Source of the DNA: Candidatus Hydrogenedentota bacterium
GTDB taxonomy: Bacteria > Hydrogenedentota > Hydrogenedentia > Hydrogenedentales > SLHB01
Reading direction: 5' to 3'
DNA: 64,000 nucleotides
NCBI GenBank assembly: GCA_045863335.1
Contig: BTVY01000019.1
Location: 6,939 to 70,938 of the forward strand
Shown: piece by piece, positions 1-64,000 of the stretch
Position numbering within the stretch: the first letter of the stretch is position 1
Layout: each line of letters begins with the position of its first letter
Notes under the pieces: generated by a model
The model's input: the letters and a program-made list of their open reading frames with translations, nothing else
Told to the model about the DNA's origin: nothing
The model's database searches: none
Translations under genes and position numbers: made by a program

Positions 1-1782
1 CAGGTCTGGCGTCATGAACGATTCCAGGTTCTTTCGGAAGAACTTGTCGAGAATCGCTGCGCCCTGATCGTAGGCTTCCTCGCCGACTTCCGGCTGCGTA
101 TCCACCTGCAGGAACCAGCGGGGGATATTGGCGCCTTCAACCGTCACATCGTGAAGGGCATACCCCAGCAGCGGAGACCGGGCTGGCCGAATCTGATTCG
201 ACCGGAACCGCGCCATGCCGCGGCGCGCCAGGTATTCCCGGCCAATCCACTGCGGCATGAAGCTTGTGTACCAGGCGCCGATGTGCTGATTTGGGCACAG
301 GATATACAGCGTCGCCGGCGTGGCCTCGATCTGTTTCAGCAACAGATTCGCGTGGTGCACCTTGCGGCCTGTGGCGAAGGGCCAGTAGGACCCGACGCCT
401 TCGCTGGTCATTTCTTCTGTGTCCACGATGCTCGGATTGGCGTAGCCGCGCGGGGCGACGAGCCGCCACAGCCAGGCGAGGGCCGGCGGAAGGATGTGGA
501 AGAGCCCGATGATTCCGTAGTTCGGGTTTTCCCGGGTGCACGGGGGGGTGCGTACGCCGAGACTCCGGATGTCCACGGTTACCGCGCCTTCGACGACATC
601 GGGGATGGCCCGGCGGGGAACGATGACGCGCGGGTTGGGGCACGGTTTGCCCGGCGCGTCTTCCACGTGCTCCCAGATCAATGCACGCCCGTTCGGCACG
701 GCGTCAATGTTAAGAAAGAGCAGTGGTTCCGGCGGCTGGGCGGTAAGCCGTTCCAGATGCGGGTCCGTGGCGTATTCCTGGATGTGGTTGACGCGAACAA
801 ACCACGCGTTCTCGGCATCCACGACGCGAAGCTTCCCGTCGGGTTTCTGGATGGACGGGTGGCACAGGGCCATGTCGTCCGTCACGGGCCGGATATCGCA
901 GCCGCGGGGCATGGTGACGTGGCGCGTTTCGCCGGTCACAATGTTGCGACCCAGGAGGAGACGCCCGTCGGCTTCGCGGTGCGCCTGCTCGAGCATCTCG
1001 CTCTTGCCACCGCCGCTGGCGCCCTCGTGCATGATGGTGACCACGTTGTCGTACGGCGTGACGACCTGTGCGGTCGAACAATGGGCGGTGATCCACCCTT
1101 CCTTTTCGCCGAGGTTCAACAGACTTCCATACACGCCCTTCTTGGCGCTGGGGCCGGGGTAGAGGTTATAGGAAAAGATCTCGTGCAACTCTTTCGAGCG
1201 GTTGTGCACGACAATCTGCCGCCCGTCGAAGTGGGTGTGCCGGAAGGGCGGGGCTACGTAAATGACGAGGCGCGGTTTGAAGGACTCTTGGAGTCCCTCG
1301 TAGGGGAGGATTTCTTGCAGGAGCGCGAGGCCCAGGGCGAAGAATCCCGCATTGGCCGGCGCGATCACCATGGCCTCGATGCCCATGTTCTCCTTGCCGG
1401 CGCGAAAGGCAAAAGTGACGAGTTCCTGTTTCTTCATCCACTCGAAGGTTTCTTTGCGGAGCCCGTCGAAAGGCTTGCCGTATTTCTCTTCGAAGGTGAT
1501 CTTGTCCGTGGGGAGGTCGTCGCCCATGACCATGCTTTCCGGATCGCGCCGGCGCATGTACGGCTCCAGGTAGTTGGCCGATACGCCATTGCGGACGCGG
1601 ACTACCTTTGCCTCGACTACCGTGCCTTTCTTGGGGATTTCGTAGCTGACTTCAAACGAGTCGCTATCCGCTCCTCCACAGGCAAGGTCGATAATCTCGC
1701 TCGAGGTTCCGACGACGGTAACCTTTGGACAGGCGGACAGAATGTCGGCTGCGTCCTTCGGGGGATTCAGTTTCTTCCACAT
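1..1782 (-). CDS. DUF4914-like P-loop protein (C-terminus runs off the left window edge)
   Basis: Not in the supplied ORF track because it is open at the window edge. Hand translation of the minus strand from ATG at 1782-1780 gives MWKKLNPPKDAADILSACPKVTVVGTS... It stays open to position 1 (594 codons). It has a GASGGGKSE Walker-A-like loop. The family name is from memory, not searched. Confidence 0.8.
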   Translation of the reverse strand, partial: MWKKLNPPKDAADILSACPKVTVVGTSSEIIDLACGGADSDSFEVSYEIPKKGTVVEAKVVRVRNGVSANYLEPYMRRRDPESMVMGDDLPTDKITFEEKYGKPFDGLRKETFEWMKKQELVTFAFRAGKENMGIEAMVIAPANAGFFALGLALLQEILPYEGLQESFKPRLVIYVAPPFRHTHFDGRQIVVHNRSKELHEIFSYNLYPGPSAKKGVYGSLLNLGEKEGWITAHCSTAQVVTPYDNVVTIMHEGASGGGKSEMLEQAHREADGRLLLGRNIVTGETRHVTMPRGCDIRPVTDDMALCHPSIQKPDGKLRVVDAENAWFVRVNHIQEYATDPHLERLTAQPPEPLLFLNIDAVPNGRALIWEHVEDAPGKPCPNPRVIVPRRAIPDVVEGAVTVDIRSLGVRTPPCTRENPNYGIIGLFHILPPALAWLWRLVAPRGYANPSIVDTEEMTSEGVGSYWPFATGRKVHHANLLLKQIEATPATLYILCPNQHIGAWYTSFMPQWIGREYLARRGMARFRSNQIRPARSPLLGYALHDVTVEGANIPRWFLQVDTQPEVGEEAYDQGAAILDKFFRKNLESFMTPDL

Positions 1783-1971
1783 GGTCTTTTTCACCTTTCC
1801 GAATATGGTTTAGGGCCGCTTCGCGGTCCCCGTACGCTCCTTGGATACACGTATTCCGACCTCATAGAGATCGAAAACGGAGTAGTCGCCGGATTGCTCC
1901 GGTTCTGTCGGCGCCGGGCGCAAAATCCCTGTACCTCAATGCGCCGGGATGCGCACGACCGGGCCGAACCC

Positions 1972-3135
1972 TTAGGCCGCGTCGTGCATCAGTTGGCGGT
2001 ATACGCGCTCCAATCGAGCCGCGCTCTCCTCCCACGTCATGCTTTGCGCGCGGAGCCGGGCTGCTTCCGCGCGTTGGCGCGCCGCCGGCGGATCGTCCAG
2101 CAGTGAACAGATGGCCGATGCCATCGATTCCGTATCGTACGGGTCCACCAGCAAGCCGGTCTCGCCGACGACTTCCGGCAGTGCCGAGACCTTGCTCGTC
2201 ATCACGGGCGTTCCCGCCGCCATGGCTTCCAGAACCGGCAGGCCGAACCCCTCGTATAACGACGGGTACAGACAAGCGCGCGCACCCCGCAACAACAGTA
2301 TGGCCTCGTCCCGCCGAAGGTATCCGGCGTGGACGATGTCCCCGTTGCCGGAGGCCGCGCGGATTGCCTCGACGATTCCATCGCTTTTCCAGCCGAGCGC
2401 GCCGACGAGCAGCAGTTGGGGGATCATTTCCCGTTCGCTGCGCACCCGATCGTACGCCTGGATCAGCCGTTCGATATTCTTGCGCGGTTCCAGCGTGCCG
2501 AGCTGGATAAAATAGTCCCGGTCGAGACCGATCCGCGCCTTCAGTGCCGCGTGCGTGGTCTCGTCGAACGGCGCATCGAATTCTTCCAGGCGGACTCCGT
2601 TCGGAACGACATGAATCCGCTCGGGCGCTACGCCCATCAATTCCACGAGTTCCGCCTTGCAGTGTTCGGAGACCGCGATCAAGGTGTCCGCCTCGCGGGC
2701 GCACTGGCTTAGCAGCCTGGTCTGCACTTCCACCGTTCGCTCGGTATGGGTCTCCGGCACACGAAGAAACGACAGGTCGTGAATCGTAACCGCCCGGACC
2801 GCGCGCCGCGCCGCGGGCGTCTGGTGACACAGATTGTGGGCAATGTCCACCTTACCGATAAACCATTCGATGGGTGGCCAGCTCAACCGAGTCCAGAAAC
2901 CGTATTTTAGCAAACGGGCATAGGGAAGTACGAATTGCCGCTCGATCTCTGGCAATTCATTGCGCAGCAGTGCCTTGCCTCGGGAATCTCCCGTTGCGAA
3001 GACTTGGCACTGGAAGTCCACGTTTCGCCGCAAGAGGGCCTGCACCTGGTAGATTGCGGCATATCCCACGCCGGTGACCGGGAATTCCGCCGCGCAACTC
3101 AAGTCCAAGGCAATCTTGGTGTGTGGTAGGTCCAA
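1972..3135 (-). CDS. Glycosyltransferase family 4 (GT-B fold)
   Basis: 387-aa ORF. It carries the C-terminal GT4 signature region ...LYPSLYEGFGLPVLEAMAAGTPVMTS.... Confidence 0.9.
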   Translation of the reverse strand: MDLPHTKIALDLSCAAEFPVTGVGYAAIYQVQALLRRNVDFQCQVFATGDSRGKALLRNELPEIERQFVLPYARLLKYGFWTRLSWPPIEWFIGKVDIAHNLCHQTPAARRAVRAVTIHDLSFLRVPETHTERTVEVQTRLLSQCAREADTLIAVSEHCKAELVELMGVAPERIHVVPNGVRLEEFDAPFDETTHAALKARIGLDRDYFIQLGTLEPRKNIERLIQAYDRVRSEREMIPQLLLVGALGWKSDGIVEAIRAASGNGDIVHAGYLRRDEAILLLRGARACLYPSLYEGFGLPVLEAMAAGTPVMTSKVSALPEVVGETGLLVDPYDTESMASAICSLLDDPPAARQRAEAARLRAQSMTWEESAARLERVYRQLMHDAA

Positions 3136-3209
3136 AGTCTACATCCTGCGCAGGGCATCGTGTGGGATTAGCGCGACGTGATGCCGCGTATCGATACATC
3201 GAGGTGAGG

Positions 3210-3938
3210 TTATGACTCGTCTTCCTTTCCGGGGTCTGACGTTTCGGTGGCGTCCGAATCTGCCTCGCCTATGGATTCGCTATCCTGAGCTGCGTCGTTT
3301 CCGTCCTCTTTCTTTTTCCCGAATCCGAAGACGCGGATGGCCAGTTCGGCGGCCCGAAGCTGGACCCGGTCATCCGCCCCATTGAGCATCTTCTCCACGA
3401 GGACGTGCTTGAGCGTGTCCTCCACGACGCTGTCGGGGATCGATTCGGTCGGGGGGGCCAAGCGGCGGACGGGTTCACCGGCCCGGCCGTCGATGGGAGC
3501 GGGGAGGTTCGAACTGGAGCCGGGCTGATGTTCGAGGGCCATTTGCTGGCGGTTACGCAGCGCGACCATACACATCTGGCGGCCCGATACGATGTCCGTG
3601 TTCTCCGGGAAGTCCTCGGCAAGCGACTCGAAGATGCTCAGTGCCTGGGCATAGCGTTGGGAAAAATACAGATCGACCGCCTCGGCAAATCGCCGTTTCG
3701 CCTCGACCGGCACGGCACTGGCCCGGCCGTTGCCCGAATTCCACGATGCGTTGGCGAAGGGTTCGGCATTCTGGACCGGCGCCGGTTTGGCCGGCACGGG
3801 ACCCTTGACGGTGGTGGCGCTTTCCGCGGTGATCGAAATCACCCGGCCACAGGCAGGACATAGTCCCGTCCGGCCCAGAGCCGAACGGGGAACCTGAATG
3901 CGTTCGCCGCAAACACACAATACCATTAGTCGACGCAC
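3210..3938 (-). CDS. Hypothetical protein with N-terminal zinc ribbon (CxC...CxxC), helical middle region and acidic tail
   Basis: 242-aa ORF. N-terminus is LCVCGERIQVPRSALGRTGLCPACGRVI. The 3938 start is GTG with AAGGGA upstream, and an alternative ATG lies at 3926. No enzymatic motif was recognised. Confidence 0.7.
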   Translation of the reverse strand: MRRLMVLCVCGERIQVPRSALGRTGLCPACGRVISITAESATTVKGPVPAKPAPVQNAEPFANASWNSGNGRASAVPVEAKRRFAEAVDLYFSQRYAQALSIFESLAEDFPENTDIVSGRQMCMVALRNRQQMALEHQPGSSSNLPAPIDGRAGEPVRRLAPPTESIPDSVVEDTLKHVLVEKMLNGADDRVQLRAAELAIRVFGFGKKKEDGNDAAQDSESIGEADSDATETSDPGKEDES

Positions 3939-3977
3939 TACGCAGATTCCCTTCTTCTTTCCAGTACGGACACGTCC

Positions 3978-5366
3978 CTATTTCCTCCCCAGAAACCGGA
4001 GGAGGGCATCGACGAGCAATCGCTGATCGTCTTCCTCGGGCCGGACCACGTCCGGCAAGAGATCATCGCTCTGCGGCGCCTCTTCCTCATAAACCGGAGG
4101 CGCATTTGGTATGTTCTCGGCGGCGTTGCGCCGGAGTTCCTCGATCTCGTGCCGCAAGGAGGCGTTCTCCGCGCGCAGCGCGTCGAGATCTACTGTGGTC
4201 GCCGCGGCCTGCACGCGCGCAAGGTCCGCCTGGAGCGACTCGAGCCGTCCGCGGTCGCGTTCTGCAGCGTTGCGCAGGTCTTCGGACTCCCGATTCAGCC
4301 GGGCCTTCTCGTCGTCCGCGTAACGTAGCGACTGGCGCACCGCCTCCAGATCGGCGGCGAGCTGTTCGATCACCATGGACTTGTCGTCGATGATGCCGTT
4401 GGCCGCCTCGAGTTCATGTTCAAGCCGGGCCAGTTTGGCCTTTTGGGTTTCCAGTTCGTCGTGCGACGTGCGGTCCGCGTCGTTGCGTTCCCGCGCCGCA
4501 TCCGACAGCGATTCAACTTCGCGCTGCAATTCGGACTCGCGTTGCCGAAGGGATTCGATCAGGCCCAAGGCTTGATCCAGTTCACTGGTTTTTCCATCCA
4601 GTTCGGCACGGGCCCTGTCTGCTTCGGTTCGAAGCGCCCGCAACTGATCCGCCTGATCCTCAATCCGCCGCCGGCTCTCCTCGATCGCGGCGTTGCGCGA
4701 ATCGACCGCCCGCTCAAACTCTTGAAGCGCCTTCTCCTTGGAGGCAGCATCGCCATGGATGGCCTTCACTTCCGCCGCGAGCCGTTCCGCGGTTGCGGCC
4801 ACCTCGCGGGCGTTTTGCAGTTCCGATTGTAGCGCTGCGATTCGCCGCTCGCTTTCACGAAGCGCCTGCCGCAACGCATCCATCTCCGCGTCCCGGTTAG
4901 CCGAAACAGCGGCATCATCGGATACGCCGCGTTCCAACTCGGCGATCCGCTGACGGGCACGATCCGCATATTCCCGGTACTGGCCCAACTCCTGATCCCG
5001 TTGTGCCAGGCCGCTCTGCGTGCGCGCCAACTCGCGGGTCAGCCGTTCAATCGTCGCCGATTTTTCGACCAATTGAACGTTCAACTGGGCCGCGTCCTCC
5101 CGAGGCAGGAAATCCACCTTAGAAGGAACCGCAGGAGCCGGAGGGAGAGCAGGACTCCGACGAACTTCGGGTTCGCTCACAAAATGCGACGCAGGCGGCA
5201 TTTCGGCGATGGGCCGTGCACCGGCGGGGGCCGCCGCCATGAGGTGCGCGGGAACGATGGCAATACGCTTACACCGCCGGCACCAGGCGTGGCGTCCGGC
5301 GTGAGCCGCTTCCACCGTCAAGCGATAACCGCAATGTGGACATTCGAACTCGATCATCCGCGTCAT
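3978..5366 (-). CDS. Hypothetical protein with N-terminal zinc ribbon and ~330-aa coiled-coil
   Basis: 462-aa ORF. It starts MIEFECPHCGYRLTVEAAHAGRHAWCRRCKRI. A long E/R/A/L-rich heptad-like region follows (…LQSELQNAREVAATAERLAAEVKA…) and the tail is acidic. Confidence 0.75.
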   Translation of the reverse strand: MTRMIEFECPHCGYRLTVEAAHAGRHAWCRRCKRIAIVPAHLMAAAPAGARPIAEMPPASHFVSEPEVRRSPALPPAPAVPSKVDFLPREDAAQLNVQLVEKSATIERLTRELARTQSGLAQRDQELGQYREYADRARQRIAELERGVSDDAAVSANRDAEMDALRQALRESERRIAALQSELQNAREVAATAERLAAEVKAIHGDAASKEKALQEFERAVDSRNAAIEESRRRIEDQADQLRALRTEADRARAELDGKTSELDQALGLIESLRQRESELQREVESLSDAARERNDADRTSHDELETQKAKLARLEHELEAANGIIDDKSMVIEQLAADLEAVRQSLRYADDEKARLNRESEDLRNAAERDRGRLESLQADLARVQAAATTVDLDALRAENASLRHEIEELRRNAAENIPNAPPVYEEEAPQSDDLLPDVVRPEEDDQRLLVDALLRFLGRK

Positions 5367-5459
5367 CCGTCCAGCCTAGAAAATCCGCACTTCGGTAGCC
5401 AGTATACCATTACCCAGTGGATGTTCTCATGGGCCAGGGCCGTCGCCGCGTTGCAGGGG

Positions 5460-6683
5460 CTACCGATCGTTCAATGCGGCGTCGAGAATTTTGCGGAGTT
5501 TGCCGCCTTCTTTTGCGGTATCGAAGTCGGATTCGACCTTCTGTCGTCCGGCTATACCCATGCGAGACCGGAGTTGGGGATCGCGCAAGAGCGTGTCGAT
5601 GCGTTCCACCAGGGAGTCGGTGTCACTGGGCGGCGTGAGGAAACCCGATTCGCCATCGTCTACCAACTCGGCGATTCCGGCGATGCGGGTTGCGATGACC
5701 GGCAAGCCCGTAGCCATTGCCTCCATCAGCACCACGGGAACGCCCTCGGCGAAGCTGGCCATGACGAAGACGTCGGATGCGCGGAGTTCTTCGCGAACGC
5801 GATCCTGGGACAGGTAACCCGTGACGCGGACGCAGTTCGCGATGCCAAGTTCCTGAGACCGGCGCTCGATCCAGCCGCGGTCGGGGCCGTCGCCCGCCAA
5901 CACGAGTTCGATATCCGGATGGGCATCACGGAGGTGCGCAATCGCTTCCAGGAGTATGGGAATTCCTTTCACCGCCGCGAGCCGGCCGACGAAGATGAGC
6001 CGCTTACCGGCCCCGTCATGTTGCCGTGGTTCGAAGACTTCAGGCTCCACGCCGCAATGGATGATGTGCAAGCGGTCCCATCGTTCCGGGGGCGTCCAGA
6101 TCATGGCCTGGCTCCGGCAGAAGTGGGAGATGCAACACACGAACAGCGCGCGTTTCAGTTTTGCGTCAAGCCTCCAACGGTAGGGCTCGAAGAAGATGTC
6201 GGGACCGTGGAGGGAACAACTGAAGGTGAACCCGCCGAGTTCCGCGGCGAGCATGGCCACGGTGCAACTGGACGCGCCGAGATGATTGTGGAGATGGACC
6301 AGTCCGCGTTGTCGCATGCGCTCGGCGACGAGCCCCGCTTCCAGGAAGTATGCCAGCTGGTAGAGGAGTCCCTTGATGCCGGGCTGACGCGTCGACCAGG
6401 CCAGACGCAACGCCCGCAGATAGCGGCCGGGCGCCGTGAACTTCAGCCGGCCATGGGCCTTGGCGAGCGCGCCAATCGAGAACGGTACGAGCACGTAGGT
6501 CGTTTCACGTTCCGCCTTCTGTTCGGGGCTTACGCATTCCGATTCGGATACCCCACGCACGCTGATCGTCTCGACGTGGACGCCCGCGCGGCGGAGGGCG
6601 GAGATCTCGCGGTAGATGAATACGAACGGGGATACGCGCAAGTATTCGCCGGTCATGTATGCGATGCGGAGCGGGCTGCTCAT
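5460..6683 (-). CDS. Glycosyltransferase family 4 (WcaL/EpsE-like)
   Basis: 407-aa ORF with the motif ...VFVMASFAEGVPVVLMEAMATGLPVIATRIAGIAELV.... It overlaps the upstream epimerase gene by 4 nt (6680-6683). Confidence 0.9.
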   Translation of the reverse strand: MSSPLRIAYMTGEYLRVSPFVFIYREISALRRAGVHVETISVRGVSESECVSPEQKAERETTYVLVPFSIGALAKAHGRLKFTAPGRYLRALRLAWSTRQPGIKGLLYQLAYFLEAGLVAERMRQRGLVHLHNHLGASSCTVAMLAAELGGFTFSCSLHGPDIFFEPYRWRLDAKLKRALFVCCISHFCRSQAMIWTPPERWDRLHIIHCGVEPEVFEPRQHDGAGKRLIFVGRLAAVKGIPILLEAIAHLRDAHPDIELVLAGDGPDRGWIERRSQELGIANCVRVTGYLSQDRVREELRASDVFVMASFAEGVPVVLMEAMATGLPVIATRIAGIAELVDDGESGFLTPPSDTDSLVERIDTLLRDPQLRSRMGIAGRQKVESDFDTAKEGGKLRKILDAALNDR

Positions 6684-7717
6684 GCCGAAGCCTCGCTTTC
6701 CTGTTGCGCTTCTTCACGGAAGTCCAGGTTCGCGAAACTTCGGTCCAGCGCCTCGCGCAGGGAGTATCGCGGCGACCATCCGAGGGTCTTGCGGAGGCGC
6801 ACGTTCGAGTACCGCAGGGGTTTGCATCGGGCATGCATCCGGGCCGGGATCAGAATGCTCGGCAGCTTGCCATCGCCCTTGAAGAACATGCGGTTTGCGA
6901 TCCACGCCATGCGGCAGATCGCGCGCATGAGCGTCCACGGAACCGGAATGACGCGCGGGGGAGGGGAGAGGCGCTTGCGGAGCAGCCGGATGTACTTTCG
7001 ATGGGAGGGGCACCGGTTATCGACGATGTTGAAGGTCTGGCCGATGGCCTCCGGTCTTTCCGCCGCGAGGACGATCGCGTCCGCGCAGTTTTCCACATAC
7101 GTGAGCGGGAGCTTCGCGCCGGCGCCAATGCGAATCCACCACCGTTCACCCGCTTGCGCGCCCAGGCACGCGGTCCACAGGTTGTCGCGGCCGTAGACAA
7201 TGCCCGGCCGCAAGACCGTCAATTGGAGTCCTTCCCGCTCGGCATATTCACGGACAAGGTTTTCCTGCATGACTTTGGTCAGGCAATAGTCGTCCCGCTC
7301 CTTGAGCCGGGGTTCGATGGGCGTCGTTTCTTTCAGGACCGTGTGACTCCACTTGTCGATATAGCTGTAGACCGAAAACGAGCTGATAGCGATCAGACGT
7401 TTGACGCCTGTTTCGCACATGGCGTCAAGGAGATTCTCGGTGGCAACGACGGTCCCCATGAGTTGGGTATAGAGATCGCCGCCGACCGCTGCCGCGAGAT
7501 GGACTACTGCGTCGGCATCCTTGACTGCCTCGGCCAGGCCGTTCTTGCTGCGAAGGTCCGCGCGCACCAGCGTGACGGCAGGATCGTCGTGCCAGGGCAA
7601 TGCGGACACGGCGTTTGCCGGGCGCACCATGGCATGCACCTGGTGGCCGCGTCGCAAGGCTTCCGCGACGACGCTCCGTCCGAGGAAACCAGCGGCTCCC
7701 GTTACCAGCAGGCGCAT
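6680..7717 (-). CDS. NAD-dependent epimerase/dehydratase (extended SDR)
   Basis: 345-aa ORF. The N-terminal Rossmann motif is MRLLVTGAAGFLGRSVV. Confidence 0.9.
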   Translation of the reverse strand: MRLLVTGAAGFLGRSVVAEALRRGHQVHAMVRPANAVSALPWHDDPAVTLVRADLRSKNGLAEAVKDADAVVHLAAAVGGDLYTQLMGTVVATENLLDAMCETGVKRLIAISSFSVYSYIDKWSHTVLKETTPIEPRLKERDDYCLTKVMQENLVREYAEREGLQLTVLRPGIVYGRDNLWTACLGAQAGERWWIRIGAGAKLPLTYVENCADAIVLAAERPEAIGQTFNIVDNRCPSHRKYIRLLRKRLSPPPRVIPVPWTLMRAICRMAWIANRMFFKGDGKLPSILIPARMHARCKPLRYSNVRLRKTLGWSPRYSLREALDRSFANLDFREEAQQESEASA

Positions 7718-7745
7718 TGAACGTCCCTTATCAACATCGTGCGTA

Positions 7746-8819
7746 TCATATGCGGTTCTCCTCCGCGAGCAGCGCGTCCATCAATTGCGTGGTTTGGTCC
7801 ATGTCGTCGTGAGTGACGGGAAGTTGGGCGCCCGTGCGAAGCGCGGTGTACGTGCGCGACAGAAAGGTCTGCATGCCCTCAAGGGGGGTCTTCTTGCGAA
7901 TCTTGTTCAGGAATCCCGTGACGCTCGACTGGGCCATGGCGATTCCGTTCACCCATTGGTTCGCCAGTGGCGAAAGCTGCTTTCCCGCGCGTCGCGGAAC
8001 CGTCAACCGGAAATACGGCTGAAACAGATCCGTTTCGACCCAGCCATTGGAGCCGCGCACGACCACCGTGAAACAGTCCGGCGCTTGATGGCTGGTGAAG
8101 CGCAGGCGCGTGTGAACCCCGCCGCCGAACAGCAGCGCATCGAGACAATCGTGCGCGAAGAGCGGATGATCGCTGTACTTGTCCCACCGCGCCGCGACCT
8201 CTTCGACGGGCGGAATGAAGCGCAGGGCGAGGTAGCACAGGTGCGGCAGGAGATCGTGCAAGGCGCCCGCCGGCAAGTGATGACACGCGTTCGGAAGGTT
8301 TTCGTCGGCGAAACCACCGCCCTTTTCGGTGATGGGCAATGCCATGCGTATATCGACTTCGCGTATCTCTCCGAGCACACCGCTAGACACCAATGATTCC
8401 ATCTCAAGAATCTGTTCGTTGAACCGGTAATTGTGATCTTCGGTGAGCGCGCGGTTTTGCCACTGCGCCATGGTGGATAGAATCCGGAACTCTTCGTTGG
8501 TCGGCGCGATAGGTTTCTCCACGATTACGTGGGTCCCGTGCTTCAGGCAGTCCGCGGCGAGTTTACAGTGGGTGTGCGGCGGCGTCAGGACGTGAACGAC
8601 ATCCGGTTTCGCCTGTTCCAGCATCTGCACGTGATCGGTGTAATGAGACTCCGCGCCGTAGGTGTCCGCCGCGTAGCGCGCGAGGACCTTTGACAAATCG
8701 CAGACTCCGACCAGCCGGGCGGCAGGGCTGCGGTGAAGAAACCGCAAATGCTCGGCGGAAATCACGCCTGCGCCAATGACCGCCGATCGCAAGGGCGGGT
8801 GGCCGGAGCCGTTCGTCAC
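7746..8819 (-). CDS. Gfo/Idh/MocA family oxidoreductase
   Basis: 357-aa ORF. It has the N-terminal dinucleotide-binding region LRSAVIGAGVISAEHL and the typical EKP motif (HVIVEKPIA). Confidence 0.85.
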   Translation of the reverse strand: MTNGSGHPPLRSAVIGAGVISAEHLRFLHRSPAARLVGVCDLSKVLARYAADTYGAESHYTDHVQMLEQAKPDVVHVLTPPHTHCKLAADCLKHGTHVIVEKPIAPTNEEFRILSTMAQWQNRALTEDHNYRFNEQILEMESLVSSGVLGEIREVDIRMALPITEKGGGFADENLPNACHHLPAGALHDLLPHLCYLALRFIPPVEEVAARWDKYSDHPLFAHDCLDALLFGGGVHTRLRFTSHQAPDCFTVVVRGSNGWVETDLFQPYFRLTVPRRAGKQLSPLANQWVNGIAMAQSSVTGFLNKIRKKTPLEGMQTFLSRTYTALRTGAQLPVTHDDMDQTTQLMDALLAEENRI

Positions 8820-8889
8820 CGTTTACTCCTTTCCTCGACTCTGCAACGAAGTTGAGCGACGCCCACCATAGAAACCCCGGCCGTACAAT

Positions 8890-10164
8890 TCAATCTCCCG
8901 CGCGATCGTTGGCGCTGCGATCCACTTCAGCCTGCCGCTGCGTCCGCTCCCAACCGCCGGGTTTCCTGGAGCGGACGAGCCGGAGATAGAAGGGGATTTT
9001 CCATGCAAGGAATAATGGCGCGAGCAGGAGCCCTCGCCAGACTTCCGCTGGCGCGCGCATCTTGTACAGGCCCGCGACCACGTAAAAGACGGTAGCGGTA
9101 GTCGTCCCGAGAAAGAAGGGCGCCCATGAAGGCCGCAGCACCGCGGCGGCGAGCAGAAAAAGAACCTGGAGCAAAACCAACAGGGACAGGGGCGGTACCA
9201 GTAGTTCGAGGATGGCGTCGAGATACCGCCACCGGGGCCGCTTGAGCAGCGCCTTGGCGAGTGCAGGGACGTAGGTCTTGACCGTATCGATCCGGCCGGA
9301 TTCCCACCGGCGGCGTTGCGGCTCCGCCTGGGTTTGCGACGTGGGCATCTCGGAGATCACCACCGCATCCGGGTTGAAATAGACCAGGGTTCCGTCCAGT
9401 AGGAGCCGCGACGACAATTCGATGTCTTCGACGATGGAGTGGGCGGGCCATCCGTAGTTCAGGAGCAGGTCCGTGCGAAAGCCCATGCCGTTGCCTTTGA
9501 GATCCGCCGTGCCGCCCAGACAACTGCGGCCCGCGGGGCGCAATCCGTTGACAAGCGCGAAGCCGGCGTAGGTAAGCGCGGCGCGCCAGTTCGCTTCGGG
9601 ATTGGAAACGCCGTGGTAACCTTGAACGACGGACACGTCGGGATGGACCAGGCTGCCGGAAATCTCGTGAAGGAATTGCGGGTCGACCTTGGTGTCCGCG
9701 TCTACCAATGCGATAGCGTCAAACTCGCGCAGGCGGCCGGCCTGTTCGCGCAGGAACCAGTCGATTGCCTGACCTTTTCCGCGCAGGTCGGGCACGTGGC
9801 GTTCGAACGCTACCGCACCCGCGGCTTCAGCTTCCTGCGCAGTGTGGTCCTCACAATTGTCGGCGATTACGAAAATCGAAAACCGGTCTTTCGGGTAGTC
9901 GGCTTCCAGGGCGCTCCGCACGCAATTGCCGATCTGCAGTTCTTCGTTGTGGGCGGGCATCACCATCGCGATGCGCAACGGAGACGCATTGGGAATGGCT
10001 TTCTTGCGCAGGATGAATGCGGCCAGCGTGACGAGCACCAAGTATGCGGAAACCGTGCCCAGATACAGGGCGCCCGCGCACAGCACGACGTCAATAGCAG
10101 CCACAATGTCTCCTTCCAGCAACGGGTATTTTCCGCGGCCAAGTTTACCTGAATGCACCCGCAC
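8890..10164 (-). CDS. Membrane-anchored glycosyltransferase family 2
   Basis: 424-aa ORF. An N-terminal TM helix is followed by the GT2 core (IAMVMPAHNEE…, VDADT). Several C-terminal TM helices resemble processive synthases. The exact start is uncertain. Confidence 0.85.
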   Translation of the reverse strand: MRVHSGKLGRGKYPLLEGDIVAAIDVVLCAGALYLGTVSAYLVLVTLAAFILRKKAIPNASPLRIAMVMPAHNEELQIGNCVRSALEADYPKDRFSIFVIADNCEDHTAQEAEAAGAVAFERHVPDLRGKGQAIDWFLREQAGRLREFDAIALVDADTKVDPQFLHEISGSLVHPDVSVVQGYHGVSNPEANWRAALTYAGFALVNGLRPAGRSCLGGTADLKGNGMGFRTDLLLNYGWPAHSIVEDIELSSRLLLDGTLVYFNPDAVVISEMPTSQTQAEPQRRRWESGRIDTVKTYVPALAKALLKRPRWRYLDAILELLVPPLSLLVLLQVLFLLAAAVLRPSWAPFFLGTTTATVFYVVAGLYKMRAPAEVWRGLLLAPLFLAWKIPFYLRLVRSRKPGGWERTQRQAEVDRSANDRAGD

Positions 10165-10177
10165 GCCGCCACGTTGG

Positions 10178-10206
10178 TTGCGTCAATTGAATGCGCGGTC
10201 TATCAT
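10178..10206 (+). promoter_or_regulatory. Candidate sigma70-type promoter for the plus-strand GT2 gene
   Basis: TTGCGT (10178-10183), a 17-nt spacer, then TATCAT (10201-10206), about 30 nt upstream of the GTG at 10237. Pattern match only. Confidence 0.35.
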
Positions 10207-10236
10207 GGCGCGGCTTCCAAACGATGACGAGGTAAT

Positions 10237-11265
10237 GTGACTGCCGAACAAGACAACCTTGGACGAGAGACAGTCGAGACCGAAACTGTCGCATCCGACG
10301 GAATCGACGTGTCTTTCGTGGTGATTGGCTTCAATGAGGCGCTACATCTGCGTGCCTGTTTGGAGTCCGTCCGGAACGCCGACCTTGAGGGGCTCCGGTA
10401 CGAACTGATCTACGTGGACGGGGGATCGAGCGACGACAGCATGGCCATCGCCCGGGAGTGCGGCGTCGATCTCATCCTGGGTGGCGAGCGGCGGCGGCGC
10501 GCCGCCGAGAACCGCAATCTCGGCGCTTCCCGGTCGCGCGGCACCTACATTCAGTTTCTCGACGGCGATATGCAGCTCGAACCCACCTGGCCAAAGCGCG
10601 CCAAGGCGTATCTGGAAGGGCGGCCGGTGGTGGCTGTCGTGTGCGGGCGTTTGCTCGAAGTCAACCGGGGCTATCTGTTCCAGGTCATTCAGCTCGACTG
10701 GGTCCAGCGCGAAGGCGCCGTGGAGACCTGCGGCGGCGCGGCCCTGTTTCGCCGCGAACCGTTTCAGCAAGCGGGCGCCTTTCCCGAAGACGTGGCGTAC
10801 GGGGAGGAACCGCTGCTTTGCTGGCGCATCCGCAACCAACTCAAGATGGAAGTCCACTTCTGGATCGAGCCGATGGCGCTCCACGACATCGGGTTCTCCG
10901 GGTTCAGGGACTACTGGAAGCAGTATCGCCGGAATGGCGCTACCTATATCGAGATCGCGGCTCGGTGCGCCGGCACTGAGGACCCCTATTGGACACGCGA
11001 CACGGTGACAAACTTCGCGTGGGCCTCAGGCATACTGGCCGTGATCGCGTTTCTTCTTGCGGGAAACGCCACGGTGCGCATTGGAATCGCGCTGCTCATC
11101 CTTCTGATCGGCCTGCGGAAGATCATCCAAACCCGCCGCCGCGGCGTGTCCTGGGCGATCGCGCTGGGCTATACCGCCCATGTGTACGGATCGAAGATTC
11201 CCCTCGCGTGGGGGCAGCTTCGCTGGCTCGTGGAACGGGCGTTTCGGGGCGCTAAGACACAGTAG
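10237..11265 (+). CDS. Glycosyltransferase family 2 with C-terminal TM helices
   Basis: 342-aa ORF with a GTG start preceded by GAGG. GT2 core motifs are VSFVVIGFNEA and FLDGDM. It is divergent from the other GT2 gene. Confidence 0.85.
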   Translation: MTAEQDNLGRETVETETVASDGIDVSFVVIGFNEALHLRACLESVRNADLEGLRYELIYVDGGSSDDSMAIARECGVDLILGGERRRRAAENRNLGASRSRGTYIQFLDGDMQLEPTWPKRAKAYLEGRPVVAVVCGRLLEVNRGYLFQVIQLDWVQREGAVETCGGAALFRREPFQQAGAFPEDVAYGEEPLLCWRIRNQLKMEVHFWIEPMALHDIGFSGFRDYWKQYRRNGATYIEIAARCAGTEDPYWTRDTVTNFAWASGILAVIAFLLAGNATVRIGIALLILLIGLRKIIQTRRRGVSWAIALGYTAHVYGSKIPLAWGQLRWLVERAFRGAKTQ

Positions 11266-11396
11266 GCTTCGCCCTGGTTTTCAGCGACCCCCGTTTTGTG
11301 TATACTCGTGGGCGCAAGAGATCACCCGTGGACCCCACCATACGAAGAGCCATCGTTAGCCACGGGAGGCAGCCGGGAAATGGAGAAGAATGACCG

Positions 11397-12851
11397 GTGC
11401 TGAATTTTAGCGCGTACGATCCCGAAGGATTCTATGATGAACTGTTTGCCGGCAAAGGCCAGGCCCGGCCTGGCGCCGAGGTGCTGGTTCATAAGATCAA
11501 TTCGCTTCGGGACGAGGAACTCCGGCAACGCCAGTCGGCCGCCGAACAGGCCCTGTATCACATGGGCATTACCTTCAATGTCTATGGGGATGGCGCCGGC
11601 ACGGAGCGCATTTTCCCCTTCGACCTGATCCCGCGGATTGTCGAAGCCCATGAATGGGACTGGATCGAGCGCGGCTTGAAACAGCGTATCCGTTCGCTCA
11701 ACCTGTTCATCGACGACATCTATCACGACCAGAAGATCCTCAAAGACAAGGTCATTCCGGAGCATGTCATCCAATCGGCGACTTCGTTCCGGAAGCAGTG
11801 CGTTGGACTGAATCCTCGCCACAACGTCTGGTGCCATGTCACGGGAACCGACCTCGTCCGTGACAAGGACGGTCAAGTTTACGTGCTCGAAGACAACTTG
11901 CGTTGTCCGTCCGGCGTTTCCTACGTGCTGGAGAACCGCGACATCATGAAGCGGACGTTTCCGCAGGTGTTCGAGGCGTCCAACGTCCGGCCTGTTGTGG
12001 ACTATCCGATGCGCCTGTTGGACATGCTCCAGCACATGGCGCCGCCGAACGTGGCTCGCCCGAAGGTCGTGGTGCTGACGCCCGGCGTCTATAACTCGGC
12101 CTATTTCGAACATTCTTTTCTGGCGCAGCAGATGGGCGTCGAATTGGTCGAAGGCCGGGATCTCATTGTCGACGACGGCTTCGTGCAAATGCGCACGACC
12201 AAGGGATACGAAAGGGTCGACGTCATCTACCGCCGCATCGACGACGACTTTATCGATCCCCAGACCTTCCGCGCGGATTCGATGCTCGGTGTACCGGGGC
12301 TTATGGATGCGTACCGCGCGGGCCATGTGGCGCTCGCGAACGCGCCCGGCACGGGCATCGCCGACGACAAGGTGGTCTACGCGTACGTGCCGAAGATCAT
12401 CCAGTACTACCTTGGAGAAGAGGCGATAATTCCGAACGTCCCGACCTACGTATGCTGGGACGAGAAGGAACAATCCCACGTGCTGGCCAACCTGGACAAG
12501 TATGTGGTCAAGGCCGCCAACGAATCCGGCGGGTACGGCATGCTCGTGGGGCCTCATGCGACCGATGAAGACCGCGCGAAGTTCGCCGATCTGATTCGCG
12601 CCAATCCGAGGAACTACATCGGACAACCCACGTTGTCGTTGTCGCGGGTGCCCACCATCGTTGACGATCACTTCGAAGGGCGCCACGTCGACCTGCGGCC
12701 TTATATCCTCTATGGCGAGGACATCTACGTCTTGCCCGGCGGTCTTACGCGCGTTGCGCTGAAGAAAGGGTCGCTCGTGGTGAATTCCTCCCAAGGCGGT
12801 GGCAGCAAGGACACGTGGGTCGTAAACAGCGCGCCTTCCGCCAAATCGTGA
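11397..12851 (+). CDS. Circularly permuted ATP-grasp type 2 protein (COG2308-like)
   Basis: 484-aa ORF with a GTG start preceded by GGAGAAG. The sequence is typical of this family throughout (…ITFNVYGDGAGTERIFPFDLIPRIV…VLEDNLRCPSGVSYVLENR…). Confidence 0.85.
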   Translation: MLNFSAYDPEGFYDELFAGKGQARPGAEVLVHKINSLRDEELRQRQSAAEQALYHMGITFNVYGDGAGTERIFPFDLIPRIVEAHEWDWIERGLKQRIRSLNLFIDDIYHDQKILKDKVIPEHVIQSATSFRKQCVGLNPRHNVWCHVTGTDLVRDKDGQVYVLEDNLRCPSGVSYVLENRDIMKRTFPQVFEASNVRPVVDYPMRLLDMLQHMAPPNVARPKVVVLTPGVYNSAYFEHSFLAQQMGVELVEGRDLIVDDGFVQMRTTKGYERVDVIYRRIDDDFIDPQTFRADSMLGVPGLMDAYRAGHVALANAPGTGIADDKVVYAYVPKIIQYYLGEEAIIPNVPTYVCWDEKEQSHVLANLDKYVVKAANESGGYGMLVGPHATDEDRAKFADLIRANPRNYIGQPTLSLSRVPTIVDDHFEGRHVDLRPYILYGEDIYVLPGGLTRVALKKGSLVVNSSQGGGSKDTWVVNSAPSAKS

Positions 12852-12906
12852 CACGACCGAATCGCACCGGCTTTTGCGGCCGGCGCGGGCAAGGAGATAC
12901 CAATCC

Positions 12907-13869
12907 ATGTTGAGCCGAGTGGCCGACTCGATTTACTGGATGAGCCGCTACGTCGAGCGGGCGGAGAATGTGGCCCGTTTCATCGACGTGAATTTGCACC
13001 TTCACTTGGACTTGCCCACGGGCGAACAGTGGGAGCCCATGGTGTACACGACGGGCGACTATGCCGTCTTCAGAGAGCGGTTTGGCGAGGCCACACGCGA
13101 GAAGGTCATTCACTTCCTGGCGTTCGACCGAGACAACCCCAACTCCATCTGGTCCTGCTTCCGGTCGGCGCGTGAAAACGCCCGGTCCGTGCGCGAGATC
13201 ATTCCTTCCGAAATATGGGAGCAGGTCAATACGGCCTATCTGATGGTGGACGATGCCGCCCGGCGCAACGCGATTATGGAGTCGCCCCACGAGTTCTTCA
13301 CGCAGGTGAAAATGGCCAGCCACCTGTTTACGGGGCTGACGGTGACCTGCATGCCCCACGGCGAAGTGTGGCACTTTTGCCGGCTCGGGCGATTGTTGGA
13401 ACGCGCGGACAAGACGTCCCGAATTCTCGACGTAAAGTATTTCCTGCTCTTACCGTCTGCCGCGGACGTGGGAACCACCTTTGACTCGATCCAGTGGTCT
13501 GCGTTGCTGCGGTCGGCAAGCGCCTTCGAGGCCTATCGGAAACGTCATGGCCGCATCGCGCCGGAACGGGTCGTTGAGTTCTTGCTGTTCGATCGCGAGT
13601 TCCCGCGCGCGGTGTTGTACTGCCTCGACCGCGCGCAGGATTCCCTGCACGCGATCTCAAACGTCCCGGAAGGCACCTACTCGAACATCGCCGAGAAGCG
13701 ATGCGGCCGCTTGCTTTCCGAACTCGCCTATACCGACGTGGCGGACATCATTGCCTCCGGATTGCATGAGTTTTGCGACGACTTCCAGGCGAAGCTGAAT
13801 CGTGTCGGCGAGGCGATTTTCGAAACGTATTTTGCCTTGCATCCCGTCGGCGCGTCTTCGAATGAGTGA
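12907..13869 (+). CDS. Alpha-E domain protein (COG2307-like)
   Basis: The start was chosen at ATG 12907, giving MLSRVADSIYWMSRYVERAENVARF, the characteristic N-terminus of this family. The ORF track begins earlier, at 12874. Confidence 0.85.
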   Translation: MLSRVADSIYWMSRYVERAENVARFIDVNLHLHLDLPTGEQWEPMVYTTGDYAVFRERFGEATREKVIHFLAFDRDNPNSIWSCFRSARENARSVREIIPSEIWEQVNTAYLMVDDAARRNAIMESPHEFFTQVKMASHLFTGLTVTCMPHGEVWHFCRLGRLLERADKTSRILDVKYFLLLPSAADVGTTFDSIQWSALLRSASAFEAYRKRHGRIAPERVVEFLLFDREFPRAVLYCLDRAQDSLHAISNVPEGTYSNIAEKRCGRLLSELAYTDVADIIASGLHEFCDDFQAKLNRVGEAIFETYFALHPVGASSNE

Positions 13870-13883
13870 CGTGGGATAAGCGC

Positions 13884-14729
13884 ATGATCTTCCACGTCGA
13901 GCACGCAACGCGCTACGTGTACAGCCAGCCGGTCGTGCTGGAGCCTCACGTGGTCCGGCTGCGTCCGCGGAGCGATGCGGGCCAGCGATTGATGCAGTAT
14001 ACGTTGGCCGTCGATCCCCTGCCGCGGGGGATGACGCAATGCATCGACCTGGATGGCGACACAACCTCGCATATGTGGTTTGGCGGTGAAACGGACTCCC
14101 TGACCATTGTGTCAACGTTTTCCGTGGAGACCTTGCGCAACAACCCCTACGATTTCATCGTGACCGACCCCGGCGCGATGCGCTTACCCATGCGCATCGA
14201 CGGCAGCTTCGGTCACGCCCTTGCCCACTACCGCAAACGGCCGCGCGCGAGCCGCGACGTCGATCAATTTGTCCGTGACGTAACGTCGAAGGCAGGGGAG
14301 GAGACCATTCCGTTTCTCTCCACGCTCAACGCGACAATCTACGAACGGTCGCGCAAAATCATCCGTGAGACGGGACCTCCGCATCCACCGGAACAAACCC
14401 TTATGGAACGCGCCGGCTCCTGCCGGGATCTTGCGGTTCTTTTCATGGATGCCTGCCGCGCGGTGGGCATACCAGCGCGATTCGCGAGCGGATATTGGCA
14501 CGCCGAGTCCGAGCGCGAGAAGCGGCACATGCATGCCTGGGTCGAAGTCTATCTCCCCGGCGGTGGGTGGCGGGGATTCGATCCGTCCAAAGGACTTGCC
14601 GTTGCGGACGAGCATGTTGCCGTTGCCGCGGCTGCGGAACCTGCCGACGCGGCGCCGGTGAGCGGAACTTTCCGCGGAACCGGCGCGACGGCGACCATGT
14701 CTACCGAGTTGAATATCCACTACGATTGA
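13884..14729 (+). CDS. Transglutaminase-like cysteine protease family protein with Bact_transglu_N-type N-terminus
   Basis: It starts MIFHVEHATRYVYSQPV. The Cys-His-Asp triad context is GSCRDLA, HAWVEVY, GFDPS. The start was chosen at ATG 13884; the track ORF begins at 13866. Confidence 0.85.
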   Translation: MIFHVEHATRYVYSQPVVLEPHVVRLRPRSDAGQRLMQYTLAVDPLPRGMTQCIDLDGDTTSHMWFGGETDSLTIVSTFSVETLRNNPYDFIVTDPGAMRLPMRIDGSFGHALAHYRKRPRASRDVDQFVRDVTSKAGEETIPFLSTLNATIYERSRKIIRETGPPHPPEQTLMERAGSCRDLAVLFMDACRAVGIPARFASGYWHAESEREKRHMHAWVEVYLPGGGWRGFDPSKGLAVADEHVAVAAAAEPADAAPVSGTFRGTGATATMSTELNIHYD

Positions 14730-14767
14730 GCGCGTCCGTTTTTTCTTCTTCTTGTCCATCCAATTCC

Positions 14768-14776
14768 TGCTATAAT
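14768..14776 (+). promoter_or_regulatory. Extended -10 promoter element (TGcTATAAT)
   Basis: A perfect TATAAT at 14771-14776 is preceded by TGC at 14768-14770, about 75 nt upstream of the DUF2892 start. No good -35 is present. Pattern match only. Confidence 0.4.
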
Positions 14777-14850
14777 GATTCTTGCCGAAAGAGTCGAGCC
14801 ATCGTTCAACGGGGTATCGGGAATCCCGGTTTCGGCAGGGGGGCAGTCAC

Positions 14851-15069
14851 ATGACGGTTGAGCGCGCGCTTCGCGCAATCGCGGGGGCTTTCATTCTGGC
14901 GAGTGTGATTCTCGCCGTCCTTCATTCCACGTACTGGTTATACTTCACCGGATTCGTCGGGCTGAATCTGTTTCAGTCCGGTTTCACCAACTGGTGTCCC
15001 ATGGTCTGGATTCTGGAAAAGGCCGGGCTGCGCCGGGAGGGAGCGCAGGCTGGTTCGCAGCCCGCTTAA
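14851..15069 (+). CDS. DUF2892 (YgaP-like) small membrane protein
   Basis: ATG at 14851 follows AGGGGGG. The 72-aa product has two TM helices and the conserved …GFTNWCPMVWILEKAG motif. Confidence 0.8.
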   Translation: MTVERALRAIAGAFILASVILAVLHSTYWLYFTGFVGLNLFQSGFTNWCPMVWILEKAGLRREGAQAGSQPA

Positions 15070-15170
15070 CCGAGCGTTTTTGGCCCTCCCTCTCCCACTC
15101 CCGGTTAACCGAACCCCCTGGACTGGCCGGGAGTACCCGGAAGCGCAACGCATCCGGGCGGAGGGTTCGC

Positions 15171-15233
15171 GGGACGGGACCGCACCAGAGAGGAGCTCGC
15201 CGGCTGGCGAGGGATCTTGTGCGGTCCCGTTCC
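15171..15233 (+). other. Long composite hairpin in the 400-bp spacer upstream of the RND gene
   Basis: A 15-bp outer stem (15171-15185 with 15219-15233, one G-U) encloses a perfect CTCGCC-GGCT-GGCGAG hairpin (15196-15211). No U-tract follows. Confidence 0.5.
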
Positions 15234-15470
15234 GCTGTTTACCGATTCGTACCCCCCGAAGTCTCGGGCGGAGTATGATGTTTTGAACACCGGCACAACG
15301 TGTATGAGTTTTCATACTAGAATTGTCTGGAGCCGAAAACGGGGTTCTGCGGTAAAGAATTGGAGTCCAGCCAATTACAGATTACCGGAGTATTCTCTCG
15401 CTGTGGCATCAATTATGCTCGATCCTACGCGGAACGACATGTGAATTGACGACGTACGTTTGGAGAAACC

Positions 15471-18341
15471 GTGATGAAACTCGGCGACACGCTGACCCAT
15501 TACGCGACTGAACATCCGCGATCGGTGACGGGCTTGATCGTTGCGATTGCGATCGTTCTCGCGACCTTGGCTGCACTTCCCTCTGTTTGGCCTGCGGCGT
15601 TTCCTATTCTGCACCCCGTTGACGTGGACACCGATCCCGAGAACATGCTCAGCCATGACGAGGCGGTGCGCGTCTTTCATGACGATATGAAAGAACTTCT
15701 CTCCCTGTACGACATGGTAGTGCTCGGGGTCGTGAATGAGACCCATCCGGATGGCGTGTTCAATCCGGAGTCCCTTCAAATCATTTACGAATTAACCGAA
15801 TATGCAAAGACGCTGCGCGGCGAGACGCTGGGTGTCAATGATCCGGGCGCCGGTGTGGTGGATGTGGACCTCATCGCCCCGTCGGTGGTGGACAATATCG
15901 AGCAGGCCGGACCGGGCACCGTGCGCTTCGAATGGCTCATGGCGGAACCTCCGAGCACGCCGGAGGAAGCGCTTGCCATTCGGCACAAGGCGGAGCGCAT
16001 TCCGTTCTTGAATGGGACCATGATCTCCGAGGATGGCAAGGCCATCTGTCTGTATCTGCCGCTGACATCCAAGGATCTCAGCTACCGCGTCTACTCGAAG
16101 TTGCGCGATCGGGTCGCCGGGTTCGAAGGGGACGACCAGTTCTACATCACCGGCCTTCCAGTCGCGGAAGATACGTTTGGTGTGGAAATGTTCATTCAGA
16201 TGGCCATCTCCGCGCCGCTCGCCATGCTCGTTATCTTCCTGCTCATGTTGTTTTTCTTCCGCAAGCTCGTGCTCGTAATTGCGCCCATGATCGTGGCCAT
16301 GTTGACTGTGATCTGCACGATGGGCCTGCTCATCGTAACGGGCAATACCATCCATATCATGAGTTCCATGATCCCCATCTTCCTCATGCCCATTGCGGTG
16401 CTCGATTCCATCCATATCCTGTCGGAGTTCTTTGACCGCTACCAGGAAACCCGGGACCGCAAGAAGACCATCTGGCACGTGATGGATACGTTGCACGGGC
16501 CGATGCTTTACACCTCGTTGACCTCCGCCGCAGGGTTCGGTTCGCTGGCGCTTACGCCGATTCCGCCCGTTCAGGTCTTCGGAGTGTTCGTGGCTATGGG
16601 CGTGATGATGGCGTGGCTGTATACGGTCGTGCTTGTGCCCGCTTACGTGATGTTTATCCCTGACCGCTCCCTCGAAAATTTTGGTATGAAGCACACCTCC
16701 GGCGAGGACGATGCGGCGCCCAAGACTGTGATGAGCCGCTTCCTCGCGTCGGCGGGTGAGCTGACTTACCGCCGCGCCAAGCTCATATTGGTGATATCGA
16801 TCATCGCCGTGATCGTGGCGGGCTACGGGATCAGTCAGATCCAGATCAATGACAACCCGACCAAGTGGTTCCGCCAGTCTCATCCGATTCGCGTGGCGGA
16901 CAAAGTGTTGAACGAGCACTTCGGCGGCACCTACATGGCCTATCTTGCGCTGTATCCGAGCGGCGTCGATCCCACTACGCTCGTCGCGAAAGCCCCAGAA
17001 GATGTGCCCGACGGGCCGGAAACGGCCGGCGCGCCGGCTGACGCAGCGCCCGGTCTCCCCGCAGGACTCGGCGATAGCGCCGCAGCGCCGGGTCTTCCGG
17101 CGGGCCTCGGCGAAACCGGCGAACCGGGTTTGCCCGCAGGACTGGGCGGCGCGGAGACATCCGAACCGGCCCCGGCGGCTGCGGAGGAAACGCCAGCAGC
17201 GGGCGGCCCTGAGGTGTTCAAAGATCCCGAGGTGCTCCGGTATCTCGAAGGGTTGCAGGAATACTTGTTGACCACCGGCGTCGTGGGGAAATCGAATTCG
17301 CTGGCGGATATCGTGAAGACCGTCCACCGCGAACTCATCGACGGCACGGACGCGCAGTTCCGTATCCCCGATTCGCCCGGCGCTGTGGCGCAATGCCTCA
17401 TGCAGTATCAAAGCAGCCACCGGCCGCAGGATCTCTGGCATTTCGTGACGCCGGACTACCAACTCACCAGCCTTTGGGTGCAGTTGAGGAGCGGCGACAA
17501 TAAGGACATGGAGCGCGTGGTGGCTTCGGTAGAAACGTACTTTGCCGAGAATCCGCCGCCCGGCAACCTGGATCATCAGTGGTTTGGGCTGACCTACATC
17601 AACGTCATCTGGCAGGACAAGATGGTCAGCGGCATGCTGCAGTCGTTCCTCGGGAGTTTTCTCGTGGTGCTGCTCATGATGATCGTGCTGTTCCGTTCGG
17701 CCCTTTGGGGATTGATCTCGATGATCCCGTTGACGATCACCATCGGCCTCATCTACGGCGTCATCGGTCTCATCGGCAAGGACTACGATATGCCTGTTGC
17801 GGTGCTTTCGTCGCTCACCCTGGGTTTGGCCGTAGACTTCGCGATCCACTTCCTCTCCCGTGCGCGGACCATGTACGAGAAGTATGGATCGTGGGACGCG
17901 ACGCACAGCCACGTGTTCGGCGAGCCGGCGCGGGCGATCGCGCGAAACGTGATCGTTATCGCGGTAGGGTTCCTGCCGCTACTGGCGGCGCCGCTTGTGC
18001 CGTACAACACGGTGGGCGTGTTTCTGGCGGCAATTCTGTTCGTATCAGGTATCGCGACATTGATGATACTTCCGTCCCTGCTGCGGTTGCTCGAACCGCT
18101 TCTGTTCGTGCGGTCGGCGAAGATCGCGTTTACTTGCAAATGCGGCACCTGCATCGCCGCGTCTGTGACTATGGTGGCGTTGGTGGCCGTGAACATTCAC
18201 CAGTTCATGCACGTGGGCTACACGGCCATGACCTGGACGAGCCTGATCGCCATCCTGGCGATGGGAGCGGTTTGCTTCGTCCTTTCACGCCGCAAGAGCT
18301 GCCGCATTTCAGAGGACACGACCCAACAGAACGTTTCATAA
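15471..18341 (+). CDS. RND superfamily transporter (MMPL/HpnN-like, 12-TM with two periplasmic loops)
   Basis: 956-aa ORF with two homologous TM bundles (…MIPIFLMPIAVLDSIHILSEF… and …LTLGLAVDFAIHFLSR…). The second periplasmic loop carries a Pro/Ala/Gly/Glu-rich insert. Confidence 0.9.
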   Translation: MMKLGDTLTHYATEHPRSVTGLIVAIAIVLATLAALPSVWPAAFPILHPVDVDTDPENMLSHDEAVRVFHDDMKELLSLYDMVVLGVVNETHPDGVFNPESLQIIYELTEYAKTLRGETLGVNDPGAGVVDVDLIAPSVVDNIEQAGPGTVRFEWLMAEPPSTPEEALAIRHKAERIPFLNGTMISEDGKAICLYLPLTSKDLSYRVYSKLRDRVAGFEGDDQFYITGLPVAEDTFGVEMFIQMAISAPLAMLVIFLLMLFFFRKLVLVIAPMIVAMLTVICTMGLLIVTGNTIHIMSSMIPIFLMPIAVLDSIHILSEFFDRYQETRDRKKTIWHVMDTLHGPMLYTSLTSAAGFGSLALTPIPPVQVFGVFVAMGVMMAWLYTVVLVPAYVMFIPDRSLENFGMKHTSGEDDAAPKTVMSRFLASAGELTYRRAKLILVISIIAVIVAGYGISQIQINDNPTKWFRQSHPIRVADKVLNEHFGGTYMAYLALYPSGVDPTTLVAKAPEDVPDGPETAGAPADAAPGLPAGLGDSAAAPGLPAGLGETGEPGLPAGLGGAETSEPAPAAAEETPAAGGPEVFKDPEVLRYLEGLQEYLLTTGVVGKSNSLADIVKTVHRELIDGTDAQFRIPDSPGAVAQCLMQYQSSHRPQDLWHFVTPDYQLTSLWVQLRSGDNKDMERVVASVETYFAENPPPGNLDHQWFGLTYINVIWQDKMVSGMLQSFLGSFLVVLLMMIVLFRSALWGLISMIPLTITIGLIYGVIGLIGKDYDMPVAVLSSLTLGLAVDFAIHFLSRARTMYEKYGSWDATHSHVFGEPARAIARNVIVIAVGFLPLLAAPLVPYNTVGVFLAAILFVSGIATLMILPSLLRLLEPLLFVRSAKIAFTCKCGTCIAASVTMVALVAVNIHQFMHVGYTAMTWTSLIAILAMGAVCFVLSRRKSCRISEDTTQQNVS
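17049..17147 (+). repeat. Three in-frame copies of PGLPAGLG(D/E/G) inside the RND gene
   Basis: Near-identical 24-nt units occur at 17049, 17088 and 17124 (ccgggtctNccNgcNggNctcggc). Confidence 0.9.
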
Positions 18342-18376
18342 GGACTGGACCCTTACGGGTCCGAGGAGGATAGAAC

Positions 18377-19174
18377 ATGCGTACGTTAACTCGAATTATT
18401 CTGGCGTCGGTCTTGCCGGCATTTTTCATCGTGAGCGTGCAGGCGCAAGAAACGCCTTCGGTGGACGAGATCGTCCAGAAGACGAATCACATGTCGTACT
18501 ACCAAGGCAAAGACGGCCGCGCCCGCGTGAAGATGACGATCACCGATGGGCAAGGGCGCGCGCGTGTGAAGGAGTTCACCATTCTGCGCTTGAACCGCGA
18601 CGAGGTGGACCAGGAACAGGCGTTTTACGTCTATTTCCATGAGCCGGCGGACGAGCGCGGCGTGGTGTTCATGGTGTGGAAACACGTGGGCAAAGACGAT
18701 GACCGGTGGTTGTACCTGCCCGCACTGGACGTGACGAAACGGATCGCCGCGTCGGATAAGCGGACGAGTTTCGTGGGATCGAACTTCTTTTATGAAGACG
18801 TCTCCGGGCGCGGCATCGATGCGGACACTCACGAGTTGGTCGAGACGACCGACACCTACTACGTGCTCAAGAATACCCCGAAGGACCCGAGCACGGTCGA
18901 GTTTGACTCGTTCACCATGTGGATTCACAAAGGCACCTTCATCCCCGTCAAGGTTTCCTACGAGAAAGGCGGCGAAGTCTATCGGGAAACGACAGCCTTG
19001 AAGGTGGACGACGTGCAAGGTTACAAGACCGTTACCAAGTCCAGCATGAAGGACCTGAAAGGCGGCGGAGAAACGGTGCTGGAATACTCATCCGTAGAGT
19101 ACGAGGTGGGGCTTACCGATGACATCTTTACGGAACGGTATCTGCGCAGTGTGCCCCGCGAACTCTTGAAATGA
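18377..19174 (+). CDS. Outer-membrane lipoprotein-sorting (LolA-like) protein
   Basis: 265-aa ORF with a signal peptide (…FFIVSVQAQE). The sequence is typical of the LolA-like family found beside MMPL/RND pumps (…MSYYQGKDGRARVKMTITDGQGRARVKEFTILRL…). GGAGGA precedes the ATG. Confidence 0.8.
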   Translation: MRTLTRIILASVLPAFFIVSVQAQETPSVDEIVQKTNHMSYYQGKDGRARVKMTITDGQGRARVKEFTILRLNRDEVDQEQAFYVYFHEPADERGVVFMVWKHVGKDDDRWLYLPALDVTKRIAASDKRTSFVGSNFFYEDVSGRGIDADTHELVETTDTYYVLKNTPKDPSTVEFDSFTMWIHKGTFIPVKVSYEKGGEVYRETTALKVDDVQGYKTVTKSSMKDLKGGGETVLEYSSVEYEVGLTDDIFTERYLRSVPRELLK

Positions 19175-19181
19175 GGTAGCG

Positions 19182-20699
19182 ATGGACCCGGTTTCGACCC
19201 CGAAATGCCAATTGTGGCAACCATCAATGGCGTGGGTGGCAAGAGTGCTTGCCGCCCTGGCCATTGTCCTCACGGGATCGATCGCCGCTCTGGCGGCGGA
19301 GGCTCCCGCGCTGCCGGAAGGGCTCGGAGAATCCCCGCCGAGCGAAGGCCCTGCGCTCCCCGAAGGGCTCGGCGATGCGCCCGCGCCCTCGGAACCTGCC
19401 CTCCCCGAAGGCATGGATTCCGGACCGGAGTTGCCTGCTGGTCTGGGTGATGAGGTGGATACCGCGACTACGAAGGACCAAGAATCGCCGGATATGGATT
19501 TGGTTGATCGGTTACCGCCCTGGTTCCACGGCTATTGGGAAACGCGCGCCGGCGTCCGTGTGCAAGACGACCCGGCCCAATCGAAAGACCTCATTCTCGG
19601 CGAGACTCGCGTACAATTGGAACTTGAGAAATCGTGGGATCAGGCCATTCTCGAGTTTACCGGAGATGTGTACGGAGACGCCGTCCTGGAGGAGGGCGAG
19701 TTCGACTTACGGCAACTCCGCCTTACGTGGCGGCCGCTTGATTCCATCGACATCCGCCTGGGACGCCAAATCCTCACTTGGGGCACGGGCGACTTGCTCT
19801 TCATCAACGACATGTTCCCCAAGGATTGGCAATCCTTCTTCATCGGCCGGGATACGGAATACCTGAAGGCGCCGTCCGACGCCGTCAAGGTTGGTTGGTA
19901 CAACAGCTTCCTGAACGTTGAACTCGTATACACGCCCCAGTTTGCGCCGGACCGTTTCATCACGGGGGAGCGCATCAGCTATTGGGATCCCTTGTTCAGC
20001 CGCTACGCGGGTTCGGACCGCCAAGTGAAGTACAACGCTCCGAGCGACTGGTTTGAAGATGACGAGTTCGCGCTGCGGCTCTACCGAAGCATCGGCTCGG
20101 TCGAGGTCGCGCTGTATGGGTATTCCGGGTACTGGAAAAGCCCGGGGGGGCAGCATTTCCCGCCTTTGCAGGCGTCCTTCCCCAAGCTGAACGTCTACGG
20201 CGCGAGTGTGCGCGGCAACGTCTTCAAAGGGATTGGCAACGTCGAAGTAGGCTATTACGATTCGCGCCAAGACCGGAGTGGCAGCAGTCCCTTTATTAAC
20301 AACAGTGAATTCCGGCTGCTCGTGGGGTACGAGCAGGAACTTGCCAAGGAACTGACCGGCTCAATTCAGTACTACCTCGAACACATGATGGATTATGAGT
20401 CGTATCGCAATGCTGTTTTCACCCGGGTTCTTGGTGAGCCGCGCGACGAAAATCGGCACGTGTTTACCGTCCGGCTGACGAAACTGCTCATGAATCAAAA
20501 CCTCAGACTGTCCCTGTTCGCGTACTACAGCCCTTCCGACAGCGACGCCTACCTGCGGCCCCACCTGAGCTACAAGGTGAACGACCACTGGACAGTTGAG
20601 GCAGGCGGAAACCTGTTCTCCGGAGCTTGGGACCAGACGTTCTTTGGGCAATTCGAGAATAACTCGAACGTGTATGCCGGGGTACGGTTCTCATTTTAG
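19182..20699 (+). CDS. Outer-membrane beta-barrel protein with disordered repeat N-terminus
   Basis: 505-aa ORF with a signal peptide and alternating beta-strand pattern. The C-terminal …NVYAGVRFSF ends in Phe, an OMP signature. Confidence 0.8.
   Translation: MDPVSTPKCQLWQPSMAWVARVLAALAIVLTGSIAALAAEAPALPEGLGESPPSEGPALPEGLGDAPAPSEPALPEGMDSGPELPAGLGDEVDTATTKDQESPDMDLVDRLPPWFHGYWETRAGVRVQDDPAQSKDLILGETRVQLELEKSWDQAILEFTGDVYGDAVLEEGEFDLRQLRLTWRPLDSIDIRLGRQILTWGTGDLLFINDMFPKDWQSFFIGRDTEYLKAPSDAVKVGWYNSFLNVELVYTPQFAPDRFITGERISYWDPLFSRYAGSDRQVKYNAPSDWFEDDEFALRLYRSIGSVEVALYGYSGYWKSPGGQHFPPLQASFPKLNVYGASVRGNVFKGIGNVEVGYYDSRQDRSGSSPFINNSEFRLLVGYEQELAKELTGSIQYYLEHMMDYESYRNAVFTRVLGEPRDENRHVFTVRLTKLLMNQNLRLSLFAYYSPSDSDAYLRPHLSYKVNDHWTVEAGGNLFSGAWDQTFFGQFENNSNVYAGVRFSF
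19308..19451 (+). repeat. Four in-frame copies of (A)LP(E/A)G(L/M)(G/D) at the barrel N-terminus
   Basis: The copies are ALPEGLGE, ALPEGLGD, ALPEGMDS and ELPAGLGD, separated by Pro/Ser/Ala/Glu linkers. Confidence 0.9.
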
Positions 20700-20973
20700 C
20701 CCAACGGTCAACCGGCTGTCCGATCAACAGATTCTCAGTCATTTTACGGGGTTTTCGGTTTTGTTTTGGTAATGTTAGTAAATGCAGTGGAATTCCGAAC
20801 AAGGAACGACATCGACGATGTCATGGATACTTTTCATGGGGCCCGCCGTCAGTGTTTGGCTTCCAAGATGCGGAGCTAAACTATTTAAATTGAATAGCTT
20901 AGTTCGTATTGACCCCTCGCCCTTCCCGGGCAGGTGACGCCTCCATATCCTCTGGATCGATTGCCGCGCCTCG

Positions 20974-20993
20974 TGTGGATAACCTGTGGAAAA
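20974..20993 (-). promoter_or_regulatory. Two tandem DnaA-box-like 9-mers
   Basis: TGTGGATAA (20974-20982) is the reverse complement of the perfect TTATCCACA. TGTGGAAAA (20985-20993) is the reverse complement of TTTTCCACA, one mismatch from consensus. Both have the same orientation, with starts 11 bp apart. Confidence 0.5.
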
Positions 20994-21044
20994 GTCGACC
21001 CGAAATGTTGAAAAACCGGGGCCGTTGGGTTTCTATCGCACCTT

Positions 21045-22571
21045 TTACGAAGTGCGGGTGCCTGCCGCTTTCGCTGCCTTGATGCTGTCCAGGCGGGGAA
21101 CCGAGTAGGTGCCCATAATCATCTGATCGAGGATGCTGGCGTCCGTGCACCAGAAATGGGCGTTTTCCAAGGATATCTCCTTCTTCTTATACATTCCGTA
21201 CAGGTAATTCTCGAAGAGGAACGAGTGCGACACGGTCTGCTGCATGCCCACGCGAATCCCGTCGGTGTCGCCCTCCAGGATAGCGTCGTTGATGGGCTTG
21301 ATGTCGTTGAACATGACTTCAAGCGCCGGGAGCCGGCCCCCGCCAATCTTGGGCACGAGCCGCTGGCAAATCACACAGCGCAGGCAGTCGCGAATCTGCA
21401 GTTTCACAAGGTCGCGTTCGACAGGGTCGAAAAAGCTCACGATTCGGTTGATGACTTCATAGGCCGTGTTCGAGTGAAGGGTGCTAATGACCAGGTGACC
21501 GGTCGCCGCGGCGCTGATGGCCGACCGGATCGTATCGGGATCGCGCATTTCGCCGATGACAATCACGTCGGGATCGTGGCGCAGGGCGCCCGTGACGGCG
21601 TCAAAGAAACTGGGGGTATCGGTACCGGTGTTTCGTTGCGACATGAGTGACTTCTTGTCGTGGTGAACGTACTCGACCGGATTCTCGATGGTGAGGATAT
21701 GGGATGTATTGTGCGTGTTAATGTAGTCGACCAACGCGGCGACCGTCGTGGATTTGCCGCTACCGGTCATCCCGACGAGAAGGATTAGTCCGTGATGCAT
21801 ATGGGCCAGTGATTCCATCAAGTCCGGCGGAATGTGCAGGTCCTCGAAGGATGGAATGATCTCCGGCAAGTACCGGAATGTCAGGTGCGGCGCGGCCGAC
21901 TTGATGAAGCAGGACACACGCGAATACCCTAATCCGGCCTGGTGATAGCTGAAGCTGGCCTGTTGCCGCTCGGTGAACTCCTTCCAATCTTTCTCGGGCG
22001 CGATATCCCGAATCAGCGCCATGATTTGTGTGGCCGACAAGGTGGGGAGCACGTCCGACACGTGGGTTTCGCCATCGACGCGGAACACGGGAGGTTGCCC
22101 CGCGCACAGATGCACGTCGCTCGCTTTGTATTCGATCAGGGCTTTGAACAGCAGTTCAGGACTGATCGGTTCGATCCGGTGTTTCTCGCCGTGGATTCTC
22201 CAGACTTCCGGAAGCGATACCAGTTTACAATACTCATCGAGGGCTTCGAGTCCGCGATCCGGATCCTTTGCATCGGGACAAGGGCAGCGAAGGATGTTCC
22301 AGCCGTCTTCATCGGTGAGCGAACAATCCCCCTCGAAGTCGGCCACGACCTTCTGCATCATCTCGAGGGCGTGACCCTTGGCATGGGCGCGGAGCCGGTA
22401 CGAGGTGAAAGGGCCTTCCAACGCCTCGCGCTCCGCGATGATTTCCAGGGCTGCCGAGCGTGCGACGATTTTTCGCGGGACTCCTTCCTTTTCAATCAGC
22501 TCTTTTTCAGCGGTCGCAATGATCTCGCGCGCGCCCTTCTGCCGCCCCACCCCCAGGATAAACTCCGCCAT
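21045..22571 (-). CDS. pilT: PilT/PilU-family type IV pilus retraction-type ATPase with ~140-aa N-terminal extension
   Basis: 508-aa ORF. Motifs present: Walker A GMTGSGKST, Asp box ILTIENPVEY, Walker B DVIVIGEMRD, His box ATGHLVISTLHSN. Confidence 0.85.
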   Translation of the reverse strand: MAEFILGVGRQKGAREIIATAEKELIEKEGVPRKIVARSAALEIIAEREALEGPFTSYRLRAHAKGHALEMMQKVVADFEGDCSLTDEDGWNILRCPCPDAKDPDRGLEALDEYCKLVSLPEVWRIHGEKHRIEPISPELLFKALIEYKASDVHLCAGQPPVFRVDGETHVSDVLPTLSATQIMALIRDIAPEKDWKEFTERQQASFSYHQAGLGYSRVSCFIKSAAPHLTFRYLPEIIPSFEDLHIPPDLMESLAHMHHGLILLVGMTGSGKSTTVAALVDYINTHNTSHILTIENPVEYVHHDKKSLMSQRNTGTDTPSFFDAVTGALRHDPDVIVIGEMRDPDTIRSAISAAATGHLVISTLHSNTAYEVINRIVSFFDPVERDLVKLQIRDCLRCVICQRLVPKIGGGRLPALEVMFNDIKPINDAILEGDTDGIRVGMQQTVSHSFLFENYLYGMYKKKEISLENAHFWCTDASILDQMIMGTYSVPRLDSIKAAKAAGTRTS

Positions 22572-22744
22572 GGATGCTCTCCCTCTTCTCCGGCCGCGTC
22601 GGCCATCTCTGCGCGCCTCAATGCGCGCATGCCCCCGGTCTACGCGCGACCATCATACGCGGTCACAAGAGATCCGTCAATGAGCCTGCGCAAGCAAAGC
22701 AAACTGCGCAAGATGTCTCGCGTCGTGTGATGCCCTGCCAGGTA

Positions 22745-22778
22745 CAAAAAACGGGCCGCTTGCGCGCGCAAGCGGCCC
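22745..22778 (-). terminator. Rho-independent terminator of the LysM transglycosylase gene
   Basis: A perfect palindrome GGGCCGCTTGCG/CGCAAGCGGCCC (22753-22778) is followed on the minus strand by a U-run (plus-strand A-run 22746-22751). It lies 25 nt after the stop codon. Confidence 0.8.
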
Positions 22779-22802
22779 GAATGCGAATTGGAATTTCACT
22801 CG

Positions 22803-25424
22803 CTACTTTGTGTGAATCGTCACTTCTTCGCCGATCTGGAGGACGTGGCTCTTGGACCAATTGTTCCACTTGAAGAGGTCGCTGGTGGAGACGCCGTACT
22901 TTTGGGCGATGGTGGAGGGGCTTTGCCCGGCAGTGGTCTTGTGGACGATGGTCTTGCCGGATGAACTCGATGAGTTGGAACCGACGCCGCCGAGGGGCAC
23001 TTTCAGTTCCTGGCCGGCTTTGAGTACGGAGTTCTTGGAGAGCCCGTTGGCGGCGAGCAGATCGTCGACGCTCACGCCGTATTTCTGGGCGATGGTCCAG
23101 GCGCTTTCACCGGACTTTACGGTATGGCCCTGGGACGCGGCCGGCAGGGGTGAGGAGGTCCCCGTGGCCCCGGCGACCTTCAGGGTCTGCCCTGTGCGCA
23201 GTACGGCGTTTTTGGAGAGGCCGTTCATCGCGAGGAGATCGCCGAGGTCCATCCCGTACTTGGAGGCGATGGTCCAGGGGCTTTCGCCGCTGGCGACGGT
23301 GTGGCTTGCGGTCACGATGTCGGGTTCTACTGTGCTTGGGGCCGTCGGCGCCGCGGTCCCGGGCGCGGAGACGACCAGGACCTGACCAACTTTGACAATG
23401 TCGTTCTTGGAAAGGCCGTTCCATTTCAGGAAGTCGTCGAGGCTGATCCCGTGCTTGGACGCGATAACGGAGGCGCTTTCACCGGGAGCCACTTTGTGGG
23501 TCGTCTGCGGCCCGGGTTCCGCCGTGCTGGTCGACGCGGCTGCGCTTTCAAGTACTGCCGTCGTGGGTTTCTCCGGCGTGGCGGTCGACGCGACCTGTAC
23601 GGGTTGCGGCGCAGTCTTCGAGTAGACGACCAGCTCATCGCCGACGCGGATGATGGACCTCTTGCTTAGGTTGTTCCACGCGAGCAAGTTGTCGATGTCT
23701 ACTCCATGTTGTTCGGCGATCTTGGAGGGGAACTCGCCAGGCCGCACCTTGTGGATGATCTTCTGCCCATCCGGGGCCGCCGCTGGAGAACTGCCGGAGC
23801 GCGGATCGGACACGTACAGGGATTGTCCCACGCTGATGCGGGCGCGCCGGTCCAGTCCATTCCACGCTTGGAGGTCGTCGAGCGATACGCCTTTGGCGCG
23901 CGCGATGTCGTAGAGCGTGTCGCCTCGCTTTACGCGATACTCTTCCGCATTGCCGGAGTCGATTGCGGCCACGGCTGCGGCCGGCGCCGAAGGCTCAGGC
24001 GTTGCGGCGGCGGGGGCGGGTTCCGGCGCGGCCTCTCGTCCTGGAATGACGAGCTTCTTTCCGACGTGGAGCTTGCTCGCAGACCGGATTCGGTTCGCTT
24101 CCATCAGGTCCTTTACCGGCACGCCGTATTTTCTGGCGATACCGGACGGGGTTTCCCCGCGGCGGACCGTGTGCGTCGCACCGCCCGAAGTGCTCGCGTA
24201 GGTGGCCTTCTTCGGACTCTTGTAGATTTCATCCAACGCGGCCAGGAACTTCTCGTTCGCTGCCGCCGGCACGGCAATCGCATGCTCGCCGGAAGGCGGC
24301 GTCACACCCTTAATCAGATCGGGATTGAGCCGCTTCAGGGTGCCCGATTCGAGGCCGCTTTCCTTGTCGAGCATGGACAGGGAGTAGGAGCCGCGGACAG
24401 GGACGCGCACGATGGGTTCGGGGGGCTGGGGATTGCGTGTAAACCCGTAGCGTTCCGGGTTGTTGCCCACGATTACACTCGCCAAGAATTTGGGATAGAA
24501 CTTCTTGGTTTCAGTTTTCATGTGACTCGAGGCCGGCGGCGTTTCGATAAGTTGCCACAGGTCGCGCTCGCCCCCGTTCATGGCGATGGCGCGGCTGATT
24601 CCGCCTTCGCCCATGTTGTACGAGGACACAGCAAGGGGCCACTCGCCGTCGAACATGGCGTTCAAATCGCGCAGATACGCAATCGCGGCATGGGTGGCTT
24701 TCTGCCAGTCACGACGTTCGTCCACGTAGCTGTCAATCTGCAGGCCGTAGCGGGAACCGGTGGCGCGCATGAACTGCCACATGCCCGATGCCCCGGCGCG
24801 AGACGTGACGTTCGGATGGAATTGACTTTCCACCATGGCCAGCCAGACGAGATCCTTCGGCAACCCGGCTTTCATCAACTCCTGCTCGATATACGGCCGG
24901 TAGAGGTAACTGCGATCGAGGCCCCATTGGAAATTCTTGGGGTACAGTTTTTGGATCTCTTCGATTTCCGCGATGACTCGCTCATTGATGAAGCCTTTTG
25001 CGAAGAGTTCGCCCCCTACGCGCGCGTCGGGTCCTAATTCGCCGACTCCACTTCGTTCGAAGAGGTTGGCCGTTTCGGTGGTGGAATCCAGAATCCGCTC
25101 GAATTCCGTCCGGAGGCTGTAAAAGACCGATGGGTCGAGGTCCGCTTCGATCAAAAGCTGGAGCATGGTGTTGTAATGGCGAAGCGCGCCCTGTTGGTCA
25201 CCCGCTTCCTGGGCCTCGTTCGCTCTTCGGAAGGCGGCGTCGGCGGCTTTGAGCAAATCGGTTGCCGTGTCCTTGGAAACCGGATCGAGATCCTGGGCGC
25301 CTACCTTGGCGACGGGCACCGGTTCGAACTGGTGGGTTTGGTCTGGCGTGGTCGAACATCCAGCGAAGATGGCAGCGCCGGCGGTCAGAAGCCCGGCGGC
25401 TTGCAGGCATGTTGTCTTGCGCAC
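22803..25424 (-). CDS. Lipoprotein lytic transglycosylase (SLT domain) with seven C-terminal LysM domains
   Basis: 873-aa ORF with lipobox …IFAGCST. The SLT motif is …WLAMVESQFHPNVTSRAGASGMWQFM…. There are seven repeats of the type H.V..GE(S/T)...IA.KYGV...L...N.L. Confidence 0.9.
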   Translation of the reverse strand: MRKTTCLQAAGLLTAGAAIFAGCSTTPDQTHQFEPVPVAKVGAQDLDPVSKDTATDLLKAADAAFRRANEAQEAGDQQGALRHYNTMLQLLIEADLDPSVFYSLRTEFERILDSTTETANLFERSGVGELGPDARVGGELFAKGFINERVIAEIEEIQKLYPKNFQWGLDRSYLYRPYIEQELMKAGLPKDLVWLAMVESQFHPNVTSRAGASGMWQFMRATGSRYGLQIDSYVDERRDWQKATHAAIAYLRDLNAMFDGEWPLAVSSYNMGEGGISRAIAMNGGERDLWQLIETPPASSHMKTETKKFYPKFLASVIVGNNPERYGFTRNPQPPEPIVRVPVRGSYSLSMLDKESGLESGTLKRLNPDLIKGVTPPSGEHAIAVPAAANEKFLAALDEIYKSPKKATYASTSGGATHTVRRGETPSGIARKYGVPVKDLMEANRIRSASKLHVGKKLVIPGREAAPEPAPAAATPEPSAPAAAVAAIDSGNAEEYRVKRGDTLYDIARAKGVSLDDLQAWNGLDRRARISVGQSLYVSDPRSGSSPAAAPDGQKIIHKVRPGEFPSKIAEQHGVDIDNLLAWNNLSKRSIIRVGDELVVYSKTAPQPVQVASTATPEKPTTAVLESAAASTSTAEPGPQTTHKVAPGESASVIASKHGISLDDFLKWNGLSKNDIVKVGQVLVVSAPGTAAPTAPSTVEPDIVTASHTVASGESPWTIASKYGMDLGDLLAMNGLSKNAVLRTGQTLKVAGATGTSSPLPAASQGHTVKSGESAWTIAQKYGVSVDDLLAANGLSKNSVLKAGQELKVPLGGVGSNSSSSSGKTIVHKTTAGQSPSTIAQKYGVSTSDLFKWNNWSKSHVLQIGEEVTIHTK

Positions 25425-25494
25425 TGAGCAGCGTTCTCCTATTTCGTAGGGTTGCGCGAGGAGGCAACCGCCTTTGAATCCCTCTCAATTTATG

Positions 25495-25523
25495 AGTTTA
25501 GACAACTATAGATTGCGTGTCAA
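25495..25523 (-). promoter_or_regulatory. Candidate sigma70-type promoter for the transglycosylase gene
   Basis: The minus strand reads TTGACA (25523-25518), a 17-nt spacer, then TAAACT (25500-25495), about 70 nt upstream of the start at 25424. Confidence 0.4.
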
Positions 25524-25766
25524 GAGTAGAATGCGACTATATGTTGCGATTTTCGAGATTTTCGAGTTGTGGTGGTCGGGCGCTCGGCTCGCGCGCTGTG
25601 TCCCACCAATCGGTGCCCGGGAAGGTATCTTCACGTTAGCCGGGACTTGGGAACTCGCTCCCCTTCTCCAGAATTGGTGTTGCGACCAACTGGTCCCCCG
25701 CGTTCCGGGCAAAGTTGCTGCCCGCGATCCTAGTGGAAACCAGCCGGAATTGCAATGTAGATGAGA

Positions 25767-26783
25767 TTATTGGACGCCGCGTATCCGCGCCATCGAAACG
25801 TTCAAAACCAGGGCGGCCATGAGAATCGCGCCGCTGATGGACTCTTTGAGGTAGATGTCGATCTGGACGTGGTTGAGACCGTTGTACAGAATCCCGAGGG
25901 TCAACACGCCGACTACCGTGTTCGCGATGCCCCCCTTGCCCCCGAAGAGGGACGTTCCGCCGAGGACAACCGCTGAAATGCAGGCAATCAGCATGTTGTC
26001 GAGTCCACCGGCTTGGGCGCTACCGAGACGTCCGATGAGGATGATGCCGGAGAGGCCTGCGGTGATCGAGCAAATGCACAGGCAGGCGACGAGGGTAAGG
26101 GACACATTCACGCCGGACAATTGGGCGGCCTGGCGGTTGCCGCCGACAGCATAGACGCTGCGCCCGAATCGCGTATAGCGGAGAACGACCAAGGCGATGG
26201 CCAAGGCGACGGCCGCCGCAATGGTAATCAGTGGTATTTCAATCCAGGGAATCTGCTCACCGGCTTCGTTCGTGCCGTGAAGCAGCGGGATGGATTTCGT
26301 GCCAACGTAGGCCAGCACCGGGGGAATCTCGAAGATCGGGGTTCCCCGGGTGATGCGCAGGGACAACCCCTTGGTGATGAGAAAGAGGGCCAGCGTCATC
26401 ATGAAAGACGGCACGCCAAGCCGTGCGACGCCGAATCCGTTGAGCAAACCGAATCCCATGCACGCAAGCACGGCGATGAGAATGGGCAACGCCTGCACGA
26501 GCACGCCGGGCATGGCCCCGCTGGCAGCGAATGATTTGTACAGGTAGGCCGCGAGAACTCCCGCGAAGATGGCCATGTTTTCGATGCTCAAATCGATCTC
26601 GGCCGTGAGCAGAACGAAAGTGATGCCAACGGCCATGATGGCCAGGGCAGAATTCTGGCGCAGGATATTCAGCAGATTCTCGCTGGTCAGGAAGGTGTCG
26701 GTGATCAACGAGAAAAACAGGAACATGGCAACGCACGTGATCAGGGGTGCAAACGCGCCCAACTTTCCCAAAAGGTGCTTCAT
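25767..26783 (-). CDS. Sugar ABC transporter permease (BPD_transp_2, RbsC-like), no adjacent ATPase or binding protein
   Basis: The start was chosen at ATG 26783-26781 (MKHLLGKLGAFAPLITCV…). The track ORF extends to 26933, but that extension is Arg/Ser/Pro-rich and non-membrane. Typical motif: …LLTAEIDLSIENMAIFAG…. Confidence 0.8.
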   Translation of the reverse strand: MKHLLGKLGAFAPLITCVAMFLFFSLITDTFLTSENLLNILRQNSALAIMAVGITFVLLTAEIDLSIENMAIFAGVLAAYLYKSFAASGAMPGVLVQALPILIAVLACMGFGLLNGFGVARLGVPSFMMTLALFLITKGLSLRITRGTPIFEIPPVLAYVGTKSIPLLHGTNEAGEQIPWIEIPLITIAAAVALAIALVVLRYTRFGRSVYAVGGNRQAAQLSGVNVSLTLVACLCICSITAGLSGIILIGRLGSAQAGGLDNMLIACISAVVLGGTSLFGGKGGIANTVVGVLTLGILYNGLNHVQIDIYLKESISGAILMAALVLNVSMARIRGVQ

Positions 26784-26972
26784 GAAACGACTCCGCTCGA
26801 ATTGACGGGGGTAGCCTATGGTACATCCGGGACTGTCGAAATGGGAAGCACCAGTTTTTCCCCTTTTGGTTCGCCCCGGCATCGTACGTATGGAAGTCAC
26901 AGGCGCAGTTTTTGATCGAGAGGCTGTGCGCAAGTATCATCTTGCGGATTGCAACTACTAGGGGGAATCGTG

Positions 26973-28181
26973 ATGACGACCGAAAACACAACCGGTGAAC
27001 AGCCCCATGAAGTCAAAGCGGTTCCGCAATGGCGGCTCACGTCGCTGGACGCCCTCCGGGGTTTCACTATGTTCTGGATTATCGGTTCGGGCGCGTTCTA
27101 CGACTCGCTCAAGATCATTGCCGAACGGGGCGGGGAGGAGATCAAGGATTTCGCGGTGTTAGCGAAGTCAGGCGTCGCCGGATTTCTGGCCAATCAACTT
27201 GAGCACCGATCCTGGGAAGGGTTCGTTTTTTACGATCTGATTTTTCCCATGTTCATCTTCATTATCGGCGTTTCCATCGTGTTCTCGTTGCAGAAGATGC
27301 TAGCGCGGGAAGGAAAAGCCGCGGTCTACAAACGAGTATTCAAGCGTTTCGCGCTCTTGTTCCTGCTCGGTGTCTTCTACGACGAAGGCATGGCGAAGTT
27401 CTACGAGTACACGGACGCGGGAATGGTGGACTACAGCGATTTCGATGAGAACGTCTTGTGCGGCGTGCTACAGCGGCTGGCCCTGTGTTACCTCCTGACG
27501 AGTCTGCTCTTTATCCACCTTCGGCTGAAGGGGCTCATCGCCGTCTTCGTGACGATCATGATCGCGTACTGGGCGATTTGCTCCTTCGTGCCCGCGCCCG
27601 ACGAGCCGGAATACTCGCTGGCGAAGAACCACAACATCTCCCACTGGATCGACAAGCAGATTCCGCCGTACTACGGAACCGATCCGGAGGGATACTTCAG
27701 CACCTTCCCGGCGGTTTGCTCCTGCTTACTGGGCGTTTTCACCGCTTTTCTGATTCGGAGTCAATCCGTCCCCGATCAGAAGAAAGTTCTGTACATGTTC
27801 GGGACGGGTGTTGCGATGATTCTTCTGGGGTATCTGTGGAGTTACCAGTTCCCAATCATCAAGCGACTCTGGACATCCTCGTATGTGTTGGTGGCCGGGG
27901 GATACAGCCTGGTTCTGCTTGCGATCTTCTACCAGATCATCGACATCTGGCAGATTCGCAAGTGGTCCACGCCGTTCATCTGGATTGGCGCGAACCCGCT
28001 GACGATCTACATGGCGACCAACATTGTGGATTTTGAAGCCCTGGCAGATCGCTTTGTTGGGGGTCCGGTGCGGGAATCTCTGGGAATCTACGGCCCGCTC
28101 CTGAATACGACTGTGTCCGTCGCGCTGTGCATCTGGCTCGTTCGTTTCCTGTACAAACGGCAGATCTTCCTGCGCGTTTAG
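26973..28181 (+). CDS. DUF5009 / HGSNAT-like membrane acyltransferase
   Basis: ATG at 26973 follows GGGGGAA. The product is multi-pass, with the family N-terminal motif …RLTSLDALRGFTMFWIIG…. Confidence 0.8.
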   Translation: MTTENTTGEQPHEVKAVPQWRLTSLDALRGFTMFWIIGSGAFYDSLKIIAERGGEEIKDFAVLAKSGVAGFLANQLEHRSWEGFVFYDLIFPMFIFIIGVSIVFSLQKMLAREGKAAVYKRVFKRFALLFLLGVFYDEGMAKFYEYTDAGMVDYSDFDENVLCGVLQRLALCYLLTSLLFIHLRLKGLIAVFVTIMIAYWAICSFVPAPDEPEYSLAKNHNISHWIDKQIPPYYGTDPEGYFSTFPAVCSCLLGVFTAFLIRSQSVPDQKKVLYMFGTGVAMILLGYLWSYQFPIIKRLWTSSYVLVAGGYSLVLLAIFYQIIDIWQIRKWSTPFIWIGANPLTIYMATNIVDFEALADRFVGGPVRESLGIYGPLLNTTVSVALCIWLVRFLYKRQIFLRV

Positions 28182-28202
28182 CCGTCTTGAACGCTCATCA
28201 CC

Positions 28203-28236
28203 GAGCCCTCCGCTTGCTTTTTCCTGCGGAGGGCTC
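28203..28236 (+). terminator. Terminator-like hairpin after the DUF5009 gene
   Basis: A perfect 11-bp stem GAGCCCTCCGC/GCGGAGGGCTC has a 12-nt loop. No clear downstream U-tract is present, so function is uncertain. Confidence 0.45.
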
Positions 28237-28420
28237 GAACGCTTGTGAGCCGACACACCGTCGGCTGGTCATCGAATCGGCAAACCCGTACAATCGCGGG
28301 CGGTGACGGACACGGGATGCCTTCATGGGTCAAGCCACGAGATCTCATTCGCGTCTTTATTCTGGCCGGGGTCCGGTGAATCCTGTTCCAGTAACCGCTT
28401 TGCCCCGGACGGCGGACATC

Positions 28421-30097
28421 ATGGGTGTTCCCAATCCAATCCTCGTGGCCATTCTGTGGTTGTGGCCGATTCCAGTGCTGTTCGTCGTTTGGCGTTATTT
28501 ACGGAAGTTGCCAACCGCTCCAGAGCCCGAGCCCGAGCCCGAGTGGTTTGGCCGGCCATTGAAAGTGCCGCTGGACAGTCTGGACAAGCTGAGCCTGACG
28601 ATTCTATTTGCGCTCTTCGTCCTGGTTTGGATTGGCCGAAATTCGATCTTCCCCGTTCCGCCGGATTCGTACTACCACCTCATGGTCGCCCGGCAAATCT
28701 ACGAGACCCATTCTGTACCGCTGTGGAATTCCTGGGAATGGGCGCCGCTGGGGCGTCCGCACCTCTACCCGCCGCTGTACCACGTTTTGCTGGCTCTTTT
28801 TGCCGTGCCCTTCAATGGCGATCTACTCGCGGCTTTTCGCAACCTGCAACCGGCCATGCTGCCCTTTGCGCATTTAACAACCTGGTACCTGGCGCGGTGG
28901 TTGTTTGACTCGCGCCGCGCCTTTATTGCGCTTCTGATCGTTGGGCTAGAACCCGTGCTGGTCACGTCGTCCGCACTGGGCATGCCGGGTGTCTTGGTGA
29001 CCTCGTGGGTGAGCTTGCTGGTGGTGTTCTTCCTTTCGGGACGGTGGATCCTTGCCTGCGCGATGTTAACCGTCGCGTTTTACACCCATCTCGGCATTCC
29101 CGCGCTGACGCTCATCGGGCTCGGATTGTTCTGCCTGGTTCGGCGCCAGTATTTGACGCGCTATGTCGGAATGGCGTTGACGGCGCTTGCACTGGCGTCG
29201 CCGTGGTTCATCCGAATCTACGTCTTTCGGGACTGGTTCACCCATCCGCTCGACGCGGGCCTGTACGGCATCATCGAACCGTGGAAGTTGCCGTTCATCA
29301 AGCTCGCCTGGCTTCAGATGATCAATCTCTTCGTCGTGCTTCTCGTGATTCTCGCGGTTCCGCAGATCCGCTGGCGCGAGACCCGCAACCTCGTCCTGCT
29401 CTGCCTGCTCATCGGTTTCCTGCCGATGCTGCTCAGTTACGGCGGTCGATACTACATTCACACCATCCACTTGTGGGCGATCTTCGCCGCGGTGCCATTT
29501 CTTGGCTTTGCCGGCGAACCCCTGCGATGGCGGCGCGTCGGCGCGCTGGCCTTGCTTGCGCTGTGTCCGGCGCCATCCCTCATCGGCCACGGGACGCCCT
29601 ATCCCCCCGGCGTGTACCCCATGCCGTCGGCGTGGATGGTCGGGCCGGTGGTGGCCGCGGGCGGACTGAAAGTCCTAGATGGCGGAGGTGGATTGGGCTT
29701 CGCATCGTTGGAGGACTGCCAGACCGTGGCTGAAGAGATCCAGGCCAAGACTGAGCCGGACCAGATTGTCTATTTCACCTGGGATCGCGACCTCGGAGTC
29801 GCGATCGGCTACCTCAGCGGACACCCCATCGATACCGGGGCCTGGGAGGAGACCATGCCCGATGAACTCAGCCGCAATTTGATCCGGTGGTACGCGTTCA
29901 ACGACAAGACCCCCTGTTATGTGTCCCGCATGGGGTATGGCGTGCCTCACCAGATTGAAGAGCGCGAAATCGCCGGTATGTATATGGGACTTCGCGCCGC
30001 CGAGGAACCGGGTGAGGGCGACAGGCGCGACGCGGAAAAGAAGAAGCGTCACCAGAAGAGGCGCGAACAGCGGGAAGCGAAGGAATCGACGTCATGA
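28421..30097 (+). CDS. Large polytopic membrane protein (GT-C-like?) with basic/acidic charged tail
   Basis: The start was chosen at ATG 28421 (MGVPNPILVAILWLW…). It has about 12 predicted TM helices and the tail …DAEKKKRHQKRREQREAKESTS. Its stop overlaps the next start (ATGA at 30094-30097). Confidence 0.7.
   Translation: MGVPNPILVAILWLWPIPVLFVVWRYLRKLPTAPEPEPEPEWFGRPLKVPLDSLDKLSLTILFALFVLVWIGRNSIFPVPPDSYYHLMVARQIYETHSVPLWNSWEWAPLGRPHLYPPLYHVLLALFAVPFNGDLLAAFRNLQPAMLPFAHLTTWYLARWLFDSRRAFIALLIVGLEPVLVTSSALGMPGVLVTSWVSLLVVFFLSGRWILACAMLTVAFYTHLGIPALTLIGLGLFCLVRRQYLTRYVGMALTALALASPWFIRIYVFRDWFTHPLDAGLYGIIEPWKLPFIKLAWLQMINLFVVLLVILAVPQIRWRETRNLVLLCLLIGFLPMLLSYGGRYYIHTIHLWAIFAAVPFLGFAGEPLRWRRVGALALLALCPAPSLIGHGTPYPPGVYPMPSAWMVGPVVAAGGLKVLDGGGGLGFASLEDCQTVAEEIQAKTEPDQIVYFTWDRDLGVAIGYLSGHPIDTGAWEETMPDELSRNLIRWYAFNDKTPCYVSRMGYGVPHQIEEREIAGMYMGLRAAEEPGEGDRRDAEKKKRHQKRREQREAKESTS
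28523..28543 (+). repeat. (GAGCCC)3 hexanucleotide microsatellite inside the membrane-protein gene
   Basis: gagcccgagcccgagcccgag encodes EPEPEPE. Confidence 0.9.
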
Positions 30098-32481
30098 GAA
30101 TCGTCTTGGCTCTTATCATGCTGGCCGTGCCGTTTTTGGCGGCGAGTGCGGATGCTCCCTGCCAATACGCTTTCACCCTCTGGAACTGGGAGAAGGGTTA
30201 CCGTGACCTGGTATTCTTCCGGAACCAGATCGATGCCTGCGTCGACGCGGGGTTCAACGTGATTGAACTGGGTGCCGGATGGCCGGACTGTGAACCCGAA
30301 CCGGGCCGCTTTGATTTCTCGATGGTCGACGAACGCGTAAGTTACGTCCGCGAAAAAGGATTAGATATCCGGTTGCGCGTCGACGTGAGCCATTGGCCGG
30401 ACTGGTTTGAACCGGAGCTGTTTCAGAATCCGGACGGAACGGTTTTCATTCCGGAACGCGGCTATCTGAGTGTTTTCAGTCATCGCAACCGCGAACATCA
30501 GCTTCGGTTCGTGAGCGCACTCGCATCACACTTCGCAAATCGCGGTTTCACGTACACGCCGGGCTTCAGCGTCCACATGGAGGTCAAATTCGCGGCGTGG
30601 AACTCGTACGAGCCCGCGGCCAAGAGCGCGTTTCGCGATTGGTTAGTGGGGCGATACGAATCCATCGAGGATCTGAATCGGACGTGGCGCACCGGGTTCG
30701 GCCATTTCGACGCGATCGACCCCCCGGTGCCCGGCGCGACGTCGGGTGAGCCGGACTTGAGTCCAGCGGTGCGCGACTGGATTCTGTTCCGGGAACAGGC
30801 GCTCCGGAATTGGGTGGAGGGGTTCGCACATACCGTTCGCACGAGCGACGCCTCCGCGAAGATCTCCGTGCCACTGGGCGAGAGCTACCGGCGCGAATCC
30901 GCAGCCTTTGCCAATCTCGACTACTGGGGGTATTCGCGCGCGGCGGACGAGGTTGTCCACTCCTATGACTTCTTCTGGCATGGGCCCGGCGGCAAGGCGC
31001 AGGTGCAGACTGCCGTTGAGACCATGACTGGGATCACGCAGCTCCCGGTTGTGCTGGAGATTGACGGCCCCTACGCAATCGAGCACTTTGGATACACAAC
31101 AGACGACTATGAAGACGTCGGACGGCTGGCGCGCTTGGCCGGTGCCGCGGGGATTCAAGTGACGAACTGGGGCAGCACGGATGTCCGCACGCAGGACTGG
31201 ATGACGCGACTCAGAGAGAGCCTCCGAAATCTTGACGTGGATGACGGTTCGGTCGCACAGCCGGAAGTCCTCTACTACGTTTCCAAGTGGCAGAATTACG
31301 CCCATCGCGAAGCGGACGAATGGCTGTATGGGCGCCAGTTTGGCCTGCTTGGCGCACTGCGCGCGGCGGGGATTTCCACGCGAGTCGTGACAGACGAGAA
31401 TATTTTGACCGAGCCGCTCACCGCAGACGCGTTGTTTATCCCCTATGCGCCGCTAATCGACGCGCCAGTCCGCGATCGGCTTCGTACCCTATCCTATGGT
31501 ATGCGTGTCGTTTCTCATGACCCGGTTGGTTTGTACACGACAACGGCGAAGACGGAAGGCCAGTTTGGGGCGAAGATCGAGCGCTTGGATAATGCGTGGC
31601 CCGCGGAAAAAGATGCGCTGGGTGCATTGGTTCAGGGGAATGGGGAGTCTCGTCGGCTGCGAGTTGCGGCTGCGCAGTTTCACACAAAGTTTGATGTGGC
31701 CTACAACACGGATCGCATCGTGAATTTATTGTGCGAAGCGGCCGAACGCGATGTGGATGTGGTCGCATTTACGGAGATGGCGCTTACCGGCTATTCCAAA
31801 CGGGCCGAGTTCGCGGATTCCATCGACTGGGATTTGATCGACGCGAGTTTTCAACGCATTCGCGAGTCGTGCCGGGAGTATGGCGTGTACGCGATTCTGG
31901 GTGCGCCGACGCGCGACGGGGATGCGTTGTTCTGTTCGGCGATTGCCATCGATCCCTCCGGGGAGATTATCGATGTTTACGAGAAAACCTTTCTCGCCGG
32001 AGAGCAGTGGGCCACGCCGGGCCGGAAGTTCACCATGTTTCCGATTCGCGACGTGCAATGCGGAACCTTCATCTGTCACGACGAGCGCTATCCGCATTTG
32101 GTGCAACTGCGCGCGCTGGCCGGGGCACAGTTGTTCTTTTATATCTCGTGCGAATCCGGCCTGGCAGACGAACACAAGATAGGCCCCTATCGCGCGCAGA
32201 TCCAGGCTCGGGCCGTGGAGAATGGCGTGTACATCGTGCATGCGAATACCCCTGCCCGCTCGGACGACTGGTCCGCGGGAGACGCGTCGCATGGGCAGAG
32301 CCGGGTTGTCGCACCGGACGGCAACCTGCTCGCGGAAGGGAGCATGGATGGAGAGGAGCTGGTTGCCGCCGATATCGATCTGCAACATGCCCGCAAAGGT
32401 GGAATGGGTGCGGCGCTCACGTCAGGCCCGGCGGCACAATGGATTCGCGACGGGGTCCAATTAATCGGCGAGCGGGAGTAG
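30094..32481 (+). CDS. Signal-peptide protein fusing a GH42-like glycoside-hydrolase TIM-barrel region to a C-terminal carbon-nitrogen hydrolase (nitrilase superfamily) domain
   Basis: 795-aa ORF with N-terminus MRIVLALIMLAVPFLAASADA. GH42-like motifs include WPDCEPEPGRFDFSMVDE and FRDWLVGRYESIEDLNRTW. From about residue 520 the nitrilase triad context is AFTEMALTGY, VYEKTFL, GTFICHDERYP. Confidence 0.8.
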   Translation: MRIVLALIMLAVPFLAASADAPCQYAFTLWNWEKGYRDLVFFRNQIDACVDAGFNVIELGAGWPDCEPEPGRFDFSMVDERVSYVREKGLDIRLRVDVSHWPDWFEPELFQNPDGTVFIPERGYLSVFSHRNREHQLRFVSALASHFANRGFTYTPGFSVHMEVKFAAWNSYEPAAKSAFRDWLVGRYESIEDLNRTWRTGFGHFDAIDPPVPGATSGEPDLSPAVRDWILFREQALRNWVEGFAHTVRTSDASAKISVPLGESYRRESAAFANLDYWGYSRAADEVVHSYDFFWHGPGGKAQVQTAVETMTGITQLPVVLEIDGPYAIEHFGYTTDDYEDVGRLARLAGAAGIQVTNWGSTDVRTQDWMTRLRESLRNLDVDDGSVAQPEVLYYVSKWQNYAHREADEWLYGRQFGLLGALRAAGISTRVVTDENILTEPLTADALFIPYAPLIDAPVRDRLRTLSYGMRVVSHDPVGLYTTTAKTEGQFGAKIERLDNAWPAEKDALGALVQGNGESRRLRVAAAQFHTKFDVAYNTDRIVNLLCEAAERDVDVVAFTEMALTGYSKRAEFADSIDWDLIDASFQRIRESCREYGVYAILGAPTRDGDALFCSAIAIDPSGEIIDVYEKTFLAGEQWATPGRKFTMFPIRDVQCGTFICHDERYPHLVQLRALAGAQLFFYISCESGLADEHKIGPYRAQIQARAVENGVYIVHANTPARSDDWSAGDASHGQSRVVAPDGNLLAEGSMDGEELVAADIDLQHARKGGMGAALTSGPAAQWIRDGVQLIGERE

Positions 32482-35055
32482 GCCGGGCGCCGCGCCCGTC
32501 GGTCCGTTCGGCGTCAGATCCGCCCCGTCGAGCGTGCCGTCGCCGTCGGTGTCCGGATTCAATGGGTCGACATCGACTCCGTCGGGCACACCGTCTCCAT
32601 CGGTGTCGGGATCCAGACGGTCCGTTTCCCCGGGATCGACGACGCCGTCCTGATCGGGGTCTTCCCGGTCGTCCGCAAAGCCGTCGTCGTCGAGGTCCTG
32701 AACGTCCACGCCAGCATCGCCGAGCCACGCGAACAAGTCCGCCGCGAACTGTCTATCCTCCATCGCCTCCAGATTTTGTGATTCGAGCGGTTCGCGCGAC
32801 GCGAGCACCGCAATCCGGCCGGAACCCAACCTTCGAGCCGCGAAACCGGCGTATCGGCCATCGGGAGTGGCCATCAGCACTTGCCACGGCGGTTCGGCCT
32901 GAAGCGCGACCGCTTCCGATACGCGCCACGACCTCGTCTCTCGGGTGAGGGGGGTGTTCGCGGCGCGCACGAATTGTCCGGGTGCCGATCCATTGGGAAT
33001 CAGCAGCAAGCCAGCGGGCCCGAGCCAGCGCGCGACGCGCTCGCGATTCGGTTCATTTACGGATTGCGGGAGGTAGACCAGCGCGCCTCCGCGGGAAACA
33101 TAGTCGAGCACCGCTTGCCGCGTTACCATGCCGGTGACGACTGCCTCCGAGTCAAGCACCACGACCGCGTATGGCGTCAGCGGCGTCGCGATCGGAACTT
33201 CAGCCAGATGATGGCTGAAGTGTAGCGGCGGCGCGGCGAGAAGATCGGCCAACATTTTGAATCCCAGAGGGTCGCTTGTGTGGCGGAGATCGTTCCTGGT
33301 CGGGCGCCCCAAAACCCAAAGCACTCTCCGAACCAGTGGATGGGACGGAGCGACCCGCACCGCAATGCGGTATTGCTGGCGCGCGCCGTCTGGCGAATCC
33401 GGATCGAGATACAAGTTGATCGAACCGGAAGCGGTCGAACCTCGTTCGTACAACTGTTTGTCCACGCCCATAAGAAACCAGCCGCGTCCATTACCGGTTT
33501 GCGGGTACAGGCTGAGCCAGGGGATCTGGCGGCGATCCCAGTCGACGCGCCATCGTGTCTGGGCGTCATCCGGGATGACCTGCACGGCGCGCAATTCGCT
33601 TCCTGCGGATTCGCCCCGGAGCCGGACAAAGTGCGGCGGTGGAACTTCCAACGCCGCCATGCTTTCCACCGCGTCCGAATCGTACAACGGAGTGCCGGCG
33701 AGTGGCACGATTGCGTTGATGATGCCTGTTTGAATCGCGGTCACAAGTCGCGGCTTCATTTCGCCAGTCACGGGTTCGATGGCGTGGACGCGGTTGGCTT
33801 CCCCCGCGAGAAGGGAATGGCCCGCCCACGCCAGCGCATTCACTCTCGACTCGAACCGAAAGGGCGTTCCTCCGGGGGCGCCGCCCGGCCAGACTTCAAC
33901 GCGGTTTCCGATGGCAACGGCCACGGCGCTTCCTGTCCGTGCTACAGCGAGCAGCAACGGTCCATCCGTTCCTGTGAAAGGATACTCGGCGAGCTTCTCA
34001 ATTCCGGACACGCTGGCTCGCAGTTGGGTCAGGTAGGCAAATCCGCTATGCGGCTCACGCGTGGAGACCCAGAACGTGCCGTCGCCGGATACTTGGACCG
34101 GCGTTAATTCGGGATTGGCAACTCCTTTAAGTTCGAGAATGGACCCCGCGGCTTCCCACGTGTCCGGATCAACGGCGCACACCCGCGTGGCGTCGCTGAA
34201 CGATTGACGGTCGGAACCGGGACCCGTGGCGAGGACAACGATCTCTCCGGTCGCCGATGTCTGGACCAGAGCGGCCGGCGTATATTCGGGATGACCGGGG
34301 TAGAGGTCCAGGCGCTCCATGACAACTTCTCCGCGCTCGAGATCGCGCACATGGAGAACAGCGCCTTCGGGGCCAGTCCCGCACAGAACCGCTACATCGT
34401 TTCGCCCGGCCAACACGATCGCCGCAGCCGGACTTCCCGGAAGCAACCACGACGCGGCTTTCTCGACGATAGTCGCAGGACGTTCTCGCGTTAACCTGTG
34501 AACTTCCACGCGGCCCGGCCCGACAGATTCCGGATTCTGCGGCGTGGTCAGTGTGACGAGCAGTGGGTTTCGTTCGTTCTCCGGCGGGACTAAGGCTGCC
34601 GCCCGGTGTGACCAGCCAACGTCGGATATCGACCAAGAAAAGGGCGCGAGATACCCCGTCGCGTCATCAACCAAGGTGACGAAGGTGGCGGAGGGGGCCG
34701 TACTGTCGGTATAGCGTTCTTCCGTGGTGATGGCGACGGATGAGTAAGTCTCCGAACACAGCGGAAATCCGAGAGGCCGGTTTCCAGGCAACAGCATTGG
34801 GGATGAAATCGCCTCTCCGGACCCGATATCGAGGGCCTGAGTATAGACGCGCGCCGCTTCGCCCATAGCGTCGAGAGTGGTCGTCTCGATGAGCGCAACG
34901 GGTCCTCCCGTCACGAATTCTGGACCTTGCGGTTGCGCGAGGGACGCGCATGCCACGCAGAGAAGAAACGCAAGAAACGCAACGGCAGGGTTCACCGAGA
35001 AAGTGCGACGTTTCCTTCGCTCATCGTATCTCCATTTGTCCGCGCGTAAGGCCAT
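32461..35055 (-). CDS. Secreted large protein (beta-propeller-like region) with C-terminal thrombospondin type-3 calcium-binding repeats
   Basis: 864-aa ORF with an N-terminal hydrophobic signal. The C-terminal ~85 aa read DDDGFADDREDPDQDGVVDPGETDRLDPDTDGDGVPDGVDVDPLNPDTDGDGTLDG. Its 3' end overlaps the convergent gene by 21 nt. Confidence 0.75.
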   Translation of the reverse strand: MALRADKWRYDERRKRRTFSVNPAVAFLAFLLCVACASLAQPQGPEFVTGGPVALIETTTLDAMGEAARVYTQALDIGSGEAISSPMLLPGNRPLGFPLCSETYSSVAITTEERYTDSTAPSATFVTLVDDATGYLAPFSWSISDVGWSHRAAALVPPENERNPLLVTLTTPQNPESVGPGRVEVHRLTRERPATIVEKAASWLLPGSPAAAIVLAGRNDVAVLCGTGPEGAVLHVRDLERGEVVMERLDLYPGHPEYTPAALVQTSATGEIVVLATGPGSDRQSFSDATRVCAVDPDTWEAAGSILELKGVANPELTPVQVSGDGTFWVSTREPHSGFAYLTQLRASVSGIEKLAEYPFTGTDGPLLLAVARTGSAVAVAIGNRVEVWPGGAPGGTPFRFESRVNALAWAGHSLLAGEANRVHAIEPVTGEMKPRLVTAIQTGIINAIVPLAGTPLYDSDAVESMAALEVPPPHFVRLRGESAGSELRAVQVIPDDAQTRWRVDWDRRQIPWLSLYPQTGNGRGWFLMGVDKQLYERGSTASGSINLYLDPDSPDGARQQYRIAVRVAPSHPLVRRVLWVLGRPTRNDLRHTSDPLGFKMLADLLAAPPLHFSHHLAEVPIATPLTPYAVVVLDSEAVVTGMVTRQAVLDYVSRGGALVYLPQSVNEPNRERVARWLGPAGLLLIPNGSAPGQFVRAANTPLTRETRSWRVSEAVALQAEPPWQVLMATPDGRYAGFAARRLGSGRIAVLASREPLESQNLEAMEDRQFAADLFAWLGDAGVDVQDLDDDGFADDREDPDQDGVVDPGETDRLDPDTDGDGVPDGVDVDPLNPDTDGDGTLDGADLTPNGPTGAAPGLLPLAD

Positions 35056-35099
35056 AGGACGGCATCATAAACGAGATCCGGCACGGGAAGCTCGCGAGA

Positions 35100-35732
35100 C
35101 TAGGAATCCCAGTTCTGCTCGAGATGATTCAGCGGCCGCCTGCGGGCGGGGTTCGTCGGCACCAGGACACGGCGTTCAATCGCGCGGACCAAGGCGTGGG
35201 CTTCGTCTTCAAAAAAGCCGATCCCGAAATACTGCGGCACACCCTGGTAATCAAAGGCGACACAGCAGCCGCCACCGCCGCGCCAGTTGATCATATTCAG
35301 ATGCGTCTCTGGAGTGGGGGGGAGCAATTCGACCCGAAGGTCGCGGACGAATAGCAGGTCAAACTCTGTCTTGCGTCCGATTCCCAGAATGTCGCGTTCG
35401 ATCGTGATCTTCTTCTCGTCGGCCGCAATGGTTTCGCCGCCGCCAACCATCCAGAGCCACCAGTAAAGAATGCAACCGCATCCTACGGCCATGCCGAATA
35501 CAGCGGCCAAGGCAGGAATTCCCTGTGTGGTCATCGCCTCGTACCGAACCAGACGGTCGATTCCGTAGAGCACGGCAAGACAACACGCCGCGAGGAAGAA
35601 CATGGCCGGGGCGGACACGAGCCAGGTGCTTTTGACCGGGATGGATATCCGGTATCCGTCGGGGCGATTGAATACATAAAATGGTGGCGTCGCCCGGGCG
35701 AAGGACTTTAACGGCGCTGCAGCTAATGCCAT
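35100..35732 (-). CDS. Hypothetical two-TM membrane protein
   Basis: 210-aa ORF with two hydrophobic helices followed by a soluble domain. No family was recognised. Confidence 0.6.
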   Translation of the reverse strand: MALAAAPLKSFARATPPFYVFNRPDGYRISIPVKSTWLVSAPAMFFLAACCLAVLYGIDRLVRYEAMTTQGIPALAAVFGMAVGCGCILYWWLWMVGGGETIAADEKKITIERDILGIGRKTEFDLLFVRDLRVELLPPTPETHLNMINWRGGGGCCVAFDYQGVPQYFGIGFFEDEAHALVRAIERRVLVPTNPARRRPLNHLEQNWDS

Positions 35733-35868
35733 CGGTCTAATCCCTTGCAGGTTTGGTGCTACCGTGGCTGACTCGGGATGGCGTCATTGCTTCCCCTGTC
35801 CCTCTTGTACCACATTTTCGAAGTTTTGCCTATCCGGTAAGGGATGCGCGGGGCGGAGCGCACTCGAA

Positions 35869-36870
35869 TCAGGATGATCCCTTGAACTGATCAAGCAGCA
35901 CTGCCGCCAGAATTACGACGCCCAAGATTACCTGCTGGCCGAAGCTCTCCATGCCGATCCAGGTAAGCCCCGTGGCCAGGACGGCAATGATCAGGAGGCC
36001 AATGAACGTGCCCATGATCGTGCCGCGCCCGCCCGTGAGGCTGGTGCCCCCCACGACGACCGCGGCTATGACCTGCAATTCGTCGCCCACGCCCACGGTG
36101 GGATCGCCGGACCGCAGTTTGGACGACAGCATAAGTCCTCCCAAAACCGACAGCACGCTGCTCATGCAATAGACGGCGAGCTTCACGCGGTTCACGGGTA
36201 CGCCGCTCAACCGGGCGGATTCTTCGCCGCCACCGATGGCCCGCACTTCGCGTCCGAACCGCGTCGTGTTCAGCAGGATGCCTCCGGCGATGAACACGAT
36301 CAGCATGACCACCACGCCCACGGGGACGTGCCCGGCAATCGTGTACCGGCCCAAGAAGATGTAGTTCGCGGGCAAGTCGCTTACCGGGGTGCCCTGCACG
36401 AGCAGGTAGCCGGCCCCGCGCATGGAACTCATGACCGCGAGGGTCGCGATAAACGGTGGAATCTTGAACCGCGTAATGAACAACCCCGATACGCAACCGG
36501 TCGCGAGTCCCGCGGTCATGGCGGCCAGCCATCCGCTAGCCAGGGCCCACGCGGAATCGCCGCCGATGGCGCGGGTGACGAGCGCGCCAACGACCCCGCC
36601 GAAGGCAATCATGGATCCTACCGAGAGATCGATTCCACCGGTGATGATGACGAAGGTCATGCCCACGGAGACCACGCCATAAATGGCGGATTGGTTCAGA
36701 ATCAGAATGAGGTTATCGACGGAAAGAAAGGGGCGAATGCCCTGGTACCGGGCGATGCCTTCAAACACGGCACACTCGATGGCGAGCGCGAATAGCAGAA
36801 ACCCGTAGATTCGCAAGAACTGGCCTGTGGCCGCAGAAGAAGAAGGAGTTTCATTCGTCGCAGTCACCAT
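35869..36870 (-). CDS. Sugar ABC transporter permease (RbsC-like)
   Basis: The start was chosen at ATG 36870-36868 (MVTATNETPSS…). It overlaps the stop of the upstream ATPase gene by 1 nt. Motif: …FVIITGGIDLSVGSMIAFGG…. Confidence 0.85.
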   Translation of the reverse strand: MVTATNETPSSSAATGQFLRIYGFLLFALAIECAVFEGIARYQGIRPFLSVDNLILILNQSAIYGVVSVGMTFVIITGGIDLSVGSMIAFGGVVGALVTRAIGGDSAWALASGWLAAMTAGLATGCVSGLFITRFKIPPFIATLAVMSSMRGAGYLLVQGTPVSDLPANYIFLGRYTIAGHVPVGVVVMLIVFIAGGILLNTTRFGREVRAIGGGEESARLSGVPVNRVKLAVYCMSSVLSVLGGLMLSSKLRSGDPTVGVGDELQVIAAVVVGGTSLTGGRGTIMGTFIGLLIIAVLATGLTWIGMESFGQQVILGVVILAAVLLDQFKGSS

Positions 36871-38378
36871 CAGGCCATTGCGGCGAGGGTCTCGCCGGTG
36901 GCCAACTGCATGATGCGCTCCTGCGTGGCTTCGTCGCGCGGCAGTTCGCCGGCCAGATGACCTTCGTGCATGACCAAAACCCGGTCGCACATGCCCAGCA
37001 CTTCGGGAAGTTCGCTCGAAATCATCAGGATGCACACGCCCTTCCGCACGAGATCGTTCATGAGCCGGTAGATCTCAACCTTCGCGCCCACGTCGATGCC
37101 CCGTGTGGGTTCGTCGAAGATGAGCACCTTTGATTCTGTGAAGAGCCACTTCGCGAGCACGACCTTCTGCTGATTGCCGCCGCTCAGGTTCTGTGCGGTC
37201 TGTTCGATCGACGGTGTTTTGATTTGCAGGTCCTGGACGTAGCTAAGGGTAACCAAGCGCTCGCGTTTCCGGTTGACAAACAGGCCGCGCACGAGCGACG
37301 CAAGATTGGCGAGGGTCGTGTTTTCGCGGACCGTCATGCCCAGGATCAGGCCCTGATTCTTGCGGTCCTCGGTCAAGAGGCCGATGCCGTGGTGAATCGC
37401 GTCCTGCGGCGAACGCACCGCGATCGATTTGCCATCGAGAACGATTTGCCCGCCGTCAATCCGATCGGCGCCAAATATGGCCCGTGCGACCTCCGTACGC
37501 CCGGCGCCCACGAGACCGGTCAGGCCGACGATCTCGCCACGGTGCAACGAGAAACTGACGTCTTGAAACGCACCGGTTCGCGTCAAGCCTTCGACGCGAA
37601 GCCGTTCTTCGCCGAGTTCGAAAAGCTCCTTGGGGAATTCGTGGGTGAGTTCGCGGCCCACCATCATCTTGATGATGTCTTCGCGGGTAACTTCCGAAAC
37701 GGGTTTGGTGGAGATGTACTCGCCGTCCCGCATGACGGTGACGCGATCGCCGATGGCGAAGATCTCCTCGAGCCGGTGGGAGATGTAGATCATTCCGATC
37801 CCTTGTTCCTTCAGCTCGCGAATCAGTGCGAACAGGGCGTCCAGCTCGTGATCCGTTAAGGTCGCCGACGGCTCATCCATCACGATGATTTTCGAGTTGA
37901 AGGAAAGCGCCTTGCCGATCTCGATCATCTGTTGCTGGGCAACGCTGCATTCGTTGACAGGTTTGCGCACGTCGAGGTTCACGCGAATGCGGCCCAGAAT
38001 CTCGCGCGCGTCCTGGTACATCTTCGACCAGTTGATGAAAGGCGTCTTGCCGAGACGCGGTTCCCGCCCCAGAAAAATGTTTTCCGCCACGCTGAGGAAG
38101 GGACTCAGGTTGAATTCCTGATAAATCATACTGATGCCCAACTGCTGGGCATGGTGTGGATTGTGAATGGAGATGGACTCACCGGAAAGAAGAATCTCGC
38201 CGGAATCCGCGGGTTGTGCGCCCGACAGGATCTTCATGAGTGTCGACTTGCCCGCGCCGTTCTCTCCGACGAGGCAATGCACTTCGCCGGGCCGCAGATT
38301 CAGTTGGCCGTTTTTCACCGCGACGACACCGGGAAACCGCTTCACGATGTCTTTCATCTCAAGTACGTATTCACTCAT
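36870..38378 (-). CDS. Sugar ABC transporter ATP-binding protein (duplicated ATPase, RbsA-like)
   Basis: 502-aa ORF with Walker A GENGAGKST, signature LSGGNQQKV and two nucleotide-binding domains. It overlaps the binding-protein gene by 4 nt. Confidence 0.9.
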   Translation of the reverse strand: MSEYVLEMKDIVKRFPGVVAVKNGQLNLRPGEVHCLVGENGAGKSTLMKILSGAQPADSGEILLSGESISIHNPHHAQQLGISMIYQEFNLSPFLSVAENIFLGREPRLGKTPFINWSKMYQDAREILGRIRVNLDVRKPVNECSVAQQQMIEIGKALSFNSKIIVMDEPSATLTDHELDALFALIRELKEQGIGMIYISHRLEEIFAIGDRVTVMRDGEYISTKPVSEVTREDIIKMMVGRELTHEFPKELFELGEERLRVEGLTRTGAFQDVSFSLHRGEIVGLTGLVGAGRTEVARAIFGADRIDGGQIVLDGKSIAVRSPQDAIHHGIGLLTEDRKNQGLILGMTVRENTTLANLASLVRGLFVNRKRERLVTLSYVQDLQIKTPSIEQTAQNLSGGNQQKVVLAKWLFTESKVLIFDEPTRGIDVGAKVEIYRLMNDLVRKGVCILMISSELPEVLGMCDRVLVMHEGHLAGELPRDEATQERIMQLATGETLAAMA

Positions 38379-39322
38379 CCGTTCTGCTCCGCCAGGAGGC
38401 TCTCCCGGTCGATGACGTTTACCTGCACGGGGATAACTTTGGGTACTTCCTCGCCCGCGAAGTGGGCCGCGATGGTTTCGATCGTTGTCTTGCCGATTTC
38501 AACAGGATGCTGGACCGTGTCGGCCTTCAAGGCCTTGCCCGCCAGGATCGTCTCCCGGGCTTCGGGCGTGCCGTCATATCCCACGATGACGACTTTGTCC
38601 TGCAGTCCCGCAGACTCCAGCGCCGCCAGCGCGCCCAGCGCCGAATCGTCGTTAATGCCGAAGATGGCGTCTAGGTCGGGATTGGCCTGAATGACATCCA
38701 TCGCGGCGCGCATGGCTTTGTCTCGCACACCCCCGCCGGGGGCCCGCTGCACGATTTCGATTTCCGGATACTTGGCCAGGGCCTCATCAAATCCTGCGAC
38801 GCGTTCCTGCACGGATGCCGTTTCGGGCTGGTCGATGATGGCGACCTTGCCTTTTCCGTTCAGCAGTTTGGCCAGGTATTCGCCGATAAGGCGGCCACCC
38901 TGCACGTTGTCGGAGGCGATGTGAGACACGACGTCCACGCCGTGTGCGGCGATATCGACCGTGAAAACCGGAACTCCCGCCGCCTGTACGTCCTGGATGG
39001 CGGGCGCGATGCCCGCAGAGTCTTTCGGGGCCACAATGACGGCGTCCACGCCCTGCTGCACAAAGGTCTCGAGTTGGTTGACCTGTTTCGGCCCGTTGAA
39101 CTCGGCGTATTGAATCCGGAGCGTGATGCCTTTCTCAGCCGCCGTTTCCTCCATCGCGCCGACAAGATCCCGATAGAATTGGTGGCTTTGGGTCAATAGC
39201 GAGGCTCCGACGATCTTGTTCGCCGGTTTTTGCGGATCGGCGGTAGCGGACGGGGTGGTACCTTCTGGACTGCAGCCAAGCGTGGCGGCGGCTGCGGCAA
39301 GTATCAACAGACTTCGGATCAT
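38375..39322 (-). CDS. Sugar ABC transporter substrate-binding lipoprotein (PBP type I, RbsB-like)
   Basis: 315-aa ORF with lipobox …AATLGCSPEG and a typical periplasmic-binding fold sequence (…VDAVIVAPKDSAG…). Confidence 0.85.
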   Translation of the reverse strand: MIRSLLILAAAAATLGCSPEGTTPSATADPQKPANKIVGASLLTQSHQFYRDLVGAMEETAAEKGITLRIQYAEFNGPKQVNQLETFVQQGVDAVIVAPKDSAGIAPAIQDVQAAGVPVFTVDIAAHGVDVVSHIASDNVQGGRLIGEYLAKLLNGKGKVAIIDQPETASVQERVAGFDEALAKYPEIEIVQRAPGGGVRDKAMRAAMDVIQANPDLDAIFGINDDSALGALAALESAGLQDKVVIVGYDGTPEARETILAGKALKADTVQHPVEIGKTTIETIAAHFAGEEVPKVIPVQVNVIDRESLLAEQNG

Positions 39323-39627
39323 CTTGGCGGCTCCTCCCAGTAAGCGTGTACTCTACTGCTTCCGCACGTATCGTGCAACCTGCCGTGCAGATCTGTAGAG
39401 CAATCGCATGGGCCGGAATTGAGCGCTACAACCAAGCGACGAATCTGTTTCATGTCATTTGGTCCTCAGAAGATGCGTAACGCCGCCCGAATTCGCTTGT
39501 ATCGTCTGGTGGAGTGACCGGGCGGAGTACCAGGGGCGTACCACCCTCCATCTTCCCCGTCCACCCGAGGACCTGGCATTGGCAGGTACCGATGCATTTG
39601 AGAGTACCAAAAAGGAGGAAAGAAACG

Positions 39628-39768
39628 ATGCTTCCAGAACAATTGTGCGACATTTTGGCCCAGATTTTTGGCGCCCTCGCGGGCATTCCGGTTATCGGCG
39701 GCGTGTTCGAGCGTCTGCTGGGGATCCTGGACGAGTTCTGCCCGCCCGAAGAAGAGGCCGCAGGCTAG
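39628..39768 (+). CDS. Small hydrophobic/acidic peptide, 46 aa (unannotated by length-filtered ORF logic)
   Basis: AAAGGAGG (39611-39618) lies 9 nt before ATG 39628. The product is MLPEQLCDILAQIFGALAGIPVIGGVFERLLGILDEFCPPEEEAAG. A strong terminator follows directly. Confidence 0.55.
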   Translation: MLPEQLCDILAQIFGALAGIPVIGGVFERLLGILDEFCPPEEEAAG

Positions 39769-39790
39769 TCGCTGCCGAATGCTGTACGAC

Positions 39791-39830
39791 GCGGAGTAGG
39801 CTCAACCGCCTGCTCCGCGTCCCTTTTGTT
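39791..39830 (+). terminator. Rho-independent terminator after the small peptide gene
   Basis: An 11-bp stem GCGGAGTAGGC/GCCTGCTCCGC (one G-U) has a 6-nt loop and is followed by GTCCCTTTTGTT. Confidence 0.75.
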
Positions 39831-39864
39831 GCGCCGGTCGAACGGTGACGCGTACGATGCCCGC

Positions 39865-40503
39865 GTGAAAGCACTCCCAACAGCAGGTCGTTGTGCTAGC
39901 GCCTTCGCGATCTGGCTCGCCATCGCCTTTAGTCTTGGCTGGTACTACACGTTTACTTACTATGGCCGATCCGGTTGGCCCATGCCGATGCCGGAACCCT
40001 GCGCCGCGCTCGTCCTGTATTACTTTTCCGTTCTCAATGTCGACACCGAACTACAAGCGATTCACTGGCTGGGCGTATTTCCGCTCGCCGGTTTCTTGTG
40101 GTCTGTCGCGTTGGTCGGCACTGCTCGGCGCGTGCTCCCTGGCGCACTTCCAGACTGGTCACAGGTCATGTACCGGTTGTCTTTGCCGGCAGTCTTTTTG
40201 GCTCTTCCCGGTCCCTGGATGGCGTGGATTGCGGGAACCCGGAATGGCGAATTCACCTGGGATCGGATGATCGCGGTAGCGTTGCGGCGCGGCTTCGTCG
40301 ATCCCTGGCCGTGGTTGACGCCCATGTACGTTGGGTTGGGCCTGTTTGCGTTCGCGGTTCAAATCGCAATCTATTGCAGGCTCTTCCGCGGGACCGCGCG
40401 ACAGCTTTGGGTTATTTATCCGTTGGCCATGATCGTGCTGGTTCTTGTTTCGAGCGTCTTGGCGGCGATGGCGGCGATTCCGTTGCGCTGGTTACTCGAG
40501 TAA
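39865..40503 (+). CDS. Hypothetical polytopic membrane protein
   Basis: Open frame 39826-40503. The TTG at 39826 lies inside the terminator U-tract, so GTG 39865 is preferred. It has about 6 TM helices and no recognised family. Confidence 0.6.
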   Translation: MKALPTAGRCASAFAIWLAIAFSLGWYYTFTYYGRSGWPMPMPEPCAALVLYYFSVLNVDTELQAIHWLGVFPLAGFLWSVALVGTARRVLPGALPDWSQVMYRLSLPAVFLALPGPWMAWIAGTRNGEFTWDRMIAVALRRGFVDPWPWLTPMYVGLGLFAFAVQIAIYCRLFRGTARQLWVIYPLAMIVLVLVSSVLAAMAAIPLRWLLE

Positions 40504-40528
40504 GACCAGAGGAAAAGAACTCAATACG

Positions 40529-40921
40529 ATGCTCGTGGCGCTCGACTACTTTTTCCTGGTTCTGCACACCGGACTGATCTTCTTCAATCTGTTCGGGTGG
40601 GTGTGGCGCCGTGCGCGCCCGTTCCATCTGGCTTGCGCGACGCTGACGCTGGGTTCCTGGATCGTGCTGGGGTTTTGGTACGGGTTCGGATATTGTCCGC
40701 TCACGGAATGGCATTGGTGCGTGCGCGAAGGCTTGGGGGATTCGGAACTGCCCTACTCGTATCTCAAATTCCTCTTCGACAGATTAACAGGGCTGGACGT
40801 AAACGCCCGCCTTGTAGATGCCGCGGCGGTGGCGTCTATGGCGGTCGTCTTTCCGCTGTCGATCGCACTCAACATTCGCGACTTCCGCCGTCGTAGAGCC
40901 TCAAGATACAACCCCGTATAG
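40529..40921 (+). CDS. DUF2784-like membrane protein
   Basis: ATG 40529 gives MLVALDYFFLVLHTGLIFFNLFGW…GYCPLTEWHW…. The family assignment is from memory of the conserved CPLT motif. Confidence 0.65.
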   Translation: MLVALDYFFLVLHTGLIFFNLFGWVWRRARPFHLACATLTLGSWIVLGFWYGFGYCPLTEWHWCVREGLGDSELPYSYLKFLFDRLTGLDVNARLVDAAAVASMAVVFPLSIALNIRDFRRRRASRYNPV

Positions 40922-41006
40922 TTCGTCGCGCGGCTCGGGTTTTCTCGCGGCCTTCTCGTCCGGTACACTATGCGGAACTGTCTTGGAAAGGAGTCTCCGC
41001 AATTCT

Positions 41007-41603
41007 ATGAACGCACTCACACGGGCGTATCGCAATTGGGTCCATGCACGGAAGTTCGCGAAACTGGGTAAAGGATGCCGGTTCCTCGGTCGCGACCTGG
41101 AACTGGCGGGTCACGTGGAACTGGGGGATTTCTGCCGGGTTCGCGAGGCCGTGAAGCTGCGCGCGAGTGAGAACGCGAAGATAATCATCGGCAGCCGTTG
41201 CCTGTTAAGTTGGAACGTGATCATCGAAGCCGGCGAGTTGGTGGAGATTCACGATCAGGTTGGGCTCGCGGAATACTCGATCATTCGCGATGGCACCCAC
41301 CTCATTTACGGCACCGAGGCGAATTGGCGATACACGCCCAATTACTACACGCCCGTGATCATCGAGGAGAGCGCCTGGATCGGCAGCGGCGCCTATATCT
41401 CGAAGGGGGTCCGTATCGGAAAGGGCGCCGTCATCGGCGTCGGCAGCGTGGTCACGCGGGATGTCCCGCCGTTCGAAGTGTGGGTGGGCGCGCCGGCGCG
41501 CTTTCTTCGCCACCGGATAGATGATTTGCCCGCGGAGTTGGACGACCTGGCCAAGCGCCTCTTGCAGGAGCAGGGGATAAAGCAGGATCGCCGGGAGTTC
41601 TAG
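41007..41603 (+). CDS. Left-handed beta-helix (hexapeptide-repeat) acyl/acetyltransferase
   Basis: ATG 41007 (MNALTRAYRNW…). The hexapeptide region is …EESAWIGSGAYISKGVRIGKGAVIGVGSVVTRDVPPFEVWVGAPARF. Confidence 0.85.
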   Translation: MNALTRAYRNWVHARKFAKLGKGCRFLGRDLELAGHVELGDFCRVREAVKLRASENAKIIIGSRCLLSWNVIIEAGELVEIHDQVGLAEYSIIRDGTHLIYGTEANWRYTPNYYTPVIIEESAWIGSGAYISKGVRIGKGAVIGVGSVVTRDVPPFEVWVGAPARFLRHRIDDLPAELDDLAKRLLQEQGIKQDRREF

Positions 41604-41605
41604 GG

Positions 41606-42331
41606 ATGGTTCTGCTCCAGGCAATTACGTTCGACTTTTGGCGCACGCTTTTCCACGATCCCGAGCCGCCGGTTCGCCGCAGGGAGATCCGCGCAGAGGC
41701 CCTGGCGCACGCGACAGGCGTGTCGATGGAACGGGCCGTCGAGGCGCTCCTGCACGCGGAGCGCGAGTTTCTGGAGCATCATATTCGCGAACAGCGTACG
41801 CTCGGTCCGCATGATGCGCTCGAAATGGTGTCCGCGTATCTTCACGTGTCCATTGCCGCGCACCAGGAGCGTGAACTCATTCGTGTGTTCGGCGAGGCGA
41901 TCCTCGAGGATTCGCCCATTCCCATCCCGGGCGCGTTGGAGGCCGTCGAAGCGGCGGCGGCGCGCTACCCAGTGGGCGTCGTATCCGATTCGGGGATAAG
42001 TCCGGGCAGTTCCTTGCGCCAACTGTTGCACCGGCATGGATTCACGAAGCACTTTCGTGTGCTGGCGTTTTCGGATGAAGTGGGTGTTGCGAAACCGCAG
42101 GCGCTCATGTTTCAAACGGCGGCGGAAGGGCTCGAGGTCGAGCCGCAGGGTCTGCTGCACATCGGCGATCTGGAAATGACGGATATCGCCGGCGCAAAGC
42201 GAATCGGCGCGCGCGCGGCGTTGTTCGCGGGGGACAATCGCCGCTATCTCGGCAACACGACGGCGGACTACACCTTTACGGAGTGGCGCGAATTCGTGGA
42301 GTTGCTCCCACGCCTTTCGATGACGAACTAA
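41606..42331 (+). CDS. HAD-superfamily hydrolase (COG1011-like)
   Basis: 241-aa ORF. Motif I variant is ITFDFWRTLF. The C-terminal motif is …HIGDLEMTDIAGAKRIG…. It begins 3 nt after the previous stop. Confidence 0.8.
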   Translation: MVLLQAITFDFWRTLFHDPEPPVRRREIRAEALAHATGVSMERAVEALLHAEREFLEHHIREQRTLGPHDALEMVSAYLHVSIAAHQERELIRVFGEAILEDSPIPIPGALEAVEAAAARYPVGVVSDSGISPGSSLRQLLHRHGFTKHFRVLAFSDEVGVAKPQALMFQTAAEGLEVEPQGLLHIGDLEMTDIAGAKRIGARAALFAGDNRRYLGNTTADYTFTEWREFVELLPRLSMTN

Positions 42332-43035
42332 ACGTATTCGTCGGAAAGGAGCCAGGGAGCTTCCAGGTTGGCTTCGTCAAGTTTTTCGGCAAGGTCGGTC
42401 ATGGAGTACGGAACGTGGTTGAACTGGACCGACCACGGACTGCCTTCGGTGCTGATAGTCGCGTAGCATGCCGTAGGCTTTTCCCCATCCCACAGGCCGG
42501 CGCAACCGGGATTGACAAACAACGTGTCATCCACTAAACGCCAGAAGGGTTGACGTCCTCCACCAAGGATCACGATGTGGACGTTGGCGTACTCGCGCTG
42601 CCGCCGGAACCGGTGTTCGTCGTCTTCGGCGCGCAAGCGCTCGGACTGGGTCGCGGGCGTCCCGTGACAGAGGCAGACGGACAGGCCTTCCACCGTGAAC
42701 ACTTTCTTCTTGGGCAAGGTGCCCAAGTACTCCAGGTTTCGGCTGAACGTCGCTTGATGTGTCCACTCGGTCGCTTCGAATACGGCGGGGTCGACGCGCG
42801 ATTTTAAACTCTCGCCTTTACGCCGGGAGCGCACCGCCAAGCGGTCGAGTTCTCCCTGGACCGTCTGCACGCGTTTCGACTGGATCCGCTGCACGACTTC
42901 GTTGGCCCAGGGATACCCCACAACGAGATTGCCGGCAATTGCGATCGTCTGAATACCGGCGTCCTCGATCTCCTTGAGAACGGCGTTTAAGGCAGGAAGG
43001 TTGCCCGAAATGCCCCCGAATGCGGCCATCAACAC
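42328..43035 (-). CDS. Metallophosphoesterase-fold (YfcE/MJ0936-like) protein with apparently degenerate metal-ligand motifs
   Basis: 235-aa ORF whose order of blocks resembles Metallophos_2. The blocks read FGGISGN, IAGNLV, VQGELD, LCHGTP, ILGGGRQ instead of D-H, GD, GN-D, H, GHTH. The alignment was made by eye. Confidence 0.65.
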   Translation of the reverse strand: MLMAAFGGISGNLPALNAVLKEIEDAGIQTIAIAGNLVVGYPWANEVVQRIQSKRVQTVQGELDRLAVRSRRKGESLKSRVDPAVFEATEWTHQATFSRNLEYLGTLPKKKVFTVEGLSVCLCHGTPATQSERLRAEDDEHRFRRQREYANVHIVILGGGRQPFWRLVDDTLFVNPGCAGLWDGEKPTACYATISTEGSPWSVQFNHVPYSMTDLAEKLDEANLEAPWLLSDEYV

Positions 43036-43264
43036 CGCGAGATCCTCTCCACATCACTTCGCCGAAGGACCCCATGTCCCCGGTCGTGCTTGCCAATTGG
43101 TCACTATACAGGCGCGCCGGAGAGGGGTCAACGGTATCGATAAATCATTTTATTGCAATTGTTTGCGCGAGTGTGCGGATCGGTGTGTGTTCTCCTGCCA
43201 CATCTTGGCCTTTAAAATCAAGGGTTTCGTGTACCCAATTTCATTTTAGGCCCAAAAATAGGGC

Positions 43265-43293
43265 TTGACAAAAGCCTCGTTAGTTTGTAAACA
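43265..43293 (+). promoter_or_regulatory. Candidate sigma70-type promoter for the HU gene
   Basis: TTGACA (43265-43270), a 17-nt spacer, then TAAACA (43288-43293). An AT-rich tract lies upstream (43130-43260). Confidence 0.4.
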
Positions 43294-43431
43294 GACGCCG
43301 AGTCGGGTGGGGTCCCAGCCACCAGGGAAACGCGGAACCTCGAGTGCGGGACGCGCCTCTTGCGCGGATCGGTGTGGCGACGGTTCTAGTGAGGCGAAAT
43401 TACTGGGATAGACTATGCGAGGAGGCTAACC

Positions 43432-43725
43432 ATGGCAGCAAAGAAACCGATGACGAAAGCGCAGATCGTAGGATCGCTGGCCGACAAGACCGGCCTGAGC
43501 AAGAAGGACGTGGGGAACGTGCTCGCCGAGCTGACCAATCTTGCCTACAAAGAGGCAAAGACCGGTTTCACGATTCCGGGTCTTGGCAAGCTGGTCGTCG
43601 TGAATCGCAAGGCGCGCATGGGCCGCAATCCGGCCACCGGCGAATCCATCAAGATTCCGGCCAAGCGCGTGTTGAAGTTCCGCATCGCGAAAGCCGCGAA
43701 GGATGCGATCGCGCCCGCGAAGTAA
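43432..43725 (+). CDS. hup: HU/IHF-family nucleoid-associated DNA-binding protein
   Basis: 97-aa ORF with GAGGAGG upstream. The sequence is …GFTIPGLGKLVVVNRKARMGRNPATGESIKIPAKRVLKFR…, with the characteristic beta-arm motif RNPxTGE. Confidence 0.95.
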   Translation: MAAKKPMTKAQIVGSLADKTGLSKKDVGNVLAELTNLAYKEAKTGFTIPGLGKLVVVNRKARMGRNPATGESIKIPAKRVLKFRIAKAAKDAIAPAK

Positions 43726-43750
43726 TTTCGCGCACGCTGCTCCAATTGGT

Positions 43751-43779
43751 GGCCCGGGTTTTTATCCGGGCCTTTTTTC
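43751..43779 (+). terminator. Rho-independent terminator after hup
   Basis: GGCCCGG-gtttttat-CCGGGCC is followed by TTTTTT (43773-43778). Confidence 0.85.
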
Positions 43780-43867
43780 TTTGCTCCGCGCGTGACCGGC
43801 ATGCGGTGCTGCGCTATACTCCGGTCTCGCGCTGCGGCGGCGTGTTCGGTGCTCAACTTCAAAAGGG

Positions 43868-45890
43868 GATGCCTGTGCCACGTGGAGTGCATATCCTGCT
43901 TGCGGCTGCGATCATCGCTGGGCTGGCAATGTTGCTCACTGCGCGATCGCTGCAAAGCGGGTTCGCCACGGACGATCATTTTGCGCGCGCGACATTCAAT
44001 GGGTTCCCAGGCATCCCTGAGTACGAGAACGACGCCTTCAACGCATTCCTTTTTTCCCGCGGCGACCCGGAGCAGAATCGGGCATTGATGAATCGGGGCG
44101 TCTTCCCCTGGTGGACCGTGCCGGCGGCGCGGCTGGCCTTCTGGCGGCCTATGGCGACGTGGTCGCATTATTTCGATTACCGCGTGTGGGGTGACAATCC
44201 CTGGCCCATGCATCTGGAGAACATGCTGCTGTACGGGCTGGTCTGCCTTTTCGCGGCATTGCTGTACTGGCGGCTCATGGAGCCTCCCTGGGTGGCATTC
44301 TTCGCCGCGCTCCTGTTCACCATCGATGAAAACAATGGCCACGCCGTGGGTTGGCTGGCCAACCGGAACATGCTGATGGCGGCCGCCTGCGTGATCCTGA
44401 TCCTGCTCATTCATGACGGCTGGCGCCGGTCGGGCATGAAATCGTGCGCGGTGCTGGGTCCGCTCGTACTGGCTTTCGGTTTCCTGTGCGCGGAAGCCGT
44501 GATCGCAGTGGGCGGTTACCTGCTCGCCTACGCCTTGTTTCTCGACAAGGGCAAGTGGCCACACCGATTGATAACGCTCCTGCCGTATGGCGTCGTCGTT
44601 ATCATATGGAATGTCTTTTACCGGAGTTCGGGGTTTGGCTCCGCCGGTTCCGGATGGTATACGGACCCCGCCAGCAATCCGGTCGGGTTTTTAGGAGCGC
44701 TTTCGCAACACCTGCCGATCCTGCTGGCCGATCTTTTTCTCATGTGGCCGTCGCCGCTTCTGAACCAATTCAACGCCGCGCAGTTCCCCTATATCGTCGC
44801 GTTGCTGGGTTTGGTCGTCGTCGGAATTCTGTTGCTGCTAGTGCCCATGCTCAAGCGCGATCCCGTTTCGCGATTCTGGCTGCTCGGGCTTGTGCTGGCG
44901 CTCGTACCGGTCTGCGCGGTGACGCCGCAACCGCGCGTCGTTCTGATCGCGGGCATCGGTTGTGCGCCGTTGATAGCGCGCTTCCTTACGGCCTGGGCGA
45001 CGCCGCGCCAATGGCTCGGGTTTGCAGGCGTCCTCGCCGTTCTTGGTCTCATCGCCGTCACAGTCGGCATCCCAACCCTGTCCTTTTACACGCAAGCGGC
45101 GCTGATCGCGACGACTCTACTTGTCATCGCCGTGCTGCTGCGGTTCGCGACGGCGCGGGCGGAGTGGATGCCCCACTCCAAGGCGTGGCGCATTCCCGCG
45201 GCGGTGCTTGCGTTCTTGTGGGTTATCTTTCACGGGATCGCGGCGCCCATCGCCATGCCGGGATCGAGCATGCTGCTGGGCGTCTCGGCGAAAAAGATGG
45301 AACGCGCCTACGCGGCCATTCCGTCCGCTCCAGAAGTGGCGGACCGCACGGTCGTGTTGCTGCGTGCGCCGACGGATTTCATGCCGTGGCATTTCGCGTT
45401 GATCCGCGCATCGCTGAATATCCCCTACCCGGGGCGCATGCGCGTGCTGTCGTCGGGCAATCGCAGCGTAAGGGTCGAACGCGTGGACGAACGCACGCTG
45501 CGCCTGAGCGCCGACCCCAACCTGATTGGGAACGCGTCCACGAGCGTGTTTCGCGCGCCGACGGTCCCGATGCACCCGGGAGACATCGTGGAACTCGATG
45601 GGATGACCGTGACGGTGCTTGCTGTGGACGGCAAGGGGATGCCCGCCGCCGCGGAATACCGCTTCGACCTGCCCTTGGATCACACAAGTGTGGACGTGAT
45701 CACCGTCGCGGACGTCCCGTACAAGCTGGTGAATATCAACCGGTACATTCAAACGGAGACGTACGTGCCGATTTCTTTGCCGGCGGAGGGAAGCTCTGCC
45801 CAACTGGAAGAATTGGTAGAACAGAGCGCCGTGTATCAGGAACTCAATACGCGCGACGCCGCGGACGATACACGCGCATCAGAATCCTGA
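43868..45890 (+). CDS. Large polytopic membrane protein (GT-C-like?) with soluble C-terminal domain
   Basis: ATG 43868 follows AAAGGGGA (MPVPRGVHILLAAAIIAGLAML…). The 848-aa track ORF starting at 43344 would run through hup and its terminator and is rejected upstream of 43868. Confidence 0.75.
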
Positions 45891-45896
45891 GGGATC

Positions 45897-47606
45897 ATGT
45901 CCGGTCTTGACCCGAGACAGCGCTCCGGCCTTTTGGCCTTGGCGTTGGCGTGCTGTGCGGTCGCGTTGTACGCGCGCACGATGGCTTTCCCCTTCGTCTA
46001 TTTCGACGACGACATGTACGTATTCCAGAATTCCATCGTGTCTTCCGGCCTTACGGGCGCAGGGGTGGTTTGGGCGTTTACAACCGGCCACCTCGCGAAC
46101 TGGCATCCGCTCACCTGGGTATCCCACATGATCGACGCGCAGTGCTTCGGCATGTGGGCGGGCGGGCATCATGCGGTAAACGTACTGATTCACGGCGCCA
46201 ACACGGCCATGCTCTTCCTGGCGCTGCGCGCGTTGACGGGCGCGACGCTTCGAAGCGCGTTCGTGGCGCTACTGTTTGCCGTGCACCCGGTCAACGTGGA
46301 ATCGGTCGCGTGGATTTCCGAGCGGAAGAACGTGCTCAGCACGTTCTTCCTTCTGGCGACACTGATGGCCTACGTCCGCCACGTCGAACTGCCTGGCTTT
46401 CGCCGGTACTTGGTGGTCTCCGTCATTTTCCTGCTCGGCCTGATGACGAAACCCATGCTGGTAACCCTGCCCTTCGTCCTGTTGCTTCTCGATTACTGGC
46501 CGTTGAACCGGTATGCGGGCCGCACGCCCATGCAGGCATTGCGACGCTTCGGACGCCTGGCATACGAGAAGATCCCATTGTTTGCGGTCTCGGTTGTCTC
46601 ATCGATGGTCACCTACGCCGCGCAGCATCGTGGCGAAGCGATGTCGGCGATGGCCGAGTTGCCTTTCGACGCGCGGCTTGCGAATGCCGTTCTCGCGTAT
46701 GGGGCGTATTTGAAGCATCTCCTGTGGCCCGCAGGACTCGCGGCCATCTATCCCCATTCGGGAGAATCCTATTCGCTCGTCACGGTTTTCGTGGCGCTTG
46801 GAATACTTGCAGCCATATCCTTCGCGGCGGTTGCCCTGATTCGTCGCGCGCCGTATCTCTTTGTGGGATGGTTCTGGTTTGCCGGTACCCTCGTGCCCGT
46901 GATCGGCCTCGTCCAGATCGGCTATCAATCCATGGCTGACCGCTATCTCTATGTTCCCGCTATCGGCGTGTTCACCGCCGTCGTGTGGGGGATTGCGGAC
47001 TTTTGTGAAGACCGTCCGTTGCGGCGACGCATCGCTTTGTGGACGGGCGCGGCCTGCGTCGCACTGCTCGCCGCTGTCTGCTGGCGGCAGATGACCTATT
47101 GGCGGGGGACGGTACCCTTGTTCGAGCGCGCGATCGCGGTCACCGAAACGAACGCGGAAGCGCACAATCACCTCGCGTACTACTACCTGACCCAGAACGA
47201 ACCGGAAAAGGCGATCCCGCACTGCGAAGCGGCGCAGGAGGACCGTCCTGGCCTGGCGGCCACGTATACGAACTGGGGCGCGGCACTGCGGATGATGGGA
47301 GACGCGCAGGGCGCCATTGCGAAATACGAGGAGGCCTTGCGGCTCAAGGCCGGCGACTCGGTGATCCATACGAACCTCGGCATCGCGCTGCTCCAGTCGG
47401 GCCGAAACGACGATTCGCGCAAGCACCTGGAAGAAGCGGTCCGAATTGATCCCCGGTCGGCCTCCGCGCATGCCTACCTGGGCGCCGCGCTTGCCGCGAT
47501 GGGGATGCCGGAGGATGCCAAAGCCCACTTCGAAAGAGCCCTGGAAATCGATCCCGAATACGAACTGGCCCGTTCCGCGCTGGACGCTTTGTCGACGATC
47601 CCCTAG
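45897..47606 (+). CDS. GT-C-type membrane protein with C-terminal TPR repeats (TMTC/PMT_2-like)
   Basis: 569-aa ORF. The N-terminal motif …FVYFDDDMYVFQNSIV… and about 9 TM helices are followed by TPR repeats (…AHNHLAYYYLTQNEPEKAIPHCEAA…). It starts 6 nt after the previous stop. Confidence 0.85.
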   Translation: MSGLDPRQRSGLLALALACCAVALYARTMAFPFVYFDDDMYVFQNSIVSSGLTGAGVVWAFTTGHLANWHPLTWVSHMIDAQCFGMWAGGHHAVNVLIHGANTAMLFLALRALTGATLRSAFVALLFAVHPVNVESVAWISERKNVLSTFFLLATLMAYVRHVELPGFRRYLVVSVIFLLGLMTKPMLVTLPFVLLLLDYWPLNRYAGRTPMQALRRFGRLAYEKIPLFAVSVVSSMVTYAAQHRGEAMSAMAELPFDARLANAVLAYGAYLKHLLWPAGLAAIYPHSGESYSLVTVFVALGILAAISFAAVALIRRAPYLFVGWFWFAGTLVPVIGLVQIGYQSMADRYLYVPAIGVFTAVVWGIADFCEDRPLRRRIALWTGAACVALLAAVCWRQMTYWRGTVPLFERAIAVTETNAEAHNHLAYYYLTQNEPEKAIPHCEAAQEDRPGLAATYTNWGAALRMMGDAQGAIAKYEEALRLKAGDSVIHTNLGIALLQSGRNDDSRKHLEEAVRIDPRSASAHAYLGAALAAMGMPEDAKAHFERALEIDPEYELARSALDALSTIP

Positions 47607-47662
47607 AATAGTTCCCGAGCAATGTGCCGTTGCCGTCCGATTCTCGAGAGGGAGGTCACGCC

Positions 47663-48625
47663 ATGGGAACAGGGGGATTCCAGGATGCAGGCGGGCGCAT
47701 GCGCGTCATGGACGCCGTGCAGGCATCCATCGACCGCACGCGCACGATGTTGTTCGAGCCATTCGATTTCGAGCGTTGGCTCACGTTCGGGGTAATCGCG
47801 TTTCTCGATATCTTTCTGGCCGGCGGTGGCCTGTCCCGATCCGGCGCGCGGTTCTCGGGTCAAGGGCAAGGGGGCTCGCAGTCTTCGCCAAATCTGGACG
47901 GCGTGGCGGAGTGGTTGGGTGAGAATGCCGTTTTGATTGTGATGATCGCCGTCCCTCTTATCCTGATCGCGTTGGCGATTCATGTGGGACTCATGTACGT
48001 GGGGTGTCGCGGCCAGGTCATGTTTGTACGCTCCGTATCCATGAACGGCGGCAAGCTGGGCGAGCACTGGAGCGCCGTAAAGCAGCCCGCGTGGTCACTG
48101 TTCCTCTTCCGGCTCGGGCTGCTCGCCGTTTGGCTGGTATTCGTGCTTGTCCTGATTCTGTTCTTTCTCGTTGCGGTCGGGTTGCAGGGTGGATTCCGAT
48201 CCGGTGAGGCGCTGCTGTATACCCTGATTCCCTTTGGCCTCGTAGTAGTGGCGGGATGGGTAGTTCTGGCGTTGATTCAGGTCATGTTGCGGGCCTTCGT
48301 CGTGCCCCTCATGTGGGCGCGCGATCTGTCGTGCACGGAAGCCTGGCAGGTGTTCGTTCCCCTTGCGAAGGCAAACGCGGGCTCCCTCGCCGGATTCGTC
48401 CTGATCAAGATCGCATATAGCATCGGATTCAGTATCGCGACGCTGTTCGTGGGTTGTCTGACCTGTTGCATCGGCTTGCTGCCCGTCGTTCATCACACGT
48501 TGTTCGCGCCGTTCTATGTGTTTGACCGGGCTTTTCCGATGGAAATGCTGGCCATGTCGGGGGAGGACGAGGGCACGTTGTTTGCCCCCGTGCCATATGA
48601 GGCGCCGCCGCCCCTGGTCCGCTGA
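47663..48625 (+). CDS. Hypothetical polytopic membrane protein
   Basis: ATG 47663 lies 7 nt after GGAGG. It has about 6 TM helices and no recognised family. Confidence 0.65.
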   Translation: MGTGGFQDAGGRMRVMDAVQASIDRTRTMLFEPFDFERWLTFGVIAFLDIFLAGGGLSRSGARFSGQGQGGSQSSPNLDGVAEWLGENAVLIVMIAVPLILIALAIHVGLMYVGCRGQVMFVRSVSMNGGKLGEHWSAVKQPAWSLFLFRLGLLAVWLVFVLVLILFFLVAVGLQGGFRSGEALLYTLIPFGLVVVAGWVVLALIQVMLRAFVVPLMWARDLSCTEAWQVFVPLAKANAGSLAGFVLIKIAYSIGFSIATLFVGCLTCCIGLLPVVHHTLFAPFYVFDRAFPMEMLAMSGEDEGTLFAPVPYEAPPPLVR

Positions 48626-48643
48626 CGCGAAGGCCGCGGGCGA

Positions 48644-50065
48644 TCAGGCGAGGATTTCGTGGATCACGTGGCCGTGCACGTCGGTCAGGCGGCGGTCGAT
48701 CCCGTTATGGCGGACCGTGAGCTTCTCGTGATCGATTCCGAGCAGATACAACACGGTGGCGTGGAGATCGTAGCAGTAAGTCGGTTTGTCGACGGCCTTG
48801 TAGGACCACTCGTCGCTCTCGCCGTACGAGACGCCGCCTTTGAATCCGCCGCCCGCCACCCACGAGGTGAAGGTGAAGGGGTTGTGATCGCGGCCTGCGC
48901 TGCCCTGGCTGCAGGGCATGCGCCCGAACTCCGTGGTCCAGATGACGATCGTGTCGTCCAGCATGCCCCGGCCCTTGAGGTCTTTCAGGAGCGCCGCGGC
49001 CGGTTTGTCCATACTGCCCGCCATGTCGGCGTGATCCTTCTTGAGATCTTCGTGCGAATCCCAATTCCGGCGGGGGAACCCGTTGTCCGCGCCGCTCCAG
49101 ACCTGAACGAATCGGACGCCCCGCTCCAGCAAACGGCGGGCGACCAGACAGTTCCGGCCGAAGTCTTCCGTGACAGGGTCGTCGAGTCCGTACAACTTCC
49201 GCGTCAACTCCGATTCACCGGAAAGATTCAACACTTCCGGCGCGCTCAATTGCAGCTTGGCCGCCATCTCGTAGCTGGCGATGCGCGCGTTGAGCCGCGA
49301 ATCACCCATCCGGCTCGCTTCGTGTTCGCGGTTGAGCGCGTTCAGCACCTCCAGCGCTTCCGCGTCTCCCTCCGGTGTAACGTAGGTGCCGTCCGGCGGG
49401 TGGAGGTCCGCGATAGGATTCGATGCGGCAGGGCGAATGAGCGTTCCTTGATGGTCCGATGGGAGAAATCCCGCGGACCAGTTCTTCGGGCCGCCCGGTG
49501 CGAACCCGCGGGAGTCCGGCAACACAACAAAGGTGGGCAGTTCGTCCGTCTCGCTGCCCAGGCCGTAGCTGACCCAGGAACCGATGCTGGGGAAACCCGG
49601 CAGCACAAAGCCCGTTGTCTGCATGAAAGTCGCGGGACCATGGACATTCGACTTGGCGATCATCGCGTGGAGGAAGGCCATGTCGTCGACACACTCGGCC
49701 AGGTGAGGCACCAGTCCGCTCACCCACTTGCCGCATTCGCCGTGTTGTTTCCACTCCCAGGGACAAGGCATGACGAAGCCGGGGTCGCTCTGAAACAGTT
49801 CGACTTTCTCGCCGGGATCGAAGGGCTCGTTGGCACGCTTGATGAGTTCCGGCTTGTAATCGAAGGTGTCGACCTGGCTGGCGGCGCCGGACATGAAGAG
49901 CTGAATCACGCGCTTCGCCTTGGGAGGGTGATGGAGTCCGTTCAGTGCGCCCGTGTGTCGTTGGGTTGCTGAGGAAGCGTAGGCGTGTTCGCGGCCCAAC
50001 AAATGGGCTAACGCGATTCCACCCAATCCACCGCCAAAATGCCAGAGAAACGATCGTCTATCCAT
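48644..50065 (-). CDS. DUF1501 (sulfatase-fold) protein with twin-arginine signal
   Basis: The start was chosen at ATG 50065-50063 (MDRRSFLWHFGGGLGGIALAHLLG). The family-typical motif is …PKAKRVIQLFMSGAASQVDTFDYKPEL…. Confidence 0.85.
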   Translation of the reverse strand: MDRRSFLWHFGGGLGGIALAHLLGREHAYASSATQRHTGALNGLHHPPKAKRVIQLFMSGAASQVDTFDYKPELIKRANEPFDPGEKVELFQSDPGFVMPCPWEWKQHGECGKWVSGLVPHLAECVDDMAFLHAMIAKSNVHGPATFMQTTGFVLPGFPSIGSWVSYGLGSETDELPTFVVLPDSRGFAPGGPKNWSAGFLPSDHQGTLIRPAASNPIADLHPPDGTYVTPEGDAEALEVLNALNREHEASRMGDSRLNARIASYEMAAKLQLSAPEVLNLSGESELTRKLYGLDDPVTEDFGRNCLVARRLLERGVRFVQVWSGADNGFPRRNWDSHEDLKKDHADMAGSMDKPAAALLKDLKGRGMLDDTIVIWTTEFGRMPCSQGSAGRDHNPFTFTSWVAGGGFKGGVSYGESDEWSYKAVDKPTYCYDLHATVLYLLGIDHEKLTVRHNGIDRRLTDVHGHVIHEILA

Positions 50066-50324
50066 GTCGAACCTTGCGCATTGGTTTCGCGATATGCGTT
50101 TGAGACGGCGTGTGACGCCTAACACCAGGAAAACCTGAGTCGAGTATATCACGGCTCCAGCGGGGAAGCCGTGAGCCACACGCGCGCCCGCCCAAACAGG
50201 CAATCCATTTGCGTTTTAATCGTGAATTATGGCACGATTTCCGCCGCCGCGGGTCCTGCCTGCGGTGCCGATGGCACCATTGCCGCGTCATCGTTGGGGG
50301 ATATTAACAAGGGGGAGTCCGTTC

Positions 50325-51473
50325 ATGGACGTATTTCCTGCCGCGGATCCGATTCCGTTGCCGGCGCCGGTGTGGTTGTTCAAGGCGCTGCATTCGGTCA
50401 CGCTGGTGCTGCATTTCTTTTCGGTGCACTTTCTCGTCGGAGGACTCCTCCTCGCGATTATTTGGTCCTTTGTGGGCCGTTCCCGAAAAGATGCAGTGCT
50501 GCTGAACGCTTCCGGCATGGTGACGCATCGCCTGCCGATCGTGATGACCTACGTGATCAATCTAGGCGTGCCGCCGTTGCTGTTTACCCAGGTGCTGTAC
50601 GGGCGCGGTCTTTATACGAGCAGCGTCCTCATTGGCGCGTGGTGGATCAGCGTCGTCGCCTTGCTCATCGTTTCGTACACCTTCCTCTACATCATGAGCA
50701 GCCGCGCCGAATCGGGGCGCGCGGCCGGTTGGGCAGGGCTCATCGCGCTGATCGTGGTACTGAAAATCGGGTTCATCTACACGAACAATATGACCCTCAT
50801 GCTCCGGCCGGACGTGTGGGGGGCCATGTACGAGAACAGCGCGGCCGGCGTGCAGTTTCATTCCGGCGATCCCACGATGATGCCGCGGTGGCTCTACATG
50901 ATTCTTGGATCCATCGGCGTTGCCGGAATCGCGCTGCTGTTCATCGGCATGAAGAGCACCGTTGACGACGGGGTTGCGGGACTCCTCACGCGGTGGGGCG
51001 GACGCTTGCTCGCCGGATTCACCGTCGTTCAAATCGCGCTCGGGTTCTGGGTGTTTCGCACGCAGCCCGAGGCCGTGCGCGCCGGTCTCACCAGCGGCGC
51101 GGCTTATCCCGCGATGATGGGCCTTTGGGCGGTATCGGCCTTGGCGGCGATCGGACTAGGCGTGATGGTCGCGCGTAGAACCCGCGTGCACGGGGGGCTT
51201 GTTTCAATCGCCGCATTGGCGGCGTTTCTGAATGTATTCGCCATGGTGCTTCTGCGCGACGGCATTCGCGATCTTACGCTCGCTGCGGCTGGTTTCGACG
51301 TGTGGGCGCGCGAGGTCGCAACCAACTGGTCGATCGTCATTATCTTTCTCCTCTGTTTCATGCTTGCGCTGGTCATGATGGTCTGGTTGATCTCCGTCGT
51401 GGCGCGGGCCAAGGCACAGCCGGAATCCTACGCCGCGTTCGCGGATGGATTGGTTGAAAAGGAGGTCGTGTAA
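50325..51473 (+). CDS. Polytopic membrane protein, first gene of the Rieske/cytochrome b operon
   Basis: ATG 50325 follows GGGGGAG. It has about 10 TM helices, and the N-terminal helix reads …LHFFSVHFLVGGLLLAI…. No family was recognised confidently. Confidence 0.7.
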   Translation: MDVFPAADPIPLPAPVWLFKALHSVTLVLHFFSVHFLVGGLLLAIIWSFVGRSRKDAVLLNASGMVTHRLPIVMTYVINLGVPPLLFTQVLYGRGLYTSSVLIGAWWISVVALLIVSYTFLYIMSSRAESGRAAGWAGLIALIVVLKIGFIYTNNMTLMLRPDVWGAMYENSAAGVQFHSGDPTMMPRWLYMILGSIGVAGIALLFIGMKSTVDDGVAGLLTRWGGRLLAGFTVVQIALGFWVFRTQPEAVRAGLTSGAAYPAMMGLWAVSALAAIGLGVMVARRTRVHGGLVSIAALAAFLNVFAMVLLRDGIRDLTLAAAGFDVWAREVATNWSIVIIFLLCFMLALVMMVWLISVVARAKAQPESYAAFADGLVEKEVV

Positions 51474-51476
51474 CTC

Positions 51477-51968
51477 ATGGCCGATGCCACGCTGGATTCG
51501 ATGGAAACGCCCGAAGAAAACGGCAGCGCCTCGCCGACGCGCCGCGCGTTTGTGAAGGCGGGATTCGGTTTGGTCGGCGCGTGCTACGCGGGCGCGATCG
51601 GCTATCCCATTTACCGGTACCTGGCCACCCCCGCCGTGCGCGCCGCGGAGATGGGGGCCATCACCGAGGTGGCTTTTCCGGAGACGGACATGCCGCCCGC
51701 GGGTTCCGCGCTGCGCTTCATGTTCGGACCACGCCCGGCCATGCTCATTCATCACACCGACGGCAGCGTGGTTTGTTTCGACGCCGTGTGCACGCATCTG
51801 GGATGCACGGTCGAGTTCCAACCCGACCAGAACCGCATTCATTGCGCATGCCATGGGGGCAATTACGACATGCACACCGGCAAGAACGTGGCGGGCCCGC
51901 CGCCGAAGCCGTTGCGTCAATTCAATGTGGAGGTTGTCGATGGGCAGATCGTCGTCTCTCGCGCCTAG
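51477..51968 (+). CDS. Rieske [2Fe-2S] protein
   Basis: 163-aa ORF with a Tat-like RRAFVKAG. The cluster boxes are CTHLGCTV and CACHGGNY. Confidence 0.9.
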   Translation: MADATLDSMETPEENGSASPTRRAFVKAGFGLVGACYAGAIGYPIYRYLATPAVRAAEMGAITEVAFPETDMPPAGSALRFMFGPRPAMLIHHTDGSVVCFDAVCTHLGCTVEFQPDQNRIHCACHGGNYDMHTGKNVAGPPPKPLRQFNVEVVDGQIVVSRA

Positions 51969-53043
51969 CGCTATACAATCCGGCCTGTATCGTTGGTTGG
52001 ACGCGCGCTTGGGGCTTGCTGAACTTCGGGCCATGGCCCGGAAGAAGGAAGTGCCGCAGCACCGCCATTCGTTCTGGTACTACTGGGGCGGGATCACGCT
52101 TTTCCTATTTCTCATTCAACTGATCAGCGGAATCCTCTTGCTCGTCTACTACCGGCCCGGCGCGGACGCTTATGATTCGGTCCGTCAGATTACGTACGAC
52201 ATCGAGTTCGGCTGGCTGATCCGGTCGGCCCATTCGTGGTCGGCCAATCTCATGGTGCTTGCCGCCTTCGTTCACATGTTCTCCGTGTTTTTCATGAAGG
52301 CGTACCGCAACCCGCGCGAACTCGGGTGGTGGAGCGGTTTGGCCCTGCTCGGACTGACGATGGTCTTCGGGTTCAGCGGCTACCTCTTGCCCATGGACGA
52401 ACTGGCCTTCTTCGCGACCAAGGTGGGGCTTGAAATTCCCGCCAGTATCCCGGGAGTCGGCGCGATCATCGTTACGCTGGTCCAGGGCGGCGAATCGGTA
52501 ACGGCGGTGACCATTCAACGGTTCTTCGCGTTGCACGTCGTCGTGCTGCCCATGGTGTTCATGGCCATTCTCGCGTTTCATCTGTGGCTCGTGCAGAAGC
52601 ACGGCAACGCGGTGCCGCCAAGCGAAGAACTCGTGCCCGAGACCGAACGCCGGTCCATCCCGTTCTTTCCGAACTTTCTGGCGAAGGATCTTGCCATGTG
52701 GCTGATCGCGCTCAACGTGCTCGCGATTCTCGCCTCGATGTATCCCTGGCAATTGGGCGCGCCCGCCGATCCCGCGGCGCCCGCGCCCGAAGGCATTCAT
52801 CCCGAATGGTATTTCATGAGCCAGTTCCAAGCGCTGAAGGTTCTCGGGAATTGGTTGCCGGGCGTAACCGGCGAATTCGCGGGCATTGCGCTGTTCGGGA
52901 TCGGCGGATTGCTTTGGGGCCTGATTCCGCTGTTTGACACCAGCAGCCGGGCCGGCGCGCGCGCGCGGGCGGCCACGTGGTTCGGCGTTATCGCGTTGTT
53001 CGGTTTGATCGCCCTTACAATCTGGGGCTACGCCGAGGTATAG
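51940..53043 (+). CDS. Cytochrome b (fused b6-like N-terminal part plus subunit-IV-like part)
   Basis: ATG 51940 lies 6 nt after GGAGG and overlaps the Rieske gene by 29 nt. Motifs include …WYYWGGITLF…SAHSWSANLMV…, the His-containing helices and the PEWYF motif. Confidence 0.85.
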   Translation: MGRSSSLAPSAIQSGLYRWLDARLGLAELRAMARKKEVPQHRHSFWYYWGGITLFLFLIQLISGILLLVYYRPGADAYDSVRQITYDIEFGWLIRSAHSWSANLMVLAAFVHMFSVFFMKAYRNPRELGWWSGLALLGLTMVFGFSGYLLPMDELAFFATKVGLEIPASIPGVGAIIVTLVQGGESVTAVTIQRFFALHVVVLPMVFMAILAFHLWLVQKHGNAVPPSEELVPETERRSIPFFPNFLAKDLAMWLIALNVLAILASMYPWQLGAPADPAAPAPEGIHPEWYFMSQFQALKVLGNWLPGVTGEFAGIALFGIGGLLWGLIPLFDTSSRAGARARAATWFGVIALFGLIALTIWGYAEV

Positions 53044-53053
53044 GAGAGTTGGA

Positions 53054-54541
53054 ATGAATTACCCGTTCTGGGACGTGCCGGTTATTGGCAGCGGCTGGGT
53101 GATCGGCGGCATTGCGATCGTCCACATTCTCATCAGCCATTTTGCGGTGGGCGGCGGTTTGTATTTGCCCATGGCGGAACGGAAAGCGCTGCGGGAAGGG
53201 CGCACCGAATGGATGCCCGTGTTGAAACGGCATTCGCGGTTCTTTCTGATCCTCACCGGCGTGTTCGGCGCGGCGACGGGCGTGGGAATCTGGTTTGCCA
53301 TCGGTTTGGCCAATCCGGAAGGCACGAGCACGCTCATTCACAACTTCGTCTTCGGATGGGCGATCGAATGGACCTTTTTCTTCGTGGAGTTGTCCTCGGC
53401 GGCGGTCTATTACTACACGTGGGGGCGCATTCCCGACAAGCTCCACCTCAAAGTCGGTTGGGTCTATGCGTTCTTCTCCTTCCTTACGCTCGTTATCATT
53501 AACGGAATTCTGACCTTCATGCTGACGCCGGGCCAGAGCTGGCTCGAAGTCGCGGGCACCGGAAACGAAGCGACGCGTTTCTGGCAGGCCTTCTTCAATC
53601 CGACGTACTGGCCGAGTCTCGGCATTCGCACCCTGGTCTGCATCTCGCTGGCGGGCGTGTGGGCGCTGGTCACGGCGAGCCGCATCGATGGATTCGAGAA
53701 TCCCGCGCTGAAGACGTCCTTCGTCCGTTGGTCGGCGAAGTGGCTCATCCCCGCCTTCATTCTGTTGCCGGTATTCTTCCTGTGGTTCCTTCACATGGTG
53801 CCCTTCGAGCAGCGCGGGTTAATCAAGCTCGGCATTGCGACCATTGGACAAGGCGTGTTCACGCAGGTGACGCGGGCCGCCTTGGTGACCATGATGACGT
53901 CCGCAACCATCGCGATGATCGTGTACTTCCTCGCGTTCCGCAACCCGCGCGACTTTACCTTCGGTCATGCGGTCGCCGTGTTGTTTCTCGCGCTGGCCGC
54001 GACGGCCTCGACGGAGCAGGCGCGCGAAATGCTGCGTAAACCCTACGTCGTCGTGAACCACATTTACTCCAACGGCGTTCGCGCGAAAACGGAGGTAACG
54101 AAGTTCAATGAGGAGGGCTACCTCACGCGCAGCATCTGGGCCACGGAAGAGCAGAAGGCGGAGTGGGCACGACTCGACGCGGCCACGCCTGTGCCGGGTA
54201 CCGTGGTACCCGCCGCGGAAGCCCCGCAACCCGAACGGGTGCCGCAACTGGATCGCGGCAAGCTCATGCTGCGGGGACAGTGCATGGCCTGCCATACGGT
54301 CGACGGCTACCGATCCTTGCGCAAACTGCTTGCCGAGCGGGACCGGGAATCGATCACCAATGTGCTCACCATGCTGCACGAGTACAAAGACGACTCGCCA
54401 TACCGCGCGTACATGCCGCCCCTCGTCGGCAGCGACGGCGAGATCGCGGCCTTGGCGGATTACCTCGATCACCTCGTGCAGACGGCCAAGCCCGAGCACA
54501 AGGAAGACGCGGAGATCACCGTCGCGACCGCCGATGAGTAG
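53054..54541 (+). CDS. CydA-like (cytochrome bd subunit I superfamily) membrane protein fused to a C-terminal monohaem cytochrome c domain
   Basis: 495-aa ORF. The N-terminal ~330 aa parallel CydA blocks by eye (…HILISHFAVGGGLYL…, …FGWAIEWTFFFVELSS…). CMACH is encoded at 54281-54295. Confidence 0.7.
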   Translation: MNYPFWDVPVIGSGWVIGGIAIVHILISHFAVGGGLYLPMAERKALREGRTEWMPVLKRHSRFFLILTGVFGAATGVGIWFAIGLANPEGTSTLIHNFVFGWAIEWTFFFVELSSAAVYYYTWGRIPDKLHLKVGWVYAFFSFLTLVIINGILTFMLTPGQSWLEVAGTGNEATRFWQAFFNPTYWPSLGIRTLVCISLAGVWALVTASRIDGFENPALKTSFVRWSAKWLIPAFILLPVFFLWFLHMVPFEQRGLIKLGIATIGQGVFTQVTRAALVTMMTSATIAMIVYFLAFRNPRDFTFGHAVAVLFLALAATASTEQAREMLRKPYVVVNHIYSNGVRAKTEVTKFNEEGYLTRSIWATEEQKAEWARLDAATPVPGTVVPAAEAPQPERVPQLDRGKLMLRGQCMACHTVDGYRSLRKLLAERDRESITNVLTMLHEYKDDSPYRAYMPPLVGSDGEIAALADYLDHLVQTAKPEHKEDAEITVATADE

Positions 54542-54570
54542 GCGGTAAGCGTCAATCCTGTTCTCCACAA

Positions 54571-54731
54571 GAACATCCCCCTTATCCCCCTTCAAAGGGG
54601 GAGTTTCGCGCAACGCGGAGCGTTGCGATAGTTCGGCCCGACGACATGACATCACTGCGTGCGACGCGGAGTTACAAAGGCACCGACCTGGCGCAATTCC
54701 CCCTTCGAAGGGGGATTCAAGGGGGATGTTC
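54571..54731. repeat. 161-bp MITE/REP-like palindromic element
   Basis: Perfect 13-bp terminal inverted repeats are GAACATCCCCCTT (54571-54583) and AAGGGGGATGTTC (54719-54731). Each is adjacent to a self-complementary TCCCCCTTC(A/G)AAGGGGGA. An internal hairpin GCAACGC-gga-GCGTTGC is also present. Confidence 0.7.
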
Positions 54732-54857
54732 CTGCCTTCTCGCCGAGGTCTCCACTTGTCATCAAGCGCGCCTTTGATCGTTCTGCAAAGCGCGTGATAG
54801 GCTTTCTGCGCCGGTCATTCCGATCGGTATCACCTTGGTGTAAGGCGAAAACACGTC

Positions 54858-55208
54858 ATGAGCAGTACGATCACGATTTATCACAATCCACGGTGCACCA
54901 AGAGCCGCGAAACATTGGCCCTGCTACGCGAAGAGGGCGTTGAACCCGAGGTGGTCGAATATCTGAAGACGCCGCCGTCGAAGGCCCGCCTCCGGGAGTT
55001 GGCGAAGCTCCTGGGCAATGCGCATGTCTTGCTGCGGACGAAGGAGAAAGAGTACCAGGCGCTCGGTCTGTCGCCGGAAAGCACAACCGCCGCTATTGTC
55101 GACGCGATTGCCGAGCACCCGATTCTGCTGGAGCGCCCCATCGTCGTCTGTGACGGCAAGGCCGCAATCGGCCGGCCGCCGGAGTCGGTGCTGCGCATCC
55201 TTCCCTGA
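54858..55208 (+). CDS. arsC: ArsC/YfgD-family (glutaredoxin-type arsenate reductase family) protein
   Basis: 116-aa ORF. It starts MSSTITIYHNPRCTKSRETLALL, matching the ArsC-family catalytic-Cys context HNPxCxxSR. Confidence 0.8.
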   Translation: MSSTITIYHNPRCTKSRETLALLREEGVEPEVVEYLKTPPSKARLRELAKLLGNAHVLLRTKEKEYQALGLSPESTTAAIVDAIAEHPILLERPIVVCDGKAAIGRPPESVLRILP

Positions 55209-55247
55209 CGACAGTTTCCGCGACATCGCGACTGGAGACCAAAACGA

Positions 55248-56822
55248 ATGCCCCCTTCGAAGAAACGTCCCAAGATCACGACGCGCCCGTGGAAGGAAGA
55301 AGACATTCCCGCGCTGGTGGAATGCCAGTATGCCGCGTATAGCGACTTTCCGCACTACCGGCTCTGCAACGAGCGGCTGTTCCACTTGCAGCACACCGCG
55401 TTCCCGGAGGGCCAGTTCCTTGCGGAGGTGGACGGCCAGATCGCGGGGTACTGCGCGTCGCTGATCGTGATGCTGGACGACTCGGCGCCCTGGCATTCCT
55501 ACAACGAGATTACCGGCAGCGGCACTTTCAATACCCACGACCCCGGCGGCGACACCTTGTACGGCGCGGAGATCGCCGTACGGCCCGAGTATCGCGGGAT
55601 GGGCGTCGCGGGCGCGTTGTACAAGGAACGCATCAAACTCATGAAGCGCTTCAATCTCCGTCGCATGGTGGCGGGCGGGCGCATCCCGGGCTACTGGGAG
55701 TACGCGGGGAAGATGACCGCGGAAGAGTACGTCGACAAGGTCATCGCCGGCGAACTTAAGGATCAGGCGCTGAACGCGCACATCAAGGCAGGGTATTCCG
55801 TCAAGGGGATCCACTACGACTATCTCAGCGACGAGGCAAGCCTGAACTACGCGACCCACCTCGAGTTGATCAATCCCGACTTCAAACTAGAGCGGCGGCG
55901 CATCGCGTCGTCACCCATTACACGACCTGTGCGGCGTGTGCGCGTGTGCGCGGCGCAATACGATCTCCGCGGCATTCGAAGTTGGGAAGATTTCGAACGG
56001 CAGGTGGATTTCTTCGTCACGACGGCGGAAGAGTATCACTGCCATTTTCTCGTGTTTCCGGAACTGTTCACGGCGCAGCTCATCAGCACCATGGACCGCG
56101 ACATGGAGCCGTTGGAGGCCGTGCGCCACCTTGCGGACTATACGGATCAATACACGGAAATGTTCGCCGCCATGTCGCAACGGTTCGGCGGGTACATCAT
56201 CGGCGGATCGCATCCGGTCATGCGGGAAGGCTCGCTCCGCAACGTCTCGCACCTGTTTTCGCCGACAGGACAGATCTACACGCAGGACAAGTTGCACATT
56301 ACGCCGGACGAACGGAAGTTCTGGGGCATTCAGCCCGGCGAAGGGTTGAACGTGTTCGAGACGGAGTTCGCGCGTATCGCGATCCAGGTCTGTTACGACA
56401 TCGAGTTCCCCGAGATGAGCCGGCTCCTCACCTTGTACGGCGCGGAAGTCGTCTTCGTTCCGTTCATGACCGACGAGAAGAAGGCCTACTCCCGCGTGCG
56501 GCTCTGCGCCCAGGCGCGGGCCGTGGAGAACTACATCTATACCGTCATCGCGGGCAACGTGGGGAACTTGCCGCAGGTGCGCAGCTTTCTCATCAACTAC
56601 GGCCAGGCGGCCATCTTTACGCCGAGCGATTTCGCGTTCCCCCCGCATGCGACCGCGGCGGAAGCGGAACCCAACACGGAGATGGTGGTCATCACCGATC
56701 TCGATCTCGAAACCCTCGCGTTGCAGCGGGACATGGGGACCGTGCGGCCGCTGCGCGACCGGCGGCCGGACCTCTACACCCTCGTGCCGAGCCGCGCGGT
56801 CAACGTGATCCGCACTCAGTAG
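55248..56822 (+). CDS. Bifunctional GNAT N-acyltransferase / carbon-nitrogen hydrolase (nitrilase superfamily) fusion
   Basis: 524-aa ORF. The N-terminal GNAT region is …AEIAVRPEYRGMGVAGALY…. The C-terminal nitrilase triad context is LVFPELF, QDKLHITP, IQVCYDIEFPE. Confidence 0.85.
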   Translation: MPPSKKRPKITTRPWKEEDIPALVECQYAAYSDFPHYRLCNERLFHLQHTAFPEGQFLAEVDGQIAGYCASLIVMLDDSAPWHSYNEITGSGTFNTHDPGGDTLYGAEIAVRPEYRGMGVAGALYKERIKLMKRFNLRRMVAGGRIPGYWEYAGKMTAEEYVDKVIAGELKDQALNAHIKAGYSVKGIHYDYLSDEASLNYATHLELINPDFKLERRRIASSPITRPVRRVRVCAAQYDLRGIRSWEDFERQVDFFVTTAEEYHCHFLVFPELFTAQLISTMDRDMEPLEAVRHLADYTDQYTEMFAAMSQRFGGYIIGGSHPVMREGSLRNVSHLFSPTGQIYTQDKLHITPDERKFWGIQPGEGLNVFETEFARIAIQVCYDIEFPEMSRLLTLYGAEVVFVPFMTDEKKAYSRVRLCAQARAVENYIYTVIAGNVGNLPQVRSFLINYGQAAIFTPSDFAFPPHATAAEAEPNTEMVVITDLDLETLALQRDMGTVRPLRDRRPDLYTLVPSRAVNVIRTQ

Positions 56823-56830
56823 GCCGCAGC

Positions 56831-57493
56831 ATGTTTCGCAAGCACCTGTACGTCTTCGAAGAACTGCGGCCCCGCGAAGCGGTGATCCGCGGTTACACCG
56901 AAGCCGACTTCGACGATCTCATCGATATCCAGCGCGAATGTTTCCCGCCGCCGTTTCCATCGGAATTGTGGTGGAACCAAGAGCAGCTCGGCAACCATGT
57001 GCGCCTGTTTCCCGACGGCGCCTTGTGCGTGGAGGTGGAGGGGAAGCTGGCGGGGTCCATTACCGGACTCGTCGTGCCGTGGGAACCCGGCGACCCCGAC
57101 CATGCGTGGAGCGAAATCACGGACGACGGCTACATCCGCAACCACGACCCCGACGGCAACACCTTGTACATCGTCGATATCAGCGTGCGGCCCTCGCACC
57201 GCAAGCTCGGACTCGGCAAATGGCTCATGCTCTCCATGTACGAAGTGGTCGTCGAGAAAAGGCTGACCCGCCTTCTCGGAGGCGCGCGCATGCCGGGCTA
57301 CCACAGAGTCGCGGACAAGCTGACTCCCGAGGGGTACTTGGACAAGGTCCTGGCCGGGGACATCAGCGACCCCATCGTCACGTTCTTGTTGCGCTGCGGC
57401 CGTGTGCCCGTACGCGTCGTGCCCAACTATCTCGACGACGAGGAATCCGGAAACAACGCCGTGCTCATGGAATGGCGCAACCCTTGGCGGTGA
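56831..57493 (+). CDS. GNAT N-acyltransferase, paralog of the GNAT domain of the preceding fusion
   Basis: ATG 56831 (MFRKHLYVFEELRPREAV…). It shares blocks with 55248-55900, for example W.EIT..G...HDP.G.TLY...I.VRP..R..G and G.R.PGY. In the track it is buried inside the 55946-57493 frame. Confidence 0.8.
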   Translation: MFRKHLYVFEELRPREAVIRGYTEADFDDLIDIQRECFPPPFPSELWWNQEQLGNHVRLFPDGALCVEVEGKLAGSITGLVVPWEPGDPDHAWSEITDDGYIRNHDPDGNTLYIVDISVRPSHRKLGLGKWLMLSMYEVVVEKRLTRLLGGARMPGYHRVADKLTPEGYLDKVLAGDISDPIVTFLLRCGRVPVRVVPNYLDDEESGNNAVLMEWRNPWR

Positions 57494-57565
57494 AATGGAA
57501 AATTCGAAGCACGAAATCCGAAACAAATTCGAATGTCCAAAATTCAAAACATCCGAAACCTTGAT
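57494..57565. repeat. AT-rich degenerate direct-repeat island
   Basis: aaaattcgaagcacgaaatccgaaac is followed by aaattcgaatgtccaaaattcaaaacatccgaaac. The submotifs AAATTCGAA and A(A/C)ATCCGAAAC each occur twice. The base composition contrasts strongly with the flanks. Confidence 0.6.
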
Positions 57566-57625
57566 GAACTGCGGCTGACAAAACCGCTGGCGCGACGCTC
57601 ACGTCCGTGCGCTGGTCAAGGCTCA

Positions 57626-57655
57626 ATCGGTGCCATCGGTGAAATCGGTGGATCG
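57626..57655 (+). repeat. ATCGGTG heptamer repeated three times at 9-bp phase plus a partial fourth copy
   Basis: ATCGGTGcc ATCGGTGaa ATCGGTGg ATCG begins at 57626, 57635, 57644 and 57652. It ends about 28 nt upstream of the TTG start at 57683. Confidence 0.8.
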
Positions 57656-57682
57656 CTTCTTTTAACCTGAGGAGATTCCGGC

Positions 57683-58354
57683 TTGAACTTCGTTCGCATC
57701 ACCCGCATCGATGACCCGCTCTTTGGCAAGATGCATGCCCTCATGCAGGAGGTCTTCCCGCCCGAGGAAGTGCTGGAGTTCTCCGCTTGGGAAGGGCCTT
57801 TGCAGGATGACGGCCTGCGCGTGTGCGTCGCCGTCCACGACGGTGAAGTCGTCGGCGCGACGGAGTACCGCTACTACCCCGACCTGAACGTGGCTATGAC
57901 TGACTTCACCATCGTCGGACGCCCCGGACTCGGCATCGGCCGATTCCTCTACCTCGAACGCCAGCGCGACCTCGACGCGTGGGCCAAGCGCCACGGCCAG
58001 ACCCCCCTCGGCATGTTCGCGGAGATCTACGACCCCTACCGCGTCGAAGGGCACGCCTTCGGCGGCATCAAACCCATGGACCCCTTCGTCCGCCGCGAAG
58101 TCCTGTCTCACCTCGGCTACCGCCGCCTCGACTTCCCGTACATCCACCCGTCCTGGAAGAACAACGGCGAACCCGTCACCGAACTCGACCTCTGCTTCCT
58201 CCCCACCGACGACAGCCGCGAATCAATCCCCGCCGCGTTGATCGCCGAGTTCCTGACCACCTACTACGACATCCTCCCCAACAAGCCCGGGGAATGGCGG
58301 GCCATGGTCGACGCCCTGCGAACCCGGGAAACGGTCGCGCTCTTGCCGTTGTAA
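57683..58354 (+). CDS. GNAT-like acyltransferase (weak assignment)
   Basis: 223-aa ORF with a TTG start 8 nt after GAGGAG. The motif-A-like segment is …FTIVGRPGLGIGRFLYLE…. Confidence 0.55.
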   Translation: MNFVRITRIDDPLFGKMHALMQEVFPPEEVLEFSAWEGPLQDDGLRVCVAVHDGEVVGATEYRYYPDLNVAMTDFTIVGRPGLGIGRFLYLERQRDLDAWAKRHGQTPLGMFAEIYDPYRVEGHAFGGIKPMDPFVRREVLSHLGYRRLDFPYIHPSWKNNGEPVTELDLCFLPTDDSRESIPAALIAEFLTTYYDILPNKPGEWRAMVDALRTRETVALLPL

Positions 58355-58438
58355 ACGAGCTTTCTCCCCCGCCGTTTTTTTCGCGAAGGATTTCGGGCGC
58401 GAACTGCAATACTATGTAGAAAACAGCGGGGGGGCCGA

Positions 58439-59020
58439 GTGGAAGACGGCGACGCCAGCCAGAGACGGTATGACCGGAAGCTCGCGAAGGCGCTGCGAAA
58501 AGGGAGCGTCCGCGCTTGGCGGGAGTTCTATGCCTTGTACGCAACCCCGGTGTTCCGGTTCGTGCTTTCCCGGTCCCATGGGAACGCGGAAACGGCAAGG
58601 GACCTGGCCCGTGAAGCGCTGGTGATCGGGGTGGAGCGCATCGGCGACTTCGACTGGAGGAAAGGCGACATGTGGGCCTGGTTGTGCGGAATCGCGATGA
58701 ACAAACTGCGCGAAACGGCACGGTCGAAGACCCGCGACGGCCGCATCGCTGAGGGCATGGGCGATCGCGCGGCGAACCGCACCATGGACGCCTCGACGGA
58801 AAGCGCTTTGGATGTCGAGTACGTTCTTTCTACGCTTCGGCCCGATTGGCAGGAGGTGCTTGAACAGAAGTACGTCCTTGGCAGGAGCGTGCGTGAGATT
58901 GCCGAAACGCTGGAGACGTCAGAAAAGGCCGTCGAATCCCGCCTGACCCGCGCGCGCGACGCTTTCCGAGCGGCCTACAGCGCCTCATCGGGAGCGTCGA
59001 AAGGTGACGACCATGGATGA
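58439..59020 (+). CDS. ECF-type sigma-70 family RNA polymerase sigma factor
   Basis: 193-aa ORF with a GTG start. The region-2-like segment is …FYALYATPVFRFVLSR…ARDLAREALV…. The region-4 HTH is …LGRSVREIAETLETSEKAVESRLTRARDAFR. Confidence 0.8.
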   Translation: MEDGDASQRRYDRKLAKALRKGSVRAWREFYALYATPVFRFVLSRSHGNAETARDLAREALVIGVERIGDFDWRKGDMWAWLCGIAMNKLRETARSKTRDGRIAEGMGDRAANRTMDASTESALDVEYVLSTLRPDWQEVLEQKYVLGRSVREIAETLETSEKAVESRLTRARDAFRAAYSASSGASKGDDHG

Positions 59021-61625
59021 TCTGCAAGACCTATTGCAGGGCACGAAACGTCCGCCTATTAGAGACCTGAATCGGGACTACCTGGACGCTGAAGTCAGGC
59101 CTCTGCTGAGATCCCGCCGGGCCCATACGCTGAGGCGCCGGGTCGTGTTCACCGTGGGTGTCGTCATCCTTTTGCCCGTGGGCGGCTTCTTCAGTCCTCT
59201 CTTCCTGGAGCGGCTGCCGCAGCCGGTTCTTGTCAAGACAGCCCAACTGCGAAACGAACTGCCACGGTTGCCAATCCCACCGATGGAGCTTGAGACGATA
59301 CCGTGGCCGTTTGATAAGCAGGTAGAGGATGCCGACGTATTTGTACAGGGACGCATCGAATCACTCGACTTCGTCCAGGAAGACTTGGCGAAAAAGGTGG
59401 TAGCCCTTTGTCCGCCGTCAGAACACATCCGGACGACGGTGCGACTGCGGGTTACGAAAAGTTATCCGGAGATCGATGCCGAAACCGTTACGTTTCATAC
59501 CCAAGTGTCCGTCGAGGGCCTGGATAATCTCTACATGGGCGGCGATTGCATCGTGCCGCTTGCCATCCGGGATGGGGAGTATTTTCAACCTTCTCGGGCG
59601 CACCTATTTCGCATCAATCCTGAAACCGGTCGCATCCCAGGGATAATGGACTACGGGCGAAACCTCACGGTAGATGAGGCATGGAAGATTATCCGCGACG
59701 TGTATGATGCAGTTCATAAGTACAACCAAGTGTCCGAAGAGACCATCGCCAAGTGGAAAGAACAACTCCACATTGGTACAGCAGCGCAGTGTATCAGCGC
59801 GATGACTTATTTGCAGACCTTGCCTTACCTTGAACTGTCGTCCGTCGAGTTGACGAGTGCGATCGAGCGCCTGTATCCCGGCGAGGCAGAAATATCCGTG
59901 GAGGAGGAGTCGCAATATTTGCACATGGTCCAGGCTGCTCTGGAATCGCTTATTCCGATTGCAGATTCGGAGAGTGTGGAGGCGTTGTTCAAGTTCTACG
60001 TGCGAGACCGCGATCGGCAGAGTCCAGTGTTCGATCGGCGAGGCCCGTTGGAAGATCGGTTCATCGAATTGTTCCTCCGTGTGCCGGATGCGGGGCGGCG
60101 TGAACGCATTATCAAGTTGCTCGGCGAGACGGGCGAAATCGTTGACGGGCTGAACTCCTGGCAGCACGAGTACGTGAGCGATGAGCACGCGCTCTTTGAT
60201 GTCATGGCCAAAACGCCGGGAGAAGATATCGACGCGTTGTTCCTGGAGATCATGAACGACCCCTCGGCGTTTGGAGTTGATGGCATCTATGATCTGGGAA
60301 ACCTCTGGATCGCCATGGGACGACGCGGCATGGCGGACCTGCGGCCGGCGCTTGAAGACGCGTTGGCGGAACCCGGCGAGATAGCCCGCGGGTTCGCCAA
60401 CCCGCCGGAGCCAAGTCACGTCGTAGATGCGGCGAATCGTGCGATGGGAGAACTAAATCGCAATCTGCCGAGCACCGAAAGTGATTTCGAACTTCTCCTC
60501 GCGTCATACGACGCGGGCGACACCGAATTGATCCACGAGATCCGCAGACGCTTCCCTAAGGATGGGCGTCCTTACAGCTACTGGCTGAAGACAGCGCCCG
60601 TTCGCGATGTTGCCGATCTCATTGCGCATAGCGCGCCGGACCCCTCCTTTATCCCACTGCTTACGGCTGCATTGGACGAGCCGGTGAACCCGCCGCTCAA
60701 TCTAAAGGGCACGCCGGCTTACTGGCAGGACTACAGTGAACGGGCGGCGATGCTGTTCGCGCTCTACCAGTGTGGCGCACGCGAAGATGCCGTGAAACGA
60801 GTCAGCGCATTGCTGGAGTCATTTCCGGCAGATGGTGAACCGGGCAAAAGTGACGAGCAGTGGCACTGGAACTTCGCGCAGTTCCGTTGGAGAGTAGAAC
60901 TGCTCAAATTGGCCGCGTATTTCGGTGACGAAGCGGCCTATCCCGTGGTCGCGTCGTATCTCGACGAGGAATCATTGGGATTGTATTATGGCATGCCGCC
61001 GACCTCCGGGGAGTTTGAAGGTGCGAGCAACAATGCCACCCGCCTTCACGCCGCCGCAATCGTTGCCGCTGCCAGAACGGGCAAGGAACAGGCCATCCCC
61101 CTCTTGCAGAAGCAGTTTGACGGTGAACGAAAGCGTGTCGCGGTTGTTGCGGCCATGGCGTTGTTATATCTCGGCGATCACCGGGGCGAAGAGACGCTGA
61201 TCGCCTGGGCGAATGGGGAAGGAGGCTTCCGAATGCCCCGTGTCTCCGTCACCGGCGAGTGGGAGGATTGGCCGCGCACGGTGTCTATGGAATCCCTCCT
61301 GCGCTCACCGGAAATTGACGCCTTCTACTTGGATGCGTTGCGGAGTGGAAAGCACCAGTTCGGACCGCAACTGATTGTGAAGAGTGGAATCGCGGAGGAG
61401 CGAAGGTCCGAAGTCCTACCGATTCTCGTCGATCTCCTGTCGAACCGCGATCAACTTCTCCGTGGTGATGCGAACGAAGCGCTCCGGCGGCTGACTGGCC
61501 AGGACTTCGGATACAACGGCCGAGAGGTCGTTACGCACCAGCAAGACGCCATTGCCAAATGGCGGGCGTACGTCGACGATCTGGTTGGCGGGCCATTCGA
61601 GGATGTGACATCGCCGGCTTCCTGA
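59004..61625 (+). CDS. Single-pass membrane protein with large extracytoplasmic HEAT/ARM-like repeat domain (candidate anti-sigma partner)
   Basis: 873-aa ORF overlapping the sigma gene by 17 nt. A short cytoplasmic N-terminus is followed by the TM helix VVFTVGVVILLPVGGFFSPLFL. HEAT-like segments include …VAVVAAMALLYLGDHRGEETLI… and …LVDLLSNRDQLLRGDANEALRRLTGQDFG…. Confidence 0.75.
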   Translation: MTTMDDLQDLLQGTKRPPIRDLNRDYLDAEVRPLLRSRRAHTLRRRVVFTVGVVILLPVGGFFSPLFLERLPQPVLVKTAQLRNELPRLPIPPMELETIPWPFDKQVEDADVFVQGRIESLDFVQEDLAKKVVALCPPSEHIRTTVRLRVTKSYPEIDAETVTFHTQVSVEGLDNLYMGGDCIVPLAIRDGEYFQPSRAHLFRINPETGRIPGIMDYGRNLTVDEAWKIIRDVYDAVHKYNQVSEETIAKWKEQLHIGTAAQCISAMTYLQTLPYLELSSVELTSAIERLYPGEAEISVEEESQYLHMVQAALESLIPIADSESVEALFKFYVRDRDRQSPVFDRRGPLEDRFIELFLRVPDAGRRERIIKLLGETGEIVDGLNSWQHEYVSDEHALFDVMAKTPGEDIDALFLEIMNDPSAFGVDGIYDLGNLWIAMGRRGMADLRPALEDALAEPGEIARGFANPPEPSHVVDAANRAMGELNRNLPSTESDFELLLASYDAGDTELIHEIRRRFPKDGRPYSYWLKTAPVRDVADLIAHSAPDPSFIPLLTAALDEPVNPPLNLKGTPAYWQDYSERAAMLFALYQCGAREDAVKRVSALLESFPADGEPGKSDEQWHWNFAQFRWRVELLKLAAYFGDEAAYPVVASYLDEESLGLYYGMPPTSGEFEGASNNATRLHAAAIVAAARTGKEQAIPLLQKQFDGERKRVAVVAAMALLYLGDHRGEETLIAWANGEGGFRMPRVSVTGEWEDWPRTVSMESLLRSPEIDAFYLDALRSGKHQFGPQLIVKSGIAEERRSEVLPILVDLLSNRDQLLRGDANEALRRLTGQDFGYNGREVVTHQQDAIAKWRAYVDDLVGGPFEDVTSPAS

Positions 61626-61675
61626 CCACCGACTACGCTTTGCCCTCGACCTCGCCCTAGCGGCGCGTGTGGAGT

Positions 61676-61699
61676 GCGGCCACGCCACGGCGTGGCTGC
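61676..61699. other. GC-rich hairpin in the convergent intergenic region
   Basis: GCGGCCACGCC-AC-GGCGTGGCTGC is a near-perfect palindrome. It is followed by TTT on the plus strand. It could act as a bidirectional terminator or be a REP-like unit. Confidence 0.45.
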
Positions 61700-61847
61700 T
61701 TTCATGAAGCGGGCTTGCGGCGGCTTTACGGCAGGCAGGTGTGCAGGTTTAGACCGAATTGGCGTCGCGGCAACTTCTTAGGTGGATGAGAAAGGTCTTG
61801 AAACAAAGCAGTCCCAAGGGACCGCAGTCCATAGGACGCGTTGCTTG

Positions 61848-63146
61848 TCAGCCGCAGAACAGGGACCGTAGGTAGGGATTCAGAAACACGCCGTTGGGGT
61901 CCAAATCCATTCGCACCTGCTGGAAGCTATGCCAATCGGGATACAGGTCCGCGAGTTCCTTGGCGGTGAGGTTGTGCATTTTGCCCCAGTGGGGGCGGCC
62001 GTCGTAGCGGCGGAAGATGCGTTCGCAGCCTTCGAAGTAGCGCTCGTGGGGCATGCCCTGGAACATGTGGACGGAGATGCACACGGAGTCGCGTCCGTAG
62101 CAGGGGCTCAGGGGGATGTCGTCGCCCTTGACGTAGCGGTATTCAATGGGGAAGTGAACGGCGATGCCTTCCCGTTCGATCCAGCTCTTGATGTCCTGGA
62201 TCGCCTTGGGTCCGTCCGCCATGGGGACGGCGTACTCCATCTCGTTGAACCGCACGTTGCGTTTCGTGGAGAGGACGCGGTGACCCACGTCGATCTCCTG
62301 CGTGTCCGCGATCTGATTCGCCATGAACCGGCACATGGCCGGGCAGCGTTCCGGCTTCTTCCGGCAGCGGCGGCTGATGATGCCGAAGGCGGTGTTTTCG
62401 AGAAGGGTTTCGGAGAACCACTTGCGGAACGCGTGTCGCATGAGCGGCTCAGTCGTCTCGTTCAGGAATTTGAGCTGGACCGTGTCCGTGTAGGGAAAGA
62501 GATAGAACTCGAAATGCCGGTTGGCTTGCGCGAAGGCTTCCCCTTTCTGGAGGGTCTCGTGAAAGTCGCCCTTCTTGCGCACATAGGCGAGCCGGTACAC
62601 GGGAACCAGCCGCAGTTTGACCTCCACGATAATGCCCAACGCGCCCAAGGAAACCTGCGCGGCCTTGAAGATCTCCCGGTTCTGCTCCTCCGAACACTCC
62701 ACCACGTCGCCCGATGCGCATACCAGGGTCAGCCCGATGACTTGGGTGGAAAGATTCCCGAAGGTCAGGCCGGTCCCATGGGTGCCCGTGCCGATAGCGC
62801 CGCCAATGGACTGGCGGTTGATATCGCCGAGGTTCTCCATGTGGAGGCCGTAGCGTTCCAGCGTGTCGTTGAGTTTGTATAGCTTCTTCCCCGCCATCAC
62901 CGTTGCCTCGCGGGTGCGGGTATCGACCTCCACCATCCCGCCGAGATGGTCGAGCGAAACGATGACTTGGTTCGTTTTAACGAGATCCGTGAAGGAATGG
63001 CCGGACCCCGCGACGCGGACGGTCTTCCCGTCCCGGGCCGCGGTGCGGACGATTTCTGACACCTCTTCGACACTGCGGGGTAAAAGAATGGACTCGGGCG
63101 TACACTGGACAGACCCAGACCAGTTGGACCAGAAATGCTTTTTCAT
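61848..63146 (-). CDS. FAD-linked oxidase of the D-arabinono-1,4-lactone / L-gulonolactone oxidase type
   Basis: 432-aa ORF. The N-terminus is …NWSGSVQCTPESILLPRSVEEVSEIVRTAARDGKTVRVAGSGHSFTDL. The C-terminal ALO-like motif is …DGRPHWGK…. Confidence 0.85.
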   Translation of the reverse strand: MKKHFWSNWSGSVQCTPESILLPRSVEEVSEIVRTAARDGKTVRVAGSGHSFTDLVKTNQVIVSLDHLGGMVEVDTRTREATVMAGKKLYKLNDTLERYGLHMENLGDINRQSIGGAIGTGTHGTGLTFGNLSTQVIGLTLVCASGDVVECSEEQNREIFKAAQVSLGALGIIVEVKLRLVPVYRLAYVRKKGDFHETLQKGEAFAQANRHFEFYLFPYTDTVQLKFLNETTEPLMRHAFRKWFSETLLENTAFGIISRRCRKKPERCPAMCRFMANQIADTQEIDVGHRVLSTKRNVRFNEMEYAVPMADGPKAIQDIKSWIEREGIAVHFPIEYRYVKGDDIPLSPCYGRDSVCISVHMFQGMPHERYFEGCERIFRRYDGRPHWGKMHNLTAKELADLYPDWHSFQQVRMDLDPNGVFLNPYLRSLFCG

Positions 63147-63334
63147 GGGAATCCTTTTCGATAGGGAACTGGTAAGCTTATCGCGCGGGCACCCTTGGAG
63201 TCAAATAAACCACGAGCGCTCCGGTCGGCAGAAAAACGTCGCAACTCATGGGAATAAAATGGCTTAGGATTGTGTCCCTACTCTGAAAAGGACACCATTG
63301 ATCTGTCCATTCCATGACAAGGAGTCTAAGTGCC

Positions 63335-64000
63335 ATGCCATCATGGTTTTCCAAGGTATTCAAGAACGACACGGGAAAGGCGAAGCCCATTGAGAACAGG
63401 CCGACCCGGGACGAACTGGTCGGGGGCATCGACCTTTCCGAGGACGACGAGGAACCCACGCCCCAGCCCGAACCGGCCAAACCGCGGCGCGTGGTCAATG
63501 CGCCGGTCCTGACCGACGACATCGAACAATCGAGCTGGAGCGCCGACATCCGCATCAAGGCGCGGGTTGAGAAGGGCAATGGCGCCTGTGTGTTTATGGT
63601 GGACCGTCCCGTGTTCGAAGGACATTCCGCTTGGTTCCCCAGCGCCGAACTGGCCGGGGAGTCGCCGCTGGCCCAGGCCCTGTTCGCGGTGGACGGTGTG
63701 GACTCGGTGGTCATCCACGACTTTACGGTGACGGTCCGGCGCAAACCGACCGTCTTTGGCGACTGGGACCAGATGGCCAAGGAGATCGGCTCCATCATTC
63801 GCGGGCATCTGCTCGAAGAGAGGCCGGTGGTGAGTGATAAGTTTCTCGCGGATCTCCCCTCGGAGGACACGGTCCGCGAAACCTTGCAGCGGGTCATCGA
63901 CACGGAGATCAATCCCGGCATCGCGGCCCACTCCGGGGCCATCAAGCTGGACCGGGTCGAGGGCAACACCGTGTACATCGAAATGATGGGCGGCTGCCAG
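63335..64000 (+). CDS. NifU/Nfu-like iron-sulfur assembly protein (C-terminus runs off the right window edge)
   Basis: Not in the ORF track because it is open at the window edge. ATG 63335 lies 10 nt after AAGGAG. Hand translation gives MPSWFSKVFKNDTGK…, then …VIDTEINPGIAAHSGAIKLDRVEGNTVYIEMMGGCQ, where the NifU C-terminal motif GGCxGC begins at the edge. Confidence 0.8.
   Translation, partial: MPSWFSKVFKNDTGKAKPIENRPTRDELVGGIDLSEDDEEPTPQPEPAKPRRVVNAPVLTDDIEQSSWSADIRIKARVEKGNGACVFMVDRPVFEGHSAWFPSAELAGESPLAQALFAVDGVDSVVIHDFTVTVRRKPTVFGDWDQMAKEIGSIIRGHLLEERPVVSDKFLADLPSEDTVRETLQRVIDTEINPGIAAHSGAIKLDRVEGNTVYIEMMGGCQ

Follow-up and report, generated by a model that had tools for sequence, protein, structure and literature searches.

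A cluster of four genes in a Candidatus Hydrogenedentota genome (contig BTVY01000019.1) places a Rieske protein and a cytochrome b between two bd oxidase-like membrane proteins, one of which carries its own haem c domain. This raises the question of which electron route such a cluster encodes. We analyzed the cluster within a 64,000-nucleotide stretch of the contig (the window). Predicted from the genes alone, the cassette is probably one self-contained respiratory oxidase.

Organization of the locus

The four genes are co-directional; gaps of 3 nt and 10 nt separate the first and last pairs, and the middle pair overlaps by 29 nt (Table 1), reproducing the tightly coupled layout of the initial annotation. 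The motifs named there were all located in the translations: the cluster-binding motifs CTHLGC and CACHGG of the Rieske protein, PEWY of cytochrome b, and CMACH of ORF4. A ribosome-binding site (GGGGGAG) lies 8 nt 5' of the ORF1 ATG. One acidobacterial relative shows the same 29-nt overlap between its Rieske and cytochrome b genes.

Table 1. Features of the cassette, in window coordinates
Feature	Position	Strand	Basis
ORF1: OR-C1b-like subunit, 382 aa	50325..51473	+	AF2/Foldseek, hhalign, orthologue identity
ORF2: Tat-signal Rieske [2Fe-2S] protein, 163 aa	51477..51968	+	PF00355
ORF3: fused b6-type cytochrome b, 367 aa	51940..53043	+	PF00033, PF00032, NCBIfam
ORF4: OR-C1a-like subunit, 495 aa	53054..54541	+	PF01654, Foldseek, family profile
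H24 codon of ORF4 (E. coli CydA H19 equivalent)	53123..53125	+	phmmer alignment to 7ose_A
E105 to E112 of ORF4 (proton-channel Glu equivalents, E99 and E107)	53366..53389	+	alignment, conservation
EQAREMLRKPY motif of ORF4, periplasmic end of TM8	54014..54046	+	translation, profile alignment
Class I cytochrome c domain of ORF4, residues 396-476	54239..54481	+	translation, conservation
CMACH of ORF4	54281-54295	+	translation

The Rieske protein and cytochrome b

ORF2 matched the Rieske family (PF00355, E 1.5e-14), and the NCBIfam b6f and bc1 Rieske models matched below their cut-offs. Its twin-arginine signal/anchor has RRAF at residue 22. Residues C105, H107, C110, C123, C125, H126, and Y130 were conserved in 73/73 relatives, and G127 in 66. 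ORF3 is a fusion of b6-like and subunit-IV-like parts (PF00033, E 7e-45; PF00032, E 5e-8) and scored 217 bits against the NCBIfam cytochrome b6 subfamily. Its haem histidines H98, H112, H199, and H214, with spacings of 13 and 14 residues, and the PEWY Qo motif were found in all 79 relatives. The haem ci cysteine is absent from ORF3, where W49 stands at the haem-ci position.

ORF4 as a member of the cytochrome bd superfamily

The initial annotation had likened the membrane part of ORF4 to CydA by eye, and profile searches bore this out. ORF4 matched Cyt_bd_oxida_I (PF01654) with an E-value of 1.6e-16 and 60.3 bits (Pfam cut-off 26.2), the match spanning residues 19-202 of ORF4 and positions 8-190 of the 418 in the profile. 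The ORF4-family profile aligned to Geobacillus thermodenitrificans CydA (5doq_A) over CydA residues 6-391 (E 3.8e-16). The best 10 Foldseek PDB matches of the ORF4 model, whose confidence is moderate (pLDDT 74, with low values in the linker and loops), were CydA chains.

In ORF4, a periplasmic linker joins the CydA-like 8-helix core to a cytochrome c domain with one haem. Because eight TM helices and an outside N-terminus are predicted, the haem c domain would be periplasmic, on the same side as the Rieske head. The cytochrome c Pfam models matched weakly (E 0.005-0.01), and the family profile also matched CcoP, actinobacterial QcrC (E about 1e-6), and cytochrome c6. The CxxCH residues C410, C413, and H414 and the distal ligand Met454 were invariant in 84/84 relatives, confirming the terminal haem c domain recognized earlier from CMACH.

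The active-site haem ligands expected of a CydA homologue proved to be retained. H24, equivalent to E. coli H19, an axial ligand of an active-site haem, was found in 83/83 relatives, and E105 and E112, equivalent to the proton-channel glutamates E99 and E107, each in 84/84; their spacing of 6 residues is typical of non-qOR1 families. E325 corresponds to the second active-site haem ligand (G. thermodenitrificans E378, E. coli E445), an equivalence that depends on the profile alignment; Supplementary Table 6 of Murali et al. gives OR-C1a no E445 equivalent. E321, R324, and E325 were present in 84/84 relatives, R328 and P330 were invariant in the family alignments, and H131 was likewise invariant. 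The by-eye alignment held in part: GWAIEW...FFVELS does contain the E99/E107 equivalents, but the histidine of SHFAVGG (H29), kept in only 69/84 relatives, is not the equivalent of H19, which pairs with H24 five residues away.

At the position of the haem b558 histidine (H186), ORF4 has an arginine, R192, that is invariant in 84 species, and in the alignment of the family profile to 5doq_A, ORF4 had no segment corresponding to the CydA Q-loop. Judged from these alignments, ORF4 keeps the active-site ligands and loses the quinol site. Both losses contradict the reading that its database name, 'cytochrome ubiquinol oxidase subunit I', would favor, namely a canonical CydA-type quinol oxidase only incidentally linked to Rieske/cytochrome b. 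That linkage is also invariant across all 71 loci described below, and we give this reading hardly any credence.

The residue numbering of ORF4 agrees with the OR-C1a row of Supplementary Table 6 of Murali et al. (Murali, Gennis & Hemp 2021, bioRxiv 10.1101/2021.01.16.426971; ISME J 15:3534). H24, E105, E112, Y119, Y121, H131, V77, W80, and L153 all match the reference row; position 145 differs, being Thr in ORF4 and Ser in the reference. By its residues, ORF4 can be assigned to this published family of the cytochrome bd superfamily.

ORF1 as the partner subunit

The initial annotation had suggested that ORF1 might be a divergent partner of ORF4, and three results support this. First, ORF1 is a membrane protein of about 9 helices whose AF2 model (pLDDT 84) had only CydA or CydB chains among its best 13 Foldseek PDB matches. 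Second, it aligned to the OR-C1a profile by hhalign (98.7% probability, E 3e-16), with H30 paired to H24. Third, in other bacteria its orthologue sits right beside OR-C1a; the protein encoded immediately 3' of a di-haem OR-C1a shares 34% identity with ORF1 (E 3e-49). ORF1 had no Pfam match, the Pfam CydB model included, and it lacks the proton-channel glutamates. H30 was conserved in 66/66 relatives, and ORF1 might hold a further haem. From its sequence and model, ORF1 is identified as OR-C1b, paralogous to the bd-like subunit over its full length and in the role of CydB/CydA'.

These two subunits bear on whether the bd-like part is catalytic. It could instead be a structural or regulatory bundle anchoring a 'cytochrome c1' of a Rieske/cytochrome b complex, with haem c delivering its electrons to soluble carriers or to an oxidase or reductase that is not part of the complex. 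The c-type subunits of such complexes have been swapped repeatedly in evolution (QcrC, cytochrome f, and Chlorobium c-556), and the haem c of ORF4, the only conserved c-type haem of the cassette, is placed where c1 or f would act. The OR-C catalytic site is, moreover, so far a prediction, and a 2024 paper still describes OR-N as experimentally unconfirmed. However, TM1-4 is the best-conserved part of ORF4 (78% identity, with 63/144 columns at least 95% identical, against 62% identity for the haem c domain), a pattern not expected of a mere membrane anchor. Further points against an anchor are the invariance of H24, E325, E105, E112, and H131, the paralogous 382-aa subunit that is always co-encoded, and the roughly 730 residues of conserved polytopic protein, far above what an anchor needs. 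We regard such an anchor as unlikely.

Synteny and distribution

The neighborhood comparison proposed in the initial annotation gave a uniform result: the order OR-C1b–Rieske–cytochrome b–OR-C1a was found in 71/71 related loci with enough upstream DNA, and the same cassette surrounds relatives with just 44-47% identity. The four genes diverge in correlated fashion (Spearman rho 0.62-0.75), and the genes flanking the cassette are not conserved across loci. Carriers span at least 7 phyla, including Hydrogenedentota, Acidobacteriota, Verrucomicrobiota, Planctomycetota, Sumerlaeia, Armatimonadota, and a Chlorobi relative, and the cassette occurs in many soil and freshwater bacteria. This b–petA–petB–a arrangement marks one mono-haem OR-C1 clade; in more distant OR-C members the a and b genes are simply paired, with no Rieske/cytochrome b genes. 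The sole c-type haem encoded in the cassette is that of ORF4, and no conserved cytochrome c gene was found in the flanks, where a CxxCH ORF lay within 2.5 kb at only 4/56 loci on either side.

A proposed quinol-driven complex

From this gene content, the homologies and folds, the ligands retained and lost, and the invariant synteny, we infer assembly of the four proteins, electron transfer from the Rieske protein to haem c, and O2 as the acceptor. The cassette would then encode one membrane complex, a menaquinol:O2 oxidoreductase joining Rieske/cytochrome b to a two-subunit, copper-free bd-type module, a reading to which we assign a probability of about 0.6.

In such a complex, quinol, probably menaquinol, would be oxidized at the Qo site of cytochrome b, with one electron passing to haems bL and bH in a Q-cycle manner and the second passing through the Rieske cluster to the haem c tethered to the C-terminus of OR-C1a, which would replace cytochrome c1, cytochrome f, or QcrC. 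From haem c, the electron would reach a di-haem site in the OR-C1a four-helix bundle, ligated by H24 and E325, where protons delivered via E105 and E112 would allow O2 to be reduced to water. OR-C1b would be the pseudo-symmetric partner, as CydB is in canonical bd oxidases. The haem occupancy, haem type, and O2 reduction of OR-C1a are predicted from its ligands, and we know of no OR-C or OR-N enzyme that has been characterized.

The same architecture and electron path could serve another substrate, such as NO, H2O2, or a different oxidant, in a detoxifying or anaerobic quinol-driven reductase. Canonical bd oxidases have side activities on peroxide and interact with NO, and an OsmC peroxiredoxin gene lies immediately 3' of the cassette at one acidobacterial locus. 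Sulfate reducers also have multi-haem OR-C relatives, which are common in Desulfovibrionia, so O2 need not be the sole acceptor of the family. On the other hand, the OsmC neighbor is isolated, because flanking genes are not conserved, the carriers come mostly from aerobic or micro-aerobic phyla, and the retained ligands and proton channel are the set that serves O2 reduction in CydA. A non-O2 substrate therefore seems improbable to us.

Electrons might also run in reverse, from a periplasmic donor through haem c and uphill via Rieske/cytochrome b to reduce quinone, as others have speculated for a distinct bd-like cluster of Nitrospira (bd-like_3 with alt_NxrC_2). This direction would leave unexplained why the active-site ligands and proton channel are conserved, and the predominantly organoheterotrophic phyla that carry the cassette presumably have no obvious need for it; we consider it very unlikely.

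Comparison with known systems

Haem-c-fused CydA homologues are not new, as they constitute the published OR-C family. The cassette resembles OR-C1 in several respects: among the 8 TM helices of ORF4 the first four are CydA-like, the protein lacks a quinol site and ends in a CxxCH domain, and a paralogous 'b' subunit without channel glutamates accompanies it. Acidobacterial proteins with a single haem, Chloracidobacterium thermophilum Cabther_A0912 among them, appear in the OR-C1a list of Murali et al. In their data, OR-C1b adjoins OR-C1a and cytochrome c was named the likely donor, whereas here the a and b subunits are split by the Rieske and cytochrome b genes.

Bd-like genes beside petA/petB have also been published, for OR-N1 and OR-N5. 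OR-N1 and OR-N5a/b occur with petA/petB/petD in Nitrospira, Rubrobacter, and Chloroflexi, and the adjacency of petA/B/D genes led Murali et al. to propose that these bd-like proteins form quinol-driven complexes; a supercomplex of complex III with a bd-like protein has been proposed for Nitrospira (CIII_1 with bd-like_1/2). Here, as in those clusters, Rieske/cytochrome b adjoins a bd-like subunit that lacks the quinol site, and the two can be read as a quinol-driven complex III–oxidase unit. OR-N proteins differ from ORF4 in having 10 or 14 helices and no fused haem c, and in retaining the H186 equivalent; the residue pattern of ORF4 is that of OR-C, and the Nitrospira cluster holds separate c-type cytochromes, unlike this cassette. 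In the literature, we found no description of petAB-linked bd-like genes for OR-C.

With canonical CydAB (PDB 5doq, 6rko, 7ose), the cassette shares both subunit folds, the two active-site haem ligands, and the channel glutamates. It differs in lacking haem b558 (H186 to Arg) and the Q-loop, in the 8 helices of ORF4 instead of 9, and in its added haem c domain. Its partner subunit is a CydA paralogue missed by the Pfam CydB model, and quinol oxidation appears to be handed to Rieske/cytochrome b.

Actinobacterial bcc–aa3, with its tethered di-haem QcrC, and Sulfolobus SoxM are obligate complex III–IV supercomplexes. The proposed complex would resemble them in that Rieske/cytochrome b and a terminal oxidase are wired together by a bound carrier, c-type or other, and no soluble cytochrome c takes part. 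Their oxidase is a proton-pumping haem-copper enzyme, whereas here a bd-type module without copper would take its place, with the c domain fused to the oxidase subunit and not to complex III.

Gene organization of the cassette

The cassette consists of four forward-strand genes encoding, in order, ORF1, a Rieske protein, cytochrome b and ORF4. The ORF1 and Rieske genes are 3 nt apart, the Rieske and cytochrome b genes overlap by 29 nt, and 10 nt separate the cytochrome b and ORF4 genes. ORF4 and ORF1 are treated below as OR-C1a and OR-C1b, families of the cytochrome bd superfamily (Murali, Gennis & Hemp 2021, bioRxiv 10.1101/2021.01.16.426971), and residue numbers refer to ORF4 unless another protein is named. 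The motifs cited in the initial annotation were all found in the translated cassette proteins. The ATG of ORF1 at 50325 is backed by a ribosome-binding site, GGGGGAG, which precedes it by 8 nt, and the same start is used in homologues. A promoter scan found no sigma-70-like promoter, and a terminator scan gave nothing informative. A G/C-rich hairpin (CCCCTTTGAAGGGGGATAAGGGGG, minus strand) lies 36 nt past the stop codon of ORF4 and could represent the end of the operon.

Immediately upstream of the cassette, a divergent gene encodes a DUF1501 protein. In a related acidobacterial locus from the genome motif scan (L001), a DUF1501 gene is likewise present, some 5 kb upstream; this neighbor is not conserved generally. 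Downstream, an ArsC-family gene, a gene for a GNAT acetyltransferase/carbon-nitrogen hydrolase fusion and a second GNAT gene appear to have no relation to the cassette. Farther upstream lie genes for large polytopic membrane proteins, one of which ends in a TPR array, and for a DUF7544 membrane protein. The many long opposite-strand ORFs that overlap within this region are by-products of the approximately 61% G+C content.

Features of the cassette and its surroundings
Feature	Position	Strand	Description
Membrane protein region	43344-48625		large polytopic membrane proteins
TPR membrane protein	45897-47606		C-terminal TPR array
DUF7544 protein	47624-48625		membrane protein
DUF1501 protein	48644-50203	-	E 7e-144
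ORF1	50325-51473	+	382 aa, no Pfam or NCBIfam match
Rieske protein	51477-51968	+	163 aa, Pfam E 1.5e-14
Cytochrome b	51940-53043	+	367 aa, Pfam N-terminal domain 7e-45, C-terminal domain 5e-8
ORF4	53054-54541	+	495 aa, PF01654 (Cyt_bd_oxida_I) E 1.6e-16
EQAREMLRKPY motif of ORF4	54014-54046	+	residues 321-331
Hairpin	54577-54600	-	G/C-rich
ArsC-family gene	54858-55208		
GNAT genes	55248-57493		524-aa GNAT/carbon-nitrogen hydrolase fusion and second GNAT protein

Distribution and conservation

A scan of 185,579 species-representative genomes with two peptide motifs identified a relative of ORF4 in 524 of them, and more than 5,000 database relatives were found at E <= 1e-5. The closest came from Hydrogenedentota, including a fragment of a metagenome-assembled genome (MAG) that was 98% identical. 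By record title, the best 80 loci of the motif scan belonged to Verrucomicrobiota (24), Acidobacteriota (19), Hydrogenedentota (14), Planctomycetota (9), Sumerlaeia (2), Armatimonadota (2) and Thermochlorobacteriaceae (1), the other 9 being unclassified or oddly labelled. The cassette was also carried by related loci L009, L015, L038 and L073, whose MAGs bear the labels Nitrospiraceae, Actinomycetota or Dongiaceae. L015 matches the window at 97% identity, and the remaining close relatives of the window are Hydrogenedentota. Mis-binning or mis-assignment probably accounts for these labels, rather than a true presence in those taxa.

The neighborhood survey suggested in the initial annotation showed that synteny extends to related genomes. 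Our sample comprised 83 loci, 12 of which were cut by contig ends; in all 71 with enough upstream DNA to be scored by tblastn, the order ORF1–Rieske–cytochrome b–ORF4 was retained (71/71). Mean identity to the window was 50% for ORF1, 58% for the Rieske protein, 69% for cytochrome b and 65% for ORF4, and the divergence of the four genes was correlated (rho 0.62-0.75). The flanking genes vary from genome to genome; the cassette forms a self-contained unit.

Clustering at 50% reduced the close ORF4 family to one full-length representative. The next relatives, with 44-47% identity and all mono-haem, have the same cassette. In di-haem, tri-haem and more distant mono-haem OR-C1a, an ORF1 homologue follows directly, without Rieske and cytochrome b genes. 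A rough neighbor-joining tree of 87 representatives placed all cassette-context sequences within one mono-haem clade. On this sequence comparison, the cassette is the mark of a single OR-C clade that is distinct, widespread and very conserved, and in which the two subunits bracket the Rieske/cytochrome b pair.

The Rieske/cytochrome b pair

Cytochrome b contains four invariant histidines with spacings of 13 and 14 residues (the b6 pattern), an invariant PEWY motif and a fused subunit-IV-like part. The position of the haem-ci cysteine of b6f and Firmicutes enzymes is occupied by W49 of cytochrome b; tryptophan is found there in 72 of 79 relatives, and Leu, Phe or Met in the rest. In the Rieske protein, which bears a twin-arginine signal, the cluster ligands are invariant and the second box reads CACHGG-x-Y. 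High-potential Rieske proteins carry serine at the glycine position of this box, and the glycine seen here is suggestive of an enzyme with a lower potential, of the menaquinol type.

The cassette does not encode cytochrome c1, cytochrome f or a di-haem cytochrome c; its sole haem c is fused to the bd-like subunit. Among 56 related loci with 2.5 kb available on both sides, a CxxCH-containing ORF was present upstream in just 4 and downstream in just 4.

ORF4 as a bd-type subunit with a fused haem c

The resemblance of ORF4 to bd subunit I, originally noticed by eye, was confirmed by a Cyt_bd_oxida_I match well above the cut-off (60 bits; cut-off 26), limited to profile positions 8-190 of 418. 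The C-terminus gave weak cytochrome c matches in Pfam. In a phmmer search of PDB sequences, residues 6-186 aligned with E. coli bd-II subunit I, pairing H24, E105, E112, H131 and T145 with H19, E99, E107, H126 and S140, respectively; six residues lie between E105 and E112, one less than in E. coli. H24, E105, E112, Y119, Y121, H131, V77, W80 and L153 correspond position for position to the OR-C1a row in Supplementary Table 6 of the preprint, and position 145 is Thr in ORF4 and Ser in that reference row. An AF2 model of ORF4 (pLDDT 74) showed eight long helices within residues 14-336 followed by a soluble part, and in a Foldseek search of the PDB the ten highest-ranking matches of this model were CydA chains without exception.

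A profile of 26 diverse OR-C sequences aligned with CydA of Geobacillus thermodenitrificans (5doq_A) over CydA residues 6-391 (E 3.8e-16). In this alignment the ORF4 motif EQAREMLRKPY, whose invariant form is E-x-x-R-E-x-x-R-K-P-Y, falls on AEVGRQPW of CydA, which pairs E325 with E378 (E. coli E445), the second of the haem ligands at the active site. The histidine that ligates haem b558 in CydA, H186, is matched by R192. Relative to the OR-C profile, CydA has its Q-loop segment inserted; ORF4 has no counterpart of it, nor of the segment bearing M393.

Across 84 relatives (83-84 aligned for H24, E105 and E112), H24, H96, E105, E112, H131, N150, R192, E321, R324, E325, C410, C413, H414 and M454 were invariant, as was the CMACH motif at residues 410-414. 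The ORF4 family alignments contained no conserved histidine between residues 132 and 335. H29 and H336 were rejected as haem ligands owing to their variability (conserved in 69/84 and 66/84, respectively). The parallel with CydA holds for the active site, where the equivalents H24 and E325 are kept, and fails for haem b558, whose histidine is replaced by R192. ORF4 has kept the requirements of a bd-type di-haem O2 site, lost the quinol-oxidising haem b558 site and gained a class I cytochrome c domain. By listing no E445 equivalent for OR-C1a, Supplementary Table 6 may understate what the family retains; the kept E445-type ligand E325 and the invariant arginine in place of the haem b558 histidine may both go beyond that table.

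One alternative is that ORF4 is an ordinary quinol-oxidising CydA. This reading is contradicted by R192 at the H186 position and by the lack of a Q-loop; we consider it exceedingly improbable and rejected a canonical CydA identity. A second alternative treats the bd-like part as a mere anchor for a c1 substitute. Conservation in ORF4, however, peaks in TM1-4 (78% identity; haem c domain, 62%), and we regard this role as unlikely.

Given the CydA topology, with the N-terminus outside, and the eight helices, the haem c domain must be periplasmic. The linker and haem c domain (residues 330-473) gave weak PDB matches (E ~0.02) to copper nitrite reductases in which a cytochrome c is tethered at the C-terminus, a further example of an electron-donor domain joined by fusion.

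ORF1 as the partner subunit

The AF2 model of ORF1 (pLDDT 84, pTM 0.83) had only cytochrome bd subunits among its top 13 PDB matches, CydA and CydB chains alike. A phmmer search against PDB sequences returned nothing, and Pfam and NCBIfam nothing meaningful. The initial annotation had recognised no CydB homolog, and indeed none of 21 ORF1 family members matched the Pfam bd models, Cyt_bd_oxida_II included, although the fold is CydA/CydB-like.

Comparison of the ORF1 and ORF4 families by hhalign gave a probability of 24% with narrow profiles of close relatives. When both profiles were broadened with pair-type and distant members, the probability was 98.7% (E 3e-16) over 297 columns, in register, pairing ORF1 H30 with H24 and ORF1 R311-D312-x-x-R315 with R324-E325-x-x-R328. 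In another bacterium, the gene that directly follows a di-haem OR-C1a encodes a protein that aligns with the whole of ORF1 at 34% identity (E 3e-49). The in-register match and this identity together indicate that ORF1 is an OR-C1b paralogue of OR-C1a, in line with the earlier suggestion that the first membrane protein is a divergent partner.

H30 of ORF1, at the H19-equivalent position, was invariant in 66/66 relatives, and D312, at the E445-equivalent position, is a mostly conserved Asp. Counterparts of the channel glutamates are absent from ORF1, which agrees with the 'b'-type description in the preprint. In contrast to CydB, ORF1 might itself bind haem.

A proposed electron route

The cassette joins a Q-cycle-competent Rieske/cytochrome b module to a bd-type two-subunit module in which the active-site ligands and proton channel are kept and the quinol site is lost. 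The bd-type module carries one fused, periplasmic haem c, and the four genes are invariably co-inherited. This architecture is close to certain. We propose that the four proteins would assemble into one complex, in which the tethered haem c, replacing cytochrome c1, f or QcrC, would take electrons from the Rieske cluster and pass them to the di-haem site, where O2 would be reduced with cytoplasmic protons. We assign this whole picture a probability of about 0.6. The placement of a bd-like haem-c subunit behind a Rieske/b module, as observed in the initial annotation, is confirmed, and its interpretation as an unusual electron route is supported; the physical supercomplex is what we infer.

For the terminal acceptor, O2 and all alternatives taken together stand at roughly even odds. 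The specific alternative that the di-haem site reduces another oxidant seems rather improbable, and operation of the complex in reverse far more so.

A bc complex contributes approximately one charge per electron and bd-type chemistry approximately one. On these established stoichiometries, the proposed chain would conserve approximately two charges per electron, about twice the one of a canonical bd quinol oxidase. We tentatively suggest, at slightly less than even odds, that the mono-haem OR-C clade in Rieske/cytochrome b operons represents an unrecognised type of terminal oxidase, with a copper-free bd-type O2 site driven by the Q-cycle through a tethered haem c, a retained E445-type ligand and possibly an extra haem in the 'b' subunit.

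Significance

The cassette genes are currently annotated as 'cytochrome ubiquinol oxidase subunit I' or as 'hypothetical protein'. As a result, reconstructions of metabolism in Acidobacteriota, Verrucomicrobiota, Planctomycetota and Hydrogenedentota either count an absent canonical bd quinol oxidase or miss a complete respiratory branch. If the proposed route is true, the complex would pair two presumed assets of bd-type chemistry, high O2 affinity and independence from copper, with the additional energy gained by a Q-cycle, which would be relevant to organisms living at low O2 in soils and sediments. Being well conserved, with four genes, a single haem c and likely cultured carriers, the clade is a good entry point to OR-C function; Chloracidobacterium thermophilum is likely to be among these carriers. 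The concept itself has precedent, and the value of the clade lies in its being abundant, uncharacterised, misannotated and unusually tractable for OR-C.

Comparison with known systems

OR-C proteins are described as CydA homologues that have approximately eight helices, lack a quinol site and end in a haem c extension (Murali, Gennis & Hemp, bioRxiv 10.1101/2021.01.16.426971). The text and supplement of the same preprint give cytochrome c as the probable donor and place OR-C1b next to OR-C1a (10.1101/2021.01.16.426971); in the cassette the two are not adjacent, with two genes between them. The mono-haem OR-C1a members listed there include Cabther_A0912 of C. thermophilum (10.1101/2021.01.16.426971), and in a Chloracidobacterium MAG we found cytochrome b directly upstream of the ORF4 homologue. 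That a Rieske/cytochrome b complex might feed a neighboring bd-like oxidase has already been proposed, in the preprint for OR-N1 and OR-N5a/b (Murali et al., 10.1101/2021.01.16.426971), and also for the Nitrospira CIII_1/bd-like region. A full-text literature search found no paper that combines OR-C or a haem-c-fused CydA with Rieske/cytochrome b, an earlier depiction, for example in Figure 1 of the preprint, being possible. The Rieske/cytochrome b evolution reviews examined made no mention of a bd partner, and we found no experimental characterisation of any OR-C or OR-N member in the literature.

Canonical CydAB is defined by H186/M393-ligated haem b558, a Q-loop and CydB (Cyt_bd_oxida_II), none of which is present in the cassette. 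With bc1/b6f complexes, the cassette shares the Rieske 2Fe-2S protein and the four-histidine PEWY cytochrome b, but it lacks a dedicated c-type subunit and the haem ci cysteine. OR-N1 and OR-N5, as described in the preprint, have 10 or 14 TM helices, an H186 equivalent and no fused haem c, whereas ORF4 has eight helices, R192 and CxxCH; these same three differences led us to reject OR-N5a/b membership. The sequence features of OR-C1, in contrast, recur here: CydA homology over the first four TM helices, approximately eight helices with a periplasmic CxxCH extension, no quinol or b558 features, equivalents of H19, E99 and E107 with a six-residue spacing of the two glutamates, and a co-encoded paralogous 'b' subunit. 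Oxygen reductase activity is predicted for ORF4. On the sequence features described in the preprint, ORF4 and ORF1 are thus assigned to the published OR-C1a and OR-C1b subfamilies.
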